This document shows positions 1 through 64,000 of a stretch of 64,000 nt of DNA, piece after piece. The position numbers were made by a program, and so were the translations under genes. Position 1 is the first letter of the stretch. The number at the start of each line of letters is the position of its first letter. The stretch is from Candidatus Thorarchaeota archaeon (lineage in GTDB: Archaea; Asgardarchaeota; Thorarchaeia; Thorarchaeales; Thorarchaeaceae): contig JBHLRQ010000004.1 in the NCBI GenBank assembly GCA_048882385.1, forward strand, positions 1 through 64,000, in the 5' to 3' direction. The notes below the pieces were generated by a model, which searched no databases, was not told the DNA's origin, and saw nothing but the letters and a program-made list of their open reading frames with translations.

Positions 1-54
1 GACATCCTTTCGCTTCGGGCGTTCACCTCATCCCTATTTTTGAAAGAAAACAGA

Positions 55-77
55 TAGAGGCGGCATACCGCACTCTA
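55..77 (-). terminator. Hairpin plus U-tract after the surface-protein gene
   Basis: Minus strand TAGAGTGCGG-TATG-CCGCCTCTA followed by TCTGTTTTCTTT, directly after the stop at 78. Confidence 0.6.
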
Positions 78-3000
78 TCATCGTTTCATACGGATTACAA
101 CAATCACCAATATAACTACGACACCAACTGTTCCAAGTACTATCCAGATTGTCATAAGTGGAATAGCGCCATTTCTAGGAGTAGTGGTGGTCGTTGTAGT
201 TGTTGTAGTGGGGGTTGTAGGAGGTTCTGTGACTGTAACTATCACACTATCACTCACAGTGTTACTCCCTTGATCAGCTAATACAATGGTGTAGTTGTAT
301 TCTCCTGCAGTCAGACCATCAGCATCGACTATAATTGGATCTGCACTAGAGGTCCAATCCCCAGTTTCTGTAGAAACATCATTAACAAAGACCTCATAGG
401 AAGCAGGATTCAGGTCGGAACCATGCCAAATGATGTTGTTTCCAGTTTCTCCAGCAACATACTCGATATCGTCAGGACTGTCAATGGTAGGACTGATTGT
501 GTCTACTGCATCAACAAGTACCATGTCTGAAACATGGTTGCCAGCTCCATCATACACCACTATTGTTAGGTTGTGAGTTCCTACAACCAGTGGATCTAGT
601 TCTACCTCTATAGGATCAAAACACCATGTCCGATTTGCAATGACGGTTCCATTCTGGTAGACAACAAAGCGACCAGGATAGTTGTCGGATGCTTGCCATG
701 CAATCTCATTACCTAAAGTGCCGGCTTCAAAGACTTCATCACCAGGACTATCAACGGTTGGTGTTGTACCATCAGTCAAAGAGATTGGGTATCTATCAAC
801 ACTAGACGACATGGAAATTGGATAGGTTCCAGGTCCCACATAATCACTCCAAGCATTTCCAGTTGTTACATTATCATCCCAGAGATTGTCGGTTCCACCA
901 TCTGCGGCATTTCCAATACCATTCCATCCAATTTCGTTCCAGTATACCATAATGTTAGTAGCAGAAAGGCTACTCAACATCACACCATATCCACTATTAC
1001 TATAGACGGAGTTGTTGTGGATGACTCCATGAGTACCGGCAGAAATGAAAATCCCTGGTGCGCCAAATGTTTGATCCAAATAAGTCCCAGATACTACATT
1101 CGAGGAGATATTGAAGAAGTCAGCATTTCCAGCATAAACACCATATACAGCATTGCATGAGATATTGTTCTTATGAACAGTTATGTTGGTTCCTTCTAAT
1201 TGAAGCCCATATCGATTATGAGAAATTGAGTTGTATGATACTTCATCATAGGGACGAACCATCAATATAGGAGCAACTTGATTCTCAGGAATGCCTAGAC
1301 CGTTTCTACTGATTGAGTTGTTAAGATAGTCTGTTGATTCAGAATATGGACTATATATCGCAGAAAATGGATTATCATCGATTGCATTATCGATGATGGT
1401 TGTATTTGTTGATGAGATCAGTTGGAGTCCATAATACGAGTTTTGCTTCACAGTTGCACCTTCTAGGGAACAGTTAGTGGTCAAAACGAATGTCACTCCA
1501 GAACTAACATCAGAAAAGTCCCCACCAACGATATTGACTCTACTTGAATTTGCAACCAATATTTGACCATAGAGATTCCCATCTACGGTCAAATCGGTTT
1601 CATTGAAGAAATAACCAAAGTGTTTACCATTGAGAGTGTTATGCTTCTCGATGAAGTAGTAGTCTGCCGCAGCAGGCATTCCCATTCCTACAACGAGTAT
1701 TCCGTTTCTCAGAAACACATTATTTGCAATCAGAGTTGAGGGAGATGCAGCTATCAGTAAACCAGCGCCTTGAGAATCAGATATATCACAATTAGTGACT
1801 CTAGCATTTTGGCTTCCGAATACCCAGACGCTAGCAGCAAAACCCAATAAACTGTGAAGACGCGAGTTGTCCTCAAGTACCATGTTGTTGAATGTGCAGT
1901 TAACGCTGGAAAGCATCATTGCACCAGCGAAATGATTTCCAGAGGATTTCGCATCGTCTATAGTACAATTTGTACTAAACGAAATGAAAACACCCAAAGA
2001 GGACTCGTTAAAATCACCCCCTGTTATAGAGCAGAACTTGGCTTCATGAAGAATGACCTGTCCATATGTCGATCCATCAATACTCAGATGTGTCTGATTC
2101 CAAACGTAAAGAATAGGTTTGCTGTTAATTATATCACCTGATGTTGTAAATCCAGGATTTCCAGGTATTAGGTTCTGAGGAAAGAAGCCACAACCAGACA
2201 ATATGTTGTTACTACAAACAATAGACTGAGGGCTCACTAAGAGTATACCGCTGATGGGACTATCATAGATTGTATTCTGTAGTACAGTACAATTTTGAGA
2301 GTTGGACATTTCTATTGCTGCTGGATAATACATGGTCCCTTCTGATCCATAGTTAAAATCATGGAGCGTGTTCTGATCAAGTGTGCAATTAGCAGAATAT
2401 TCGACCTTGATGCCTGTGAATGAGTTTGCCACTTCATTCTCAGTTACATTACAGAAGTAGGATTGCATTATGTGAATTCCATTTCCACGGTTGTTATCAT
2501 TTCCATCAATGTGGTTTTGTTCCACTTCACAATTATAGCTATATGTTAAATCCACACCTGAATTAACATTTCCTTCGATCTCATTGTCAACACACCAGGA
2601 ATCATTCACATAGTACAAATTCACAGCAGTTGTCTTGCCAGAAAAGATGTTAGAGCCAATGTAGGCATTTGTGACATTTTCGAGTGTGATGCCAACTGAA
2701 TAGTCATCGAATTCTGGCGCAAAATAGCAATTTGTGATTTTAAAGTAGGCTCTTGTGTTTCTGATTATAATACATTCGAGATTACTTGTGATATTCAAGT
2801 CATCAATGACGAACGGAGTTGTTTCTGAACCGTCTCCATCGAACCCTAGTGTTGTGAAATTATCATCATGATCAATTAGAATTGGACTGCTATCAGTATA
2901 GCTCATAACCCAACTAGTTTTCTGTTGAGTATTATCCTCGTGATAGAATCCAAATGGTTGAATAAAAAACGGGGATACTATCAAGAAACAAAGGATACCA

Positions 3001-3119
3001 AATAATACAGCTTTAATCTTCATTCTCATACTCCCTAACAAAGGAACAAACCATACCCTATTGTGATACCAGTAGATGTAACTGAAGTAAATATCTTCCG
3101 GAGAGTTATGAATCTGCAT
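78..3119 (-). CDS. Large cell-surface protein: parallel beta-helix (NosD/CASH-like) repeats, Ig-like repeats, Thr-rich linker, C-terminal TM anchor; real start probably ~3023-3029
   Basis: Repeated NCT/N-x-I-x-x-N units, signal-like MKIKAVLFGILCFLIV, PTTPTTTTTTT linker, hydrophobic C-terminus ending RMKR. Confidence 0.85.
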   Translation of the reverse strand: MQIHNSPEDIYFSYIYWYHNRVWFVPLLGSMRMKIKAVLFGILCFLIVSPFFIQPFGFYHEDNTQQKTSWVMSYTDSSPILIDHDDNFTTLGFDGDGSETTPFVIDDLNITSNLECIIIRNTRAYFKITNCYFAPEFDDYSVGITLENVTNAYIGSNIFSGKTTAVNLYYVNDSWCVDNEIEGNVNSGVDLTYSYNCEVEQNHIDGNDNNRGNGIHIMQSYFCNVTENEVANSFTGIKVEYSANCTLDQNTLHDFNYGSEGTMYYPAAIEMSNSQNCTVLQNTIYDSPISGILLVSPQSIVCSNNILSGCGFFPQNLIPGNPGFTTSGDIINSKPILYVWNQTHLSIDGSTYGQVILHEAKFCSITGGDFNESSLGVFISFSTNCTIDDAKSSGNHFAGAMMLSSVNCTFNNMVLEDNSRLHSLLGFAASVWVFGSQNARVTNCDISDSQGAGLLIAASPSTLIANNVFLRNGILVVGMGMPAAADYYFIEKHNTLNGKHFGYFFNETDLTVDGNLYGQILVANSSRVNIVGGDFSDVSSGVTFVLTTNCSLEGATVKQNSYYGLQLISSTNTTIIDNAIDDNPFSAIYSPYSESTDYLNNSISRNGLGIPENQVAPILMVRPYDEVSYNSISHNRYGLQLEGTNITVHKNNISCNAVYGVYAGNADFFNISSNVVSGTYLDQTFGAPGIFISAGTHGVIHNNSVYSNSGYGVMLSSLSATNIMVYWNEIGWNGIGNAADGGTDNLWDDNVTTGNAWSDYVGPGTYPISMSSSVDRYPISLTDGTTPTVDSPGDEVFEAGTLGNEIAWQASDNYPGRFVVYQNGTVIANRTWCFDPIEVELDPLVVGTHNLTIVVYDGAGNHVSDMVLVDAVDTISPTIDSPDDIEYVAGETGNNIIWHGSDLNPASYEVFVNDVSTETGDWTSSADPIIVDADGLTAGEYNYTIVLADQGSNTVSDSVIVTVTEPPTTPTTTTTTTTTTPRNGAIPLMTIWIVLGTVGVVVILVIVVIRMKR

Positions 3120-3377
3120 TTAGAAAGCTATTTGATGGATACACTCCAACTCAATAGATGTGGAGTATGAGTTGTTCTACCTGTATGTATGAGAATAATA
3201 TGTTTTCTTGAGAAAACGCTGCGGATAACGATGGTACATCAGCTCACTCATGCTTAGACTTATATACGTAAATAATAGCGCTTGGGGAAGCATTCTCCCT
3301 CGGCTGCTATTTTGCATATGTTTGACTATGTATATCGGCGGCCATATCTCAGAGGGAGCAATACAGGTGATCAATAA

Positions 3378-4322
3378 ATGGCTAGACCAGTGCGTGCCAA
3401 CACACAGTATCGGAAAGGAATGGCAGTTTGCTCCGTATGTGGTGGCAGTGATTTTTACGAAGACTTGACACGAGGTGAGAACATCTGCACTTCATGCGGA
3501 TGCGTATTGAACGAGAGGCTCTTAGACACAGGACCTGAGTGGAGAGCATTCACAGCAGAAGAGAGGAATGCCCGAGCCAGGACAGGCTCCCCAATGACAT
3601 TGACAATGGCAGACAAGGGTCTGGCAACTACAATTGGTTGGAGCGATAGAGACGCCAATGGAAGAGCGATTGCTGCTAGTAGTCGCGCTGCAATCTACAG
3701 GATGCGTAAGTGGCAAATCAGAACACTAGTTCACAGCTCCCAGCACCGAAATCTCAGTATTGCTATGAGTGAGATGGACAGGCTGACATCACAGCTTGGC
3801 GTCCCGCAGGAAACCAAAGAAACCTCAGCTCTGATCTATCGAAAAGCACTCAGTAGACGGCTTGTTAGGGGTAGAAGCATAGAAGGCATGGTGGCTGCAA
3901 CCATCTATCTCTCTTGCCGAATACACAAGATTCCAAGACAGCTTGATGAAATCGTAACTGAAGCAAGAGTCAACAGGAAGGAACTTGGACAGTGTGTCCG
4001 ACTAATCCTCAGAAATGTTGACGTGAAGGTTCCAATCCCTTCGGCCAATGATCTTATGCCAAGAATCTCAGCGGACCTAGGTCTTGATGGAAAGACAGTC
4101 CAGACTGCAATGAACATCATTAATGATGCTCGTGAAAGAGGTATTACAGCAGGCAAGGACCCAGGTGGTCTAGCTGCAGCTGCACTCTACATTGCAGGTA
4201 TCATTGAGGATGACAGACGCACTCAGAGAGAGATTGCTGAGGCATCTAATGTCACAGAGGTCACTGTCCGTAACAGATACAAGGATTTGGCTAACAGCCT
4301 TCAGATTACAATCAAACCATAG
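3378..4322 (+). CDS. tfb: Transcription initiation factor IIB (TFB)
   Basis: CxxC..CxxC zinc ribbon, DTGPEWRAF B-reader, two cyclin repeats, QREIAEASNVTEVTVRNRYK. Confidence 0.97.
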   Translation: MARPVRANTQYRKGMAVCSVCGGSDFYEDLTRGENICTSCGCVLNERLLDTGPEWRAFTAEERNARARTGSPMTLTMADKGLATTIGWSDRDANGRAIAASSRAAIYRMRKWQIRTLVHSSQHRNLSIAMSEMDRLTSQLGVPQETKETSALIYRKALSRRLVRGRSIEGMVAATIYLSCRIHKIPRQLDEIVTEARVNRKELGQCVRLILRNVDVKVPIPSANDLMPRISADLGLDGKTVQTAMNIINDARERGITAGKDPGGLAAAALYIAGIIEDDRRTQREIAEASNVTEVTVRNRYKDLANSLQITIKP

Positions 4323-4362
4323 TGGTTGGGAAATCTTCCCAACTACTAATTTCCTATTTTTC
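4320..4362 (+). terminator. 13-bp hairpin plus T-rich tail after tfb
   Basis: TAGTGGTTGGGAA-ATC-TTCCCAACTACTA then ATTTCCTATTTTT. Confidence 0.65.
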
Positions 4363-4382
4363 CATTACATTCATTTGATTGA

Positions 4383-5156
4383 GTGAGCAGACGGTTTCAG
4401 ATTCAAATGAACCAGTTCATTCTCGCTCTATGTGGACTTCCTGCATCAGGAAAATCCAAGCTTGCAGATGCAATCCAGAAAGCTTTGGAATCTGAAGTGG
4501 TGATTGTTAGAACTGATGACTGGCGAGATGATACATACTACACCAACTGGAAACCAGAGAAGGAAAAGTCCGTAAGAGAAGCTGCACTGGATAGAGTAAG
4601 AGAACAGGTTTCTGAAGGAAAGAGTGTCATTCATGATGACACGAATTACTACACGAGTATGCGGCATGAGCTCTTTGAGATAGCTGTTGAGAACGGTATC
4701 GGATTTTCAATCATTCATGTTTCAACGACTGTGACAACTGCACTCCAATGGAATCGTGAGAGACCAAACTCAGACATACCAGAAAGTGTAATCGAGAATA
4801 TATCTGAGAGATTCGACATTCCTGGAAAGCGCTATCTCTGGGATAACTCAGACTTGGAGGTCGATATGGAAGCAGACGACCTGTCAGCGGTCATCCCTGA
4901 GATCATTACGATTCTCGAGGAGATTAGTCCAGCAAGAGAGCCAAAACCCATGTTAGTCACAAGTAATGAATTCGATAAACTAGACACTGTAACGCGTCAA
5001 GTTGTGTCGGAGTTTCTCAAAGAAAACCCTGGGCTCAGAGGAAAAAGACAGGTTTCAGTCATACGACGCGAATTCCTTAGAACAGCCATCGAAAGGAGAA
5101 TGCCTTTGAAAGGAGTCAAGCAGGTACTTCTCGAGAGGCTGAACAAGTTGCTCTGA
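4383..5156 (+). CDS. pstk: O-phosphoseryl-tRNA(Sec) kinase (start possibly 4407)
   Basis: Walker A CGLPASGKS, DDTNYYTSMR motif of the PSTK/KTI12 family, next to tRNA-Sec and SepSecS. Confidence 0.88.
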   Translation: MSRRFQIQMNQFILALCGLPASGKSKLADAIQKALESEVVIVRTDDWRDDTYYTNWKPEKEKSVREAALDRVREQVSEGKSVIHDDTNYYTSMRHELFEIAVENGIGFSIIHVSTTVTTALQWNRERPNSDIPESVIENISERFDIPGKRYLWDNSDLEVDMEADDLSAVIPEIITILEEISPAREPKPMLVTSNEFDKLDTVTRQVVSEFLKENPGLRGKRQVSVIRREFLRTAIERRMPLKGVKQVLLERLNKLL

Positions 5157-5167
5157 AGGAACCCATT

Positions 5168-5440
5168 ATGACGGATCTGTACTTCGAAGATTACGAACCT
5201 GGGAGGAAACGGGCTCGTGGGTGGGAGTGTCTGGGTTCGGTGGTGATTCTCTGTGCATTGATTATCGGATTTACTCTGTTCTTCATGCTTTACGCATACA
5301 TCTGGGTACATATAGTGGAATCCCTGGTGCAACACGTTTTCGAGTTGACAATTATAGGTATGATCATAATTTTCTTGATTACGGTGTATGTGTGGAACAA
5401 TAGAAATTTGGAGAGAAGAAAGATTATGGCGGCCTCCTAA
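5168..5440 (+). CDS. Small hypothetical membrane protein, 2 TM
   Basis: 90-aa ORF 11 nt after pstk with two hydrophobic segments. Confidence 0.65.
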   Translation: MTDLYFEDYEPGRKRARGWECLGSVVILCALIIGFTLFFMLYAYIWVHIVESLVQHVFELTIIGMIIIFLITVYVWNNRNLERRKIMAAS

Positions 5441-5517
5441 GAGAATCGAACTCTCAACGCTTGCACGTTCATGGGTTTGAAGCCCACGGAACCAGACCAC
5501 CGGTCCTGTAGAAGGCC
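5427..5517 (-). tRNA. selC: tRNA-Sec (anticodon UCA)
   Basis: Minus strand folds as 9-bp acceptor GGCCTTCTA/TAGGAGGCC, 7-bp D-stem with UGGU loop, 6-bp anticodon stem with CU-UCA-AA loop, long variable arm AACGT-GCAA-GCGTT, 4-bp T-stem, G73 and encoded CCA (9/4 fold). Confidence 0.96.
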
Positions 5518-5560
5518 AGATTAGTATACGATTCAAGGAAAAGAGCTGGTGCAATCGAAT

Positions 5561-6208
5561 CTAAATGTAACGGCATATGACTTCGTGAGTTTCTCGTTTC
5601 CACTCAATGCTCTTCTTTGCAAGCTCTGAAGCGATATTACCAGGCATTGTTTTATCACGGGGAAGTGATTCGATCTTTGTCAACCATGCGGCAGTAGTTA
5701 GAGTGAGTGGAGGTACTCCGTCCTCCCCTTCTGTTGCCTTTATCATCATCTCTCTACCGTGTGCTACTTGAATATACACATCGTTTACTGGAGCCTTATT
5801 CAGAATTTCTCGGACCACTCTGTCCCAGCAAGTCTTTGCCACGAGAGCTCTCCTAAGTTTTGTCTTGTCCTCTTCAGGCAATGACTGATACTTTTCTAGA
5901 GCAGCACGCATCGCTTCAATATGATCATCAAGATAAACAGCTAAAGCTACCTCATCTTGTCCTAGAGCGATCAGCTCCATTGATGATCTCGACTCAGTGA
6001 CATTGATGATGACATTTGCCTCCTCGCCAGCGATTCTTAGTGAGAATTTAGCGGAACCTTGAAAATCTTGGCTCTCCGCCTCACTATGCTCTTCCAATAT
6101 CAAATTTGGTTTGGATGCGACCACGTACCAAGCAAGCCTGAATATGACCGCTGGTTCATCGCTGCTGAAGTTCAGTGTTCGAGAGACCTCTGCCATTTCG
6201 TCGTTCAA
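5561..6208 (-). CDS. Hypothetical protein within the selB-sepSecS-selC unit
   Basis: 215-aa ORF with GGGAGG RBS, 31 nt after sepSecS on the same strand. Confidence 0.8.
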   Translation of the reverse strand: MNDEMAEVSRTLNFSSDEPAVIFRLAWYVVASKPNLILEEHSEAESQDFQGSAKFSLRIAGEEANVIINVTESRSSMELIALGQDEVALAVYLDDHIEAMRAALEKYQSLPEEDKTKLRRALVAKTCWDRVVREILNKAPVNDVYIQVAHGREMMIKATEGEDGVPPLTLTTAAWLTKIESLPRDKTMPGNIASELAKKSIEWKRETHEVICRYI

Positions 6209-6239
6209 CTATCTTGCCCTCCCTCAGGGAGTTCATTGT

Positions 6240-7559
6240 TTATTTACTGGCTTCCTTATAGAGTTTGGTTGTTGCTGTCTCTATATCAATTTTTGAGGCG
6301 CCAATGGCTGCGTTCATTACAATATAGCTATGTGGATAATTATCTACTGATGAACCAGCTCCACCTTTTTCGATTGCTCGTGGACCAGTTACTCGTGCAT
6401 TGTAGAGTCTGGCTCCAATCTCTATTACATCCAACCCATCCATGGTAATCGCACAGGCTACTGGATTCCATACTGAGAGTACTCTCTGACCTAACTTTTC
6501 AGCTATCTCATCCATCCTCTTGTCTAGCATAGCTTTGTTATCGAGCTGTTCCTTTTGCAGGTCTTTGTAAGTGTCAAATCCAATTGCAAGTAGTGCAGCT
6601 AGAGTCTGAACAACAGGCGCTGCTGTAGCACGACCTGCATAGGTATCTGCAATAGAATCTGTGAAGTCCTTTTTCGGAGTGACTACGACAGCTGCACCAA
6701 CAGGCGCAAGGAAATTCTTGTCACTGCTCTGTACAACTGCATCGACTCTACCTGCGTCAATAGCGGCACGAATTTCACTCATCACTTTTTGAGACTGCAC
6801 ACCGTATGCATTATTGATTATTAGTGGAGTATCAGTTTCTGCACATATTTTTGAGATATCCTTCACTGGATCTGATAATCGTGGTGGAAAGAAGGTGGTC
6901 GTGGCTAGAACTGCAGTTGAATTACTCTTCTTGATTTCCTTCTCGAGGATACCAAAGTCAACTTGGACTGAATCAGCATCTATCAATGTTGGAATTGTCT
7001 TCTCCTCAAGCCCACTTAATGCAATGGCTCTCTTCGGTGATGTGTGATCTATTCGAGGATAGAGGACACGCTTCACTCCGTACTCTCTCCTAAGAGCTCC
7101 GAGAACGAGAGAAATGGTCATGCCTGTAGAAAGTGGTGTAACTAGTCCAGCTTTCACATTACTCAAACCTAGCTTTCGTATTGCATCAAGAGCCACTTTA
7201 TTTGCCACTTGCTGCATCTGAGAAGCTCCAGGAGCCTTGGGTTGGGGTGCAGCAAGCCTTCCACTCCTCCCTATACCATGATTGAATCCAACCGATAACC
7301 GAGCCACATAGGGTGATGCAACTCTTGCCTCGCGCTCACCAACTCGTACCGCCTCAGGATCTTTGTCAGTGTCCAAGGAAGATAGGAGCTGAAACATCAT
7401 CTCAAGCTGGAGGTCAGTCAATCCTTTCTCAGGAAACTGGCGTCGATTAAGCACATCCTTTACTGGACCAAGCAATGAATCAACAGTTGTGCGACCTCGG
7501 CGCAGCATGTTCTCTGGAATTGTCTTCTCGAGAATACGATCAATCTCATCATCATCCAA
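6240..7559 (-). CDS. spcS: O-phosphoseryl-tRNA(Sec) selenium transferase (SepSecS)
   Basis: VGEREARV, HGIGRSG, QPKAPG, NNAYG and VQSSDKNF (PLP lysine) motifs. Confidence 0.96.
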   Translation of the reverse strand: MDDDEIDRILEKTIPENMLRRGRTTVDSLLGPVKDVLNRRQFPEKGLTDLQLEMMFQLLSSLDTDKDPEAVRVGEREARVASPYVARLSVGFNHGIGRSGRLAAPQPKAPGASQMQQVANKVALDAIRKLGLSNVKAGLVTPLSTGMTISLVLGALRREYGVKRVLYPRIDHTSPKRAIALSGLEEKTIPTLIDADSVQVDFGILEKEIKKSNSTAVLATTTFFPPRLSDPVKDISKICAETDTPLIINNAYGVQSQKVMSEIRAAIDAGRVDAVVQSSDKNFLAPVGAAVVVTPKKDFTDSIADTYAGRATAAPVVQTLAALLAIGFDTYKDLQKEQLDNKAMLDKRMDEIAEKLGQRVLSVWNPVACAITMDGLDVIEIGARLYNARVTGPRAIEKGGAGSSVDNYPHSYIVMNAAIGASKIDIETATTKLYKEASK

Positions 7560-8934
7560 AGCTGTATTCCTCCTCGGTTAATCTTTGATAGTATACATCT
7601 TCATTTTCTGTTACAGCATCCTCAAATTTGACAATGACTACTCCTCGTGTACCGAACGGTTGCCTAATAATACCAGTTACTCCTTTCTTTGAATACACTG
7701 ATGCATGAACCAGACGTTCTGCAATCTCCTTTCTTGACGCCAATCCCGAAACCAGCACATCATTTTCACGAATTCGGTGAACCTTTCCAGTCCTGACTCT
7801 TGGACGCAGGAGTTTGACTTTTTGGGGAATATGTGTGGCTTCTCCTGCTCCAACAATTCTCATTTGTGTAGGAGGTAGATCTGTCCGATGCAAGAGAATC
7901 TTGGTTCCAACTCGAATAGAAACTGGTTTTTGTAAGAGAACTGCAGCAGCGAAAATGTCACTATTGGGTTCATCCACGACGATGCCTCTCTCATCCAGAG
8001 GAATAATCTGCCCTGTGACTGATGGCATACCAACTGATATGCTGACGATCATTCTTCGAGTAATCCTGCCTTGATATAATGGGTTTCTCTGTAACTTTGC
8101 TATGAATCCTGATGATGATGGAATACTCCCTATTGTGCATAGATAGTCCCCTCTAGTAATTTCAGAGTCATCAACATTTGGAATATTAATCCCGACACGG
8201 TCTCCAGCTGAAGCAGTTTCACGTTCTACACTAAAAGTCTGTATGGATCGTATTCGGCTTTTCTTTTTGAGGGGTGCAACCTCCACAGAATCACCAATCT
8301 TGACATTTCCTTGGAGTATAGTTCCTGTCACAACTGTTCCGTGACCCTTGATTGGAAAAGCATGGTCTATTGGCAGAATAAACGGACCGTCTGTATGTCG
8401 TGCCTTTGGTCTGATTATTTGTTTGAGTGCATCTTTGAGCTCGTTTATACCTTGATTGGTCTTAGCTGATACTCTGACAATCTTTGCGTCTGGAAATGAT
8501 GTGTCTGCAAGAATTGAACGAATCTTGGTTTCAACTTTCGTTAGTTGTGATTCGGCAACTATGTCAGTCTTTGTGAGAGCAACTACTAGAGAAGCAACAT
8601 CCATCGATTGAAGAACAACAATATGTTCGCCAGTCTGTATCATAGGTCCTTCATCAGCAGCAATCACGAGAATGGCAGCATCAATAATGCTTGCTCCTGC
8701 AACTACACTTCGAATCAGGTCAGCGTGCCCAGGGGCATCAACCAACGTCACCATAAACTTGTCCATTTCAAACATTGTGAAACCGAGATCAATGGTGATT
8801 CCACGTTGTTTTGCTTGCGGATGCTTGTCCAATCCTGCCGTGGAAACCTTCGAACTCAGTGCTTTAGCAAGAGCTGTCTTCCCATGATCTATGTGACCCA
8901 TGAGTCCCACATGGACTGGGACAAGATTCTCCAT
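7552..8934 (-). CDS. selB: Selenocysteine-specific elongation factor (archaeal SelB/EFSec type)
   Basis: GHIDHGKT, RGITIDLGF, DAPGHADL, DHAFPIKGHGTV; short archaeal/eukaryotic-type domain IV (PFGTRG); overlaps the sepSecS start. Confidence 0.96.
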   Translation of the reverse strand: MENLVPVHVGLMGHIDHGKTALAKALSSKVSTAGLDKHPQAKQRGITIDLGFTMFEMDKFMVTLVDAPGHADLIRSVVAGASIIDAAILVIAADEGPMIQTGEHIVVLQSMDVASLVVALTKTDIVAESQLTKVETKIRSILADTSFPDAKIVRVSAKTNQGINELKDALKQIIRPKARHTDGPFILPIDHAFPIKGHGTVVTGTILQGNVKIGDSVEVAPLKKKSRIRSIQTFSVERETASAGDRVGINIPNVDDSEITRGDYLCTIGSIPSSSGFIAKLQRNPLYQGRITRRMIVSISVGMPSVTGQIIPLDERGIVVDEPNSDIFAAAVLLQKPVSIRVGTKILLHRTDLPPTQMRIVGAGEATHIPQKVKLLRPRVRTGKVHRIRENDVLVSGLASRKEIAERLVHASVYSKKGVTGIIRQPFGTRGVVIVKFEDAVTENEDVYYQRLTEEEYSFG

Positions 8935-9019
8935 TTCACTGCCTCAGCTGAGTGAGATGGTTTCTTGCATAAAACCATTGTCAGAGTAGTTTATTGGGGA
9001 GAGTGTACAGTGAAAATAC

Positions 9020-9421
9020 ATGGTGTCACGTTCGCTTGAGAAGATGATGCTCATTGCCATAGGTCTCTCCACAGCAGTAATTGTAGGTGTTCCAGTACTA
9101 ATGTATGCAATTGATACAATCACTGTAACTTCCTATCTAGAAGACGCACAAACAGTGGCAGAACAGATTCATAACACCACGAGGCAGATTGATCTCGGTA
9201 CGGTTGACAATGCCACAATTCAGGTGCAAATCCCAGAAGGAGTCACTGTAAGCGCAGTAGGATCTTCATTGCAGATACTTTTCGATTATCAAAGTTCTGA
9301 AACCCAATCATGGATAGAAACATACGACCACCCTATACTGATTACGCCAATTACGGAAGCTGGTAACTACTTGATGTATTTCTTCATAGAAGCAGGTGTA
9401 ATTCACATCACATACTCATAG
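9020..9421 (+). CDS. Hypothetical protein, possibly archaeal pilin-like (N-terminal TM, beta-rich C-terminus)
   Basis: Short charged leader, hydrophobic helix, then beta-strand pattern. Confidence 0.6.
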   Translation: MVSRSLEKMMLIAIGLSTAVIVGVPVLMYAIDTITVTSYLEDAQTVAEQIHNTTRQIDLGTVDNATIQVQIPEGVTVSAVGSSLQILFDYQSSETQSWIETYDHPILITPITEAGNYLMYFFIEAGVIHITYS

Positions 9422-9516
9422 AAGCAGTTTTGATAGGTCAATGTGAGTCCAGCACAACGTTTTTAATCTAGGCTCAGGTTCACGCCGCCAACACCACCTG
9501 GTGAGGACTGAATGTA

Positions 9517-10587
9517 ATGGCAGAAGATGCCGATCATGTCGAAGAAACTGGCACAGACGAAGAGCAGTCCGAGCCAGAGGAAGAAGTGTACGAAGAGCTT
9601 GAAACTGTCGAAAAGAAAGAGGGTAGAAAGATTAGTCTTCCAGCAAATCCAGTAGGATTTCTTCTGAATTTCAGAATGCTACGAAGATTTGTTCAGCTAG
9701 TCTTTTTGATTGGAATTAATGGGTACGTACTTCTCGCTTGGTTCCATATGCCAAACGTCCAAGCATTTTGGCTTTCCATTTGGAGTAATTTGCCAACATT
9801 ACCAATCCTTGCTCCTCTGGAAGCACCCTTTGGGGCAATTGCAGGTTCTTTTGATACTTTGATACGTGAGTTTTCATCAGGAATATTCCCACTCTTTACG
9901 ATTGGAGCGATGCTGGTCATACTGATTATCGTTGGTCGTGCTCCATGCGGGTGGATATGTCCAGTTGGTACGATTCAGGATTTTGTTACACTTCCAAAGA
10001 GAACTAAGACTCGCCCTCCGCCTAAAACTGAGGAGGAACTACGAAAGGTAAAACCATATGTTTTCATCATAGTTGCATTTCTTGCAGTCTGGGTTGGATT
10101 TGCTAGAATCACTGGTTCAGCTGAATCGCTAGAGGTAGCTCTTGGAGCCTTTGTTGACGATGCATTTGCACCTTTGAACCCAGCGTATATCCTATTTGTT
10201 GTGCTACCTCAGCAGGCGGAACTAGGTCTATGGCCAACTGATTTGAACACATTATGGTACTTCTCACAATGGGGTTGGCCATTAGCTCAGATGGGATTTG
10301 TCATATTGGTGTTCTTGATATCATTCTGGGTTCCACGATGGTTCTGCAGATGGCTCTGTCCTGCAGGATGGTTCTATAGCGTCTTCTCTAGGGATGCCTT
10401 GATTGGATTAGGAAGGAATCCTGCAAGATGCACTCCAGACACATGCAATGTGTGTGAGGTGGTATGTCCAATGAATATCAGAATCAGGAAATTCCCATAT
10501 CAGCGCATGCATAGTCCAGATTGTATCATGTGCCTGGACTGCAAAAGCCACTGTCCGAATGACGCAATTGTCATTAGGTTCTCATAG
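9517..10587 (+). CDS. Membrane 4Fe-4S protein, NapH/MauN family
   Basis: CGWICPVG and FCRWLCPAG motifs, TM helices, C-terminal ferredoxin CxxCxxCxxxCP. Confidence 0.9.
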   Translation: MAEDADHVEETGTDEEQSEPEEEVYEELETVEKKEGRKISLPANPVGFLLNFRMLRRFVQLVFLIGINGYVLLAWFHMPNVQAFWLSIWSNLPTLPILAPLEAPFGAIAGSFDTLIREFSSGIFPLFTIGAMLVILIIVGRAPCGWICPVGTIQDFVTLPKRTKTRPPPKTEEELRKVKPYVFIIVAFLAVWVGFARITGSAESLEVALGAFVDDAFAPLNPAYILFVVLPQQAELGLWPTDLNTLWYFSQWGWPLAQMGFVILVFLISFWVPRWFCRWLCPAGWFYSVFSRDALIGLGRNPARCTPDTCNVCEVVCPMNIRIRKFPYQRMHSPDCIMCLDCKSHCPNDAIVIRFS

Positions 10588-10941
10588 ATCGAGATGATCG
10601 GTGACCTCTAGAACATCGTTGAATGCATCATTCACAGAAGAATAGAGCTTCATCAACTCTAGTCCGTCCTTTGTAACGCGAGCCCCTCCACCACCCTCGG
10701 TTCCACCTTTGTGGGTTTCAACAAGAGTTATCCCGAGCTCTCTCTCGATTTTCTTGATGACTCCCCAAGTATATCGATAGGACATACCAAGTTTTTTTGC
10801 ACCCTTGGTGATTGTTCCCTCTTCATGAATAGCCTTCAGAATTGCATATGCACCCGGTCCGAAAATGTACTTCCCATCCCTCTCAAGCCACAACTTGTAG
10901 TTGGGTTCCAGCTTAAGGGTTCGTTCGTCTTTAGGACTCAC
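10582..10941 (-). CDS. modE: ModE N-terminal-type winged-helix regulator
   Basis: FGPG..LKAI..GTITKGAKKLGMSYRYTW and GGGA..T motifs. Confidence 0.85.
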   Translation of the reverse strand: MSPKDERTLKLEPNYKLWLERDGKYIFGPGAYAILKAIHEEGTITKGAKKLGMSYRYTWGVIKKIERELGITLVETHKGGTEGGGGARVTKDGLELMKLYSSVNDAFNDVLEVTDHLDL

Positions 10942-10989
10942 ATTAATTCCTCCGTAGACAGGGATGGAGTATTCAATTCACAGTATAAT

Positions 10990-11214
10990 CTAATGACCCC
11001 AGCGAAGGCGTTCACCCTTCGTGTCTTTCTTAAACACTTTCTTGACTATTTTCCAGTGGTCAGCACAAAGATAGACTGTCCTTGATTTTGTATCTTTCAC
11101 TTTGAGGTCAGATTTAGCTACACTCTCAGCGATTCGATCGCGCTTCATTGATCTCTTCGAAGGTTTCCTACAACCAACAATACTGCAAATCTTGTCCGTA
11201 CTCACTTGTGACAC
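10990..11214 (-). CDS. Small basic zinc-finger protein
   Basis: CSIVGC...LCADH, Lys/Arg-rich, 74 aa. Confidence 0.75.
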   Translation of the reverse strand: MSQVSTDKICSIVGCRKPSKRSMKRDRIAESVAKSDLKVKDTKSRTVYLCADHWKIVKKVFKKDTKGERLRWGH

Positions 11215-11263
11215 TTCAAACGCACTTCCTGTTTAATGGTATTATAACTATAGCGCATTGATA

Positions 11264-12256
11264 TCAAGTATTCATATTCTTAGGAGTGAGAATGCCACCT
11301 TTGGAGAAATCAAAGAGGACCTTCTCCTCAGCATCAAGGCGTAGCCTTACTTCCTTTGAATTATTTACAATTCCGACTACAACAGACGTCATTCCATGCC
11401 TCGAAGCAATCTCTTCCACTCGTTCTAGGTTTTCATTGGGAATGGAAATCAAAAAACCAAGCGAGATGTACATACGTAGCCAGTCATCAAGATCTATTCC
11501 TGAGGGTCTTGACGAATCAATAGCGTTAAGGTCAAGGGTTCCGCCCTTTCCAGAATACTCAAGCATCATTGCAGCTGTGCCAACAACACCAGCCACCGAC
11601 ACATCTTTTGATGCAGTAAGTAGTTGTTCACTAGCAAGAGAGTTCATTACTGAGAGTCGTAACACAACCTCCTCAGAAGACCTGTCTGTGACTGAATCCC
11701 ATCCAAGTTTGTAGCTTTCACCCCTCTGACCAACTCTGTCAAACAGGAGAATCAAGGTGTTACCGTCTTCTGCACCTCCAGCAGTAAGTAGGTTACTCTC
11801 GAGAACAGTACCGGTTGCTGATCCTACAACATATGTTGAGCTAGAACTTGGATTAGTGTGACCTCGAACAATAGGCACTCTGAACGTCTGAGAACCTGCT
11901 ATTAGACCATCAAGTATTGCTTCTCCTATTGTCGGGTCGGAATATGAGAGAGCTACTGCAAAAGATGTTGGTGTTCCTCCTGCAGCATAGATATCCATCA
12001 TGTTGGCAAGCACAGCATTAAAACCAGCCGCACGTGGATGATTCAAGCATAGGTCTTCAACAATAGCATCAGTTGTTAGAAGCACGAAATCGTCGCATCC
12101 TGAATCAATGGCTGCGGAGTCCTCCCCTAGGCTATGGGGTGTATCCCCATTGAAAGATTCAAGTCGGAGTTTATCAATAATAGAGGGCAAAACGAACTTG
12201 CGTGAGATTCCATCGAAACTCAAAAGAAGTTTCATAATCTCATCAAGACGATTCAC
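11264..12256 (-). CDS. AIR synthase-related protein (PurM/SelD/HypE superfamily)
   Basis: GEDSAA, NMMDIYAAGG, GHTN, SKDVSVAG motifs. Confidence 0.85.
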   Translation of the reverse strand: MNRLDEIMKLLLSFDGISRKFVLPSIIDKLRLESFNGDTPHSLGEDSAAIDSGCDDFVLLTTDAIVEDLCLNHPRAAGFNAVLANMMDIYAAGGTPTSFAVALSYSDPTIGEAILDGLIAGSQTFRVPIVRGHTNPSSSSTYVVGSATGTVLESNLLTAGGAEDGNTLILLFDRVGQRGESYKLGWDSVTDRSSEEVVLRLSVMNSLASEQLLTASKDVSVAGVVGTAAMMLEYSGKGGTLDLNAIDSSRPSGIDLDDWLRMYISLGFLISIPNENLERVEEIASRHGMTSVVVGIVNNSKEVRLRLDAEEKVLFDFSKGGILTPKNMNT

Positions 12257-12288
12257 ATCAAATCACTCGATAGCTGTTGTGTCATGAC

Positions 12289-12414
12289 CTAGGGACCACT
12301 TAGAAAACCGAGTGCAAATGCAGCTTGACCAAGCAAGATACCAATTCCCAAAAGTGATATCCCGACCATTAAGTAAATTAGCGCCCTCATTGAGGGACGG
12401 ATTTCCTCGAACAC
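12289..12414 (-). CDS. Putative 41-aa single-TM peptide MFEEIRPSMRALIYLMVGISLLGIGILLGQAAFALGFLSGP
   Basis: GTG start 6 nt after an AGGTGA RBS; too short for the ORF track. Confidence 0.55.
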   Translation of the reverse strand: MFEEIRPSMRALIYLMVGISLLGIGILLGQAAFALGFLSGP

Positions 12415-12490
12415 TGCAGTTCACCTTTGCTTGACTGCGAACTTTGCGGCACTTATAGACATTGTGCCACACCTACTCAAATGTCTAGTG

Positions 12491-12793
12491 TCACAGTTTT
12501 TGTCTGAACTTTCTAGCTATCTCTTTAGGCATAGCATCAGGATAGGGTTCGTCAAACTTGATTCTAGTCTGTGTCTGAACAGGCTTAGCAGATTTTTTAC
12601 ATTTCCCATCCTGCGTCATTTTGCGTTCTTGGCATTTGGCATGAATGCACCATCCCTGATCGCACTCTTCATCAATCCAAGTACACCAGATTTCCGTCTT
12701 GTTACCAAGCTTCCTGATCTTGAGAGCAGGAGGCTGTCTTTCACACTTGAAACTCTTACAGAGAGCCGAACAATCCATATCACTGCTGGTCAT
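12491..12793 (-). CDS. Cys-rich hypothetical protein
   Basis: Eight Cys in the N-terminal 65 aa; same strand as neighbours. Confidence 0.75.
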   Translation of the reverse strand: MTSSDMDCSALCKSFKCERQPPALKIRKLGNKTEIWCTWIDEECDQGWCIHAKCQERKMTQDGKCKKSAKPVQTQTRIKFDEPYPDAMPKEIARKFRQKL

Positions 12794-12826
12794 CGCTCAC
12801 CGCTCCAAATTTCTCGGTTTGTAAAT

Positions 12827-13624
12827 TCATCTTTTCTCAGCAAGACGGACAAGCGTGGTTAGTCGCTCCTTTCCGCCTTCTACGATTCGTATATTTCTTT
12901 CAAAACGATACTTTGTTATTTCATAGGTATCTCTTGAAACATCCCCGATTCTGAACTTAGCATTCACCCTACTGATTTCTTTCTCAAGACGCTTGAGAGT
13001 CTTATTTATTCCATTTATCCATTTTTTGGCAGTTTTGATTGCATTCTTTAGATTCTTGCGAAGCTCCTTTAATGTATCAATGATTTCACTCCGTTGTTCA
13101 TTGTAGACATCTTTGTCGACTGTACCTGAGATATCCTCAAGTTTTGATAATCGTCCCTCATGGATGTCAAGAGCTTCAAGTAGCTGCTCCAGAACTAGTT
13201 TTTCTTTAACCATCTTCAGTTCTCTTCTTCGATTCTTGGTTTTCTCGAATTCGGAACGCAACTCCTCTGCACGTATTGTTAAAACGGACTTGTTAGCTTG
13301 CTTTAGCTGAAGAGCTTGCCTCGTTGCTTTTGTTTTGTCAATCAATATATCCAGTTCTAGGTCAACAACCTCAAGTTCTGCTCTAGCCAGAAGGACTATT
13401 GCAGCTTCATACTCCATATCGGATATTGTTACATCGAAATGAGGGTATGACACCTTTGTGACTTGTTCCACATCTAAAGAAACGGGTTTTTCATCATCCA
13501 TAGGATCGGGTGTTTCTGGATATGGAGAATCCTCTGAATGAAGTGGTTTTCCGCAAAGCTTGCAATATCGTCCATCAGGGACCTCAAGATTACAGAAGGG
13601 ACACAGGACAAAGGATTCAGACAT
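12827..13624 (-). CDS. Zinc-ribbon plus long coiled-coil protein
   Basis: CPFC...CKLCG at the N-terminus, heptad-rich C-terminal two-thirds. Confidence 0.8.
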   Translation of the reverse strand: MSESFVLCPFCNLEVPDGRYCKLCGKPLHSEDSPYPETPDPMDDEKPVSLDVEQVTKVSYPHFDVTISDMEYEAAIVLLARAELEVVDLELDILIDKTKATRQALQLKQANKSVLTIRAEELRSEFEKTKNRRRELKMVKEKLVLEQLLEALDIHEGRLSKLEDISGTVDKDVYNEQRSEIIDTLKELRKNLKNAIKTAKKWINGINKTLKRLEKEISRVNAKFRIGDVSRDTYEITKYRFERNIRIVEGGKERLTTLVRLAEKR

Positions 13625-13684
13625 GGCTCTTGACCATCCAAAGATTTACTCGGATCATTATCCGAGTTTAGGATACAGTATTTC

Positions 13685-14002
13685 TTATGCTAGCGAGCCT
13701 AATCGTGCACTCACTTCATCTAGCTGGGCTTTAGTGGTGACAATTGTACTCATTCCGTAAGTGGGTAAAACCTTTAGTTCCTCCACAAGAAGCGCAATTG
13801 CCTTCGCCGAATCTATCTCCTTCTGATCAAGCGAGCCATCAGGAAAAGTAAGTGATGCCTCGACCCACTTTGTTTTAGTGTCATCAGAGGGGAACAGACA
13901 GTAGATGTAGTCTTCATTGCTGCAGATAAATGAAGGAGTATTCTCCCAGGCTTTGGCCAACAGCATACCAAAAGCCTTCGCGTTCTCAGCCTTATCAGCC
14001 AT
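13685..14002 (-). CDS. Hypothetical protein
   Basis: 105-aa ORF, GAGGATGA RBS, protein-like composition. Confidence 0.75.
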   Translation of the reverse strand: MADKAENAKAFGMLLAKAWENTPSFICSNEDYIYCLFPSDDTKTKWVEASLTFPDGSLDQKEIDSAKAIALLVEELKVLPTYGMSTIVTTKAQLDEVSARLGSLA

Positions 14003-14077
14003 CAGGATTCATCCTCGGGGCTAGATGTTGTCAGGGACAATGAAACTGCGAACTTAAAACTTTCTCAGTTGGTCAAA

Positions 14078-14641
14078 CTATGGTCTATACCAGATAAACG
14101 AATAGTATGCGACATCACCATTTTCTTTGACAGTAGCAATGATGAATTTCTTTCGTACACTTGCTGACAATCTTCCTGTACGTGCAATGTCAAGGGGATC
14201 AATTCCTTGTCCCCTAGGAATAACATGTATCAGAAATGGTGAATGGTCAATTCCTGGACCATATTCATAGACTCCAAAATCAGTTCCAAACTTCAAACCG
14301 GGTCGTACAACATACCCAGAGTCACGAAGCTCAGAATACACAACAAACCGGTCTCTAAAACCATCTAACCATTCAGAGCCCAACTTGAGAAGGTCTTCCA
14401 CGCTCAAAATGGATTCATCGTCATGTCTTCGAACTCTCAAACGCTTGTGTTTTGTGAGATATGCACATTCGATGAGAGATAACTCCAGAGGTTTATCAAA
14501 TACAGAGGACTTGGGTTTTCTAATTCCAACTGGTTGTCCGAAGTAGTCCTTGTCATAAAGACGCATGCCTTGTTTAACATCCCATACAATACCTCTATCA
14601 CCCACGAGACGTGCGTCTGCGACAGGGGAATTTTCACTCAA
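14078..14641 (-). CDS. endA: tRNA-intron endonuclease, catalytic subunit
   Basis: LELSLIE, VYSELRDSGYVVRPGLKFGTDFGVYE..PG..HS, VRKK motifs. Confidence 0.95.
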   Translation of the reverse strand: MSENSPVADARLVGDRGIVWDVKQGMRLYDKDYFGQPVGIRKPKSSVFDKPLELSLIECAYLTKHKRLRVRRHDDESILSVEDLLKLGSEWLDGFRDRFVVYSELRDSGYVVRPGLKFGTDFGVYEYGPGIDHSPFLIHVIPRGQGIDPLDIARTGRLSASVRKKFIIATVKENGDVAYYSFIWYRP

Positions 14642-14659
14642 TTCATAACACCGACTGTA

Positions 14660-15322
14660 TCATGTATTTAGTGTGAGGGACAATGTTCGAATGACTAGTG
14701 CAGCATCTTCACTGAAATTAGCCATGTCCTCAAGCATGTTAATGAAGTCTCGAAATCTCAGCAGGACTGCTAAGGGAATCTCTAGAGAATAAAGAATTGA
14801 TACAATATCTCTCATTACTACATCAATTTCCTTCTCGAGTCTGCAAATTTCATCTGCATGTTTCATTGAGGTTTCCATATTTATGGAAAGAAATCGTACC
14901 GCCTCTCTTTGTTGTGAGACTTGAGCGTCTATTAGTTCACCAAGCTTAGCAACTTTCTCTTTAAGGTCACCTTCAGGAGTCCATTCTCCTACGACTGCAG
15001 CTAGATGGTAGCAGGCAATTTCTGATCCATCTATGCCTTTGTCATTATAATGAACAAGTTTCAGAAGGTCTTCGCGTTGCATTAGTGTACTTGCTTCTGC
15101 CAATTCATTAAGGATGGCTCTTTTCAGGGCATCGCCTTTTACCTCAATTTCTGTGATTTTTTGTAATTCTTCTTCGTCAATCGATTTCTTCCCTTCAAGC
15201 CAGTCAGTCATTGCATTAATCACAATCTTATATGCAGAAACAGCAGTCCTATAATGCTCATCAAGCATATGAGTGATATTTCCTAGCTCGGAACTCATGA
15301 AACGTCCATTATCAAGAACCAT
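14660..15322 (-). CDS. DUF47/PhoU-like phosphate transport regulator
   Basis: IEVKGDALKR, REDLLKL, LEKEIDV, EDAA repeat motifs. Confidence 0.85.
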   Translation of the reverse strand: MVLDNGRFMSSELGNITHMLDEHYRTAVSAYKIVINAMTDWLEGKKSIDEEELQKITEIEVKGDALKRAILNELAEASTLMQREDLLKLVHYNDKGIDGSEIACYHLAAVVGEWTPEGDLKEKVAKLGELIDAQVSQQREAVRFLSINMETSMKHADEICRLEKEIDVVMRDIVSILYSLEIPLAVLLRFRDFINMLEDMANFSEDAALVIRTLSLTLNT

Positions 15323-15407
15323 TGTATTTCACCCTGCAAGCTGGAGTCGATTGGAGTAGCTTTTTAATTCTTCCTGACATTCCACCATAATAGGAGAACT
15401 AGGTGAA

Positions 15408-16205
15408 ATGGAGCTCTGGCAGCTTATTGTTGCACTGATACAAGGACTTGTAGAATGGCTTCCTATAAGTAGTGAAGGACAGGTAGTGTTGTTTCTTTAC
15501 AACTTCACAGCTGTTCCCACAGAGGAAATTGTTTCACTTGTTGTTTGGCTACACCTTGGTACTGCATTAGCTGTAGTAGCGCGATACCCAAAAGTCATTC
15601 TTGAGATTCTAAGCCTTAAAGACAAAGGGCTGTTCAGACTACTCCTTGTGGCAACATTAAGCACAGCCATCACTGCAGTTCCACTGTATTTCTTTCTGAA
15701 GAATAGTCTAACACCATTCCATGGTGAGGTTCTAAATGTACTAGTTGGTATATTGCTCTTAATCACAGCGCTAATCCTCTATCTTCCTTCACGAACCACG
15801 GGAGAAACTGAGGAGATAACTAAGAATGTTGAAGACAGAGATGCAGCTGTAACAGGACTTATTCAGGGACTAGCGGTATTACCAGGTCTGAGTAGGTCCG
15901 GTGTCACCATTTCAGCACTGCTCATGCAAAAAATCGATAAGGAAACTGCAATGAAATTCAGTTTCTTGATGAGTGTCCCTGCTGTATTGGCTATTCTTGT
16001 TTTAGAGATTGTAACAGGAAGCACCATTCCTGCGGGGGTAGGAACATTGGACCTCATTGTGATTGAGGCCATAGTATTTGTGGTTGGATTAGCATCAATG
16101 GAATTCTTGCTAAGATTAGCTCGACAAATAAGTTTCTGGAAATTATGTCTAGTACTAGCAGTCATAGCGATTCTGTTTGGTATCCCTGCGTTGATACCAT
16201 TATAG
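15408..16205 (+). CDS. uppP: Undecaprenyl-diphosphatase BacA/UppP family
   Basis: QGLVEWLPISSEG, HLGT, LPGLSRSGVT motifs. Confidence 0.93.
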   Translation: MELWQLIVALIQGLVEWLPISSEGQVVLFLYNFTAVPTEEIVSLVVWLHLGTALAVVARYPKVILEILSLKDKGLFRLLLVATLSTAITAVPLYFFLKNSLTPFHGEVLNVLVGILLLITALILYLPSRTTGETEEITKNVEDRDAAVTGLIQGLAVLPGLSRSGVTISALLMQKIDKETAMKFSFLMSVPAVLAILVLEIVTGSTIPAGVGTLDLIVIEAIVFVVGLASMEFLLRLARQISFWKLCLVLAVIAILFGIPALIPL

Positions 16206-16208
16206 CTA

Positions 16209-16976
16209 TTAATCCTCCCTTTTCTGAAACATTATTGCGATGGGAGAGTTCGCCTGACGCCATTCCGCGAGTTTGCCTTCGTAATCTAGAGGAACTGGAT
16301 GGCGACCATGATTGCCAATTACGATAAATAGAGTCCCAACTCTTGCTTGTCTAAGAAGCACTTTGATCCAGTTGTCAGTTCGACGCACAATTTTCTCTAG
16401 AAGTGTTTTTGGCGGAGTTCTGTGTCCATATTGTGCATAAAGGCTCTCAAAGTCCAAGAAGTGAAGATACAAAAGTTCGCTTTTGAAGATGTGTTTTGTT
16501 GCCTCGATATAGGTGGCCATATCGTCTCTGGGTCGAACTGTAAATGCAGGGTCGAAATCACATTGAACCATGTCTTCTTCACGGCAAATAACTTTGGTTA
16601 CTTTTCCGGAGTTCCTGACATGTTTGATAAGGTGGAAGTCAGTTCTATGACCTTTCAGTAGTCTTTTGATGAGAGGTAACGCATAAGGATCAGTAGTTTC
16701 AAGTAGAGCCAAAGCTTCCATGTTTTTAATAAGAGCCTCAGGTTTGTACACCACTGCTTCAAAGAGTCCGAAGTTGTCAATCATAATTATGACAACTGCC
16801 TTCGGATTGAATTTCTGTAGCAACTCTTCATTTGGAGGAAAGAGTCCTTCAGGAATCTCTATACCTAGTAATTTCAAGACTGTCGCAGGAAACTCTAATG
16901 CTGTGGTTCGTACCTGTGGAAACGACATTCCTCTTCCTCGGTGGTGTTCCTGTTTTTGTTCGTAAATCCGCCTCAA
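16209..16976 (-). CDS. Divergent alkaline-phosphatase-superfamily protein
   Basis: VIIMIDNFG, LYLHFLDFE, IVIGNHG motifs. Confidence 0.7.
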   Translation of the reverse strand: MRRIYEQKQEHHRGRGMSFPQVRTTALEFPATVLKLLGIEIPEGLFPPNEELLQKFNPKAVVIIMIDNFGLFEAVVYKPEALIKNMEALALLETTDPYALPLIKRLLKGHRTDFHLIKHVRNSGKVTKVICREEDMVQCDFDPAFTVRPRDDMATYIEATKHIFKSELLYLHFLDFESLYAQYGHRTPPKTLLEKIVRRTDNWIKVLLRQARVGTLFIVIGNHGRHPVPLDYEGKLAEWRQANSPIAIMFQKRED

Positions 16977-17099
16977 TAAGGTTTGGTAGATAGGCTCTGC
17001 AGTAATGTATCTGCTGCATATTCTTCAAGCTTCTTTAACCTATGGCCGATGGAAGAGTTAAAAAACTCACCCGAGCCTCGAACCTCAAGGGGCAAACCA

Positions 17100-18062
17100 A
17101 TGACTCTTCGGGACATCATATACAAAGACACTGTCAAGTTCATCCTATCTGGGGGAAAAGGAGGAGTAGGAAAAACTAGCACAGCAGGAGCTATGGCAGT
17201 GCTATCTGCAAGGCATGGTTTTCGTACATTAGTACTCTCTACTGATCCAGCACATAGTCTAAGTGATAGTTTTGACCAAGATCTCTCTGGAGGAGAAGTA
17301 ATTCCGATACAGGGCTTTGACAATCTTTGGGGCATGGAGGTAAATACAGCAAAAGGAATGGAACAATTCCAACAAGCCATGGGAGAAGGCACAATAGGTC
17401 CTGAAGCACAAATGGCTGCAGGTCTGATGGGCGATATGACAGGAATGGCACCTCCTGGTTCTGATGAGGCAATGGCTTTTGGCAAAATTCTTGAATTTAT
17501 TGAAGACTCCTCATACGATCGGGTTATTTTCGACACTGCACCCACTGGGCACACACTTAAACTACTTGAACTACCGGACCTTTTGGATAGCTGGTTGGGC
17601 AAAATACTGACTATGAGACAACGACTCAGCTCCATGATGTCAGGACTGCGTAGTATGTTTGGAGGCGGGGATCAAGAAGACTCCTCTTGGCAAATGATTC
17701 AGCAGACGAAAGACAAGATATATGCAGCAAGAGTCGAATTATCAGACCCTGATACAACTCAGTTTGTTGTAGTGATGATTCCTGAAGCAATGGCAGTTTT
17801 TGAAACACAACGCCTGTTGGCAAGCCTCGACTCTTGGCACATTCCAGCCACCCATTTGATAGTCAATCAACTAGTACCTCCAAATCCATCATGCAAGTTC
17901 TGTTCAAAACGGCACGAAATGCAAGAGGCTAATATGGTTGATATTCGAGAGTTGTACTCAGACCTAGACCTGACAGAAGTCCCACAATTCGAAGGAGAGA
18001 TAAGAGGGATTGAGGGTCTCACAAAACTGGGCAAGATACTCATCGGAGAAGCTGAGGAATAA
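17100..18062 (+). CDS. arsA: ArsA/Get3 (TRC40) family ATPase
   Basis: GGKGGVGKTS, STDPAHSL, PGSDEA, DTAPTGHT, Met-rich insert, CKFC; ATG at 17100 preferred over the ORF start at 16983. Confidence 0.93.
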   Translation: MTLRDIIYKDTVKFILSGGKGGVGKTSTAGAMAVLSARHGFRTLVLSTDPAHSLSDSFDQDLSGGEVIPIQGFDNLWGMEVNTAKGMEQFQQAMGEGTIGPEAQMAAGLMGDMTGMAPPGSDEAMAFGKILEFIEDSSYDRVIFDTAPTGHTLKLLELPDLLDSWLGKILTMRQRLSSMMSGLRSMFGGGDQEDSSWQMIQQTKDKIYAARVELSDPDTTQFVVVMIPEAMAVFETQRLLASLDSWHIPATHLIVNQLVPPNPSCKFCSKRHEMQEANMVDIRELYSDLDLTEVPQFEGEIRGIEGLTKLGKILIGEAEE

Positions 18063-18064
18063 GA

Positions 18065-18163
18065 ATGAGACACTCAACAAAGAGAAAACTGATGTCGCTC
18101 TGTATGGTTCTTCTTTTCCTAGGTTCATTTGCAATAGCAATATTCCTCATGTACAGGCCTTGA
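18065..18163 (+). CDS. Putative 32-aa membrane peptide MRHSTKRKLMSLCMVLLFLGSFAIAIFLMYRP
   Basis: ATG 2 nt after the arsA/get3 stop; basic N-terminus plus one TM helix. Confidence 0.55.
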   Translation: MRHSTKRKLMSLCMVLLFLGSFAIAIFLMYRP

Positions 18164-18179
18164 CCTGAATAGACAAAAA

Positions 18180-18322
18180 CTAGACTCCTTTGACTCGTTT
18201 TACGACAGGCGGACGGATTTTGTAGAGAATCCGGCCGCCGCAGTAGGGCACTTGACGCCGGGAAGGGTCTTCAATCCTTCTGGCGTTACTTCCTTATGGC
18301 ACTTGTGGCATACGTAAACCAT
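18180..18322 (-). pseudogene. rpo12: RNA polymerase subunit Rpo12 (RpoP), one base short at TGC-CC-TAC (true frameshift or sequencing error)
   Basis: MVYVCHKC..TLPGVKCP in one frame and YCGGRILYKIRPPVVKRVKGV* in the -1 frame; length 143 nt. Confidence 0.85.
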
Positions 18323-18391
18323 TCTTGAAATTCACTCCTTCATATTGTTTGAACATCTCCTCTGGAATGATATCGCAATAAGAAGTTTGTC

Positions 18392-18457
18392 TTAAGGACT
18401 CTCCTTCAGACCTTCAGGAGTAACTTCCTTGTGGCATTTATGACAAACGTAAACCAT
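18392..18457 (-). pseudogene. Truncated upstream duplicate of the rpo12 5' end (MVYVCHKCHKEVTPEGLKESP*)
   Basis: First 18 aa identical to the downstream copy; own GGTGA RBS. Confidence 0.8.
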
Positions 18458-18504
18458 TCCAGTCACCAATATGAGTGGAATTCTAAGGCAATATGAAGCT
18501 TTTC

Positions 18505-20109
18505 TTACGACACACGTGTATCAGACTCCTGAACTACCTCACCAGCCACCAATCCACTACTCAACACATCCTTGATTCTAACTGAAAGAAGGGTACCTGA
18601 TGAGAATCCGCCTTGAACTGTCATGAGTGGACCCTCTTCGAAGGGATACACCATAGTGAAACCGTGATGGGTCTTTGAAGGTTCAGCAGCAATTCCTCGA
18701 ACTATTGTTCCAACGTATTGTTCCTTTTTCCTACGATTGATTTTCTCTGCTTCCTTTCTGAGTCTAAGCCCATGTTCATCCTTTTTCGAAGACTCAGGAA
18801 AATCAGCAAACGCAGAACCTGGTAATGCACGAAAACCATAGAGGATTATTCTCTCAGCTCCAGATTCACTGACATCTCGCATCATCCGGATTGATTGCTC
18901 AGTTGTTTCTGCGTTCTCTCCAGGGAGACCGTATATGAGATACACAAATGGTTTCATTCCATATTTCTGTGCAATCTTCACAGCTTGGATTACATCTCCC
19001 GAGTTACCACATTTCCCAATCTGTTGCATATGATAATCAGAACCAGTTTCAAGACCTATGTTGGGAGAACTGGAAATCATTGATTCTATGAGTGTCTTGG
19101 CTACATCTTCTGTAAACAAACAAGCTTTCATGTTTTCAATTGCAATGTGAATAGAGCCTTCCCGAACTTGGGGTAAGGAGTTTAACTTGCCGAGAAGATC
19201 TCTTATCGCAACCAAGTTTGCGGGAGGATGACAGGGGTCAGTCAACGGTTCTGTACCCCGTTTGTAATCTAGAAATCCTGGAGCCTCAAGAACAACCCTA
19301 TGAACATCAAGATCAACCAGCTCTTGCACTTCTTTGACAATGGAATCTACTGACCGACTTCTTGGAGGTCCCCATGTACCTGGCACGCTGCAGAATCCAC
19401 ATCCAGGAGGTATAGATTCCGGACAATTCATCCTAACTTTTGCTACTTCAGAGTCGCAGTTTTCACAATCCGTGCACTTACTTCCATCTGGTAGAGGAAG
19501 TTTAGTGCGTTTGAAATTCGAGCAACCACGAAGTATCTCAACATAGACTTTGCTTGCCTGATAGACAGGATAGTCTATAATGCGAACAGTTGAAGGAAAA
19601 TACTTCTCAGAGAATTCAGCCGCTGAGAGTAAGCTTCGAAACTTGGTCATGTGGATCTTTCCAGACTTGATGAATGCGATACCAGGAATCTCTGATAATG
19701 AATTGCAATTGTTAAGAGCGTCTGTTCTTAGGATGTCATCGAGTGTCGCTTCACCTTCGCCAATGACCACAATATCAGGTTTAATCTCAGTGAGTGTCCT
19801 TTCAGGTTCTGCTGAAATTGGACCTCCAATAATCACCCTGCCTTTTTGATTCGCCTGACGCCATAATCGGACTACTTTTTTTGTCGCGGACAGATCCATT
19901 GTCATTGCACTGACTGCCATGTGATCAAATCGACGGAGAAGGCTTCTCTTGGATAGTATATCTTCCACGCGATGTATTCTGCAGTCCAGCTGGTGTTTTT
20001 CAAAGAGTCCAGCCACAGTGCGAGGACCACAGCCTATTGAATCACGCGAACTACTTCTTTGACCTGACCCTGCACTGAGTGCATCAACAATCAGTATTCG
20101 ATCCTTCAT
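18505..20109 (-). CDS. B12-binding radical SAM protein with TRAM-like C-terminus
   Basis: IIGGP, GEGE, EILRGC..(Cys-rich insert)..GCGFC, IGLETGS, IYGLPGE; start at MKDRILIVD (ORF track extends to 20340). Confidence 0.9.
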   Translation of the reverse strand: MKDRILIVDALSAGSGQRSSSRDSIGCGPRTVAGLFEKHQLDCRIHRVEDILSKRSLLRRFDHMAVSAMTMDLSATKKVVRLWRQANQKGRVIIGGPISAEPERTLTEIKPDIVVIGEGEATLDDILRTDALNNCNSLSEIPGIAFIKSGKIHMTKFRSLLSAAEFSEKYFPSTVRIIDYPVYQASKVYVEILRGCSNFKRTKLPLPDGSKCTDCENCDSEVAKVRMNCPESIPPGCGFCSVPGTWGPPRSRSVDSIVKEVQELVDLDVHRVVLEAPGFLDYKRGTEPLTDPCHPPANLVAIRDLLGKLNSLPQVREGSIHIAIENMKACLFTEDVAKTLIESMISSSPNIGLETGSDYHMQQIGKCGNSGDVIQAVKIAQKYGMKPFVYLIYGLPGENAETTEQSIRMMRDVSESGAERIILYGFRALPGSAFADFPESSKKDEHGLRLRKEAEKINRRKKEQYVGTIVRGIAAEPSKTHHGFTMVYPFEEGPLMTVQGGFSSGTLLSVRIKDVLSSGLVAGEVVQESDTRVS

Positions 20110-20252
20110 TATTTTCTTGTCTACAATCCATAGCTGGTTCTTTACTGTTCCTAGAAGGGATAATTGCCACAACTCATAGCACTTATATGGCGCTAGGGAC
20201 ACATCTCTCTCCAGTACAAAGTACAACCTAAAACTAAGGAGTATAATACTGC

Positions 20253-20597
20253 GTGAGCGACGACGAAGGTGGAATATGCCCGAATTGTGGTTTGCCTCAG
20301 GACCTATGCGTCTGTGAAACGATTGCACAGGAAGAGGCAAGAATTTCTGTGACTATCGAACGACGAAAATGGGGTCGACTGACAACTGTTGTTGAAGGTT
20401 TTGACAAAAATATCGACCTCGGTGATTTGGCTACGAAATTGAAAGGTAAGCTAGCATGTGGTGGTGCTGCAAAGCATGGTCACATAGAGCTTCAGGGAGA
20501 TCATCGAGGAGTCATACAAGAAGTATTGGCGAAGCTAGGATTCCCAGAAGAGATGGTTCAGGTGGACTGGACCTTCCAAAGAACTGGTAGAAGGTAA
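20253..20597 (+). CDS. sui1: Translation initiation factor SUI1/aIF1
   Basis: CPNCGLPQDLCVC, LKGKLACGG, IELQGDH. Confidence 0.95.
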   Translation: MSDDEGGICPNCGLPQDLCVCETIAQEEARISVTIERRKWGRLTTVVEGFDKNIDLGDLATKLKGKLACGGAAKHGHIELQGDHRGVIQEVLAKLGFPEEMVQVDWTFQRTGRR

Positions 20598-20658
20598 AAC
20601 ATCTGGTGCCTTCTGGGGAATTTTCCTCTAGTTCTATTCTTTTGAAAATTAGTCAGAA

Positions 20659-21654
20659 TCATGTTCCAAGGGTCATCGAGTTGATTCCAAGTTTCTTCAC
20701 AATCTCTTTGTATCTGTTGCGGACAGTGACCTCTGTTACTCTGGCTACTTCTGCAATCTCACGTTGAGTCCTCCGCTCATCTAACATGATTGAAGCAACA
20801 TAGATAGCTGCAGCAGCCAAACCCAAGGGATCACGACCAATCGTGAGACCTATGTCTCTACTTCTCTGAAGAATTTCTACAGTTCTTAGTTGTACAGGAC
20901 TGGATAATGATAGTTGAGAAGCAAACCGAGATATGTAATCAATAGGATTACTAAGTGGGATCTTAATTGCAAGACTTCTAAGAAGTAGACGATAACATTG
21001 TCCAAGCTTCTTTTTATCAACACGAGATGCATCAGCAACTTCGTCTAAAGGACGAGGTTTCAGTCGTATCCTGCAGGCGGCATAGAGCGTTGCAGCTACC
21101 ATGGCCTCGATGGACCTACCTCTCACAAGCTTTTGGATGATTGATTTTCTATAGAGAAGCGCAGCCAACTCACGAATAGGACCAGGTATGCCAAGCTGTG
21201 ATGACAATCGTTCAAGCTCTGACATTGCTTGAGCCAGATTACGATCCATACTTGAGTGAACGCGAGACCGTATCTGCCATTTACGTAGCCTGTAAATCTC
21301 GGATCTTCTCGTTGGGCTCAGTTTTTTACCTGACGTGTCCCTGTCACGCCAGTCAATTACTGTTGATAGTCCCTTATCGTGTACTGTATAACGTACCGGG
21401 GCTCCCACACGGCTCCGAGCGTCACTCTCCTCTGCACTGAAAGCTCTCCACTCGGCACCAGTATCAATTCGATGATCTGATAGAACAAGACCACATCCGC
21501 CGCAAACCCTCTCTCCACGAGTTAGGTCTTCAACAACAGAAGCTGAACCACATTCAGAACAAGATGGTGGTTCAATAGAAGTTTCTACAGTCCCCTTTCT
21601 ATCATTAGCACTCCGCGTCCGGTCCAATGCCTCTCTCTCTCCACCAGAGTCCAT
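20659..21654 (-). CDS. tfb: Transcription initiation factor IIB, second paralogue
   Basis: Zn ribbon, DTGAEWRAF, GRSIE, GRDPLG, QREIAEVARVTEVTVRNRYK. Confidence 0.97.
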   Translation of the reverse strand: MDSGGEREALDRTRSANDRKGTVETSIEPPSCSECGSASVVEDLTRGERVCGGCGLVLSDHRIDTGAEWRAFSAEESDARSRVGAPVRYTVHDKGLSTVIDWRDRDTSGKKLSPTRRSEIYRLRKWQIRSRVHSSMDRNLAQAMSELERLSSQLGIPGPIRELAALLYRKSIIQKLVRGRSIEAMVAATLYAACRIRLKPRPLDEVADASRVDKKKLGQCYRLLLRSLAIKIPLSNPIDYISRFASQLSLSSPVQLRTVEILQRSRDIGLTIGRDPLGLAAAAIYVASIMLDERRTQREIAEVARVTEVTVRNRYKEIVKKLGINSMTLGT

Positions 21655-21826
21655 GGTTCCGAAAAAAACCGCCAGATATCACTGACAAGTTATAGACCCA
21701 ATGACAGTCTCCCGGTACCCACAACAAAACATCTGGGAAAATTTTCTTTTAATTGTTCTGGGTTAACTGATGAAGCCTTCTACGAATCATAAACTAATGT
21801 TTGTTCATGCACAGAAGCATACAAAA

Positions 21827-22789
21827 CTAGGTTGTCTTCTCATGACCTCGTTCTGTTATGATGATTGTATGCTCATTTTGCGAAACAAATTCTCCTTTTT
21901 CTTCAGCAAGGATGTTGTGTCCAAAGAGTGCACCGTTCTTCTCAAGTTCCTTGATAGCCATCTCGAGAGAGGCAGGTGACATCTGTTCAGCTATCCACCG
22001 TTTAGCAAATGGAAACTCTTTGTAGTTCTTCCTAGCTATGCCTAAGAACTGCTTTGTACCCTTAAACCGAACTGGTACCCTGACAGGGAGTAATTGATAG
22101 ATAAGAGGTCGTGGTTGATCAGAGATGTTTCCAGAACCTGTACTCGCAAAGGTTTCTATTGCATAGACTTCGCCTTCCTCAACAAGTACCTCAGACTTGC
22201 CTGAAACACAAGGAACCTGTTTATCAGCGTGAAGCTCATACTCTTTCAATTGATGACCTGACAGTTGTTTTATTGGTTCAAATCCAGCTGATTGAATTGT
22301 ATCTTCAATCAGTGCACCAATTGTGTTCAGTTTAGCACCAGGACGCATCATCTGGATGGCCACATTGGTAGCATCAACTGAAGCCTTGACCAAAGCCTCA
22401 TGATCGGGATTGAGAGCAATCGTGAATGCTGTATCAGCAATACAGCCATCGACATGAGACCCACAATCTACAGTTACAAGGTCACCCTCTTCAATGACAG
22501 TTTCATCATTCAAGGGCGATGTGTAGTGTGCTGCAACATTGTTCAAAGCCACATTACATGGAAAGGAAGTTCCCGATGAGTTTTCGCGAATGTAGTTCTC
22601 AACTGTGTCGATTATATCAATGACCTTTGTTCCTGGTTTCACCATAGGTCTTGCTAGGTCGAGAGCTTCACGGGCGACGACTCCAGCGCGACGCCATTTG
22701 TCCCAAGGATCTTCTGATTCATCTTCTGGTTTATCAACGGGCTTATCCTCTGCCACGATATCACCAACTCTTTGGCTCGTGTAGGGCAA
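21827..22789 (-). CDS. map: Methionine aminopeptidase type II
   Basis: FPCN..AAHYT, DCGSHVDGCIADTAFT, LSGH, YAIETFAS, QNEHT. Confidence 0.95.
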   Translation of the reverse strand: MPYTSQRVGDIVAEDKPVDKPEDESEDPWDKWRRAGVVAREALDLARPMVKPGTKVIDIIDTVENYIRENSSGTSFPCNVALNNVAAHYTSPLNDETVIEEGDLVTVDCGSHVDGCIADTAFTIALNPDHEALVKASVDATNVAIQMMRPGAKLNTIGALIEDTIQSAGFEPIKQLSGHQLKEYELHADKQVPCVSGKSEVLVEEGEVYAIETFASTGSGNISDQPRPLIYQLLPVRVPVRFKGTKQFLGIARKNYKEFPFAKRWIAEQMSPASLEMAIKELEKNGALFGHNILAEEKGEFVSQNEHTIIITERGHEKTT

Positions 22790-22821
22790 GCCAGATAAAA
22801 TTGACGGAAAGACCAGACCTA

Positions 22822-23217
22822 CTACGATAGAACCTTCTCAATCCTCTTAGCAATACGTGTCATCATGAAGAACATGTAGCCAATGTTAGCACGTTTGTTT
22901 GTGAGTACAGCTAGACTGGCATCAGCTCCTGCATCGCAGATGATGACATAACCAGTTTCACCCTCAATCAACATTCTAACGAGAGGACCACGTTTCAACT
23001 GCTTGAAGACTTTCCTTGTTGCTTCCTGGATTTGGGTGGATCTTCCTGCTATCACATCCTCATCAGGGATTCTACTATCATCCATTCCTTCAGGATAGTG
23101 AGTACAAATAGTAAGACCCTGTGATTTCGAAATGATAGCGCTTGCTTCGACATTTCCCTGTGACGCCCGACTCAAGTCGAGAAGAAGCTCATTCAACATT
23201 TCGGTTTTTGAGGACAA
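22822..23217 (-). CDS. Roadblock/LC7 domain protein
   Basis: VEASAIISKSQGL, LKRGPL..MLIEGETGYVII, LAVL..K.ANIG pattern. Confidence 0.88.
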   Translation of the reverse strand: MSSKTEMLNELLLDLSRASQGNVEASAIISKSQGLTICTHYPEGMDDSRIPDEDVIAGRSTQIQEATRKVFKQLKRGPLVRMLIEGETGYVIICDAGADASLAVLTNKRANIGYMFFMMTRIAKRIEKVLS

Positions 23218-23265
23218 AGTAACGCATCTCCATGGCGCCTTTCAGTCAAAAAGGATGTCAAGTAT

Positions 23266-24042
23266 TTAAACTCTCTTGGCGCCTGCTATCTTGAGACCTT
23301 TTACTATCTTTGCCAATCCTTCTCCTCTATCTTTCTGAATATGTTTTTCAAGATAGGTCCCCTGCACAACTATAGAAGCTCCAGCTTCAACAGCCATGAC
23401 AACTGATTTTTCATCGTTAAATCCGCCGCCAGTGATTAGTGGAATATCAATGAACTTAGAAACAGTGGCAATCATTTCAGGAGGTACTCCACCACCTTCT
23501 GCGCCACTACCAGCTTCAAGGTAAACCAGTTTCATCCCAAGTAACTCTGCTGCAATTGCGTACATCGTAGGCAGCTTAGGTTTGTCTCGTAGGAAGGGCT
23601 TGGCATCACCAACCCATGATGCAGTCTTTCCTGGAGCCACCATAAGATATGCCATTGGAATTGTTTCAATTCCTGTGAGTTTTATTTTTGGTGCAGCTAG
23701 TGCTTGGGCACCAATTATGTAGTATGGGTTCGTACTGTTCAGGAGTGACATGAAGAAAATTGCATCTGCATGTTCTGAAACGCCGGTGATATTACCGGGG
23801 AACAAGATGGTTGGAATCTCCACAGCTTCGCTAATCTTTTCTACGGCATCATCAATGACACCAAAAATCGTACTACCGCCAATCATGATTGCATCACTGC
23901 CTGCTTTCTCAGCGAGAGTAGCAATCTCTACAACATTTTCAATTGATGTAGACATTGGATCAGGGTCGAGGAGCGAGAAATGACAAGCACCCTCAGACTC
24001 TAGTTTTTCAGTGATGTACTTCCAAACCTTACCGGCCATCAT
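23266..24042 (-). CDS. Geranylgeranylglyceryl phosphate synthase
   Basis: LLDPD, IMIGGS, ILFPG, MSLLNS, YLEAGSGA, GGG motifs. Confidence 0.95.
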   Translation of the reverse strand: MMAGKVWKYITEKLESEGACHFSLLDPDPMSTSIENVVEIATLAEKAGSDAIMIGGSTIFGVIDDAVEKISEAVEIPTILFPGNITGVSEHADAIFFMSLLNSTNPYYIIGAQALAAPKIKLTGIETIPMAYLMVAPGKTASWVGDAKPFLRDKPKLPTMYAIAAELLGMKLVYLEAGSGAEGGGVPPEMIATVSKFIDIPLITGGGFNDEKSVVMAVEAGASIVVQGTYLEKHIQKDRGEGLAKIVKGLKIAGAKRV

Positions 24043-24243
24043 AAAGTCTCCAACTATTGAAATCCCGTCTTGACGTACTTTTTACGCTTTTGGTGAACCA
24101 ATAGTAATTACTTCAAGACCAATATAAAATATAGTCCCAACTGTAATGTTCGATTACATCAATCGATGGATTATTCCTATCAGAAAATGAAATATCGTGA
24201 AGGGATTATGCCCGTTATTCTCAACCTTTATTACCAGTTTTGA

Positions 24244-26838
24244 ATGAAGCTCGCAAGTTGTGTTCTGCTGAACGAGGCCCCATATATGACCACAAGCGAC
24301 CCTAAAGGAAGTAGTTCTGAATCTTCTGAAATAGAGGTTGTTTCAACAGGTTCAGAGCTCCGCATCGGAGTCTTTCCATGCAAGTGTGGGAAGAATATTG
24401 GTGCAGTAGTAGACATCGATGCTGTGGCAGAGTATGCAAAAACACTTCCAGGCGTAGCGTTTGTACAAGTCAATCGATATACCTGTGCAGATCCAGGACA
24501 GAGAGAGATTGAAGAAGCCATCACCGAGCATGGTCTCAATAGGGTGGTCGTAGCATCTTGCAGTCCAACCATGCATGAGGATACATTCAGAAAAGCGGTG
24601 AAGGCCGCAGGACTCAATCCGTATCTCTGCATAATGGCCAATATTCGGGAGCACGTTTCATGGGTCCACCGTGATGATCCAATAGCAGCCACACAGAAGG
24701 CTATGGACCTTGTCGCCATGTCTGTGGCAAAAGCTGCCACACTCGAACCACAGAAGGAATTGGATGTTCCAGTAACACAGGCTGCTCTTGTGGTGGGAGC
24801 GGGAGTTGCTGGCATGCAGGCAGCTCTTGATCTTGCTGATGCTGGTTTTAAGGTCCATCTTGTTGAGAAAGAACCGACAATAGGCGGAATCATGGCAATC
24901 CTAGACAAGGTTTTTCCACAAAATGATTGTAGTATCTGCATCCTCGGACCCAAGATGGTGGATGTAGCAAAGCATCCGAACATCAATCTCATCACTATGG
25001 CGGAAGTACAAACAATATCAGGGTATGTTGGAAACTTCCATGTTCGAGTTAAACAACGAGCACGATTTGTGGACATTGACAAATGTACATCATGTGGTGA
25101 CTGCGTCGAAGTTTGTCCAGTTGATGTACCAAGTAGAACAGATCAGAGTCTGACTTGGCAGAAAGCTATACAGATACCATTCCCACAGGCAGTCCCTTCA
25201 TCATATTTTATTGACCCCAACTCCTGCCTTGGTATGGACTTGATACGGTGTGGGAAGTGTATAGATCGATGTGAACAAGAAGCAATTGTTTCCTCGGACC
25301 AAGATCGATATATAGACTTTGAAGCTGGAGTCATAATCCTAGCAACTGGTTTTAAACCTGCAAATCCAGAGAAGATACCTCGTCTTGGGTGGGGTAGATA
25401 TCCAAACGTAATAACTACACTTGAGTTCGAGAGACTGATTAATGCAGCAGGGCCTACTGAGGGCAATCTTGTTCGACCCTCAGACCTAGTCAAACCAACT
25501 TCAGTAGCAATAGCTCAGTGTGTAGGATCACGAAGCATTGATACGAGACCAGCTTGTTCGAATTTCTGTTGTGCTGAATCAGTGAAATGCGCCTTGTTGA
25601 TTAAAGAACACTATCCTGACACTGAAGTCACCATTTACTATCAGGATCTTAGAATGCATGGCAAGTACTTTGAAGATCAATATCTTAAGGCGAGAGAAGA
25701 AGGTGTAAAGTTTGTTCGTGGGAGGGTTGGTGAGATTCAGCAGTTCCCAAAGACAAAGAACCTCCGAGTGAGTGTTGAAGATACAACGCACAACAAATTA
25801 GTAATGGTAGATTATGATATGGTCATTTTGTCTATGGGAGCAGAAGGTCAGTCAGGGAATTTTCCAATACCAATATCTTGTACAGCAGACTCATTTTACA
25901 TAGAATCACATCCAAAATTGAGACCTGTAGATACTAGCTCGGCAGGCGTATTCATCTGCGGAGGAGCTGAGAGTCCTAAAGATATTAGAGATTCTGTCAT
26001 CCAAGCGAGTGCTGCAGCTGGTCGAGCGGCGATAATCCTTCAGAAAGGCCGTTACCCGATAGAAGCACTCAGTGCTCGAATTATGCAAGACAAATGCAAT
26101 AGATGCGGCACATGTGTAAAACGTTGCCCTTATGGTGCAATCTCACAGGATGGCACGGGCAAGTTCACTGTAATGGGAGCCCTCTGTCAGGCATGTGGAA
26201 CATGTGCAGGTGATTGTCCAAAAGATGCCATTTACATGCCCAATTTCACAAATGAGCAGATTGAGGCTCAGATAGAAATTGCGCTGGCTGAGGAACCTGA
26301 GGACAAGATTGTAGCGTTCGCTTGTGCATTCTGTTCCTATCGAGGCTCAGATCTCGCAGGTGTTTCAAGAATGCAGTATCCACCTAACGCCAGAGTGATC
26401 AGGTCTATGTGTTCCGGACGATACTCAGTTAAATTCGCACAAAAAGCGTTTGAACTTGGTGCAGGAGCTGTACTCTATTCAGGATGCCATCTTCCAGCAG
26501 ATTGTCACTTTCAAACTGGAAATCATTGGATGGCCAAACGAGAGCCGAGAATCAGAGGATGGATGAAGAGGAATAACATAGATGATGACCGCTTCCGAGT
26601 GGAATGGGTTTCTGCTGGAGAAGGAAAGAAGTGGCAAAATATCATGAGCGAGATGGCGGAAGTCACTGAGAAGTATAAGAAGATTAAACCCAAGGCTAAG
26701 AAACCAACTGCTAAGCCAAAAACGGACCCAAAATCAAAACCAAAGTCTAAATCAAAAGCAAAGCCCAAAAAGAAGACAAAGCCAAAGACTAGTAGCACAA
26801 AAAAGAGTGCTCCCAAGAAGAAGACAGGGGGGAAGTGA
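24244..26838 (+). CDS. hdrA: Heterodisulfide reductase subunit A fused to an MvhD domain, with Lys-rich tail (start possibly 24286)
   Basis: VVASCSP, NIREH, GAGVAG, DCSICIL, QCVGSR, CSNFCC, HPKLRP; C-terminal MvhD CAFCSY..MCSGR..GCH..DCHF. Confidence 0.96.
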   Translation: MKLASCVLLNEAPYMTTSDPKGSSSESSEIEVVSTGSELRIGVFPCKCGKNIGAVVDIDAVAEYAKTLPGVAFVQVNRYTCADPGQREIEEAITEHGLNRVVVASCSPTMHEDTFRKAVKAAGLNPYLCIMANIREHVSWVHRDDPIAATQKAMDLVAMSVAKAATLEPQKELDVPVTQAALVVGAGVAGMQAALDLADAGFKVHLVEKEPTIGGIMAILDKVFPQNDCSICILGPKMVDVAKHPNINLITMAEVQTISGYVGNFHVRVKQRARFVDIDKCTSCGDCVEVCPVDVPSRTDQSLTWQKAIQIPFPQAVPSSYFIDPNSCLGMDLIRCGKCIDRCEQEAIVSSDQDRYIDFEAGVIILATGFKPANPEKIPRLGWGRYPNVITTLEFERLINAAGPTEGNLVRPSDLVKPTSVAIAQCVGSRSIDTRPACSNFCCAESVKCALLIKEHYPDTEVTIYYQDLRMHGKYFEDQYLKAREEGVKFVRGRVGEIQQFPKTKNLRVSVEDTTHNKLVMVDYDMVILSMGAEGQSGNFPIPISCTADSFYIESHPKLRPVDTSSAGVFICGGAESPKDIRDSVIQASAAAGRAAIILQKGRYPIEALSARIMQDKCNRCGTCVKRCPYGAISQDGTGKFTVMGALCQACGTCAGDCPKDAIYMPNFTNEQIEAQIEIALAEEPEDKIVAFACAFCSYRGSDLAGVSRMQYPPNARVIRSMCSGRYSVKFAQKAFELGAGAVLYSGCHLPADCHFQTGNHWMAKREPRIRGWMKRNNIDDDRFRVEWVSAGEGKKWQNIMSEMAEVTEKYKKIKPKAKKPTAKPKTDPKSKPKSKSKAKPKKKTKPKTSSTKKSAPKKKTGGK

Positions 26839-27341
26839 TTCAGATGGTAGATGCCAGTCAAAACCAAAAGCTTGAGGAGCTGCGAAAAACAGCTAGACCC
26901 TGTTTTCAATGTGGAATATGTGCTTCTTCTTGTCCAGTTTTCCGAGTGGCACCAGAGTTGAATCCCCGATTATCAGTGGACTCCATCATAACAGAAGGAG
27001 TGGTTCCTACTGAAGGAAATGAATGGCTTTGTGCGTATTGTTTGATGTGCGAGGAAAGATGCCCAATGGGAGTATCGCTTGCTGAGATCTTGATGGGTAT
27101 CAAGAACATTTCAGCCAATGAGGGAAAAGCTCCTCCAGATGTTGTTGAGTCAGCTGAAGCACTCTATACAAGAGGTTGTCTGTCACCTGTATCTAATAGA
27201 GCGGAGAAAAAAAGAGATGATTTGGGTCTTCCACATTTGCCCGAACCGGACCCCGAACAGGTCAAACTGATTTTTGATGCAACAGGTGCATTAGAGGTGC
27301 TTGAGGTAAATAGAGCTGCAGTAAAGGAGGAGCCTGAATGA
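26835..27341 (+). CDS. hdrC: Heterodisulfide reductase subunit C
   Basis: CFQCGICASSCP and WLCAYCLMCEERCP; overlaps the hdrA stop. Confidence 0.93.
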   Translation: MIQMVDASQNQKLEELRKTARPCFQCGICASSCPVFRVAPELNPRLSVDSIITEGVVPTEGNEWLCAYCLMCEERCPMGVSLAEILMGIKNISANEGKAPPDVVESAEALYTRGCLSPVSNRAEKKRDDLGLPHLPEPDPEQVKLIFDATGALEVLEVNRAAVKEEPE

Positions 27342-28237
27342 AGTACGCGTTCTTCCCAGGATGTACAATGGCGAACCGCCTTCAGTTTGCTGAAAAATCA
27401 GTGCGCATGGTAGTTCCTGAATTTGGTTTTGAACTAGTTGACTTACCTTTCACCTGCTGTCCAGAACCAAACGCCATAAGAGCACTCTCTGACGACACAT
27501 GGATTACATTTGCAGCAAGGAATATAGCACTTGCAGAGGCTGAAACTCTAGATATCTTAACTGCATGTGCTGGTTGCCATGAGTCGCTCACTCTCGCAAA
27601 GCATGAACTCGATACAAAACCGGAAAGAAAGGAGAAAGCAAACGAAATTCTCAATAAAATGGGACTTGAGTATAAGGGAACATCATCAATTATTCATGTT
27701 CATCAATTACTCTTTGATGAGGTTGGTGTCGAAACCATCTCAACTAAAGTTGTTAGACCAATTCCTTTCAAAGTTGTCACACACAGCGGATGTCATCTCT
27801 TAAGACCACAGAAGATTCTGAAAGTCGATAGCGCTGAAATACCTGTGAAACTAGATATGTTGTGTGAAGCACTGGGAATGGAGTCTCTCGATTATATGGA
27901 CAAGGTCATGTGTTGTGGTGCGGGTGTTAGAAAAACAAATTCAGTCACATCATATGCAGTCTTGAAAGAAAAGATGACAAGCATGGCAATGGTCGAACCT
28001 GATGCTATTGTAGTCTTTTGTCCGACTTGCTTCATAACTTTTGAATCAGGGCAACGGGTAGCAAATAGAATATTCAACACTGAATTTGATTTGCCAGTAT
28101 TCTATTATACTGAGCTTCTTGCAATCGCAATGGGATTGCCTGATACGGATCTACTCCTGGCAGATCATAGAGTAAAAATCAACTTTCCAGAGGAAATTGA
28201 AGCAAAGAGCAATGACACCGAATCCATTCCTATCTGA
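27338..28237 (+). CDS. hdrB: Heterodisulfide reductase subunit B
   Basis: YAFFPGC, CCP, CAGC, HSGCH, CCGAG, CPTC (CCG domains). Confidence 0.93.
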   Translation: MKYAFFPGCTMANRLQFAEKSVRMVVPEFGFELVDLPFTCCPEPNAIRALSDDTWITFAARNIALAEAETLDILTACAGCHESLTLAKHELDTKPERKEKANEILNKMGLEYKGTSSIIHVHQLLFDEVGVETISTKVVRPIPFKVVTHSGCHLLRPQKILKVDSAEIPVKLDMLCEALGMESLDYMDKVMCCGAGVRKTNSVTSYAVLKEKMTSMAMVEPDAIVVFCPTCFITFESGQRVANRIFNTEFDLPVFYYTELLAIAMGLPDTDLLLADHRVKINFPEEIEAKSNDTESIPI

Positions 28238-28370
28238 TAGTCGTATCTGTCCCGAAACACTTTATTACCATCAATCGACCGCGCGACTTGTGCGGTGAAG
28301 GTATATAGCATACTGGCACGAGGTCCAATAAATGCTTAGTAGAAGAATCCAATAGTGGAGATAATTAGCC

Positions 28371-28991
28371 ATGGAAACCGTAACAGTAGCAATTCTCGCA
28401 GGTGGAAATTCAAAGAGATTCGGGTCGGAGAAGGCAATTGCTGAGTATCGAGGACGACCACTTGTTGCTCACATGGTTGATATCGCGCGAAGATTGTCTC
28501 GTAAGGTCATGATTGTAGTGTCTGATGAAACCCAAGTGGAGATTCTCAGGAATATTGTCCCAGATATTCAGATTGTTGTTGATCCACCTGGTGAAATCAA
28601 ATGTGCATTATCAGGAGCGCTAACTGCGTTTGAATATACAATGACATCACAGGTTCTTCTTCTTCCAATAGATTCTCCTTTGGCCAGTAGTGAGCTTCTG
28701 AGAATGTTAATCAGAATGAGTCCAGGACATGGTGCTGTAGTACCTTCATGGCCATCAGGATATATTGAGCCACTTCATTCTGTCTATTTTGCAGAACATG
28801 CATATTTTCATGGGCTCAAAGTGATGGAAGAAGGCTTCCATAAGATGAGAGATCTTCTTGATAGATTGCAACGAGTCCTATATGTTTCAACTGAAACTCT
28901 GAAACAGTTCGATCCAGACTTGAGTACGTTCACAAACTTCAACACACCAAAAGAACTCAGAGCAGCAGAGAGAAGAGATTTGAAAGAATGA
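28371..28991 (+). CDS. mobA: Molybdenum cofactor guanylyltransferase
   Basis: ILAGGNSKRFG.EKA, EPLHSVY, FTNFNTP. Confidence 0.92.
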   Translation: METVTVAILAGGNSKRFGSEKAIAEYRGRPLVAHMVDIARRLSRKVMIVVSDETQVEILRNIVPDIQIVVDPPGEIKCALSGALTAFEYTMTSQVLLLPIDSPLASSELLRMLIRMSPGHGAVVPSWPSGYIEPLHSVYFAEHAYFHGLKVMEEGFHKMRDLLDRLQRVLYVSTETLKQFDPDLSTFTNFNTPKELRAAERRDLKE

Positions 28992-28994
28992 TCC

Positions 28995-30071
28995 TTATTC
29001 TTGATTCTCAAACCTGATTCTACAAGTTCCTTCGTGACCCACCATGCATGGACCATATGGTTCGTCAATTGTACATCTTTTTCCGAAGAGGGCACAGTCT
29101 ACTGGATCAATCATACCCAATATCACTTCATGGCATCGGCAACCAGGAAGAATATCTACAGACTTAAAATCAGGGAAATCAAAGCGTAATCGAGCATCGT
29201 ATTCGGATAGCTCTTCCCGGATGAAGAGCCCAGATTTTTTGATTATACCTAGTCCTCTCCAAGGCGCGTCATCAACCCGGAAGGTTTGCTCAAGGACTTT
29301 TTGTGCGGCAAGATTTCCCTCTGGTTTTACAACACGCGTGTATTCATTCTCTGAATCTGCTCGTCCCTCTCTAATCTGAGCAAGAATCATTCGGACTGAT
29401 TCGAGGACATCGAGGGGCTCGAAACCTGCAACCACACATGGAACTCCCGTCTTTTCAGCAAATGGTTGAAAAGCATTGCTCCCGATTATTGTGGACACGT
29501 GGCCAGGTGTTATGAACCCATCAACACCATATCCCTCCAGATTGACAAGGATATCCATTGCAGGAGGAATTAACTTTAGAGATGTCAGAATAGAGAAGTT
29601 CTGAGGTGGTTCTCGTATTAGTTCGAGGGAAATCGTAGGAGCAGTTGTTTCGAATCCGACTCCGATAAACACAACTTCCTTGTTGGGATTTTCTTGAGCT
29701 ATCTTTACAGCTTCACCGACACCATAGACCACACGTACATCAGCTCCTGATGTTCGCTCTTTCGCAAGTGATGAATTGGTGGAAGGAACTCGAATCATAT
29801 CACCAAATGTTGTGATAATATGTCCCTGTCTGGCAAGCTCGATAGCCTTGTCCACATCCTCAGCGGCACATACGCAAACAGGACAACCAGGACCAGCAAC
29901 AAGCTTGATTGATTGTGGTAGTAAGGAACGGATTCCATGTTGAACAATTGTGTCCTCATGAGTTCCGCAGACATGAACTATGCGGGTTTCAATTCCTTCA
30001 TTCAAAGATGCAATCTCTTTGACAACAGCTTGCGCATATCTGGCATCACTAAAGCCTGTCTGCTTACTCAT
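28995..30071 (-). CDS. hypD: Hydrogenase maturation protein HypD
   Basis: VCGTH, GPGCPVC, GFETTAP, PGHVS, GPCMVGHEGTC. Confidence 0.96.
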   Translation of the reverse strand: MSKQTGFSDARYAQAVVKEIASLNEGIETRIVHVCGTHEDTIVQHGIRSLLPQSIKLVAGPGCPVCVCAAEDVDKAIELARQGHIITTFGDMIRVPSTNSSLAKERTSGADVRVVYGVGEAVKIAQENPNKEVVFIGVGFETTAPTISLELIREPPQNFSILTSLKLIPPAMDILVNLEGYGVDGFITPGHVSTIIGSNAFQPFAEKTGVPCVVAGFEPLDVLESVRMILAQIREGRADSENEYTRVVKPEGNLAAQKVLEQTFRVDDAPWRGLGIIKKSGLFIREELSEYDARLRFDFPDFKSVDILPGCRCHEVILGMIDPVDCALFGKRCTIDEPYGPCMVGHEGTCRIRFENQE

Positions 30072-30138
30072 TGAATCTCAACCAAGCCTGTTTTAGCTTG
30101 GCATCGCATAAAAATTCAGATGTGTGTATTTTGTACAA

Positions 30139-30447
30139 TTACTCTGGGTTAAGTCCTTCAAGGATAGCTAGTGCTTCTCCTACAGTGATTGAAAGTTTGT
30201 TTGCAAGTTCCTTAGCAGTAATGTTTGGGTTCTTGGGCAAGATGTACTCTTCTGCATATCCTACATTCCCTGCATAAAGAGGATTGTTCCTAGCTGTTTC
30301 AATGAGTAATGGCCAAAGAGGGTGGCTCTTGAAGTCAGCAATATTGATGTCTATAGTTCTACCAGATTCACCATTCTTCACCTTCTTAATAGGCTTTGAA
30401 TCAGGTGTTTCTCTACTACGTTTGTCAAGTCGCTCCTGCTTAATCAA
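30139..30447 (-). CDS. Hypothetical protein
   Basis: 102-aa ORF with an HTH-like C-terminus (ITAKELANKLSITVGEA). Confidence 0.7.
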   Translation of the reverse strand: MIKQERLDKRSRETPDSKPIKKVKNGESGRTIDINIADFKSHPLWPLLIETARNNPLYAGNVGYAEEYILPKNPNITAKELANKLSITVGEALAILEGLNPE

Positions 30448-30630
30448 GGCTGCATCCCAACCTCAGTTCCCGGCGAATCCAACGAAAAGTTGGCTCTCTT
30501 TTGAAATTTCTTTGTTACGATATAAGCCTTGGGGAGCTTTTTGAGGGTCTCATTGTATCGATAGCAGTATGTCTTGAAGGCGAAAGAAGAAGGCGCCATT
30601 CCCATGTCGTAAGGTTTAACAAGGCAATCC

Positions 30631-30981
30631 TTGACACATCACAGGAAGAATACGACCAAAGGGTCAACTATGGGGAATGAATTATTGCCTCAAGGCATTA
30701 GAAGAATAGTTCTTGATGTATTGAAACCTCACAGTCCTCGTTTGACTGATCTCGCACTCATGCTTGCAAGAGATGAGCGGGTTAATGGACTGAACATCTC
30801 ATTAAAAGAGGTAGACCAGAACACGGAGAGCATTACCATTACTCTTGAGGGTGATGATCTCAGCTACGACTCAATTAAAGAAATACTTGAGCAGGCTGGA
30901 GCTGTGATTCACTCAATTGATCAGGTTGTTGCAGGAAAGAGATTCGTTGAGGAGGTAACTCTTCAACCCGAGAATTCATAG
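30631..30981 (+). CDS. DUF211 family protein (start probably 30670)
   Basis: IRRIVLDVLKPHSP and IHSIDQVVAG motifs. Confidence 0.9.
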   Translation: MTHHRKNTTKGSTMGNELLPQGIRRIVLDVLKPHSPRLTDLALMLARDERVNGLNISLKEVDQNTESITITLEGDDLSYDSIKEILEQAGAVIHSIDQVVAGKRFVEEVTLQPENS

Positions 30982-30985
30982 TGGG

Positions 30986-31630
30986 TTATTTTCGCCCAGA
31001 GAGCTGTTCGCTAAGTTTCTTGCTCTCTTCCTCAATCTTACGTCTTACAAGATTGTGAATTTCCTGTTCAAATACATTAGGTACAATTTTTACTATGTTG
31101 CAGAGCCTGTCCACGATGGTGTCAGCAAGCTTGTTGTAGGAAGGGGTATTCCCTGTCACAATACCACGGACAACAACTTCTCCAACGCTTGCTCCAACTA
31201 CCGAATCAACGACACTTGCAATTGTACCTCTTGGATCCATAAAGAAAGGAAGATGAGTAGTATCGTGCAATGTAGTGAATCCGAGCTTCTCGACTATGCT
31301 CTCAGTATACCACTCAAGACTGGATTCTTTCATTCGAAGTCGCGATGCAAACTCTGTCTTTGTCAAAGGATTAGGATGACTCCACGGATGTCTAGTCACC
31401 ATATAGAGAGCTGCACCAAAGAAGGGATCGACTTCACGAGGGACTCCTTCTTGTGAAACAAATCTCCGTACAAGATCCAAAGCTAGGTTCTCATAACGTT
31501 CGTCAACTTTATTCTCTTTGTAGAATTCATGGGCATCACGGACAATCTTGACAATTTCCTGTGGATTTACAGCCAAGTGTTCATCATCAAAGCGTGATGC
31601 CATTGTCTCCGCTCCAAAATAGCCGCGCAC
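30986..31630 (-). CDS. Hypothetical protein with a TFIIB/cyclin-like repeat
   Basis: DPFFGAALYM..LTKTEFA..Y.ESIVEKLG aligns by eye to the second TFB repeat. Confidence 0.75.
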   Translation of the reverse strand: MRGYFGAETMASRFDDEHLAVNPQEIVKIVRDAHEFYKENKVDERYENLALDLVRRFVSQEGVPREVDPFFGAALYMVTRHPWSHPNPLTKTEFASRLRMKESSLEWYTESIVEKLGFTTLHDTTHLPFFMDPRGTIASVVDSVVGASVGEVVVRGIVTGNTPSYNKLADTIVDRLCNIVKIVPNVFEQEIHNLVRRKIEEESKKLSEQLSGRK

Positions 31631-31730
31631 TTAAACAGCTGACTTTAGTGCAGAGGTTGGGTCGAGCTATTTTACTCTTTTGCAATAGAAAATGAGGTCA
31701 GTTCTGTCCGCGCCAAAAGATAGGTATGCT

Positions 31731-32345
31731 CTATCGGGCTCTGTATATCTTCTCCAAGGTCCATCTTAGAGTTCTTTGTATCTCTTCTAATCGAGCCTCG
31801 TCGCCATAATTCTTCACAACAACTTCATCAAGGATTTTGTCATCTGATTTAACTTCAAAATCAAATGCATCATCCCAACTAATCTCCCCCTTCTCAACCC
31901 TAAGACGGTCTTCCTGTTGATACTTACCAAGAATTTCTTGAATGAAGAATTTTGCAAATGCGCCACGAGTGATATTGTAGACAGCATGATCAGCTGGTAC
32001 GATCCTCAAATTCTGTTCAATCACTTCAATTGTAGCCATCTCCAAATCTCCAGACTTGTTAACAATCAGGATATTCCTTGGTTCACCTGAAACCTCCAGT
32101 GTTTCTCTAGGTGTCATTACCTGTGCTCGAGCAGCTGATTCCATTGAAACATCAGCTGTTGTGAAACTACCTTTTCCAATTGTTGCATCGAGTGCTTGAA
32201 TGAACTCCTCAAGCTGCTCAATTCTCTCTCTTAGTCTGTCTAGTTCTTCACCGAGCTGGGTTCTTAATTCAAGTAACACACGAATTTCCGGATTTGACAC
32301 TGCATACACCAACGTACCATGCGGACACTCTGAAGAACTGTCCAT
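31731..32345 (-). CDS. Hypothetical protein with N-terminal coiled coil
   Basis: 204-aa ORF; heptad pattern LLELRTQLGEELDRLRERIEQLE. Confidence 0.75.
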   Translation of the reverse strand: MDSSSECPHGTLVYAVSNPEIRVLLELRTQLGEELDRLRERIEQLEEFIQALDATIGKGSFTTADVSMESAARAQVMTPRETLEVSGEPRNILIVNKSGDLEMATIEVIEQNLRIVPADHAVYNITRGAFAKFFIQEILGKYQQEDRLRVEKGEISWDDAFDFEVKSDDKILDEVVVKNYGDEARLEEIQRTLRWTLEKIYRAR

Positions 32346-32417
32346 TACTTATATGGTTGATTGTATTATTAGAACTTGTAGAAGACAGATTCTCTCGGTT
32401 ATAATGAGTGATTACAA

Positions 32418-32642
32418 TTATTCTTCAACAGCAACAACGGCAATGGCAAAATCAGGACACTCCAATTCGCACAACTTGCATACTTTGCAGGCTTCAAGAT
32501 TAGTCACAATGGGAAGAAAGAAGCCACGATTATCAACAATATCAGATTTCTTTAGAACACCGTGAGGACAGACGGAGATACAAATGTGGCAGCCTTTGCA
32601 CATCTTTGGATCAATAACGATTGCTTTAGCTTTCTTTGCCAT
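32418..32642 (-). CDS. 2x[4Fe-4S] ferredoxin (KorD/delta-subunit-like)
   Basis: CKGCHICISVCP and CKVCKLCELECPDFAI; start MAKKAKA. Confidence 0.92.
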   Translation of the reverse strand: MAKKAKAIVIDPKMCKGCHICISVCPHGVLKKSDIVDNRGFFLPIVTNLEACKVCKLCELECPDFAIAVVAVEE

Positions 32643-32736
32643 CGCAGGATACTCCGAATCATGCCGCAAACTAATCGTGATATAACGGTTCTCATTTGAC
32701 CCACAAGAGTGACCATTAAATACTGTCAATCTTGAT

Positions 32737-33474
32737 GTGATTATAGTAGGTGTCGAGTTGTTGAAACCATTTTTAGTGTTCAAGTGTCCCAAATGCAGTA
32801 ACTTCACAAATGCTCCAGCGGGTCAAAAGAGGAGAAGGTGTAGCTACTGTGGAACAATCATTGATATCAGAAAAGCAGCATGTGCAATTTTTGATACTCC
32901 TGAGATGGCTTCAACTGCAGTGAAGGAGTTCAATGCTGCACGAGGCGGAGATGAGTTTCAGAAATCGGTTGAACGATCAAGGGAGAGAGCACTTGCACTT
33001 ATGCCAAAGGACCCTGTTAAAGCGTCTGACATCTCAGATAGAGAACCGACTATCAGTTCTCCTGGAAAGAGGAAACGTCTCATGGCGCTTCTGGAGAAGG
33101 AAGCAAAGAATGCTCCGTGTTCTCTTGATAGGATAGAAGAAATATGTATGGAATATGAACTTGATTGGAAATGGGTCGAAAGTCAATTAGAAAACCTATC
33201 AAATAATGGAACACTCATATTTCCCAGACCGTGGTCAGTACAACTTGTTGCTACAAAAGAGAAGGATAGTGAGAGAGAATCTGAAACAAGTGATGTATCA
33301 ACAGATATTCTAGCACTCCTTTCAGAGTCAAATCAAGCTATCAAGGTTGTTGATATCGTCAAGAGATTTGAGAAGAGAGGAATATCGGAAACTTCAGTTA
33401 TTTCATCCTTAGAGAAGCTAATGCAACGCGGAGAGATCTTTGAACCAAGGAGCGGCAAGGTCCAATTGGTGTAA
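32737..33474 (+). CDS. Zinc-ribbon (DUF1922-like) plus winged-helix protein
   Basis: CPKC..CSYCG; two wHTH ends L..G.IFPRP / L.QRGEIFEPR. Confidence 0.8.
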   Translation: MIIVGVELLKPFLVFKCPKCSNFTNAPAGQKRRRCSYCGTIIDIRKAACAIFDTPEMASTAVKEFNAARGGDEFQKSVERSRERALALMPKDPVKASDISDREPTISSPGKRKRLMALLEKEAKNAPCSLDRIEEICMEYELDWKWVESQLENLSNNGTLIFPRPWSVQLVATKEKDSERESETSDVSTDILALLSESNQAIKVVDIVKRFEKRGISETSVISSLEKLMQRGEIFEPRSGKVQLV

Positions 33475-33514
33475 GCGTTTCGATTAGTTGAATAAGGCTC
33501 GGGAGTACAATTAG

Positions 33515-33913
33515 GTGGTACTAATGCCAATTGTGGAACTTGTGGCAAAAAAGACGTTGGAGCTTAATCCAGACATAGGTCTGGATGTAGTTGACCTGAT
33601 AGTTCTACTTTGGATGTACTCTAATCCATATGACAATAATAGAAGACAACTAAGTTCAATGCGCAATGTCCTCAAGATGTCTGAAACATTACAGGTTCCC
33701 GGGGGAGGATTAGATATCTCTGAGGAAGAACTCACGCAGATAGTATTAGGTAGTCTTCAGAAATTGAGGGGAATGGGTTTGGTGTATATACAGTCTGCAG
33801 GAATTCATTATGTGAAAGGAACCCTCACTGATGAAGGAGTAGATTTGATCAAGAAGTCTGTAACGACGCCAGTTTTGAAAAGAGTAACTGCTGAATTTGG
33901 AAATAATCCGTGA
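33515..33913 (+). CDS. Hypothetical winged-helix-like protein
   Basis: SLQKLRGMGLV...LTDEG pattern. Confidence 0.75.
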   Translation: MVLMPIVELVAKKTLELNPDIGLDVVDLIVLLWMYSNPYDNNRRQLSSMRNVLKMSETLQVPGGGLDISEEELTQIVLGSLQKLRGMGLVYIQSAGIHYVKGTLTDEGVDLIKKSVTTPVLKRVTAEFGNNP

Positions 33914-33946
33914 TTTGGTTTTTTTGAATTAGGGCAAGTGACAATG

Positions 33947-33952
33947 TTTAAA
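33947..33952 (+). promoter_or_regulatory. TATA box of the rpl22 operon
   Basis: TTTAAA about 23 nt before the first leader hairpin, downstream of a T-tract at 33919-33925. Confidence 0.5.
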
Positions 33953-33974
33953 TGCAAAACTCTTCCGAAACCGG

Positions 33975-34160
33975 ACTGCTGCTCAACTGAGATAGCTGTT
34001 TCAGAACCGATGGAAGCAGTGCAGACAAACTAGTTCTGCTCGCGAGAACAGTCTGCAGACGTGTGCCGGATAGGTTCTGGAGTGGTTGCGAGAGCACAAC
34101 GATGACTTTACAGCTTTCATAGAATGCAAGCTGGAACAAGTCCCCACAGCGGAAGTGAGG
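33975..34160 (+). ncRNA. Putative structured 5' leader or ncRNA upstream of rpl22
   Basis: Five consecutive stem-loops, one GNRA-capped (see findings). Confidence 0.6.
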
Positions 34161-34164
34161 CATT

Positions 34165-34629
34165 ATGCCAACATATGGATATTCAATCATGGGCATTGAC
34201 CCGGATAGAACAGCAATTGCTAGTGGAAGAAACATGCGGGTTTCCCCGAAACAATGCAGAGAAGTCTGTAATGAAATCAAGGGGATGATGCTGGATAAGG
34301 CAATTGATCTTCTGGAACTCGTAATAGAGGAGAAAGCTTGGATTCCCTACAGGCGTCACAGGAAGAAACGTGGCCATCATGCAGGAATGAAGAAATGGCC
34401 ATCTGGTGGACATCCGGTTAAAGCATCAGAGCATATCTTAGCTGTTTTGCGGAATGCAGAAGCCAATGCAGATACAAAAGGTCTGGACATTGATAGACTC
34501 AGAATAGCGCATGCAGCAACGCAACGGGGTAGAACCTACAAGAAATACATTGAGCGAGCATTTGGTAGAAGCACTCCGTATTTTGAGAACACTTCCCATG
34601 TGGAGATAGTATTAGAAGAGGTGAGTTAA
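34165..34629 (+). CDS. rpl22: 50S ribosomal protein uL22
   Basis: VSPK, NAEANA..KGLD, ERAFGR, HVEIVL. Confidence 0.97.
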   Translation: MPTYGYSIMGIDPDRTAIASGRNMRVSPKQCREVCNEIKGMMLDKAIDLLELVIEEKAWIPYRRHRKKRGHHAGMKKWPSGGHPVKASEHILAVLRNAEANADTKGLDIDRLRIAHAATQRGRTYKKYIERAFGRSTPYFENTSHVEIVLEEVS

Positions 34630-35543
34630 TGTCAGCTGTCAAGTACTTTATCGAACAGAACTCTCGTAGACTTGCGATTGATGAGTTTTTGGCAACTGAA
34701 CTCAACGCTGCGGGATATGGTGGCGTCGAGATCAGAAAGATGCCAATGAAGACAGAGGTCGTTATTCATGCCTCTCGACCAGGAGTAGTAATCGGTCGTC
34801 GTGGTGCAAAGATTAGAGAGCTTACCTACATTCTCGAGAATGAGTTTGGAATTGAGAATGTTCAGATTGAGGTTAGTGAGATTGAGAATCCTTGGCTTGA
34901 TGCAGCTGTAATGGCATCAAGGTTGGCCAGACAACTCGAGAGAGGCGTTCGTTTCAGAAGAATGGCTTACTGGATCCTCAGACGTGTAATGCGAGCTGGA
35001 GCAATTGGCTGTGAGATAATTGTGAAAGGCAAACTGTCTAGCAGAAGAGCTAGGTATCAGAAATTCAAACAGGGTACAATCGCAAAAACTGGAGAACCTG
35101 CTGACATGTTTGTAGACCATGCAAATGATTTGGCAGTGCTAAAACCAGGCGTGATAGGAATTCAAGTCCGAATTATGAGACCTGATGCAAAACTTCCTGG
35201 AGTTATTCAGATCAAAACACCGAAACCTAGGAAGAAAGAGGAAATTGAGCTTGTAAAGAGGCCAGATGAAGAACCCAGTGATGAAGTTGAAGCAGTTGAT
35301 GAAACACTTGAGGGAATCACTGACATAGATGAACTCAGAGAACTGGAAGAACTAGATGGTCTAGAGCTCATTGACGACGAACTGGAGCCGCAAGAGAAGG
35401 AAGAACCCGAACCAGAAATCGTGGAGGAACCTCCAATGGATGAAGAAGTCATTGAAGATGCTGAAATCAGTGAACCAGCAGAGGAAACGATCATCGAAGA
35501 CCTCAAAGAACTAGATGAATTGGACGAGGGAGGTACTGAGTAA
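34629..35543 (+). CDS. rps3: 30S ribosomal protein uS3 with long acidic tail
   Basis: RPGVVIGRRGAKIREL KH domain, GCEIIVKGKL, KPGVIGIQVRI. Confidence 0.97.
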   Translation: MSAVKYFIEQNSRRLAIDEFLATELNAAGYGGVEIRKMPMKTEVVIHASRPGVVIGRRGAKIRELTYILENEFGIENVQIEVSEIENPWLDAAVMASRLARQLERGVRFRRMAYWILRRVMRAGAIGCEIIVKGKLSSRRARYQKFKQGTIAKTGEPADMFVDHANDLAVLKPGVIGIQVRIMRPDAKLPGVIQIKTPKPRKKEEIELVKRPDEEPSDEVEAVDETLEGITDIDELRELEELDGLELIDDELEPQEKEEPEPEIVEEPPMDEEVIEDAEISEPAEETIIEDLKELDELDEGGTE

Positions 35544-35755
35544 TGCCTGGACTGAATGCAAAAGAAATCCGTAAACTTACACATGCAGAGCGTCAGAAGA
35601 AGCTGGAAGAGCTTTACAATGAGATGTCCAGTATCAGAATCGAATCAGCAACAGGTGGAGGTACAGAGAATCCATACAAGATTCGAAATGTGAGACGAGC
35701 AATTGCTCGTATTCTTACTATAAATCGAGAAGAAGAGCTGGAGGGTTCTGAATGA
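35543..35755 (+). CDS. rpl29: 50S ribosomal protein uL29
   Basis: ENPYKIRNVRRAIARILT; synteny. Confidence 0.95.
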   Translation: MPGLNAKEIRKLTHAERQKKLEELYNEMSSIRIESATGGGTENPYKIRNVRRAIARILTINREEELEGSE

Positions 35756-36036
35756 AAATTACTCCCCAGAATATTTTGAAACATGAACTTGTGGGGTTGC
35801 CAACTCATATTGTAGACTCGAGAGACCCCAATCATGTTTGTAAACAGGGTACAATCCTTGGAGAATCAAAGGAAATGATCCAGATTGACACTCAGAGAGG
35901 AACAATAGCAGTTCCCAAGAATGTCTGTGTCTTTGATATTACACTCCCTGATGGAACAGTGGTTCGCGTTGATGGTGGACTACTGAGAGGAAGACCAGAA
36001 GACAGAATGAAAAAGCGTTTCAACAGGAGCTGGTGA
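35752..36036 (+). CDS. rnp1: RNase P protein component 1 (Rpp29)
   Basis: HELVGL, VPK, GRPEDR; synteny. Confidence 0.93.
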   Translation: MKITPQNILKHELVGLPTHIVDSRDPNHVCKQGTILGESKEMIQIDTQRGTIAVPKNVCVFDITLPDGTVVRVDGGLLRGRPEDRMKKRFNRSW

Positions 36037-36407
36037 TGATGGCTGAAACCAAGAATAAAGTTCGCAATATTGGCATCCCAAATGTGGAACCTCCCGAGAA
36101 TCCATGTGATGATAGATACTGTCCATTCCATGGAAATCTATCAGTAAGAAGCAAAGTCCGAGAGGGAATCGTCACAAGCACACGGATGTACAAGACGATT
36201 GCATTTCAAACAGACTATCTTAGTCTAATCAAGAAATACTCTCGATACGAACGTCGAAGAACAAAGAAACTTGCACATTTGCCTCCATGCATTGAGGTCA
36301 AGGTTGGAGACACAGTGAAGGTAGTCGAATGCAGACCTTTGAGTAAGAATGTGTCAGCCGTTGTTGTAGCAGCAATCCCAGCTGAAATAAGAACAGAGGA
36401 GGAATAA
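36033..36407 (+). CDS. rps17: 30S ribosomal protein uS17
   Basis: CPFHGNLSVR, KYSRYERR, ECRPLSK. Confidence 0.97.
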   Translation: MMMAETKNKVRNIGIPNVEPPENPCDDRYCPFHGNLSVRSKVREGIVTSTRMYKTIAFQTDYLSLIKKYSRYERRRTKKLAHLPPCIEVKVGDTVKVVECRPLSKNVSAVVVAAIPAEIRTEEE

Positions 36408-36410
36408 TCT

Positions 36411-36833
36411 GTGTCAAGGAAAGTTGGAAGAGGAATCAGAAAATTCATCCCCCGAATAGCCCGAGGATTACCAATTGGTGCCAAAATTTTGTGTGCTGAC
36501 AATTCAGGAGCAAAGGAACTGAGACTAATCACAGTATTCGGATACAAGGGTAAACTGAGGAAGCTGGGTAAAGCTGGTATTGGTGACATGGTCAATGTAT
36601 CTGTCACCAAAGGAAAACAAGAACTACGCAAACAAGTACTTCAAGCCGTCATAGTGCGACAAAGAAAACCATTCAGGAGACCTGATGGAACTTGGATGCA
36701 GTTCGAAGATAATGCAGCAGTATTGGTCAAGCCTGGAGGCGAACCTCAAGGTTCTGAACTGAGAGGTCCTATGGCAAGAGAAGTCACTCTGAAGTGGCCA
36801 AGAGTTTCTGCTATTGCATCAAAGATAGTGTGA
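36411..36833 (+). CDS. rpl14: 50S ribosomal protein uL14
   Basis: CADNSGAK, AVIVRQRK, FEDNAAV. Confidence 0.97.
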   Translation: MSRKVGRGIRKFIPRIARGLPIGAKILCADNSGAKELRLITVFGYKGKLRKLGKAGIGDMVNVSVTKGKQELRKQVLQAVIVRQRKPFRRPDGTWMQFEDNAAVLVKPGGEPQGSELRGPMAREVTLKWPRVSAIASKIV

Positions 36834-36842
36834 GGGAGGAGA

Positions 36843-37232
36843 ATGGCAAAGAAACCAAGTTCAAAGTCACCTAGGAAACAGCGAAAGCGAATAATGAATG
36901 CTCCCCTTCATGATCGCAAGAACCTGCTCAAATGCAGACTTGACGAGTTCCTTCAAGAGCAATACGGACTCCGCTCACTTGTAATCAAGAAAGGTGATCT
37001 GGTGAGGGTTATGAGAGGTCAATTTCGTGATACTGAGGGGAAGGTAACTGCTGTAAGCTACAAAACAGCTCGTGTGTTTCTGGATAATGCTACAATTACC
37101 AAAGCAGATGGGAAAGAAGCTCCAGTTCCAGTGCATCCATCAAATCTCATGTTAGTGAAATTGGAGCTAAACGATGAAAGAAAGAAACTCATTGAAGGCA
37201 AAGTAATGAAATTCGCGGAGAGTGACGAATAA
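36843..37232 (+). CDS. rpl24: 50S ribosomal protein uL24
   Basis: PRKQRK..NAPLH, GDLVRVMRG, HPSNL. Confidence 0.96.
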   Translation: MAKKPSSKSPRKQRKRIMNAPLHDRKNLLKCRLDEFLQEQYGLRSLVIKKGDLVRVMRGQFRDTEGKVTAVSYKTARVFLDNATITKADGKEAPVPVHPSNLMLVKLELNDERKKLIEGKVMKFAESDE

Positions 37233-37987
37233 TGGCAAGAAGAGGTCAAAAAAGACATCTCAAACGTCTACCAGCACCACGACACTGGCCAATCAAGAGA
37301 AAGGAGGCAAAGTTCACAACCAGAGTGGTTCCTGGACCTCATCCGAAAGAACATAGCCTTACACTTGCTTTGGTTCTAAGAGAGGTTCTTGGTTATGCTG
37401 AGAACATGCGTGAAGTGAAGGCAATTCTATCAGGCGGTCAGATAAAAGTAGATGGCAAAATCAGAAAGAATCCTAGATTTCCTGTGGGACTCATGGATGT
37501 CATTGAAATCGGACCTTCTGGAGAACGGTTTAGGCTTCTACCTAAATTGAGGGGAGGCCTACGATTTGTTAGTATTGACGAAACAGAAGCTAGTTACAAA
37601 CTCTGCAGAATTGAAAACAAGACTATGGTCAATGGAGGAAAAGTGCAGCTTAGTCTACACGATGGTCGGACCCTCTTGCTTTCAGATAGTGAGAAAGCAG
37701 AGGACTATAGTACCCTTGATACTTTGAAAGTTGGAATTCCAAAACAGAAACTTATGAAATCCTTCAAGCTTGACAAAGGAGTCTATGCAATTGTCACACG
37801 AGGGAAGAACATTGGTTTCGAAGGAAAAGTCGTTGAAGTTGAAAAAAGAATTGGTACGCATGCAAGTACCGTGACAATCCAAGATCCTGATGGAAATAGG
37901 TTCCAGACTGCTCTAGACTATGTCTTTGTTGTTGGGAAGACCAAATCAGAGGTGACTCTGGAAGCAGCAGGAGGTAGTTCCGAATGA
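37232..37987 (+). CDS. rps4e: 30S ribosomal protein eS4
   Basis: HLKRLPAP, PGPH, FPVGLMDVI, LHDGR. Confidence 0.97.
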   Translation: MARRGQKRHLKRLPAPRHWPIKRKEAKFTTRVVPGPHPKEHSLTLALVLREVLGYAENMREVKAILSGGQIKVDGKIRKNPRFPVGLMDVIEIGPSGERFRLLPKLRGGLRFVSIDETEASYKLCRIENKTMVNGGKVQLSLHDGRTLLLSDSEKAEDYSTLDTLKVGIPKQKLMKSFKLDKGVYAIVTRGKNIGFEGKVVEVEKRIGTHASTVTIQDPDGNRFQTALDYVFVVGKTKSEVTLEAAGGSSE

Positions 37988-38571
37988 GCATCGAGAATGA
38001 ACAAATCAATGAACAGGTCTTCCTCGAAAACTGGAAAGCCTATCCTATGAGGGAGCCTTACATCGCCAAAGTTGTAATCGACATGTGTACTGGAGGCGGA
38101 GAGGCTCTTACAAGAGCTGCTACAATTCTTGAAGAACTCAGTGGACAGACTCCAACACAATCAAAGGCTCGTCAGACAGTACGAGATTTCGGAATTCGCA
38201 GGAAAGAGCCCATTGCAGTACGAGTAACTCTCCGGCACAAGAAAGCGGAGAAGTTTCTTGTCAAGGCTCTGAAGGCAAAAGAAAACGTCCTACTGATTAA
38301 GAATTGGGATCTTGATGGCAACTTTGCTTTTGGGATTTCAGAACACATTGACATACCCGATGTGAAATACGATCCCCAACTTGGGATTCAAGGCATGAAT
38401 ATTACAGTGTGTATAGAACGTCCAGGCTTCAGAGTGAAGCGACGACGACGAAAGAAGACGAAAGTTCCATACAGGCATCGCCTGACTCCAGAGGAGAGTA
38501 TGGTCTTCGTCAAGAACAAGTTCGGTATTGAGATACTCGAAAAGGAGCGAGAACGGACATACCTATTCTGA
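37984..38571 (+). CDS. rpl5: 50S ribosomal protein uL5
   Basis: FGIRRKEPIA.RVTLR, GNFAFGISEHID, YDPQLGI. Confidence 0.97.
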   Translation: MSIENEQINEQVFLENWKAYPMREPYIAKVVIDMCTGGGEALTRAATILEELSGQTPTQSKARQTVRDFGIRRKEPIAVRVTLRHKKAEKFLVKALKAKENVLLIKNWDLDGNFAFGISEHIDIPDVKYDPQLGIQGMNITVCIERPGFRVKRRRRKKTKVPYRHRLTPEESMVFVKNKFGIEILEKERERTYLF

Positions 38572-38579
38572 GGTGAACT

Positions 38580-38750
38580 ATGATGAGTGCAAAGAAAGAT
38601 CGTCCTAAACGTAAGAGAATGGGTAAAGGCAGTAGAACATGCGTCCGTTGTGGTACACATCAAGCAATCATACGATCATATAGCTTGAACATGTGTAGAC
38701 GCTGTTTCAGAGAAACAGCGGAAAAGCTCGGGTTCAGAAAATATCAGTAA
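38580..38750 (+). CDS. rps14: 30S ribosomal protein uS14 (56 aa, not in the ORF track)
   Basis: [11 protein letters not shown]...[19 protein letters not shown]. Confidence 0.96.
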
Positions 38751-38766
38751 GGAGGCTAAGGAGAAA

Positions 38767-39159
38767 GTGACACTACTAGACCCATTGGCTGACGCAATGT
38801 CAAACATCTACAATAGTGAGATAGTGGGCAAACCTGAGGTGGTTATAGCTCCAGCATCACGCTTGATTGAGAAAGTACTGCAAGTAATGCAGTCGAAAGG
38901 GTACATCGGAGAGTTCGAACGTATTGATGACGGAAAAGCAGGTCGATTTCGCATTCAACTCATGGGACGGACGAACAAATGCGGTGTAATAAAACCCAGA
39001 TTCCCTGTCCGTCGTGATGGTTTCGAGAAATTTGAGAAACGCTTCTTGCCGGCATATAACTATGGAATATTAATAGTTACAACGCCGGAGGGTGTGATGA
39101 CTCATCAAGATGCAAAGACACGTGGGATTGGGGGAAGACTACTAGCATATGTTTACTAA
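38767..39159 (+). CDS. rps8: 30S ribosomal protein uS8
   Basis: [26 protein letters not shown]. Confidence 0.97.
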
Positions 39160-39172
39160 GGAGATCTGACTG

Positions 39173-39736
39173 ATGACTGAAGAAGCAATCTATGAACAAC
39201 GGATCGAGATTCCTAGTGAATGTCAGGTTTCCCTAGAAGAGAAAACTATCACAGTCAATGGCCCAAAGGGTTCATTGGTACGTTCTTTCCCAGAACCTCA
39301 GACTCATATCAAGATTGATGGGAATGAGCTAATAGCATCTACTCACATTAATCGAAAAAGAGCTAAAGCTCTTGTTGGAACAGTTGTTGCTCATGTTCGC
39401 AACATGCTAGTCGGTGTGCAACACGGTTTTGAATATGAGATGAAGGTTGTATATAGTCACTTTCCGATTACCGTGGAGGTAATGGACAAGAAAGTGATTA
39501 TCAAGAACTTCATTGGAGAGAGGGGTATAAGAACAGCTCGTCTGATTGGTGATGTCGAAGTCAGAACAACAGAGGATGAAGTCTTCATCAGCGGAATCAA
39601 CATTGAACACGTATCACAGAGTGCAGCCAATATTCAGCAAGCATGCAAGATACGTGATAAAGACCGACGAATCTTCCTTGACGGAATCTATGTGATTAGG
39701 AAGAGGAAAGGCGAGGAAATGAAGTCAATAGTATAG
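39173..39736 (+). CDS. rpl6: 50S ribosomal protein uL6
   Basis: GPKG, VYSHFPI, NFIGER, DRRIFLDGIY. Confidence 0.97.
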   Translation: MTEEAIYEQRIEIPSECQVSLEEKTITVNGPKGSLVRSFPEPQTHIKIDGNELIASTHINRKRAKALVGTVVAHVRNMLVGVQHGFEYEMKVVYSHFPITVEVMDKKVIIKNFIGERGIRTARLIGDVEVRTTEDEVFISGINIEHVSQSAANIQQACKIRDKDRRIFLDGIYVIRKRKGEEMKSIV

Positions 39737-39749
39737 GAGAGGGAATGAT

Positions 39750-40577
39750 ATGTCCAAGAAACCAAAACTGAGCGATGTTCCAGGAGTTGGACCAGCAATG
39801 GAAGAAAAACTTCGGGATGCTGGTATCAAGACAGTCGTTAGTCTATCGAAGATGGATCCTAAGAAACTCTCTGAAAAGGTAGAAGGTGTCGGTGAAGCCA
39901 GTGCCAAGAGTTTCATTTCTGAAGCAAAGAAATTGATTCCAAAGGATGCCGCGAAGCCCAAAGAAAAGGCTCCCGGGAAACCTAAGAAGAAGGCTGAAAC
40001 CAAAGCTAAAGCAGAGAAAGCCAAACTGAAAAAGAAGGTTTCAGAAGAGAAACCAAAGCTTAAGAAGAAAAAAGCTGCTGCACCCAAAAAGAAGAAGGTC
40101 ACACCAAAGAAGAAACCCAAAGTGGAAGTCCCTCTCAGAGTCAAAAATACTGACCAGCGTCTATTGAGGATTGCTAGACAGAAAAAGAAACGCATGCCTC
40201 AATTCCGTCATGAGCAAGCGCACAGATGGATTCGTGTAAGCGACAATTGGCGAAAGGTAAGAGGAATAGACAGTGCAACTCGTGAAAAAAGTAAGGGACG
40301 AATTGCAATGGTGTCCTCAGGATATCGAACCCCAAAGGCTGTTAGAGACCTACATCCATCACTCTATGTTGAGGTGAGAGTTCACAGACCTTCTGAGATT
40401 GAGAATCTCGACCCTGAAGTGCATGCTGTTAGAATTGCAGCAACAGTAGGTTCTAGGAAGAAACAAGAGATACTTGCGGCAGCAGATGCCAAACTTCTAC
40501 GTGTTCTCAATCCTGGTAGGAGCGAAGAAATCGGTGAGGAAGACCTCTTCACAGATCTTGATTTGGAGGTGGATTAG
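39750..40577 (+). CDS. rpl32e: 50S ribosomal protein eL32 with N-terminal HhH domain and Lys-rich linker
   Basis: WRKVRGIDS, GYRTPKAVRDLHPS core; VPGVGP and VEGVGE HhH motifs. Confidence 0.93.
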   Translation: MSKKPKLSDVPGVGPAMEEKLRDAGIKTVVSLSKMDPKKLSEKVEGVGEASAKSFISEAKKLIPKDAAKPKEKAPGKPKKKAETKAKAEKAKLKKKVSEEKPKLKKKKAAAPKKKKVTPKKKPKVEVPLRVKNTDQRLLRIARQKKKRMPQFRHEQAHRWIRVSDNWRKVRGIDSATREKSKGRIAMVSSGYRTPKAVRDLHPSLYVEVRVHRPSEIENLDPEVHAVRIAATVGSRKKQEILAAADAKLLRVLNPGRSEEIGEEDLFTDLDLEVD

Positions 40578-40579
40578 TA

Positions 40580-41026
40580 TTGAAACTCAGCACTCAGAAG
40601 AGATTAGCTGCGGATGTATTGAAAGTGGGCAAATCCAGAGTTTGGATTGACCCCAGTTTCGAAGACGAGGTTAGCCTAGCAATAACTAGAGATGATATTC
40701 GCCGTCTTGTAGATGAAGGTGCAATTCAAAAGAAACCTATACGGGGCGTTAGTAGAGGACGCGCTCGGTATAATCTCCGGCAGAAAAGGAAAGGCCAAAG
40801 ATCAGGACCTGGAAGAAAGAAAGGCAAAGCTACATCCAAGCTAAGCAGCAAAGATCGATGGATGATGAAGATTAGACCCTTACGTAAAGAGCTGAAGAAG
40901 CTCAGAGATGAAGGGAAGATAACAAGCAGAGTGTACAGAGAGTTGTATCTGAAAGCAAAAGGTAATGCTTTCCGTAACACTGCTCACCTTAGAACGTATA
41001 TCGCAGAACGGAGGCTGTCCAAATAA
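40580..41026 (+). CDS. rpl19e: 50S ribosomal protein eL19
   Basis: QKRLAA, RVWIDP, AITRDDIR, LYLKAKGN.F. Confidence 0.97.
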   Translation: MKLSTQKRLAADVLKVGKSRVWIDPSFEDEVSLAITRDDIRRLVDEGAIQKKPIRGVSRGRARYNLRQKRKGQRSGPGRKKGKATSKLSSKDRWMMKIRPLRKELKKLRDEGKITSRVYRELYLKAKGNAFRNTAHLRTYIAERRLSK

Positions 41027-41781
41027 TGGCACAAGGACCAACATATAGGGTGAAGTTTCGGCGCAGGAGAGAAGGCAAAACAAACTACTATCGCCGAAGA
41101 CGTCTGCTTCAATCAAGACGTCCAAGACTTGTCGTCAGAAAAACAAACACTTCAACTATCGTACAAATCATAAACGCAAGTGTAGTTGGAGATTCAACTG
41201 TAGCTTCTGCGACATCAACAGAACTCACGAAGCATGGATGGATTGCAGGGACTGGAAATCTCCCTGCAGCATACCTGACTGGATTGCTTGCCGGTTTGCG
41301 AGCAAAAAGCAGAGGTGTGAATGGTGCAGTTCTAGATGTTGGACTAAATCCGCCGGTAAAGGGTTCGAGAATTTATGCAGCATTGAGAGGAGCTGTTGAT
41401 GCAGGGCTTGAGGTACCTCATGATCCAAACATCCTCCCAGATGAATCCAGAATTTCAGGCGAGCACATTGTGGCATCCTTTGATCATTTTGGAACCGATT
41501 CACACATGTTCAGTGATTTGGGTAAGAAGAAGACCAATATCTCAACGATACCGAAGAAATTCAATACTGTGAAAAAAGCTATAGAAGACATACCTGCTGC
41601 TGAGTTGAAGAAGAAAAAGACACGCAAGGCTCCTGCCAAGGCAGCAGCAAAGCCCAAAGCAAAGAAACCAAAGAAAGAGAAACCCTCTGTATCGCCTCCA
41701 AGGGCTGTACCTCGGAAACCAAAACCGAAGAAGCTTATCGCACGAGGCAAGGGTAGGAAAGGTAAGAGGCGAGCGAAATAG
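41026..41781 (+). CDS. rpl18: 50S ribosomal protein uL18 with Lys-rich tail
   Basis: YRVKFRRRREGKTNY, NLPAAYLTGLL, GEHI. Confidence 0.97.
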   Translation: MAQGPTYRVKFRRRREGKTNYYRRRRLLQSRRPRLVVRKTNTSTIVQIINASVVGDSTVASATSTELTKHGWIAGTGNLPAAYLTGLLAGLRAKSRGVNGAVLDVGLNPPVKGSRIYAALRGAVDAGLEVPHDPNILPDESRISGEHIVASFDHFGTDSHMFSDLGKKKTNISTIPKKFNTVKKAIEDIPAAELKKKKTRKAPAKAAAKPKAKKPKKEKPSVSPPRAVPRKPKPKKLIARGKGRKGKRRAK

Positions 41782-41790
41782 GGGTGATAT

Positions 41791-42480
41791 GTGATGAGTA
41801 AACAACAAAGAGGACGACGAAGGAGACAACCTCGAGCAGAAATCAATCCACTTGATGAATGGATTCCGAAAACAAAACTCGGCAGGCTTGTGAAAGAGGG
41901 ACACATCAACTCGATTGAAGAAATCATGCAGAGCAACTATAGAATCAGGGAGCCAGAAATTGTTGATGCTCTGTTTCCCGATCTTCGACAAGAAGTTGTA
42001 GATGTCACTCTCGTACAACGACAGTCTGACAGCGGACAGCAGAAAAGCTTCAGAATTACTGTTGTTGTTGGAAACGGAGAAGGAGTTCTTGGAATCGGTG
42101 TTGGAAAAGCCCCTGAATTTGTGCCATCAGTACGTGCAGCAGAATCCAGAGCAAAACTCAACATAATGATGTTCCGCAGAGGTTGTGGCTCATGGGAATG
42201 TCGTTGTGATGATCCTCACAGTATTCCATTCCAAGTGATGGGCTCATCTGGTTCAGTAAATGTCACATTGAGACCTGCACCAAAGGGAACAGGACTTGTA
42301 ACAGCAGATGTAGGAAAGATTGTGTTGAGGATAGCTGGTCTACACGATGTTTGGTCAATCACAAAGGGACGGTCACGAACTTCGTCTAACTTTGCAAAAG
42401 CGTTCGTCAACGCACTTTCACAGACATACAAGATGCTTCCACCCCAAGAGTGGGGTACAACAGGAGTGACTGAGATATGA
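41791..42480 (+). CDS. rps5: 30S ribosomal protein uS5
   Basis: WIPKTKLGRLV, RGCGSWEC, PAPKGTGL. Confidence 0.97.
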   Translation: MMSKQQRGRRRRQPRAEINPLDEWIPKTKLGRLVKEGHINSIEEIMQSNYRIREPEIVDALFPDLRQEVVDVTLVQRQSDSGQQKSFRITVVVGNGEGVLGIGVGKAPEFVPSVRAAESRAKLNIMMFRRGCGSWECRCDDPHSIPFQVMGSSGSVNVTLRPAPKGTGLVTADVGKIVLRIAGLHDVWSITKGRSRTSSNFAKAFVNALSQTYKMLPPQEWGTTGVTEI

Positions 42481-42959
42481 GTGAAACAGAGAAGGTTGTG
42501 CTAGCGATTAGAGTCAGAGGACAAGTCAAAGTCAGACCTCAGATTGAAGACACTCTAGACAAGCTTCTATTGGGTCGACTTCATCAGGCCAGGTTGATCA
42601 AAGTAACACCAAGTCTACAGGGTATGATCACAAAGGCAAAAGATTACATCACTTGGGGAGAACCAAGTGAGGAAGTAATCGAGAGACTTCTCACTAAGAG
42701 AGGCCGGCTGCCTGGAAACAAAAGACTGACAGATGCATATGTGAAGAAGAACTCGAAACTCAGCAGCATCAAGGCACTGGCTAAGGCTATTGCAAGTGGC
42801 AAAGCAACAATGTCTGATGTTGAAGGATTGAAACCAATCTTTAGATTGACTCCTCCCAGTAAGGGCTACAAGGGAAAGAAGAACCTGCCAATAGAGATGG
42901 GGGGAATCACAGGATATCGCGGGGAAGAAATCAACGATCTAACCCTGCGAATGCTTTGA
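42477..42959 (+). CDS. rpl30: 50S ribosomal protein uL30
   Basis: IRVRG, DYITWGE, FRLTPP.KG, GYRG..IN.L. Confidence 0.96.
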   Translation: MSETEKVVLAIRVRGQVKVRPQIEDTLDKLLLGRLHQARLIKVTPSLQGMITKAKDYITWGEPSEEVIERLLTKRGRLPGNKRLTDAYVKKNSKLSSIKALAKAIASGKATMSDVEGLKPIFRLTPPSKGYKGKKNLPIEMGGITGYRGEEINDLTLRML

Positions 42960-42970
42960 GGTGAACGCAA

Positions 42971-43501
42971 ATGTCTTGGGACGATGATGATGAAACTCGG
43001 AGAAAACTCCGACGTTGGTTTGGGGACTACATACCAGAAGAAATGTTTCGGATGATCGAAGAAATGATGGAGAAAATGATGAGCGAGATGAATGAAGGCT
43101 CCTTGTTTGATAGTAAAGCCTTTGAGGAAATGCTCAGAAACCCTGAGGGAACAAGTCCTTTCGTCTTCGGATTTTCAATGAATGTTGGTCCCGATGGAAA
43201 ACCCATCATCAAGAGATTTGGCAACCCATCTGGAGATGTAGGTGTAGAACCATCACCAAGCCTTGAACCCCTTGTGGATGTTGTCGAGGAGAACGACGAG
43301 ATTATTGTGGTTGCAGAAGTTCCAGGCGTAGAGAGAGATGAAATAAAGGTTCGAATCAAGGGAACAACTCTTACAATTCATTCTGAGAACCTTGAACGAC
43401 CATATCACAAGGTCATTGAACTTCCAAGCAAAGTGACGAAAGACGAAGCGAAATCAGCCATTCGTAATGGCGTACTGGAGGTACGTCTCAAGAAAGCATA
43501 G
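42971..43501 (+). CDS. hsp20: Small heat shock protein (archaeal Hsp20)
   Basis: PFVFGFSMNVGPDGKP..RFGN, EPLVDV, AEVPGV, NGVLEV. Confidence 0.95.
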   Translation: MSWDDDDETRRKLRRWFGDYIPEEMFRMIEEMMEKMMSEMNEGSLFDSKAFEEMLRNPEGTSPFVFGFSMNVGPDGKPIIKRFGNPSGDVGVEPSPSLEPLVDVVEENDEIIVVAEVPGVERDEIKVRIKGTTLTIHSENLERPYHKVIELPSKVTKDEAKSAIRNGVLEVRLKKA

Positions 43502-43516
43502 GTTGGAGAGATATCG

Positions 43517-43966
43517 ATGCAAAAACGAAGATCAAAGAAAATCAACAAGATGCGAGGACGTCGTGCATCAGGTTATGGACACACAAAGGGTCATCGAGCT
43601 TCAGGGCAGAGAGGTGGCAAAGGCATGGCAGGTTCCAAAAAACATCACTACATCAAAGTCATGCAGGAAGACCCAAGATATTTTGGAAAATGGGGATTCA
43701 AGAGACCTCAGAAACTCATTGATAACCTAGTAGTTCTAAACATCGGAGATATCGATGAGGCGGCTGACAGACTTGTGGCAAGAGAGTTAGCCACAATGAA
43801 AGGCAAGCAGTATAATATTGATGTTTCAAAGCTTGGAATTGACCGAATACTAGGATCTGGAAAAGTAACCCGGAAGCTGAATCTTACGGGTGTGAAAGCA
43901 ATCACTCCAAGAGCCAGGGAAAAAGTCACTGGTATTGGAGGAACAGTCGATCTTCCAGAAGAATAG
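43517..43966 (+). CDS. rpl15: 50S ribosomal protein uL15
   Basis: GQRGGKGMAG, YFGKWGF, ILGSG. Confidence 0.96.
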   Translation: MQKRRSKKINKMRGRRASGYGHTKGHRASGQRGGKGMAGSKKHHYIKVMQEDPRYFGKWGFKRPQKLIDNLVVLNIGDIDEAADRLVARELATMKGKQYNIDVSKLGIDRILGSGKVTRKLNLTGVKAITPRAREKVTGIGGTVDLPEE

Positions 43967-44045
43967 TACAGGTTTGAAACTGACCACTAGCTTTAAAGGT
44001 AAAGGTCAGCTGGACCCCGAAAAGTACCTGCAGGAGGCAAAATGA

Positions 44046-45569
44046 ATGCCTAGCACATTCCTAAAAGCATTATCACCATTTGTTAGGATAATGCCTGAAG
44101 TAAAGGCACCAGATAGAGAGGTTTCTTTTCGTGAGAAATTCGTCTGGACTGCCCTTATTCTCATAATATTCCTCATCATGTCGCATCTACCTCTCTATGG
44201 TGTCGACAAGACCGTAGGAACTGACTACCTTTGGGCCATGCGAGTTATTCTTGCTAGCACTCGTGGAACTCTGATGGAGCTTGGAATAGGACCAATTGTT
44301 ACTGCAGGTCTGGTCATGCAGCTTCTATCAGGTTCAAAAATCATCAATGTAGATTTCGGAGACCCCGAGGACAGAGCCCTCTTTACCGGAGGTCAGAAAG
44401 TCCTGGCAATGTTCATGACTGCCTTTCAAGCCATTGCATACATTATGGGCGCTGCATACGGCAACCTAACTCCTACAGCAGCGGTCCTTGTATTCATCCA
44501 ACTATTCCTTTCTGGCATCATCGTCATTCTCATGGATGAGTTGGTTCAGAAGGGGTGGGGTCTTGGTTCGGGTGTATCTTTGTTCATCATGACCAACGTC
44601 GCGGGTCAGGTATTGTTCAACTCACTGAACTTCATTGACACAGAGGTTTCTTCACCCGTTGGGTACATGAATGGAACTGAAGCCAATCCAGTACCTACAA
44701 ATCTACCAAAGGGAATCGTAGCGGCCTTACTCAGCAACCTATTGAGATTCTTTAATATTGGCACTACCCAGGGCGATGCTGTTGACGCAGCGTGGTTCTT
44801 TGTACGAAATGGCTTTGACCCTAGTCTGCTCTCGTTGATAGTGACGTTTGTCATATTCTTCGCTGTCATCTGGATGGAATCTGTTCGAGTGGAGATTCCT
44901 CTGCAATATGCAAAATACAGAGGAATGAAGGCACGGTATCCAATAAAGCTCCTCTATACATCAAACATCCCAGTCATTCTTGCTCAGGCGCTTTATGCCA
45001 ACATTCTGTTCTTTGGGCAGATGATCTGGGGAGCGTTCAACTCTGACGGTTCAAATCCATTCCTGAGCTGGATAGGCATCTTTGAACGAGATCCTGATAG
45101 TGGGCGTATGCTTGCAACAGAAGGATTAGCAAAGTACATCACGCCACCTCAGGGTGTCTTTCGGCTCATAGAAGAAGGCACGGAAGGATGGCTTCACATC
45201 TTTATCTACTCTGCGCTCATGATACTGCTATGTTGGGGCTTCTCGAAAATCTGGGTAGACATTTCAGGAATAGCACCAAGAGACGTTTCAAGACAGCTTC
45301 TCAATTCAGGATATATCATTCCTGGATTCAGAACCAGCGAGAAGGTCCTCGAAAGACTGTTGGAGAGATACATTCCAATTGTAGCTGGATTGGGTGGATT
45401 ATTGATAGGGATACTTGCTGCGGCTGCAGATGTCATGGGAGCGTTAGCGAGTGGTACTGGAATATTGCTAATGGTATCAATCATCAAACAGTACTATGAG
45501 CAGATAGCCAAGGAACAGCTTGCTGGTATGAGCGGCGAAGGTGCAGCTGGACTACTTGGAATATTATAA
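44046..45569 (+). CDS. secY: Preprotein translocase SecY/Sec61-alpha
   Basis: GTLMELGIGPIVTAG, GLGSGVSLFI, YPIKLLYTSNIP, IPGFR, SGTGILL. Confidence 0.98.
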   Translation: MPSTFLKALSPFVRIMPEVKAPDREVSFREKFVWTALILIIFLIMSHLPLYGVDKTVGTDYLWAMRVILASTRGTLMELGIGPIVTAGLVMQLLSGSKIINVDFGDPEDRALFTGGQKVLAMFMTAFQAIAYIMGAAYGNLTPTAAVLVFIQLFLSGIIVILMDELVQKGWGLGSGVSLFIMTNVAGQVLFNSLNFIDTEVSSPVGYMNGTEANPVPTNLPKGIVAALLSNLLRFFNIGTTQGDAVDAAWFFVRNGFDPSLLSLIVTFVIFFAVIWMESVRVEIPLQYAKYRGMKARYPIKLLYTSNIPVILAQALYANILFFGQMIWGAFNSDGSNPFLSWIGIFERDPDSGRMLATEGLAKYITPPQGVFRLIEEGTEGWLHIFIYSALMILLCWGFSKIWVDISGIAPRDVSRQLLNSGYIIPGFRTSEKVLERLLERYIPIVAGLGGLLIGILAAAADVMGALASGTGILLMVSIIKQYYEQIAKEQLAGMSGEGAAGLLGIL

Positions 45570-45570
45570 G

Positions 45571-45598
45571 TCAGGGGAAGGCATTGGTCTTCCCTTGA
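45571..45598 (+). terminator. Hairpin directly after secY
   Basis: TCAGGGGAAGGC-ATTG-GTCTTCCCTTGA 12-bp stem (with G-U pairs); no strong U-tract. Confidence 0.5.
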
Positions 45599-45709
45599 TG
45601 GATTTATCCAAAGCGAATTCCGACAGCATTGCAAGTTAGTTTTATGAATTTTATAGATAGAAGACTTTTTGAAAAAGCACCTATTTACTTATACCAGGTG
45701 TGAAAATAC

Positions 45710-46684
45710 GTGGATGATTGGAGAAGTTATCTGAAATTTGATCCAATCCCTCTACTTGCTTCTGCGTCAAATGATGCGCTCAGATTTCAAGTGTCGCGCG
45801 ATTTACTTGGAGAAACCCATGATTCCATTGAGATTCTATGGAAAATGAGGGAAGTTAGAGGATTACTCCGTAAACAGCAAGATGATGGGTCATGGCGATA
45901 TCCCAATCCTAAAGAAGAAATCAGATCACTCAGAGGATATAATCAGATAGAAACCTTCAGAATACTTGCCATCCTGATTGAAAAATATCTACTGAATAGA
46001 GAACATCCTGCTATCGAAGCAGCGGCTGAATTCCTTTTCAGTTGTCAAACAGAAGACGGAGATTTTCGAGGTGTATATTGGAATCAGTATACCCCAAACT
46101 ATTCAGCTGCATTCATGGAACTACTCATAAAAGCGGGCTACCAAGATGACAATCGTATAAGGTTGGGACTTGATTGGTTGCTTTCATTTCGTCAAGATGA
46201 CGGAGGTTGGGTAATCCCATTTAGGACTGCGAATCTAGGACTCAAAGAATCAATGACTCTGCAAGAACCGGTCAAACCTGATAGAAGTAAGCGGTTCTCA
46301 CATATGGCAACAGGTGTTGTTCTAAGAGCATTTGCTGCACATCAAGAATATCTAAAACTTCCAGAGGTGAAAACAGCAGGAGAATTGCTGGCATCGCGTA
46401 TCTTTAAGGCAGATGCATATACCGACCGAAAGGCGCCTGAGTTCTGGACTAGATTTTCATTTCCATTCTGGTTCACAGACCTTCTTTCTAGTCTTGATTC
46501 TCTCTCTAAGTTGAGTCTATCAATTGATGTACCTGGAATTCGAGAGGGTGTAGACTGGTTCATTGATCAACAAAAGAAGCATGGCCTCTGGAAACTAAAA
46601 TTGGTGAGAGGAGTAGGTGATAAAAGCCAGAATCTATGGGTCAACTTTATCATCTGTAGAACTTTGAAACGGTTGCTTGACTAG
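45710..46684 (+). CDS. Prenyltransferase/squalene-cyclase repeat (alpha-alpha barrel) protein
   Basis: QW-like repeats QQDDGSW, QTEDGDF, QDDGGW, QKKHGLW. Confidence 0.85.
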   Translation: MDDWRSYLKFDPIPLLASASNDALRFQVSRDLLGETHDSIEILWKMREVRGLLRKQQDDGSWRYPNPKEEIRSLRGYNQIETFRILAILIEKYLLNREHPAIEAAAEFLFSCQTEDGDFRGVYWNQYTPNYSAAFMELLIKAGYQDDNRIRLGLDWLLSFRQDDGGWVIPFRTANLGLKESMTLQEPVKPDRSKRFSHMATGVVLRAFAAHQEYLKLPEVKTAGELLASRIFKADAYTDRKAPEFWTRFSFPFWFTDLLSSLDSLSKLSLSIDVPGIREGVDWFIDQQKKHGLWKLKLVRGVGDKSQNLWVNFIICRTLKRLLD

Positions 46685-46749
46685 GAGCAGACTTTATAAC
46701 AGGTTCATTTAACCAGCGCCTTATCTTCGAAGGATAGTGTAACTTCTCA

Positions 46750-47340
46750 ATGACCGAATCTCGAAATGTTGTGATTGTGACGGGCATTCCAGGTGTTGGA
46801 AAAACTACTGTGATTAACACGGCTGTGGAGCAAATCAAAGAGAAGCGTAACGAGGAGGTTCTCATTCTAACAATAGGTACAGAGATGTTTGAGATAGCTG
46901 AAAAAGAAGGCCATGTTAAGGATCGAGATGAGTTGCGGAAGCTACCAACATCTCTGCAGAGAGAGATTCAAAGAAAAGCAGGAGTGTCTATAGCTGAAAA
47001 GTCCAAGGCTGCTCGGACTATTGTTGACACTCATACACTCATTCAGACCAGAAACGGGTATTTGATAGGTTTGCCAGAGTGGGTAGTTAATGCAATTAAA
47101 CCTAAGACAATAGTCTTGGTGGAGGCAGACTCAGAAAAAATTGCCAGTCGAAGGTCGGGGGATGAAACTCGAACACGAGATGCTCAAGCTGTGACAGATA
47201 TTCAAGTGCATCAAGAGATGTGCAGAGCTGCTGCTGTATCAGTGGGCACTATTACTGGAGCAACCGTCAGAATAATCAAGAACCGTGAAGGTTTAGTAGA
47301 GGAAGCAGCTTCTGAACTTGCGTACACAATAATGGAGTAA
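46750..47340 (+). CDS. adkA: Archaeal adenylate kinase
   Basis: GIPGVGKTT, DRDELRKL, VDTH, GLP.WV. Confidence 0.96.
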   Translation: MTESRNVVIVTGIPGVGKTTVINTAVEQIKEKRNEEVLILTIGTEMFEIAEKEGHVKDRDELRKLPTSLQREIQRKAGVSIAEKSKAARTIVDTHTLIQTRNGYLIGLPEWVVNAIKPKTIVLVEADSEKIASRRSGDETRTRDAQAVTDIQVHQEMCRAAAVSVGTITGATVRIIKNREGLVEEAASELAYTIME

Positions 47341-47346
47341 ACTGAC

Positions 47347-47901
47347 ATGCAGGACATACTTGGCGATTTTCTATTGTGGTTCACTGTTATGTTCAAAGAC
47401 CCGCCAATGGCAGGTCTCTTCATTCTCTTCGTTTCGATGAGCATTTCGACAATGAGCAATCTCGCCATGAGACGTTTCACGGATATGCGGCGACTGAACA
47501 AGCAACAAGCGGAAATCAAGAAGTACAGAGAGATGGAGCAGGAAGCAAAGAAGACACAGAACGAGAAGCTCCTCAAGAAGCTCAGGAAAAGAAAAGCCTA
47601 CATCGATCGTATTCAAAGAGAACAGATGGGAGCGCGATGTAAACCATCACTGATATTCTTCATTCCGTTTATCTTCATATTCTCATTTCTAAGGACTTTT
47701 TACAATACTGGAGGTGTTGACGACATAGTCGTCGTTCTTCCATTTAATATCCAAAAAGTTCTGCCGTTCCTAGTAGGAATGATTGGTGCCCCTTCAGCTG
47801 CTGGTTTCGGTCTCAGCTTTTATGGGTTCTATTTCATTGTAGGACTCGGTCTTTCAAGCATCCTTCAAAGAATCATGGGAACTCAGGTTCTCACAAACTA
47901 G
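47347..47901 (+). CDS. DUF106 / EMC3-TMCO1 (Oxa1 superfamily) membrane protein
   Basis: TM - coiled coil - TM topology in the conserved adk-DUF106-rpl34e-cmk context. Confidence 0.9.
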   Translation: MQDILGDFLLWFTVMFKDPPMAGLFILFVSMSISTMSNLAMRRFTDMRRLNKQQAEIKKYREMEQEAKKTQNEKLLKKLRKRKAYIDRIQREQMGARCKPSLIFFIPFIFIFSFLRTFYNTGGVDDIVVVLPFNIQKVLPFLVGMIGAPSAAGFGLSFYGFYFIVGLGLSSILQRIMGTQVLTN

Positions 47902-48062
47902 ATTCCAATACGTGAATTGCGTGACGAGTTTGACAGAGATTTGACGGATTTTGTTCGTCTTGTCGGTGGATATTGCAAGATGTGAGAGGAAATCCTCGCG
48001 ACACCGCTTTGCTTAAAAGGAAAGTCTAGACGGTCCCCAGAGAGAAAGACAGGTGTCATAAA

Positions 48063-48326
48063 ATGCGACCAGGTATGCTGACAAGATCCCGTGCAAACCG
48101 TACTGTGAAGACTCCAGGTGGGAAGAGAGTCATTCACAGACAGAAGTTCTACACAGTAGAAGGAACATGTGCTATTTCGGGATCAAAGCTACACCTTTCA
48201 AGACGGGCAAAACATGGACGAAGAAGCGGAGCAAGTCGTTCAGCCAAACGACCAAATCGTCCTTATGGTGGTGTTGTGTCCGCACGAGCACTACGTCGTG
48301 GAATAATCAAAGCAGCAAGAGACTAG
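48063..48326 (+). CDS. rpl34e: 50S ribosomal protein eL34
   Basis: VKTPGG, KRPNRPYGG. Confidence 0.93.
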   Translation: MRPGMLTRSRANRTVKTPGGKRVIHRQKFYTVEGTCAISGSKLHLSRRAKHGRRSGASRSAKRPNRPYGGVVSARALRRGIIKAARD

Positions 48327-48330
48327 AAAA

Positions 48331-48867
48331 ATGAAACGCGTCATCACCGTGGGAGGGCTTCACGGTACTGGCAAAAGTTCAGTAGCTGACGCAATTGCCA
48401 AGAAGTTTAATTTAAGGCGTATGTCCGCCGGAGTAATTTTCCGTCAAATGGCAAAGGAGAGAAATCTCACACTGGAGGAGTTCAGTAGAGTTGCTGCAGG
48501 TAATGAGGATATTGACAGACTCATTGATGACAAGCTACGGGAAGAAGCAGAGAAGGGAAACGCTGTCATCGATGGACAATTAGCTGCGTGGATGGCAGGC
48601 GAAAACGCAGACCTGAATATTCTACTAACAGCATCAGTTGAAACCCGTATTCGAAGAATCTCAGAAAGAGATGGAACTGAGTTTGCATATGCTAGACGAG
48701 AGACCATAACTCGTGAAGGCAGCGAGAAAGCAAGATATCTAGAATACTACGGAGTAGATGTATCAGATCACTCAATCTATGACCTCATCATAAACACGGA
48801 CAAATATGAATTGGAAGAGGTCATCTCAATCGTTTTCACAGCCATAGAGGAATTCTTTGGTAAATGA
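48331..48867 (+). CDS. cmk: Cytidylate kinase
   Basis: GLHGTGKS, SAGVIFR, YDLIINT. Confidence 0.95.
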   Translation: MKRVITVGGLHGTGKSSVADAIAKKFNLRRMSAGVIFRQMAKERNLTLEEFSRVAAGNEDIDRLIDDKLREEAEKGNAVIDGQLAAWMAGENADLNILLTASVETRIRRISERDGTEFAYARRETITREGSEKARYLEYYGVDVSDHSIYDLIINTDKYELEEVISIVFTAIEEFFGK

Positions 48868-48991
48868 TTGATTGTTAGTATCAAGCGTAAGGCTCATATT
48901 GCCTACTGAACCCGCCACCAATATTCTCCCAGTCTGAAGGGATGATGCTTCGAGGTGACTCGGATGCAGACCAAGGACAAGGCGAGGTGTA

Positions 48992-49279
48992 TTGAAAATG
49001 GGTCTCTACGAAACAGGAAGAGTATGTGTAAAGACAATGGGACGCGAAGCTGGAAGTCTTTGTGTAGTTGTTGAAAAGAAAAATGAGAGCTATGTAGTGG
49101 TGACAGGACCTAAGCACCTGAGCGGAGTCAGACGCCGACCCTGCAATATCAGACACCTGGAACCACTTGAAACAATCCTCACAATCGCAGCAGATGCTGA
49201 TGATGAAGCAATTGAGAAAACGATTGAAGAAGCTGGTCTGACTGACAAGTTCAGGAAAAAGATTAGGCTTGATTTGTAG
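48992..49279 (+). CDS. rpl14e: 50S ribosomal protein eL14 (start probably 48998)
   Basis: GRVCVKTMGREAG, VTGPK..GVRRR.CN..HLEP. Confidence 0.96.
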   Translation: MKMGLYETGRVCVKTMGREAGSLCVVVEKKNESYVVVTGPKHLSGVRRRPCNIRHLEPLETILTIAADADDEAIEKTIEEAGLTDKFRKKIRLDL

Positions 49280-49281
49280 AT

Positions 49282-50325
49282 TTGATCATCTTCAGGAGTG
49301 TTAGTCTGTTGACGGGCATATTGCCTGCAGATAAACCCCGTGAACTGATTCTCAAATCATCTGATACTACTAATCAAGAGTACGGATTTCAGTCTCTTGA
49401 CAATCTGCCAATTGAATACCTTCTTGAGAACGGTGTTATTGTTCTTGACAAACCAGCTGGACCTACAAGTCATGAAGTCGCTACTTGGGTCAGAAAGATT
49501 CTCCAAGTGGACCGCGTAGGACATGGGGGTACCCTTGATCCCGGGGTGACAGGGATATTACCAACTGGAGTGGGCAATGCTACAAAGGCTATGCAAGCAC
49601 TGTTGCCAGCTGGGAAGGAGTATGTCTGTGTCCTCGAATTACATCACAATGCTCCAGAGGCTGAGATACGCGGGGTGATTGACGAGTTTGTGGGAAAACT
49701 CTATCAAAAACCTCCTTTAAGGTCCTCTGTAAAAAGAGTGCTAAGGGTTCGTGAGATATACTATAATAATATACTCGAAATCAAGGGACGTCTAGTTCTT
49801 TTCCGAGTAGGTTGTCAAGCTGGGACATATATTCGAAAGCTATGTTTTGACATCGGAGAAGCAATTGGAGTAGGAGGACATATGAGAGAGCTCCGACGAA
49901 CTCGTGTTGGAACATTCCGAGAAGACGAGCACATGTGTACACTCTATGATCTCAAAGACGCATTCATGTTTTGGAAAGAGGATGGCGATGATAGTGATCT
50001 CAGAAGATATCTACTTCCATTAGAATTTGGTCTTGGACATCTTCCTGTCATTAACTTACGAGATTCAGCTGTTGATGCTATTTGTCATGGAGCTGATCTA
50101 GCGGCAAGTGGTGTGGTCAGTCTAAACAGTGATATAAGGAAAGGGGACATGCTAGTCCTGAAGACTCTAAAAGGCGAAGCTGTCGCTGTAGCAAAAAGTA
50201 CTGACACTAGTGATCGAATTGCTAAAGCTAAGAGTGGCATCGTGGCAAAGAGTGAGAGAGTCTTGATGGAACGGGGTCGTTATCCCTCTCTCTGGAAGAA
50301 GAAAACTATGGATGTTCCATCCTAA
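49282..50325 (+). CDS. truB: Cbf5/TruB pseudouridine synthase
   Basis: DKPAGPTSHEV, GHGGTLDP, GTYIRKLC, PUA domain. Confidence 0.97.
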   Translation: MIIFRSVSLLTGILPADKPRELILKSSDTTNQEYGFQSLDNLPIEYLLENGVIVLDKPAGPTSHEVATWVRKILQVDRVGHGGTLDPGVTGILPTGVGNATKAMQALLPAGKEYVCVLELHHNAPEAEIRGVIDEFVGKLYQKPPLRSSVKRVLRVREIYYNNILEIKGRLVLFRVGCQAGTYIRKLCFDIGEAIGVGGHMRELRRTRVGTFREDEHMCTLYDLKDAFMFWKEDGDDSDLRRYLLPLEFGLGHLPVINLRDSAVDAICHGADLAASGVVSLNSDIRKGDMLVLKTLKGEAVAVAKSTDTSDRIAKAKSGIVAKSERVLMERGRYPSLWKKKTMDVPS

Positions 50326-50371
50326 CGTGGCTATTAACCATCTTTTTATCTATAATTGCAGAGGTAAGACT

Positions 50372-50723
50372 GGCTCTGGAGCAAAAGCGCGACTGACGGT
50401 ACTCACTCTTCGGAGTGAGCGCTGAGGAAACTCCCAACTGCATGTCGACACCAGTCCTGCTGATGCAGGAAGGCGAGAGCCTTGCTCTGGGAACAGAAAC
50501 GACACCTCCAAACTGGATACGACGATGATGCAGAGATCCAATCTGTTGAGGATCAGTTTGGATAGGTTGAAACGGCCCATCACTGGTTCAGCAATCTCAA
50601 GATTAGGCTTGCGATGAGTCGACCTGAAGCCTAGGGTAGAGAGCATAGTTTGATGTCGCGAAGCTCCTTTCTGGTAACGGATTGGAGCAGAACAGAATTG
50701 GGGTTACTCTTTGGACCAGAGCC
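50372..50723 (+). ncRNA. rnpB: RNase P RNA
   Basis: P1 GGCTCTGG/CCAGAGCC, CR-I GAGGAAACTCC, CR-II ACAGAAAC, CR-III TGAAACGG, CR-V AACAGAATTGGGGTTA. Confidence 0.95.
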
Positions 50724-50740
50724 TCTATCCAATACCTTCT

Positions 50741-51289
50741 TCATTCTCTAGTGTGCTCGTTCATAATTTCAGACTGAACTTGGACAACCTCTGCGCTTGT
50801 TTTGCATTCCGCATAGGCATCTAGCCATTCACGATTTAAGATAATGAATGAAGGTCCCCATTTGAAGACGGAGAGTATATTCTCTGCTTCGTCAAACATT
50901 CCAAGTATATAGAGTGCTGCAGCTAGTGCTTCAGCAGTGGAAAGTTTCACAGGTTTGTATGTATTAATTGGGTTTGCAGCTAATAGGTATGGTAAAGACC
51001 GTTGCGTACCAGCTCTAGAGGCTTCAAAAATTCTTTCTGCTTGTTTCCACGAACAATCGAGAGCGACGAGGCCAGACTTTAAGACATTCTCTTTGTCTGC
51101 TGATGAGAAAGCAACTTCTGAAATCGGGTTGAGAACGACAGATCCTCGTGGAATGTGGCGCATATTTCGGATGATCTTGGCTTTGTTCATTCTACCTAAT
51201 CTATTCCCAGTGCACTTCTTTGGATCACACTGGTCTGCATGATAGATGATAATTTCGCGAACATGGACCAAGGAGAGTTTCACCAACAC
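50741..51289 (-). CDS. tsr3: rRNA aminocarboxypropyltransferase Tsr3
   Basis: QCDPKKCTG, LDCSW, RSLPYLLAANP, KLSTAEALAAAL. Confidence 0.96.
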   Translation of the reverse strand: MLVKLSLVHVREIIIYHADQCDPKKCTGNRLGRMNKAKIIRNMRHIPRGSVVLNPISEVAFSSADKENVLKSGLVALDCSWKQAERIFEASRAGTQRSLPYLLAANPINTYKPVKLSTAEALAAALYILGMFDEAENILSVFKWGPSFIILNREWLDAYAECKTSAEVVQVQSEIMNEHTRE

Positions 51290-51352
51290 TGTTCAGTCAA
51301 AGAGCAAAGGATTTCTGTGTTACCATATGCCATCTGGTTGAGGAAACTCATC

Positions 51353-51625
51353 ATGCTCTATAAGCCGGCTAATGCTTGCGAGATTTGTAGTGAAGAGAAA
51401 GATGATCTACAAACATGTAGAATGTGTGGTGCCAACATCTGCAAAGCATGTCAGGTTGTAGAGGAAATGCTTTGCATCAATTGTCGCGACACGAAATGTC
51501 AAATCTGTGGTGAGTATTTGTCTTCAAGGGCTTGTAATATATGTGGAAAACTAGTTTGCGAAGACCACGGAATCAAGCTGAATGAGTCAACATTATGTAA
51601 TAACTGCCGGACGAGTGACGAATGA
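51353..51625 (+). CDS. Tandem zinc-finger protein, translationally coupled to tiaS
   Basis: Two repeats of CxxC..CxxCG..CxxC/H..CxxC; ATGA overlap with tiaS (ORF track start 51239). Confidence 0.8.
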   Translation: MLYKPANACEICSEEKDDLQTCRMCGANICKACQVVEEMLCINCRDTKCQICGEYLSSRACNICGKLVCEDHGIKLNESTLCNNCRTSDE

Positions 51626-52956
51626 GTAAGAAATTGGTTCAAATCGGGATGGATGATATTGATTCCCCAGATGGGGGATGTACAACACACTTTGCTAGTC
51701 TTATTGTGGAGAACCTAAGTAAATTGAATGTTGAATGGGCCGATTATCCAAATCTTATTCGTCTAAATCCAGGCATTCCATATAGAACCCGGGGTAATGG
51801 CGCAGTCGCCCTTCGCTTTAGAACAGAACAAAAGAACATAGATTCAATCATAGTAATGATCGAAGAACTCGTTCAAGACTATGTGGACAGAGAATACCCC
51901 AATACAAACCCCGGAGTGATTTTTCTCGAAGGTAATGTACCAAAATCTGTTCGGAATCTTTCAATGCTTGCACTTTGGCGTGTTGTTCCCATTGAATTGG
52001 CTAAGAGAGTCATCAAAGAAAGCAGTATTCGGAAATATTCCAGTGGAAATCAAAGGGGTCTCGTTGGAGCTCTCTCAGCAATTGCCAACACGCTTGTTGA
52101 GGATCATACATACGAGTATATAGCATATCGATCGTTGGATGACTGTAATGATGTACGGGGAGTCGATGCTGAATCAGTAAGGACAATGGACAAGAAAATG
52201 GGGAATCAGGTTTTCTCTAATATTGACAAAGTAACCAACAGGATATTGATCGAACCACATGGTCCAGACCCTGTTCTGTTTGGTGTCCGCGGGGAATCTG
52301 CAGATTCAGTTATTGAAGCTGGTAAAATGGTCTTGAGTAAGCAGAAAGTTGACAGATGGATGGTTTTCAGATCCAATCAGGGAACTGGAGAGCATCTGAA
52401 ACAGTCTGTTGAAATAAAGAATCTAAGACCATACATGGCGGCAGTGGTCAAGGGTAGAGTAGACACTAAACCAAGAATGGTTGAGGGAGGTCATTCTATT
52501 TTTCGTATTGCAGATGGTAGTGGAAAGATAGATTGTGCAGCATACGAACCATCTGGCGAGTTTCGAGACATTGTGATGAAATTAGTCGAGGGTGACGCGA
52601 TTAATGTCTATGCAGGTGTTCGTCCAGCATCCAGGACCCACGGACTCACCTTGAATCTGGAAGGATTTCAATTAGTGGAGCCTGCTAAAGTCATTAAATT
52701 ATCAAATCCAGTTTGCCCTCAGTGTGGCAAGAGAATGAAGAGCGCGGGAATTAAGAAGGGGTACAAATGTGCAAAATGTGGTCACAAGGACCTGACGATT
52801 AGTAAGACGGAAACACATCTGGAAAGAGATCTTCACATGGGAATATATTTACCTCCGGCAAGAGCACAGAGGCATCTAACCAGACCACTTGTACGAATTT
52901 GTAGAAACAACAAAGGGGTACCACAAAGCCTCACAGAGAAGTGGCATCACTACTGA
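51622..52956 (+). CDS. tiaS: tRNA(Ile2) agmatinylcytidine synthase
   Basis: GMDDIDS..GGCTTH, LIRLNP..PYRTRGNGA, PHGPDPVLFGVRG, RHLTRP. Confidence 0.96.
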   Translation: MSKKLVQIGMDDIDSPDGGCTTHFASLIVENLSKLNVEWADYPNLIRLNPGIPYRTRGNGAVALRFRTEQKNIDSIIVMIEELVQDYVDREYPNTNPGVIFLEGNVPKSVRNLSMLALWRVVPIELAKRVIKESSIRKYSSGNQRGLVGALSAIANTLVEDHTYEYIAYRSLDDCNDVRGVDAESVRTMDKKMGNQVFSNIDKVTNRILIEPHGPDPVLFGVRGESADSVIEAGKMVLSKQKVDRWMVFRSNQGTGEHLKQSVEIKNLRPYMAAVVKGRVDTKPRMVEGGHSIFRIADGSGKIDCAAYEPSGEFRDIVMKLVEGDAINVYAGVRPASRTHGLTLNLEGFQLVEPAKVIKLSNPVCPQCGKRMKSAGIKKGYKCAKCGHKDLTISKTETHLERDLHMGIYLPPARAQRHLTRPLVRICRNNKGVPQSLTEKWHHY

Positions 52957-52985
52957 AAGAGAGAATGCGCGTGAGTTTGGATTGT

Positions 52986-53384
52986 TTAGACACGTCTTCC
53001 CCGACGACCACCAGGCTTCCGTGTACCATCATGAGGCATTGGAGTTACTTCGTCAATTATACCAATTCTGAGACCAGCACGGCTGAGTGCTCTGATAGCT
53101 GCTTGCGCGCCAGGGCCAGGAGTCTTTGGACCATGGCCACCTGGAGCACGAACTCGAATGTGTATACCATATATGCCCTTGTCCTTTGCTTCACGAGCAG
53201 CCTGAAAAGCTGCCTGCATTGCAGCATGAGGTGATGATTCATTTCGATCAGCCTTGACCATCATTCCACCAGAATATCGGGCAAGTGTTTCAGCCCCAGT
53301 GATATCGGTAATCATGATTATTGTGTCGTTATATGATGCGAATATATGAGCAACTCCCCACTTGTCACGATCGTCTTTACTCAT
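52986..53384 (-). CDS. rps11: 30S ribosomal protein uS11
   Basis: [37 protein letters not shown]. Confidence 0.97.
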
Positions 53385-54027
53385 CCATATCATCTCCCAC
53401 ATTTTCTAAGTCTTCATTAGTTACTGGCTCAGCATCCTCAGGTTTTCCACCACGATCTGCTTCATCCATAGCTTCGAAAGCTGCAGCAGAAGCTCTTGTT
53501 GCCGCGTCAGATGCTGCAATCCTCGCAGGATGGGACATATCATTCAGAGGAGATTTTGAAGTATATTGAAGACGTTCTTCTTCTGCAACAGTAATCAGTC
53601 GTTGGGGTGTATTAACACGTGCACCATCAAGAGCGATATGTCCATGAGTCACGAGCTGTCGAGCATGGTGCATTGAGCTAGCCATTCCTTTTCTAAAAAC
53701 AATAGTTTGTAAACGACGCTCAAGTAAGTTCTCCAATGTGAGGTCAAGAACGTGGTCAAGAATTGGTTCAGTTGTAAGAATGCCAGTACGGGTCAATTTA
53801 GTAACCAATTCACGTTCATTCTGCGCTCGATCTGCTGGAGGAAGTGCTAACATCTGACGAGCGTTTCTACGATAGTTTGAAAGATTGGTTCGATGTTTCC
53901 ATAGCTCTTTCTTGTTTCTTAGACCGTAAGCGCCAACAAGCTGGAGCTCCTGTTCGAATCTGTCACTGTCGAAGGGCTTCTTCGGAGCCACGTACTTCTT
54001 CTTTTGTTTGCGCGGATCACCCATCAT
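53377..54027 (-). CDS. rps4: 30S ribosomal protein uS4
   Basis: [31 protein letters not shown]. Confidence 0.97.
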
Positions 54028-54039
54028 TTATTCCCTCGA

Positions 54040-54489
54040 CTATAATTTCTTTCTTGATACACCAACAGCCATTCCACCGCGCCCAGTTGTCCTTGTGTGT
54101 TGACCTCTGACTCGTAGGCCGAGTGAGTGTCTAACACCTCTCCAAGACTTGATTCTACGAAGTCTATCAATGTCATTCCTATGGGCAAAATCTAGATCGG
54201 ATCCGGTCAGATGCAGCATCCTTCCACTCATTCTATCTCGTGGGCGATTTACATACCAGTCAGGAAAATCAGATGCCACAGGATCCTTGATGATCTTCTC
54301 TATCTTCTTAATATCCGCATCTTTCAAATATCCAAGTCTATTGGAGGGCTCAAATTCTAATTTGGTGATTATTGCTCGTGACAGTCTTAATCCCACTCCC
54401 TTAATGCGTGTAAGGCCTTGGAGTAGATTTTCCTGACCGTCTATGTCGCTTCCACCGATACGGACAATATGTTTGTAATCTTCGGACAT
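54040..54489 (-). CDS. rps13: 30S ribosomal protein uS13
   Basis: IKGVG, WRGVRH..GLRVRGQHTRTTGR. Confidence 0.97.
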   Translation of the reverse strand: MSEDYKHIVRIGGSDIDGQENLLQGLTRIKGVGLRLSRAIITKLEFEPSNRLGYLKDADIKKIEKIIKDPVASDFPDWYVNRPRDRMSGRMLHLTGSDLDFAHRNDIDRLRRIKSWRGVRHSLGLRVRGQHTRTTGRGGMAVGVSRKKL

Positions 54490-54660
54490 GGTCTATAACC
54501 TCATCTGACTGGTCTGAGGCTTGTTCGCGTCTTGGAGATACCTTATAACAGTTACCATCAAGCCGCGTTATTCTAATGCATCTCGGACTATCGAGGGGAG
54601 TTCTTATGTTGAATACAGTCAAATCATAGACGAGAATGTTAGTTCCTCAGGGCTGATAGT

Positions 54661-55062
54661 ATGAGAGATAAGATTTTTGCTGAACCTGAAGCAACGCCTT
54701 CAATACTAGCAAGCATATCAGACTCACTACATTCTGCGCTAAAGGAATCCTGCCAGAAAACCATAGAAAGGCAGCAGTCCCTATTGATATCAAGTAATAG
54801 TATAGCTAATCGGTTTATTTTTGAGCGATGGGGTATTCGGCCATCGCAACGGAAGCGTTTCAAAAAGCTCTACTCTACTGTGAGAAAACGGTGTAGGGCT
54901 ATCTTTAGAAATTATATTGCCAGGGGAAGAATCGATTGGACATCTGGACCTGATTATTTCATCTTTGGAGTCTTCAAATTTGATGAGATACGAGGAAACA
55001 TCATTCTTGGTTTTGTACGAATGACACCTGAATCAGAATGGTCATTACCAAAAGAAGAATAG
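54661..55062 (+). CDS. Hypothetical protein
   Basis: 133-aa basic ORF with no recognised motif. Confidence 0.65.
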   Translation: MRDKIFAEPEATPSILASISDSLHSALKESCQKTIERQQSLLISSNSIANRFIFERWGIRPSQRKRFKKLYSTVRKRCRAIFRNYIARGRIDWTSGPDYFIFGVFKFDEIRGNIILGFVRMTPESEWSLPKEE

Positions 55063-55195
55063 CTATGTTGAGTAATCGTTCAACAGGGATGTCTGGGACA
55101 TCTAATTCGAAATATTCAGAGAGTTCTTCCACATCTCAAGAATAAATATAAAATCTGGACAATAGGAAACCCGAGCATATAGAAAATCGGTAATA

Positions 55196-55375
55196 CTATT
55201 GATTCTTACCTCTTCGATAAAGACCAAGAAGATTCAGAATTATTGATACTCCAATAAGAAGTCCAACCAGAAAATCAACCAGATTACCCGGACCCACAAA
55301 ACGATCAATCAAAAGTGCTGTTGCAAGACATATTCCACCAATTGGTATTAGTAAGTCATCTCTCAGTATTGCCAA
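55196..55375 (-). CDS. Putative 59-aa two-TM protein MAILRDDLLIPIGG...GLYRRGKNQ
   Basis: TTG start 6 nt after a GGTGA RBS; two hydrophobic helices, basic C-terminus; below the ORF-track cutoff. Confidence 0.7.
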   Translation of the reverse strand: MAILRDDLLIPIGGICLATALLIDRFVGPGNLVDFLVGLLIGVSIILNLLGLYRRGKNQ

Positions 55376-55480
55376 ATCAATTCACCAAATTAAAACGCTT
55401 CTTTATTTGTAAATAGAGTACTGTTCGGAGCAAGTATGAGGGAAAAGATGAAAAGGAGTGTGAGATTCTCTGTTTTTCAA

Positions 55481-55599
55481 GCCGAGGTAGCCAAGCCCGG
55501 TTCACGGCGACAGCCTGGAACCAACAGCCATTCTGGCGATTTGCTCAGAAAGCTGTTCTCCAATAGGAGGCATGAGTTCGAATCTCATCCTCGGCGCCA
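55481..55599 (+). tRNA. tRNA-Ser(GGA) with a 30-nt intron at 37/38 (55521-55550)
   Basis: Acceptor GCCGAGG/CCTCGGC, anticodon stem ACAGC/GCTGT, CT-GGA-A, long variable arm, TTCGAAT T-loop, encoded CCA, BHB-like junction. Confidence 0.93.
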
Positions 55600-55600
55600 T

Positions 55601-56641
55601 CTATTTTTCAGGTTCTATGTATGACATCTCACCAACGTAGCTAATACTCATCATTTCTCTTACTCTATCAGATTCTTTAGTGTGTCCCAGAACCCATGAA
55701 AGCTTCACAAGTGCGGCTTCTGGAGTCATATCGTAGGCACTCATGGCACCAACCTCCATCGCTGCCCTACCAACCTCATATATGGACAGATCAGCCTGCC
55801 CAAAGGCACACTGTGAACTGATTACAACGAAACAGTTCTGGTCTATTGCTTGTAGAATTCCTCCTGTGAGAGCGTTCTCATCAGTGGGGATGTTACCAGA
55901 CCCGTAGCCTTCAACGATTATTCCATGAAAACCCATATCGACGATTCGAGCCAAGGTCTGGGGAGGCATTCCCGGGAAGACCTTGAGGAGGAACACACGG
56001 TCATCGAAACGAGTGTCAAACCGAGGAATAAGGCTATGATCGCGTTTCTTTCTTCCTACATATAGGACTATATCACGCGACAAAATTCCAATAGGTGAGG
56101 GATCCATTGAGTCAAAAGCATCATACGAGTTTACTCTCACTTTCTTTGCTCTTGTTGCTCGATGAATCTCACCATTAAACACAATGCATGTTTCACCGAG
56201 GTCTCCAAACGCAGCAACTCGAATTGCGTCAAGGAGATTTCTAGGACCATCACTCCATGGAATAGATGCAGGAATCTGAGCTCCTGTGAATACAATTGGT
56301 TTACCAAAATCTTGAACCATGAAACTTACAGCTGCCGCGGAATAAGTCATGGTATCGGTCCCATGAGTGACAACAATGCCAGTCAAGTCAGCTATCTCTT
56401 CACTAATCTCCTTGATTGTACTTGCGAGAGTTTGCCAATGATGAGGTTGTGCGTTTGCAGAATCTAACTGGTATAGCTCTCTTTGAATGACCTCAACATT
56501 GCCCATCCCCTTAGGAAGACGATCCAACAACTCTTCCACAGTCAGACCCGGACGAAGAGCTTGAGTACCAGAGTCATAAACACTCGAAATAGTACCTCCT
56601 GTTGTGATTAAACAGATTTTAGCAATTTCTTCGGAGCTCAG
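55601..56641 (-). CDS. ansA: L-asparaginase type I; inferred CTG start
   Basis: TTGGTIS (upstream of the ORF-track start 56539), HGTDTM, TGAQ, GYGSGN, DMTPEAA. Confidence 0.9.
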   Translation of the reverse strand: MSSEEIAKICLITTGGTISSVYDSGTQALRPGLTVEELLDRLPKGMGNVEVIQRELYQLDSANAQPHHWQTLASTIKEISEEIADLTGIVVTHGTDTMTYSAAAVSFMVQDFGKPIVFTGAQIPASIPWSDGPRNLLDAIRVAAFGDLGETCIVFNGEIHRATRAKKVRVNSYDAFDSMDPSPIGILSRDIVLYVGRKKRDHSLIPRFDTRFDDRVFLLKVFPGMPPQTLARIVDMGFHGIIVEGYGSGNIPTDENALTGGILQAIDQNCFVVISSQCAFGQADLSIYEVGRAAMEVGAMSAYDMTPEAALVKLSWVLGHTKESDRVREMMSISYVGEMSYIEPEK

Positions 56642-56713
56642 GATGATACACCCATATCAAGAATCATAGAACAGGATTTATCCGTGTTTTGATGATTGGG
56701 AATATAGTGGTGA

Positions 56714-57916
56714 ATGCAGTTGTACGACCTGACTGTAATAGGAGGTGGTCCAGCAGGAGCGACTTGTGCACGTATTGCCGCAAACGCAGGACTTGATGTT
56801 GTACTCCTCGAAAAAGCAATTCATCCACGATCGAAACCTTGTGGCGGAGCAATTGGACCGTACGCTCTACGAATTTTAGATTTAGATATCTCATCAGTAA
56901 TTGACAGGACATTCCATGCGGCCATTGTGCACACACCAGCTGGCAAAAATGTTGTATTAACAAGCCAAGAACTGACTGGACATTTAGTAAAACGAGATAG
57001 ATTTGATGCGTATCTCTTACAGAAAGCAAAGGATGCAGGTGTGGAGGTCATTGAAGGAAAAGAGGTCGTTGGTATCGAACAACTGCGTAAGGGAATTCGA
57101 GCTTTGGCTGTTGGTGACTCATACAAATCTCATTTTCTTGTAGGAGCAGATGGAGTAAACGGGATATCGGCAAAAGAGCTGGGTGTAAGAACAAAGTGGC
57201 GTCCTGAGGATGTTGCGTTATGCTATCAAGCGGATGTACCCATGAATCAAGATGATGTTACGCGAACAATGACGACTCATAACTCTGAGCCTGTGATAGA
57301 GTTGTACTTTGGATTAGTTCCATGGGGCTATGCTTGGTGTTTTCCAAAACGTGAGAGTTATAGTATTGGTGTTGGATGTCGGATGGACATGAGTGAACAA
57401 CTCAAACTAGCTTGGATAAAACATATTGAGAGAATAGAGCGGGATAAAGGTGTAGAGCTTGATGTGTCAAGAACATCCTTCAGAGTGCCGCTTGGAGGCA
57501 GGGTGGACAGATGCATTGGACGAAGGAGCATGCTAGTTGGAGATGCTGCTGGACTCGTTTCACCTCTGACTGGAGAAGGAGTTTCTTTTGCAATACAATC
57601 AGGTGCAATAGCAGCAAAAGTGGCAATTGATGCTGTTGAAGCAAAATCAGCTCTCAAAGTCGTTGAATATGAAAAACAAGTAAAAACTGGTATATCAAAA
57701 GAACTCGCTGATTTCAGAATGCTTACAGGAATTCTCAATAGATCCCCTAGACATGTTGAATTACTATGTCAAATTGCTGATGAAGACCCTATCATGAAAG
57801 AATATCTAACAAATATCTTGGCACGCATCAGACCGTTCTCTGAACTTAAATTGGCTCTTGGAAAAAGACTAGTCACCAAGCATCCTCTAAAGGCGGTAAG
57901 ACTCGGACTGAAGTGA
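56714..57916 (+). CDS. Geranylgeranyl reductase family FAD oxidoreductase
   Basis: GGGPAGA, KPCGG, GADG, GYAWCFPK, GDAAG...TGEG. Confidence 0.93.
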   Translation: MQLYDLTVIGGGPAGATCARIAANAGLDVVLLEKAIHPRSKPCGGAIGPYALRILDLDISSVIDRTFHAAIVHTPAGKNVVLTSQELTGHLVKRDRFDAYLLQKAKDAGVEVIEGKEVVGIEQLRKGIRALAVGDSYKSHFLVGADGVNGISAKELGVRTKWRPEDVALCYQADVPMNQDDVTRTMTTHNSEPVIELYFGLVPWGYAWCFPKRESYSIGVGCRMDMSEQLKLAWIKHIERIERDKGVELDVSRTSFRVPLGGRVDRCIGRRSMLVGDAAGLVSPLTGEGVSFAIQSGAIAAKVAIDAVEAKSALKVVEYEKQVKTGISKELADFRMLTGILNRSPRHVELLCQIADEDPIMKEYLTNILARIRPFSELKLALGKRLVTKHPLKAVRLGLK

Positions 57917-57922
57917 CTACTA

Positions 57923-58867
57923 CTATCCATCAGGAGGTTCAAGAACAACACTTGTTCCATCTTTGGAGAGTTGAATTCTCATATGGTCTCGTCCGAGGAC
58001 AGAATTGGGGAAGATTGCCCTTGCTTCTTCGATGATTTCGTCACCATTGTGATAGCGAGGGCTATAGTGTGTTAGAACAAGTAATTTTACACCTGATTCG
58101 TTTGCAAGTTTTGCAGCACCTAAAGCTGTTGAGTGTCCCCGCTCCTGAGCAAGATCTTCATGCTCTGTTGTATACATCGCTTCGCTGATCAGGATGTCAG
58201 CATCAATTGAGGCCGCTTCGAGTTCTTTGCATGGACGTGTGTCTCCTGAATAGACAATCTTCAGGGGTTTCAAACTTGGTCCAGTCACTTGTTCAGGAGT
58301 CACTGTGGTTCCATTTTCTAATGTGATTGACTCTCCAGAAGCAAGTTTCTTCCAGGAAGGTCCCTGAGGTATTCCAATCTCCTCAGCTTTTGAAGGAAGA
58401 AATTTCCCAGTTGGTCGAGTCCAAGTTATCTCATAACCAAGAGCATAACCGCGATGATCAACCTCGAATGCGCGAACTGTCAGATTTTGCTCATTGAATA
58501 TTATTCCCGGTTCAATAGCGTGAACTACAGCTTCGAAGGTAGTCCCAAGATTGATTGTAGATTGACTAACCTTGACATATTCTATGAGGTCCTTGGGTCC
58601 ATAGATGGAAAGCGGCTTAATTCTGCCAAGAAGGGAGAACCGTAATAGAAGTCCGGGTAAGCCTAAGACATGGTCTGCATGAACGTGAGACACAAAAATA
58701 GCCATCTTCTTGTTGAGTCCGAGATTTGCTTTTTCAAACTGCCTCTGTACATCCTCACCTGCATCAAACAGCAATACCCACCCCTCATAACGAATAGCTA
58801 TGGCTGGATGGTTACGCTCTGCAGTTGGAATCGATCCACCCGATCCCAATATTACTATTTCAATCAT
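57923..58867 (-). CDS. rnz: Ribonuclease Z
   Basis: LGSGGSIPT.ERN, SHVHADH, GP exosite, YSGDT, LTHYSPRY. Confidence 0.96.
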   Translation of the reverse strand: MIEIVILGSGGSIPTAERNHPAIAIRYEGWVLLFDAGEDVQRQFEKANLGLNKKMAIFVSHVHADHVLGLPGLLLRFSLLGRIKPLSIYGPKDLIEYVKVSQSTINLGTTFEAVVHAIEPGIIFNEQNLTVRAFEVDHRGYALGYEITWTRPTGKFLPSKAEEIGIPQGPSWKKLASGESITLENGTTVTPEQVTGPSLKPLKIVYSGDTRPCKELEAASIDADILISEAMYTTEHEDLAQERGHSTALGAAKLANESGVKLLVLTHYSPRYHNGDEIIEEARAIFPNSVLGRDHMRIQLSKDGTSVVLEPPDG

Positions 58868-58925
58868 GAAACACTCAATAAAACGTCTGACATCATGCAA
58901 GATTAGGGTTGCGTCAACAAAAGCT

Positions 58926-60338
58926 CTATGCAAGATCAAGAGGGATGTTTTTTGGTGAAGCCTCTCTTCGAATCACACTATATGTATAGGCATCAAAAAA
59001 TTTGGATACATCCCATTTCCACTGATCATTTCTTCGGTCATACATTGATGAAACCTTAGATGAACCACCAACTCCAGCAGCCACTACATGAGCTGTATAA
59101 TCATGGACCTTTGATGTTTCATCATCCAATACATCAATCAAATCGCGACCAGAACCAGCTGGTAAAGCTGAAACAAGCAATACCTTCTTCTCCGAAGGAT
59201 CCTCTAAATTCTGAATTCTTGATTGATATGTAAGGGGAAGATAATCCCAAGCAGGGATTATATCTCCAGAACATTCTGGACTTAACAGACAAATTACACG
59301 GTCGCTCAATGTAGGAATGTTAACTCGAGCTCGAGGTAGTACTATTCCTTTCTTAAGAAGCTGTGAACGTTTCCTGAATGTTGTCGAAGATGACAACTTA
59401 GTTAAGTGGACAATTTCAGCAGCTGTACTCCCAAAGTTGTCTACAAGCGCATCAATGATTTTGACATCTGCAAAAGTGAATCCATGTGGTTCGTGAGGAG
59501 CTGGTGATGGAACATCTGCGAGAAGAAGGGGATTGCCTCCTTTTCTCAGCATTAGTCTGAAATGCAGCAAGTCAAGACGCCACCCTTCATTTGGATGAAA
59601 GTAACGTCCATTTAATTTGGGTATGCCAGCGGAGAGACCCCATACTGATACACTACTAGTGCTGTTTCTGAAACTCCTGACTGTATCAAGAAATTCACTG
59701 CGCTTCTTATGAGGTATTGTGGCTACAACAAGCACTAAAGGTGAATACCCGTCGATCATCAGAGTCTTTTGAACATAGGGTCCGGATAAGACCAAGGAGG
59801 GCGATTCAAAAATGATCAGTACTCTCTCTAAACCAAGTTTATGTGTGTTAAGCATACCTCCGGTTTTCAAAACTCCAGAGTCACTCAACCTTTTCTGTGC
59901 ACGCCGTGTCTGTGCATAGGACAGTCCAGCTTGAGCCGCAATTAGGTTCAACGGTTTTCCTGGATTCTTAATTGCAGATTCTAGAAATGGGAGTTCAGTT
60001 CTTGATAAACGGGAGATATTTTCTTCCCAGAGATTCAAGATTAGGCTCATAATGTCCCTTTGACTAATAATTTCCACATCTCCTAGTCGAACTACCTCTT
60101 CCAAGCGGCGAGTGAGGAGAAGATATAGGCTACCTCGATAAGACAGGACTATCTTTTGTAACATCTTGAAATCTGCATCTTCGGTAAAGACTTCTAGTTG
60201 TCCTCCTTCTTCGAAGGTCTTTACAAATCGGAGGACTGCTAGAGCACTAGGTGATAGCTTCTCCCAGAAGTTTGGAGTGTCATCAGCACGCATAATTGCA
60301 TCGTCCCGACCATCCTTTTCTAATTCTGGCTCGGTCAT
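58926..60338 (-). CDS. Tandem Lrp/AsnC-like winged-helix protein
   Basis: Two wHTH segments (IAAQAGLSYAQTRRAQKRLSDSGVL; IVHLTKLSSSTTFRKRSQLLKKGIV). Confidence 0.75.
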   Translation of the reverse strand: MTEPELEKDGRDDAIMRADDTPNFWEKLSPSALAVLRFVKTFEEGGQLEVFTEDADFKMLQKIVLSYRGSLYLLLTRRLEEVVRLGDVEIISQRDIMSLILNLWEENISRLSRTELPFLESAIKNPGKPLNLIAAQAGLSYAQTRRAQKRLSDSGVLKTGGMLNTHKLGLERVLIIFESPSLVLSGPYVQKTLMIDGYSPLVLVVATIPHKKRSEFLDTVRSFRNSTSSVSVWGLSAGIPKLNGRYFHPNEGWRLDLLHFRLMLRKGGNPLLLADVPSPAPHEPHGFTFADVKIIDALVDNFGSTAAEIVHLTKLSSSTTFRKRSQLLKKGIVLPRARVNIPTLSDRVICLLSPECSGDIIPAWDYLPLTYQSRIQNLEDPSEKKVLLVSALPAGSGRDLIDVLDDETSKVHDYTAHVVAAGVGGSSKVSSMYDRRNDQWKWDVSKFFDAYTYSVIRREASPKNIPLDLA

Positions 60339-60419
60339 CGTAAACCCTCTCAGAATCCGTTCTAAACTCGAGTAATATTATACTAGAGTGTCTTTAGAGC
60401 ATAATATAAGACCGTAAAG

Positions 60420-61181
60420 TCAGTCAAGAGGTTTGGAGTCTTTCCAGAGGGAATCAAAATATGCACGAGCCATAGAGGCAAAGAGACCTGCGCTTGAATA
60501 GATGCCAACAAACTCAGTGTCGGTATCACCCTCTGCGAGCATAATTAGGGTTTCACGGGCATCTACGACTAATCCAACTCCAAAGACTCTTTCACGGGTT
60601 CGGACCTCGAAGTTGCTAGGGATTAGTGGTCTGATTGTTTCAGGAACTTTGGAGGTGAGGATTCGAGTGTGTGCCTTGACATTGAGCACATTCTCAGCTA
60701 CTGTTGTGATGTCCTCCATGTCAAGGTCAAGCCCGGGAATTGAGAGAACAACCTCCTCCTTCACTGACTCCAACATCTCGACTGCTTTGGAGAGAATGGC
60801 TGCACGTCCATGCATCACATAGACGTCTCTTGTCGTCACTTTTGTTTCCTGTTCAAACAAAGGTTGGAGTTCATCTACAACCTGTTTACTGGAGTCTTCA
60901 AGTTTCTGTTCCCAATCAAGACGAATCACTCGTACAACCTCAGTAGGTGATTTGGCAACATATATCGTAGGACGACCTCTCTTGATCTGAATGAATTGTT
61001 TTTCCTCAAGCCTCCCAAGTACATCATAGATTCTGGAATATGGAACCTTTGATTTTGCTGAGATATCAGATGCACCCATCTGTCCTCCACTAACTAATGC
61101 AAGATATGCATGGGTTTCGTATTCTGTGAGTCCCAGCTGTCTGAGCGCTTTGAGGGTTGCTTCACTCACTGACATTGTCAT
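60420..61181 (-). CDS. trmB: TrmB family transcriptional regulator
   Basis: LGLTEYE..AY.AL, SKVPYSRIYDVL..L.EK, GRP..Y. Confidence 0.93.
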   Translation of the reverse strand: MTMSVSEATLKALRQLGLTEYETHAYLALVSGGQMGASDISAKSKVPYSRIYDVLGRLEEKQFIQIKRGRPTIYVAKSPTEVVRVIRLDWEQKLEDSSKQVVDELQPLFEQETKVTTRDVYVMHGRAAILSKAVEMLESVKEEVVLSIPGLDLDMEDITTVAENVLNVKAHTRILTSKVPETIRPLIPSNFEVRTRERVFGVGLVVDARETLIMLAEGDTDTEFVGIYSSAGLFASMARAYFDSLWKDSKPLD

Positions 61182-61259
61182 TCCCTGTCAGAGGAGTCTT
61201 CATCTGTCTTAAGGCTTGTCAGACACTGAGATTAATGGGAGCTTTTTTATTCCATTAGT

Positions 61260-61583
61260 TTGCAATCAATTCTAGGAGGATGTCACAACCATCTGTTGGT
61301 TTCATTAATTGTGGGGATGGACAACATGGTACGGGAGAAAAGAGGTAGTAAGAATATCAAAGAAACACCAGCATCAAAGTTACTGGATGATTTTGTTGTT
61401 ACAGATACCGTCCATCGAGAAGAAACTAACACAGAGATGAGTGACGAAGAATACATTGAGATGATGATAAAGAAAGAAGCCGAACGTAAATTGTTGAGAA
61501 TCAGACGCGATGTTTCAATATCAGACAAAGTTGAGATTTTTATCGATGACAAAGAGGATGTTCCTGAAAGAAAAGGTTCCTGA
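61260..61583 (+). CDS. Hypothetical charged protein (start probably ~61317-61326)
   Basis: ORF divergent from trmB. Confidence 0.6.
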   Translation: MQSILGGCHNHLLVSLIVGMDNMVREKRGSKNIKETPASKLLDDFVVTDTVHREETNTEMSDEEYIEMMIKKEAERKLLRIRRDVSISDKVEIFIDDKEDVPERKGS

Positions 61584-61585
61584 AA

Positions 61586-62149
61586 TCACTTTGAATACCA
61601 TTTGAGAAATTCCTCAAACGCTTTTGTTCTGTGAGAGATACGAACTTTCTCATCAAAAGTGAGTTCCGCATAGGTCTTTGTATACCCTTCAGGAATAAAG
61701 ATAGGATCATATCCAAATCCGCCTACTCCTGCTGGTTCGAGTGCAATAGAACCGGACATTGCTCCTGTGAAAGATTTCATGTTCTGACCATCATAGTAAC
61801 CTACTGCTGTCTTGAACGTTGATGCACGTTCCTTTTCACCTGCCATCAGTTTTAGAATTCCTTCATATCCGATAAATTCGAGGACAATTCCAGCATATGA
61901 ACCTGGAAATCCATTAAGAGAGTCAACAAAAAAACCAGTGTCGTCTACGACAACTGGCCTATCAATAGTTTCGAATGCATCCTTGGCGGCTATACGAGCA
62001 ATCTCTTCAATATCATTAGAACGGATTTCATGTTTCTTGTGGGGGGTTGTATCAAATTTGACTTTGTACTTGATGAAGAGAGGACTGAGTTCTTTGAGTT
62101 TGTGCTTATTCTGTGTCACAAGAACAAGGCTATCCCTTGACATATTCAA
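61586..62149 (-). CDS. rdgB: dITP/XTP pyrophosphatase (HAM1/RdgB)
   Basis: TQNKHK, DDTG, GFPG, GFGYDPIF, SHR. Confidence 0.96.
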   Translation of the reverse strand: MNMSRDSLVLVTQNKHKLKELSPLFIKYKVKFDTTPHKKHEIRSNDIEEIARIAAKDAFETIDRPVVVDDTGFFVDSLNGFPGSYAGIVLEFIGYEGILKLMAGEKERASTFKTAVGYYDGQNMKSFTGAMSGSIALEPAGVGGFGYDPIFIPEGYTKTYAELTFDEKVRISHRTKAFEEFLKWYSK

Positions 62150-63254
62150 GGATCTCCTTGATTACATTGTATGATTGTTTAGTCTTCTCAAGATCAAACA
62201 TGCCTGTAGCGTTCCAGAGAATGACATGGTCAAGTCCTTGTTTCACTAAGTCTTCAAGGATTCCGATGAGGGTTTCTTTGCCACCGGTCATATAGAACTC
62301 ATGTAAAACTTCCAGTGGCACCTTTTCAATCGCATCTAGTGTGGTCTTTCGATCATATCTCATCGGAATGTAGTTGGTTAAACCATGAAAATCATCACCA
62401 AAAGGATGTGAATATCCCATACGTGTCCATTCACTTGCTGAATGCATTAGAGCAAATGCTCTGGCAAGAGGGGTTTTCATCAGTCTCTCACATTCCATTG
62501 GATCATCATCAATAATGCACCATTTCCACAGGGCGGCAGTGAAAGGTTCAGTGCGATTTAATTTCTTTCTGTAATCATGAATGATTTTTAGACCCTCTCC
62601 GTATTGCTTTGCGCTTGCGACAGATGGGATCCATCCATCGCCAAATTCAGCGGCAAGCTTCAGCATTTTGGGGCCCATGGCGGCTATCCAGATTGGCGGT
62701 GGCTTTCCATCCACGGCAGGCCTCAGAGACATGACTGCGTCTTTGAGTTTCCAAAACCGACCATTGTAATCAAAGGGTTTATGCGTATTCCAGACCATTT
62801 TGATGATCTCAAGAGCCTCACGAAGTTTTCCTACCTGGCCAGAGTAGTTCAACCCATATGGTTCGATATTCTCCATCTCTCCAGCTCCAATACCAAGAAC
62901 AGCTCTTCCTCGGCTGATATGGTCAAGAGTGAGGAAGGTCTGGGCGATAAGGATTGGATGTCGTCTGATTGGTTCAGTGACTGAAGAAATCAGCTGGACA
63001 TTCTCAGTAACCGCTGCGCAGGCACTCATGATGCTAGATAGCTCATAGTATGTGTGAGGCGATTGTTGGAAGACAGCCAATGATGTAATATCAGGAGTCC
63101 AGATGCTCTGGGGTACAAATCCGGCAAAATGGTCCGGAAAAGCCATACTGTCATATCCTAATGAATCGATAGTCTTTGCGTTCTTCAGAGCATTATCCCA
63201 GGGGGGAAGGAAAGGACCGGGGGCGCCTATTTTGAGATCATGTATATCAGCCAT
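62130..63254 (-). CDS. LLM-class flavin/F420-dependent oxidoreductase
   Basis: PDH, RHP..AQ...LDHIS.GR..LGIGAG, PPIWIAAMGPKML..A...DGW. Confidence 0.92.
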   Translation of the reverse strand: MADIHDLKIGAPGPFLPPWDNALKNAKTIDSLGYDSMAFPDHFAGFVPQSIWTPDITSLAVFQQSPHTYYELSSIMSACAAVTENVQLISSVTEPIRRHPILIAQTFLTLDHISRGRAVLGIGAGEMENIEPYGLNYSGQVGKLREALEIIKMVWNTHKPFDYNGRFWKLKDAVMSLRPAVDGKPPPIWIAAMGPKMLKLAAEFGDGWIPSVASAKQYGEGLKIIHDYRKKLNRTEPFTAALWKWCIIDDDPMECERLMKTPLARAFALMHSASEWTRMGYSHPFGDDFHGLTNYIPMRYDRKTTLDAIEKVPLEVLHEFYMTGGKETLIGILEDLVKQGLDHVILWNATGMFDLEKTKQSYNVIKEILEYVKG

Positions 63255-64000
63255 CTATTCGCACACCTCAGCAAAATGAATGAGAACTTTCTTGACCTTC
63301 TCGAAATCCTCGAGATGCATAAATTCGTCTATTCCATGGTAGTTATTATCATCTCTAAGTGTTCCGTAGCATACTGTTGGTATTCCATGTGATGTGAAGT
63401 AATGACCATCATTCCCTCCTAAATCAGCAGCGATGACAATATCAGGACTCACAGTTTCCTTGACCACTTCGTGAAAGACTTTAACATATTTATTCTCTGG
63501 ATCTGACCCCCACCCAGCATGCTTGGTTTTGAATTCGAGTGAAGCTTCAACAAAGGTTTCCTCCTTTGCTTTCTCAAAGAACTCCTCGATGTCTTTGACA
63601 ACATCGTTCACATCTTCTTCCGGGATGGTTCGACAATCAAAGGATATTTCAGCTTTGCCCGGGATTGTATTGGTTTTGCTCCCTGCATTATAAACAGTCA
63701 TTGAGAAACGCCCCCAGAGTGTCTGATGAGGACTACTAGGAGGTGCAGGTAGTTTGGACTCTACCTTTCTTCTAATATCTACAAAGTCCAGCATGACCTG
63801 CATGAGAGGAATCGACAAATGGATTGCATTTGCGAACTTGAATGGATACCCTGCATGTCCCTGATTGCCTCTCACAGTCATAGTACCTGAGATAACACCA
63901 CTGGCTCCATTACTAACATACTCAGGTCCAGAATCGACCACAATTCCAAAATCACCACGAATCTTTGGGGGTCCGTTCATCAGGTAATCAATTCCCCAGA
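63255..64000 (-). CDS. M20 family metallopeptidase (ArgE/DapE-like), 5' end outside the window
   Basis: G.QGHA, N.IPG.A....D.R, GGND, YHGIDE; frame open to the window edge. Confidence 0.9.
   Translation of the reverse strand, partial: WGIDYLMNGPPKIRGDFGIVVDSGPEYVSNGASGVISGTMTVRGNQGHAGYPFKFANAIHLSIPLMQVMLDFVDIRRKVESKLPAPPSSPHQTLWGRFSMTVYNAGSKTNTIPGKAEISFDCRTIPEEDVNDVVKDIEEFFEKAKEETFVEASLEFKTKHAGWGSDPENKYVKVFHEVVKETVSPDIVIAADLGGNDGHYFTSHGIPTVCYGTLRDDNNYHGIDEFMHLEDFEKVKKVLIHFAEVCE

Follow-up and report, generated by a model that had tools for sequence, protein, structure and literature searches.

Eukaryotic SECIS-binding proteins of the SBP2/L7Ae type link the SECIS element to the selenocysteine (Sec) elongation factor. 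Proteins that organize neighboring steps are also familiar: in methanogens, SepCysE serves as scaffold for the SepRS-SepCysS complex, and in eukaryotes SECp43 is a partner of SepSecS. How SECIS is connected to the Sec elongation factor in archaea is a long-standing question, and Asgard archaea stand at the archaea-to-eukaryote transition of the system. According to two papers (PMC4989117 and PMC11227280), no archaeal SECIS-binding protein is known. A gene linked to sepSecS is an obvious candidate for the SECIS connection and has been flagged before by others: PMC11227280 (ISME J 2024) describes a hypothetical protein, with MBD3157761.1 as an example, that is restricted to Asgard archaea and encoded near secS, efSec, and pstk.

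The gene analyzed here, ORF215, occupies a comparable position in a window of 64,000 nt, the whole stretch of Candidatus Thorarchaeota DNA that was examined (contig JBHLRQ010000004.1). The features of the locus are the following, with coordinates given in the window.

3378-4322, plus strand: TFB gene, past tRNA-Sec
4383..5156, plus strand: PSTK-like kinase (257 aa), convergent with tRNA-Sec; KTI12, 9e-36
5427..5517, minus strand: tRNA-Sec, anticodon TCA; ARAGORN, and Rfam RF01852 at 58.2 bits (gathering score 47)
5561..6208, minus strand: ORF215 (TTG start, 215 aa), member of NF045535 Sel_Asgard
5564..5881, minus strand: C-domain of ORF215, residues 110-215 (bundle in the model 112-212), up-down four-helix bundle in the AlphaFold2 model
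5882..6208, minus strand: N-domain of ORF215, residues 1-109 (fold in the model 6-109), beta-alpha-beta4-alpha two-layer alpha/beta in the AlphaFold2 model
6217..6225, minus strand: Shine-Dalgarno-like GAGGGAGGG, inside the 31-nt spacer between sepSecS and ORF215
6240..7559, minus strand: SepSecS (439 aa); PF05889, 7e-114; TIGR03531, 445 bits (cut-off 225)
7552..8934, minus strand: archaeal SelB/EFSec (460 aa); TIGR00475, 307 bits (cut-off 242); aSelB_III
9517..10587, plus strand: NapH/MauN-like membrane polyferredoxin (Fer4_5), a recurrent single-copy neighbor
12827..13624, minus strand: Zn-ribbon and coiled-coil protein in which the motif G-x-[IV]-D-x3-Y is repeated

The genes selB, sepSecS, ORF215, and tRNA-Sec follow one another in this order on the minus strand, with selB and sepSecS overlapping by 8 nt. 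The sepSecS stop codon (TAA, 6242-6240) is separated by 31 nt from the ORF215 start at 6208, the GAGGGAGGG element lies 8 nt upstream of the TTG start, and 43 nt lie between the ORF215 stop codon (5563-5561) and tRNA-Sec, which begins at 5517. By these coordinates, the preliminary description was correct in presenting a co-directional 215-aa ORF with its own ribosome-binding site and with both of these gaps. The kinase owes the name PSTK-like to its best hit and gene context, since its TIGR03574 score (144 bits) is below the cut-off of that model (290). A 5-bp hairpin, CTCCC-TCA-GGGAG in the plus-strand reading (6219-6231), overlaps the ribosome-binding site of ORF215 and could modulate its translation initiation. 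At the near end of the window (78-3119, minus strand) lies a gene for a 1013-aa parallel beta-helix surface protein (NosD-like repeat), with a linker rich in Thr and a membrane anchor at the C terminus. The RNase P match in the window marks the DNA as archaeal.

ORF215 matches the NCBIfam equivalog NF045535, “Sel_Asgard, putative selenocysteine system protein,” at 221.1 bits (E = 1.1e-65; cut-off 132), residues 16-211 covering positions 2-194 of the 195 in the profile, and a search of the whole genome with this profile returned ORF215 at 220.9 bits. We see no difference between ORF215 and this family, the name of which rests on gene neighborhood and is already carried at NCBI by close homologs from Thorarchaeota MAGs; a full-text literature search found no paper that uses the NCBIfam product name. 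At E ≤ 1e-3, we recovered 326 homologs (90% clusters), and single-sequence phmmer against 1.84 billion 50% clusters gave only 16 representatives at the same threshold. Among the 120 homologs listed, most of which come without an organism name, the names given are all Thorarchaeota or Promethearchaeota, and Sel_Asgard was found in 0 of 14 control genomes. Given the 326 homologs, the NF045535 match, and a dN/dS of ~0.1 among Thor orthologs, ORF215 is not a chance frame; it is a real, conserved, Asgard-specific gene. The hypothetical protein of PMC11227280 resembles it by description, being Asgard-exclusive and often located beside Sec machinery; MBD3157761.1 itself was absent among the Sel_Asgard cluster members that we looked up. 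Because the family is both curated and published as a Sec-neighborhood gene, ORF215 is not novel: the gene was rightly called uncharacterized, but the candidate put forward as new had already been named and flagged.

The linkage of Sel_Asgard to sepSecS is real. We took the best-scoring loci from other genomes, 31 in number, of which 18 are in f1 (the window's own GTDB family) and 13 in f22 (which we term Loki-like from the names on its proteins). SepSecS lies directly upstream of Sel_Asgard in 29 of them; one of the two exceptions is cut by a contig end and the other has no SepSecS inside the 1.5-kb flank. Within f1, tRNA-Sec comes after Sel_Asgard in 15 of the 18 loci. Families f4, f16, and f17 likewise show the order selB-sepSecS-Sel, whereas the Sel_Asgard gene of f15 is divergent from selB. 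Since the Thor and Loki Sel_Asgard proteins share only ~15% identity (they differ by up to ~85%), the sepSecS-Sel pair has been together for a very long time, and in Loki it is kept though the remaining Sec genes are scattered. The association with sepSecS, selB, and tRNA-Sec is tight and widespread.

The phylogenetic profile of Sel_Asgard against Sec is imperfect on both sides. Across 400 genomes of the phylum, 281 have a Sel_Asgard match, which exceeds the cut-off in 250, and 279 have a SepSecS match, which exceeds it in 239; strong matches to both co-occur in families f1, f4, f16, f17, f21, f22, and f23. All five f30 genomes have SepSecS and none of them has Sel_Asgard; f18 and f19 have SepSecS without an adjacent Sel_Asgard and with weak Sel_Asgard matches only (E 1e-9 to 1e-19); and Methanocaldococcus jannaschii, used as a control, has SepSecS and no Sel_Asgard. 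We discarded the Rfam tRNA-Sec model as a marker of Sec elsewhere: its sole match over cut-off, in the genome G299, is a tRNA-Leu according to ARAGORN, and a Sec-positive genome (G308) falls below the cut-off.

On the other side of the profile, family f14 has Sel_Asgard in 19/19 genomes (17 over cut-off; genomes 72-91% complete). In these 19 genomes, SepSecS gave two weak matches and none over cut-off, and both PSTK, with the window protein as query, and SelB domain III (aSelB_III) were found in 0/19. Sel_Asgard without a credible SepSecS also occurs in f29 (4/4 genomes), f28 (2/3), and f6 (3/4, with matches below cut-off). The median pairwise dN/dS in f14 is 0.064 (47 of 136 pairs usable, the others being saturated), the corresponding values being 0.101 for Thor (10 of 120 pairs) and 0.115 for Loki (11 of 36 pairs), and Sel_Asgard in f14 is under strong purifying selection. 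Retention by way of the Sep-tRNA:Cys pathway (SepCysS/SepRS) cannot explain this pattern, as SepCysS is over cut-off in none of the 19 f14 genomes. Occurrence in Sec-negative genomes, which the preliminary description had named as an observation that would tell against it, is therefore common in part, in these four families.

The clearest evidence on Sec independence comes from two natural deletions within the window's own family. In G370 (f1, 92% complete; L088, G370:C1), selB, sepSecS, tRNA-Sec, and pstk are cleanly lost and Sel_Asgard is intact; the locus reads TFB, Sel_Asgard, ORF133, NapH-like, ModE-like, AIR-synthase-like, Zn-ribbon/coiled-coil, EndA, and PhoU_div, which is the order of the window minus pstk, tRNA-Sec, sepSecS, and selB. 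The same four Sec genes are lost in G341, which belongs to the window's own genus (91% complete; L089, G341:C136), and here the intact Sel_Asgard is followed by a stub of 32 residues that matches SepSecS residues 408-439. Both losses of selenocysteine are recent and arose independently in this family; counting all f1 genomes, six combine a strong match to Sel_Asgard with none to SepSecS. In a maximum-likelihood tree of the protein family, the Sec-negative sequences form no separate clade, the deep branches being without resolution. Because Sel_Asgard stays intact and under purifying selection after the loss of all Sec genes, its core function does not appear to depend on selenocysteine.

The AlphaFold2 model of ORF215, built from a 30-sequence alignment, has a pLDDT of 93.9 and a pTM of 0.90, and it confirms the division into an alpha/beta N-domain and a helical C-domain that had been read from the letters. 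Only five alignment columns are invariant (F23, D129, R152, E153, and K204), and four of them, all but F23, belong to the C-domain. The family alignment contains no conserved Cys/His and no P-loop or nucleotide-binding motif. No Pfam family matched ORF215 at E ≤ 1, in line with the reported lack of an L7Ae motif, and Pfam searches with 30 Sel_Asgard family members gave scattered weak matches only, with L7Ae in 0/30. Residues 1-108 carry a net charge of -12 (pI 4.3), as expected from the acidic N-half noted earlier, and residues 109-215 a net charge of +2; Thor proteins are acidic overall (pI ~5) and Loki proteins mildly basic. The lack of an RNA-binding domain and the acidity of the Thor forms would favor protein binding over RNA binding, as had been suggested. 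With neither a catalytic nor a nucleic-acid-binding signature, an adaptor role is the most likely one, and ORF215 fits a protein-binding adaptor and not an enzyme or an RNA binder.

Structural comparison gave a graded picture. Foldseek against the PDB returned nothing at E ≤ 1e-3, the family profile against PDB sequences found designed proteins and noise only, and the best score in the ESM Atlas was 0.78, with no informative cluster. Among Foldseek candidates realigned with VIA-align, the C-domain is matched best by 2j9w_A, the C-terminal domain of Vps28 (Z 13.1; rmsd 2.2 over 100 of 101 residues), the next unrelated row having Z 11.2; in an unbiased search, Vps28-C 2j9u_A (Z 11.1) does not stand apart from CheA P1 (Z 11.7) and further bundles. 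Z scores of this size are often seen with helical bundles, and four-helix-bundle similarity is weak evidence by itself. Matches of the N-domain are generic: the phosphopentomutase C-domain (Z 11.2), Bet v1-like proteins (~9-10), Roco COR (9.8), and KA1 (9.6). It also aligns to the platform of the beta2-adaptin appendage (residues 843-937; Z 9.3, rmsd 2.6-2.7), where many unrelated alpha/beta folds tie, and the AP-4 beta appendage (Foldseek E 0.039) is tied in the same way with many unrelated alpha/beta folds. A HEPN nuclease of the RnlA type was considered and rejected: the Rx4-6H motif is missing, the invariant R152 having no conserved His after it, and the RnlA matches in Foldseek have E 0.0075 or worse and TM ~0.25.

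A further connection is provided by a long paralog. Most f22 genomes have a second, weaker Sel_Asgard match, which in G149 is the C terminus of a 788-aa protein that also contains Zn-ribbons, an Ig-like domain, and winged-helix repeats (PCI/UFL1-type/DDRGK). More generally, ORF215 is homologous over its whole length to the last ~200 residues of the Lokiarchaeal ~790-aa proteins annotated “PCI domain-containing / DUF2042”: its columns 14-210 align to residues 586-783 of this family (hhalign, 195 columns; Prob 97.8%, E 1.2e-12; HMM E 5e-17). ORF215 is the module alone, located after sepSecS, whereas the ~790-aa paralogs do not lie beside Sec genes. The paralog family has 286 members at E ≤ 1e-3; a precomputed PF03997 (VPS28) match is present in 57 of the 120 paralogs listed, and the paralog tails score 24.3-25 bits against PF03997, about its cut-off. 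Longer fused forms were also sought through the family alignment and none was found, by a search that is weak, since it also missed the known 790-aa paralogs. PMC10936438 describes Asgard multidomain proteins that combine Vps28-C with Ig-like and HTH/PCI domains and, in many cases, an adaptin appendage, and the ~790-aa paralogs with PF03997 fit this class as it is described there.

The bundle of the ORF215 C-domain has the same four-helix fold as the C-terminal domain of Vps28, a subunit of ESCRT-I, but the N-terminal helical hairpin of Vps28 (steadiness box, ESCRT-I headpiece) is absent, the N-domain of ORF215 being instead a five-stranded alpha/beta fold. ORF215 had no PF03997 match, either in Pfam at E ≤ 1 or in the genome search with that model, and hhalign of its family against five genuine Asgard Vps28 proteins gave a Prob of 3.5%. 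The link of ORF215 to ESCRT is accordingly one of fold and of transitive evidence only. Co-distribution with Vps28 was set aside as an argument, since some of the families with Vps28 genes have Sel_Asgard and others do not. As a separate observation, three Loki-like genomes have a genuine Vps28 gene on the contig that carries sepSecS and Sel_Asgard, only ~7-8 kb away from this pair and with housekeeping genes between (L043 (G149:C2) 1363-2007; also G185:C34 and G205:C1).

Beyond the Sec genes, the most recurrent neighbor is the NapH-like polyferredoxin, which is single-copy at E ≤ 1e-10 in the 5/5 genomes checked. It is located beside the Sec cluster in G000 and G128, beside Sel_Asgard alone in G100 and G370, and ~2-3 kb from the 790-aa paralog in G149, with the same spacing in G185 and G205; it adjoins Sel_Asgard in 19/19 f14 genomes. 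Its orientation varies, being divergent from selB in Thor and convergent in f14 and f19. In G002 (f4) it is far from Sel_Asgard, the query used did not find it in G117 (f16) or G304 (f29) although Sel_Asgard is present in these two genomes, and no NapH-like gene was seen at the Sel_Asgard loci of f15, f17, f28, and f6. This polyferredoxin may be functionally linked to the Sel_Asgard module or to selenium handling. At least six Asgard families (f14, f29, Loki, f4, and f19 among them) have homologs of the Zn-ribbon/coiled-coil protein within 1-7 kb of the Sel_Asgard/Sec locus; the protein was rejected as a specific partner, since it is phylum-wide and present in 5/5 Sel_Asgard-negative families checked. 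We treat both neighbors as leads, not findings.

Three further observations concern genes around the Sec cluster. The window encodes an AIR-synthase-like protein of the PurM/SelD superfamily (11264-12256, minus strand; best hit TIGR03267, “methanogenesis marker 2,” below cut-off), 2.3 kb from selB, and this gene is kept in the Sec-deleted G370. In f18 and f19, which have no adjacent Sel_Asgard, a protein with an AIR-synthase-like N terminus (by eye) comes directly after sepSecS or tRNA-Sec (L047:7005-7985 and L054:7259-8242). In the Loki-like G149, a Roadblock/LC7-domain gene directly follows selB (L043 (G149:C2) 16910-17335, plus strand); Roadblock proteins commonly regulate GTPases.

Based on these results, we propose with moderate confidence that ORF215, with its Vps28-C-like bundle, is an adaptor and not an enzyme, and that its core role does not depend on Sec. 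It would represent, in stand-alone form, a two-domain module specific to Asgard archaea, an acidic alpha/beta platform followed by a Vps28-C-like four-helix bundle, acting in protein-protein contacts. In Sec-using Asgard archaea, Sel_Asgard is probably co-transcribed with selB-sepSecS, judging by spacing alone, and its product may serve the selB-sepSecS machinery; conservation of the sepSecS-Sel pair at ~15% identity in Loki, where the other Sec genes are scattered, speaks for some role connected with Sec in the organisms that use it. The core role, in contrast, would be independent of selenocysteine. The reading of the preliminary description, in which ORF215 is a candidate for the missing Sec-recoding factor, goes further: the protein would be dedicated to Sec, either as an adaptor between SelB and SECIS (or a SECIS-bound L7Ae-type protein) or as a scaffold for PSTK, SepSecS, and SelB, along which Sep-tRNA-Sec/Sec-tRNA-Sec would be channeled. 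With such a role, the copies in Sec-negative lineages would have been taken over for another use. The tight and deeply conserved sepSecS-to-Sel order, the co-occurrence with SepSecS in seven families, and the vacancy left by the lack of a known archaeal SECIS-binding protein (PMC4989117 and PMC11227280) all speak for such a role. We nonetheless consider it unlikely that ORF215 is a dedicated recoding factor, and the claim does not hold up well against its retention under purifying selection in Sec-negative f14, its presence in f29, f28, and f6, its survival of clean deletions of the flanking Sec genes in two Thor genomes, its absence from Sec-positive f18, f19, f30, and M. jannaschii, and the lack of an RNA-binding domain in a protein that is acidic in its Thor forms.

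Two other explanations place the function of ORF215 outside Sec. ORF215 could be a working partner of the NapH-like polyferredoxin, such as an adaptor on its cytoplasmic side, and the connection with Sec would then be an indirect one through a shared neighborhood for redox or chalcogen handling. This would agree with a single-copy partner located near the Sec cluster, Sel_Asgard, or the paralog in all five genomes checked, with its constant adjacency in f14, and with an orientation relative to the cluster that differs between Thor and f14/f19; the genomes inside one family are not independent, however, and the partner is distant, not found, or not seen in the f4, f16, f29, f15, f17, f28, and f6 cases given above, so that we regard this explanation as doubtful. 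Alternatively, ORF215 could be an ESCRT-related adaptor of the Vps28-C type, its adjacency to sepSecS being inherited synteny without functional meaning. The best match by structure is to the C-terminal domain of Vps28, the paralogs carry PF03997 matches, and the block of Zn-ribbon/coiled-coil, AIR-synthase-like, ModE-like, and NapH-like genes persists with or without Sec; SPFH/Band 7 genes also occur near Sel_Asgard in f14 and f6, and a contextual link between ESCRT and SPFH is described in PMC10936438. We find this alternative quite improbable, given that comparing profiles with genuine Asgard Vps28 gave no significant similarity, that the distribution of Vps28 does not track Sel_Asgard, that the window's genome has no PF03997 match over cut-off, and that no ESCRT gene adjoins Sel_Asgard in the loci examined. 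Moreover, synteny alone poorly explains why the sepSecS-Sel pair is kept in the shuffled Loki cluster.

The adaptor that we favor can be set beside the Sec systems described at the outset. With the eukaryotic SBP2/L7Ae-type proteins, ORF215 shares the hypothesized job only, that of linking SECIS to the Sec elongation factor; unlike them, it has no L7Ae domain, is acidic, and persists without Sec. A possible analogy is with SepCysE and SECp43, ORF215 being comparable to a small non-enzymatic organizer of a tRNA-dependent amino-acid conversion. At a more speculative level, and with a low probability in our judgment, the Vps28-C-like adaptor might connect SepSecS/SelB with the recoding site in those Asgard archaea that use Sec, where the SECIS is eukaryote-like and SBP2 is missing. 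If so, ORF215 would be a functional counterpart of SECp43/SBP2 derived from an ESCRT-type module, and its survival after the loss of Sec would reflect a second, Sec-independent partner.

For the Sel_Asgard family, the question is narrowed to that of a two-domain adaptor related to an ESCRT-type Asgard module, which the natural deletions suggest is needed even without selenocysteine. In view of these deletions, a dedicated recoding role should not be assumed, and a partner that persists in Sec-free lineages should be sought.

Follow-up and report, generated by a model that had tools for sequence, protein, structure and literature searches.

The leader of the Escherichia coli S10 operon is a long, structured leader that stands before an operon holding rpl22 and rps3. 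The known ligand of this leader is L4 (PMC7247131). Feedback by uS8 has been described for the E. coli spc operon and for yeast RPS22B, both of which are repressed by this protein (PMC13232506; also PMC4176348), and the core features of the uS8 site are set out in the accessible text of the same papers (PMC4176348, PMC13232506). Cis-regulatory RNAs described in archaea are few. Eckert and Weinberg (2020) added four new r-leader motifs to what had been "only a handful", and their archaeal candidates belong to eL15 (Euryarchaeota), S15 (Halobacteria, Methanomicrobia) and L4 (Archaeoglobi) (PMC7247131, accessible text). The archaeal eL15 leader is based on the bulged-G / loop-E module, which is a frequent protein site (PMC7247131, accessible text).

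The element described here precedes rpl22 in the window (the whole 64,000-nt stretch of Thorarchaeota DNA that was analyzed) and is best read as a ~190-nt structured 5' untranslated leader of an mRNA that would start at rpl22 and reach L30/L15. Like the S10-operon leader, it is long, structured and placed ahead of an rpl22/rps3 operon; it differs from the S10 leader in that rpl4 lies outside the operon, the two are unrelated in sequence and an attenuator T-run is absent. It shares with the leaders of Eckert and Weinberg a conserved, covarying structure in the (here predicted) 5' UTR of archaeal r-protein genes, and its internal loop may be of the bulged-G / E-loop-like kind on which the eL15 motif is built (PMC7247131, accessible text). 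In contrast to those leaders, however, it concerns other genes, other lineages and other folds, and it heads a ~20-gene Asgard operon. Since their motifs are in Rfam and the leader has no Rfam match, these motifs do not match the leader. A search of Rfam 15 over 33914-34164 at gathering thresholds returned nothing, and at E <= 10 over 33700-34400 it returned two weak matches only, both outside the leader. A full-text search of the main texts of largely non-subscription literature yielded no description of an Asgard cis-regulatory RNA or of such a leader, and in the accessible text of PMC10833476, on r-protein clusters in Asgard genomes, the words "promoter" and "break" do not occur and L22/uL22 appears only in gene-cluster descriptions. 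The leader is a new motif in the known class of ribosomal leaders and, as far as the literature search shows, the first one proposed for Asgard archaea and for an archaeal L22-to-spc-type operon.

A 250-nt gap (33914-34164) separates rpl22 (34165-34629; Pfam PF00237, 1.8e-28) from a 132-aa ORF without a Pfam match (33515-33913, +), which lies directly 5' of the leader. The genes 3' of rpl22 are, by Pfam, rps3, rpl29, the gene for RNase P subunit p29 (rpp29), rps17, rpl14, rpl24, rps4e and rpl5, followed by an rps14-like ORF, rps8, rpl6, an HhH-rpl32e fusion, rpl19e, rpl18, rps5 and rpl30, and then by an Hsp20-domain gene, a 149-aa ORF and secY. The short rps14-like ORF (38581-38750) was assigned by reading and not by Pfam; the 149-aa ORF (43517-43966), which occupies the usual place of rpl15, was likewise assigned by position and not by Pfam. 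The first-pass annotation had the operon start at rpl22, apart from rps19, and this was borne out, because rps19 is located on a different contig, where the next gene is an unrelated membrane-protein-like ORF. The C-terminus of the 132-aa ORF (...EFG..P) is conserved in the genus and recognizable in the sister family, and the ORF before it (32737-33474, +) has a weak winged-helix match (TBPIP, E 2e-4, below cut-off). Within the operon, the Hsp20/alpha-crystallin-domain gene (176 aa, 42971-43501, +) lies between rpl30 and the 149-aa ORF, and uS3 (34629-35543, +; 304 aa) carries a long, very acidic C-terminal tail beyond its S3_C domain, which ends at residue 182. Other RNA genes in the window are a tRNA-Sec (5431-5517, -; 58.2 bits), an archaeal RNase P RNA (50377-50718, +; 164 bits) and a 116-nt tRNA match (55481-55596, +) with, probably, an intron inside.

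From the geometry of archaeal promoters, which is established knowledge, we infer that the BRE/TATA sequences at 33941-33953 (Table 1) are the leader promoter. The TATA box previously placed at 33947 was found there as TTTAAAT (33947-33953), and it begins 26-28 nt 5' of alignment column 8 (window 33975) in 74 of 78 family sequences. From the predicted start, the leader would be transcribed as a 5' UTR together with rpl22. The word TTCCG at 33963-33967 is complementary to CGGAA of the ribosome-binding site and is kept in several genera; it lies only 10-15 nt past the TATA box and is therefore probably not transcribed, and it might be a protein-binding promoter element. At the other end of the leader, the word CGGAAGTGAG is almost invariant across the family, and the 3' end of the same-genus 16S rRNA reads ...GGATCACCTCCT. 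The core does not appear to sequester the Shine-Dalgarno site, as the duplex energy is -16.7 vs -16.4 kcal/mol for shuffles and no conserved pairing was seen. The G+C of the leader is 0.50-0.51 vs 0.37-0.45 in the flanks, and a scan for bacterial-type promoters and terminators found nothing relevant. The start codon of rpl22 itself varies, being ATT and not ATG in one relative (locus L067, genome G061) and GTG in three others.

The structure was probed by comparison of relatives. Folded singly, the window sequence 33970-34170 has an MFE of -61.8 kcal/mol on the plus strand vs -58.6 +/- 4.3 kcal/mol in shuffles (z = -0.75; 47 of 200 shuffles fold equally well), which is no better than chance, and its minus strand gives z = -1.03; the predicted structured element is one established by comparison only. 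RNAalifold was applied to alignments A1 (25 genus sequences) and A2 (78 distinct family sequences), and a further alignment, A3 (79 sequences), was fitted to covariance model R1 and leans to the model by construction. In both A1 and A2, TAGCTGTTTCAGAAC pairs with GTTCTGGAGTGGTTG, the two strands of helix P1. In A2, 94.3% of 2408 cells are paired vs 35-46% with partners slid by 1-3 columns, and changes on both sides occur in 14 of 31 pairs (118 cells), values reached by 0 of 500 column shuffles. The same picture is seen in A3 (16 of 33 pairs, 126 cells). Alternative pair types are found in several genera each (pair 40/115: G-C in 4 genera, A-U in 13; pair 39/116: A-U in 6 genera, U-A in 1), and this spread indicates more than one evolutionary event. 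Furthermore, MFE folds of many full-length single leaders return the same extended hairpin. G-U pairs account for one in five cells and assign the element to the plus strand: 93.6% of cells are paired on this strand vs 75.2% when it is read as minus. Considered together, these comparisons make a functional, structured leader on the plus strand very probable.

The first-pass annotation had proposed an undescribed structured RNA made up of a series of separate hairpins. The first half of this proposal stands, as no Rfam family matches the leader, it is absent among the four archaeal r-leaders in the accessible text of PMC7247131, and covariation in relatives, on which that reading had been made to depend, is present in A2 and A3. 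Most of the multi-hairpin fold, on the other hand, does not hold, since the core is a single extended hairpin with long-range pairing. In the fold predicted from the alignments, a long, imperfect hairpin spans ~33977-34098; behind it come a hairpin of variable sequence (34104-34142) and the Shine-Dalgarno site. Some of the stems proposed earlier are retained in it. GCAGAC/GTCTGC (34021-26/34051-56) and GTTCT/AGAAC (34033-37/34045-49) are 96% and 88% paired, respectively, in the 78 family sequences, with compensatory changes, and GACTT/AAGTC with CAGCTT/AAGCTG (34104-34142) is 87% paired in the 25 genus sequences, a stable hairpin occupying this place across the family. Other stems gave way. 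Across the family, pairing reaches only 61% for ACTGCT/AGCAGT and 59.5% for CTGAGA/TTTCAG, and A-to-C/U changes in TTTCAG are compensated 75 nt downstream, at 34076-34082, as part of a long-range helix. CCGGA/TCTGG and TGC/GCA are fragments of long-range helices that are conserved and show no covariation of their own.

Table 1. Features of the rpl22 leader and its surroundings, in window coordinates.
Feature	Position	Strand	Basis
Promoter (predicted): BRE-like ACAATG, then TATA box TTTAAAT	33941-33953	+	TATA conserved in family alignment
Predicted transcription start	33975-33977	+	TATA distance; outer helix P1' pairs from ~33977
Covariance model R1 match	33970-34100	+	125.2 bits, E 9.6e-29; sole match in genome
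Alternative hairpin P0 (33976-33981 with 33993-33998)	33976-33998	+	excludes P1' and outer P1
P1' 5' strand (TG.TGCTC), outer helix	33977-33984	+	RNAduplex; slid-partner comparison
P1 5' strand TAGCTGTTTCAGAAC	33993-34007	+	covariation
Internal loop 5' side (CGAT) + GG	34008-34013	+	GG pairs with CC 34066-67
P2b + P2 5' strands (GCAGT GCAGAC)	34016-34026	+	CAGT invariant 78/78
Apical hairpin GTTCT-GCTCGCG-AGAAC	34033-34049	+	genus conservation, family pairing
P2 3' strand (GTCTGC) + two-bulge strand A-N-A-C-G-T-G-T-G	34051-34065	+	invariance, covariation
CC + internal loop 3' side (GGATAG)	34066-34073	+	loop covariation, GG/CC conservation
P1 3' strand GTTCTGGAGTGGTTG	34074-34088	+	covariation; many conserved G-U pairs
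P1' 3' strand (GAGCA.CA)	34092-34098	+	RNAduplex; slid-partner comparison
P3, hairpin with variable sequence	34104-34142	+	pairing in genus, z-scores in family
Shine-Dalgarno-like GGAAGTGAGG, spacer, rpl22 ATG	34151-34167	+	GGAAGTGAGG at 34151-34160

The extended hairpin consists, in order, of P1', P1, a purine-rich internal loop, the GG/CC pairs, the two-bulge stem P2b, P2 and the apical hairpin. The P1' duplex has a mean energy of -9.6 vs -6.3 kcal/mol in shuffles (RNAduplex, n = 78) and is 78% paired vs 39-49% with slid partners, a level of support weaker than that for the inner helices. In P1 (columns 28-40/115-127), double changes are found in 9 of 13 pairs with 95% of cells paired, and in 11 of 15 pairs on the model-fitted A3. 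Further inwards, G48 is invariant in A2 and G47 is a G in 72 of 78 sequences, both GG/CC pairs are G-C in 79 of 79 sequences of A3, and the columns of the internal loop co-vary in a non-Watson-Crick manner (U/U 42, A/A 11). The P2b stem contains one 2-nt and one 1-nt bulge, pair 60/90 of P2 occurs as GC (41), AU (22) and GU (14), and columns 95, 97-99, 102 and 103 show the same base in all 78 sequences. All but one column of the apical hairpin are invariant in the 25 genus sequences. At the position of P3, the family has a mean z of -2.4, with z < -1 in 95% of the 78 sequences. In total, all 78 sequences agree at more than 15 unpaired or never-varying positions, among them CAGT and, on the opposite strand, A-N-A-C-G-T-G-T-G-C-C. 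Because these positions are unpaired or do not covary and yet are invariant, specific recognition is suggested, most simply by a protein.

A second conformation is available to the 5' end of the leader, as 33993-33998 pairs either downstream, in outer P1, or upstream with 33976-33981, in hairpin P0. P0 is 79% paired vs 14-61% with slid partners and has 42 cells changed on both sides, and much of this support comes from one genus-level swap. When the two states were forced in the 78 sequences, the extended fold was more stable in 74 with a mean gap of 5.2 kcal/mol; in the window sequence P0 and the extended fold are isoenergetic (-40.0 vs -39.9 kcal/mol). On these energies, the P0/P1' alternatives would fit either an intermediate of co-transcriptional folding or a leader with two regulated states. 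That the leader is a true two-state switch (P0 vs P1'/P1), set by a small molecule, an ion, a growth signal or uS8, is considered very unlikely.

The leader is a feature of one family. All 24 sampled genomes of the same genus align over the entire gap with 75-86% identity, and the leader is present in 81 of 86 genomes of the window's family, covering 16 of 16 genera. Most matches outside the genus begin at ~33996, where the long-range helix starts. The five family genomes without the leader are 60-88% complete, and the rpl22 5' region was also missing from them in the same search. Results with model R1 agree. Of 87 genomes in the order, 81 carry a single R1 match each; these 81 belong without exception to the window's family, and in every one the match directly precedes rpl22. 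When a sample of the phylum was scanned (E <= 0.1) with Infernal's stricter filters, through which weak relatives could be missed, R1 matched all 26 genomes from the family and none of the 124 drawn from 26 other families. Among named records, the leader occurs at 55 of 62 L22 loci; these are all 55 Thor-type loci, whose L22 proteins are 77-94% identical to that of the window, and the 7 distant loci have none. In the only sister-family genome (locus L026, ~1854-2090, minus strand of the locus), rpl22 is likewise separated from rps19. The gap of ~200 nt before rpl22 is AT-rich there and contains TATA-like words, a long predicted hairpin, the word GCUCGCG known from the Thor apical loop and a ribosome site of the same CGAAGUGAGG type. 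Homology of this gap to R1 is not significant (5.1 bits, E 3.8), and the gap may hold a leader that is either diverged or analogous. A further family of the phylum has rps19 ~110 nt 5' of rpl22.

A protein of the operon has a comparable distribution. The rpl32e product (39750-40577, +; 275 aa; PF14520 + PF01655) carries an N-terminal helix-hairpin-helix domain, and full-length or N-terminally extended matches to HhH-L32e were found in 26 of 26 sampled family genomes. Outside the family, the best matches listed cover the L32e part only (query ~110-275), with 182 further matches beyond those listed. HhH-eL32 is a possible additional nucleic-acid-binding ligand candidate for the leader. Its distribution equals that of the leader, yet both describe one clade and therefore one evolutionary event; the same holds for any link between the leader and lineage-specific protein features, because the evidence comes entirely from one family.

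R-protein leaders frequently, though not obligatorily, resemble the rRNA site of their ligand; here, no overall similarity to rRNA was detected, and a small motif match to helix 21 remains. The numbers of 8-mers in common with same-genus 23S (7 vs ~8.7 expected by our own arithmetic) and 16S (4 vs 4.2 expected) are at chance level, none is shared with the genome's own 5S, and 9-mers in common with 5S, 23S and 16S are likewise at chance level. Two 8-mers that lie ~70 nt apart in 23S (1116, 1187) have no common fold, and R1 run without filters found nothing inside rRNA genes. A 5S-like idea, suggested by sequence words, was dropped after comparison with the genome's own 5S rRNA (RF00001), which is located elsewhere, on contig C29. 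In the bulged-G / loop-E consensus, AGUA faces GAA, and the module comprises a bulged G together with a sheared G-A and a trans U-A pair. The internal loop of the leader, whose commonest form is GGUAG opposite CGAUG (G/A 43, A/U 45, A/A 14 of 78), may resemble this module. In the K-turn, the site of L7Ae/eL30, tandem sheared G-A pairs follow a 3-nt bulge, and each strand carries GA beside the C-stem; as read from A2, the strand opposite G44-A45 has GG/GU instead of GA.

By precedent and by a partial motif match, uS8 appears to be the best ligand lead, albeit a weak and doubtful one. The comparison is with the E. coli spc-operon site, which mimics 16S helix 21, and with the yeast RPS22B intron structure; the operon behind the leader, too, contains rps8. 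In our own reading, the leader also resembles the uS8 site in having a two-bulge stem with an invariant looped-out A next to a G-C pair. All 78 sequences have G54-C98, A97, A95 and U55, and A97 beside G54-C98 supplies the looped-out A and its neighboring pair; we take these to be the counterparts of A642 and G597-C643. In addition, same-genus 16S helix 21 has the arrangement GU[helix]...[helix]AUAC found in the leader. The match is partial. The candidate for the third base of the (G597-C643)-U641 triple, or of an isosteric set, is U in 36, G in 34 and A in 8 of the 78 sequences, and the G-C pair does not change. The second triple, A595-(A596-U644), was not found, as there is no bulge on the 5' strand and no counterpart of A595 is seen; A53-U100 is present with an extra base, the single-base bulge G99, on the 3' strand. 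The leader also differs from helix 21 in having no overall sequence or model similarity to it, and from the E. coli spc site in its location, as it precedes the whole operon, ~4.6 kb upstream of rps8, instead of lying at the start of rpl5. Alternative candidate ligands are uL22, as the product of the closest gene, and the 5S binders uL5/uL18.

The leader lies directly upstream of r-protein genes on the same strand, with its status as a UTR deduced from the position of the promoter, and it has a secondary structure with covariation, both of which are found in r-protein leaders. That it functions as an r-protein feedback site is, on balance, probable. In the mechanism proposed, the first ~125 nt, transcribed from the BRE/TATA promoter, can fold into the long imperfect hairpin, to be followed by P3 and an exposed Shine-Dalgarno site. 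The invariant region of internal loop and bulges would be recognized by one of the ribosomal proteins that the operon encodes. Once in excess of free rRNA, this protein would bind the leader and lower expression of rpl22 and of translationally coupled genes downstream, a kind of feedback known from bacterial r-protein operons. Competition of P0 with P1' and outer P1 would give a two-state fold that binding could bias, and candidate routes to lower expression are entrapment of the initiating ribosome, a bias between the folds, and decay. Points that argue against the feedback reading are the lack of Shine-Dalgarno-sequestering pairing, the lack of rRNA similarity and the partial nature of the uS8 likeness, together with the chance-level fold of the window sequence taken singly and the restriction of the evidence to one family.

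The first two of these points would suit a constitutive element for mRNA stability or processing, which involves no r-protein feedback. Here the base-paired 5' end (P1' or P0) and the hairpin would protect the transcript of 20 genes against 5'-end-dependent decay, or would label a site for processing, and the predicted 5' end does fall within a helix in both conformers, with the Shine-Dalgarno site not sequestered and rRNA mimicry not detected. A protective hairpin, however, needs no invariant bulges or loop bases, and the invariance of more than 15 such positions across all 78 sequences makes this explanation unlikely. It is quite unlikely that the ~125-nt hairpin is a separate or processed small RNA, released or ending before rpl22 and acting in trans or in an RNP. 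Although the element has its own conserved, predicted promoter, a G+C raised as in archaeal ncRNAs and a core far more conserved than the P3 region behind it, a run of at least five T occurs in 0 of 78 leaders (hence no terminator-like T run), a TATA-like word between the core and the ATG is seen in only 3, leaving 75 of 78 without a second promoter, and leader length is confined to 183-204 nt; these findings argue for a leader rather than a separate gene. The fixed distance to rpl22, the single copy tied to this gene, the absence of a matching Rfam family, and the absence by eye of a C/D, H/ACA or K-turn signature in the alignment likewise speak against a small RNA.

A riboswitch-like or physical sensor would have P0 vs P1'/P1 biased by a small molecule, an ion or temperature, and not by a protein. 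Both exclusive pairings have comparative support and their fold energies are close, the mean gap being 5.2 kcal/mol and the window sequence having none. This explanation is nevertheless improbable, as the fold is one rod-like hairpin that contains neither a multi-helix junction nor a pseudoknot pocket, none of the known riboswitch classes matches it, and one genus-level change accounts for much of the P0 support. The possibility that there is no RNA element, and that the hairpins arise by chance or belong to an antisense protein gene (110-aa ORF, 33948-34280, -), draws on the single-sequence z-score and on antisense stop-free stretches with a median of 58 of ~64 codons. As far as sequence comparison goes, its probability is negligible. 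No sense or antisense ORF is conserved in relatives: the three antisense frames are open in 13, 6 and 18 of the 78 sequences, all three are interrupted by stops in 43 of them, and a frame consistent with the 110-aa ORF is open in at most 18 of 78. The covariation and the G-U asymmetry, moreover, favor an RNA on the plus strand. The preferred reading is a leader whose invariant core would mediate feedback by an r-protein of the operon.

An RNA structure found family-wide heads the largest ribosomal-protein operon and probably tunes the production of the proteins encoded there. With a defined RNA, few candidate ligands and a set of invariant nucleotides, the balance between r-protein and rRNA synthesis in Asgard archaea becomes testable. 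Were the leader a true two-state switch, no earlier controller of bulk ribosome synthesis, whether riboswitch-like or based on feedback, would have been seen in Asgard archaea, and this one would act from the head of a 20-gene operon. Should uS8 prove to be the ligand, all three domains of life would share feedback by this protein.
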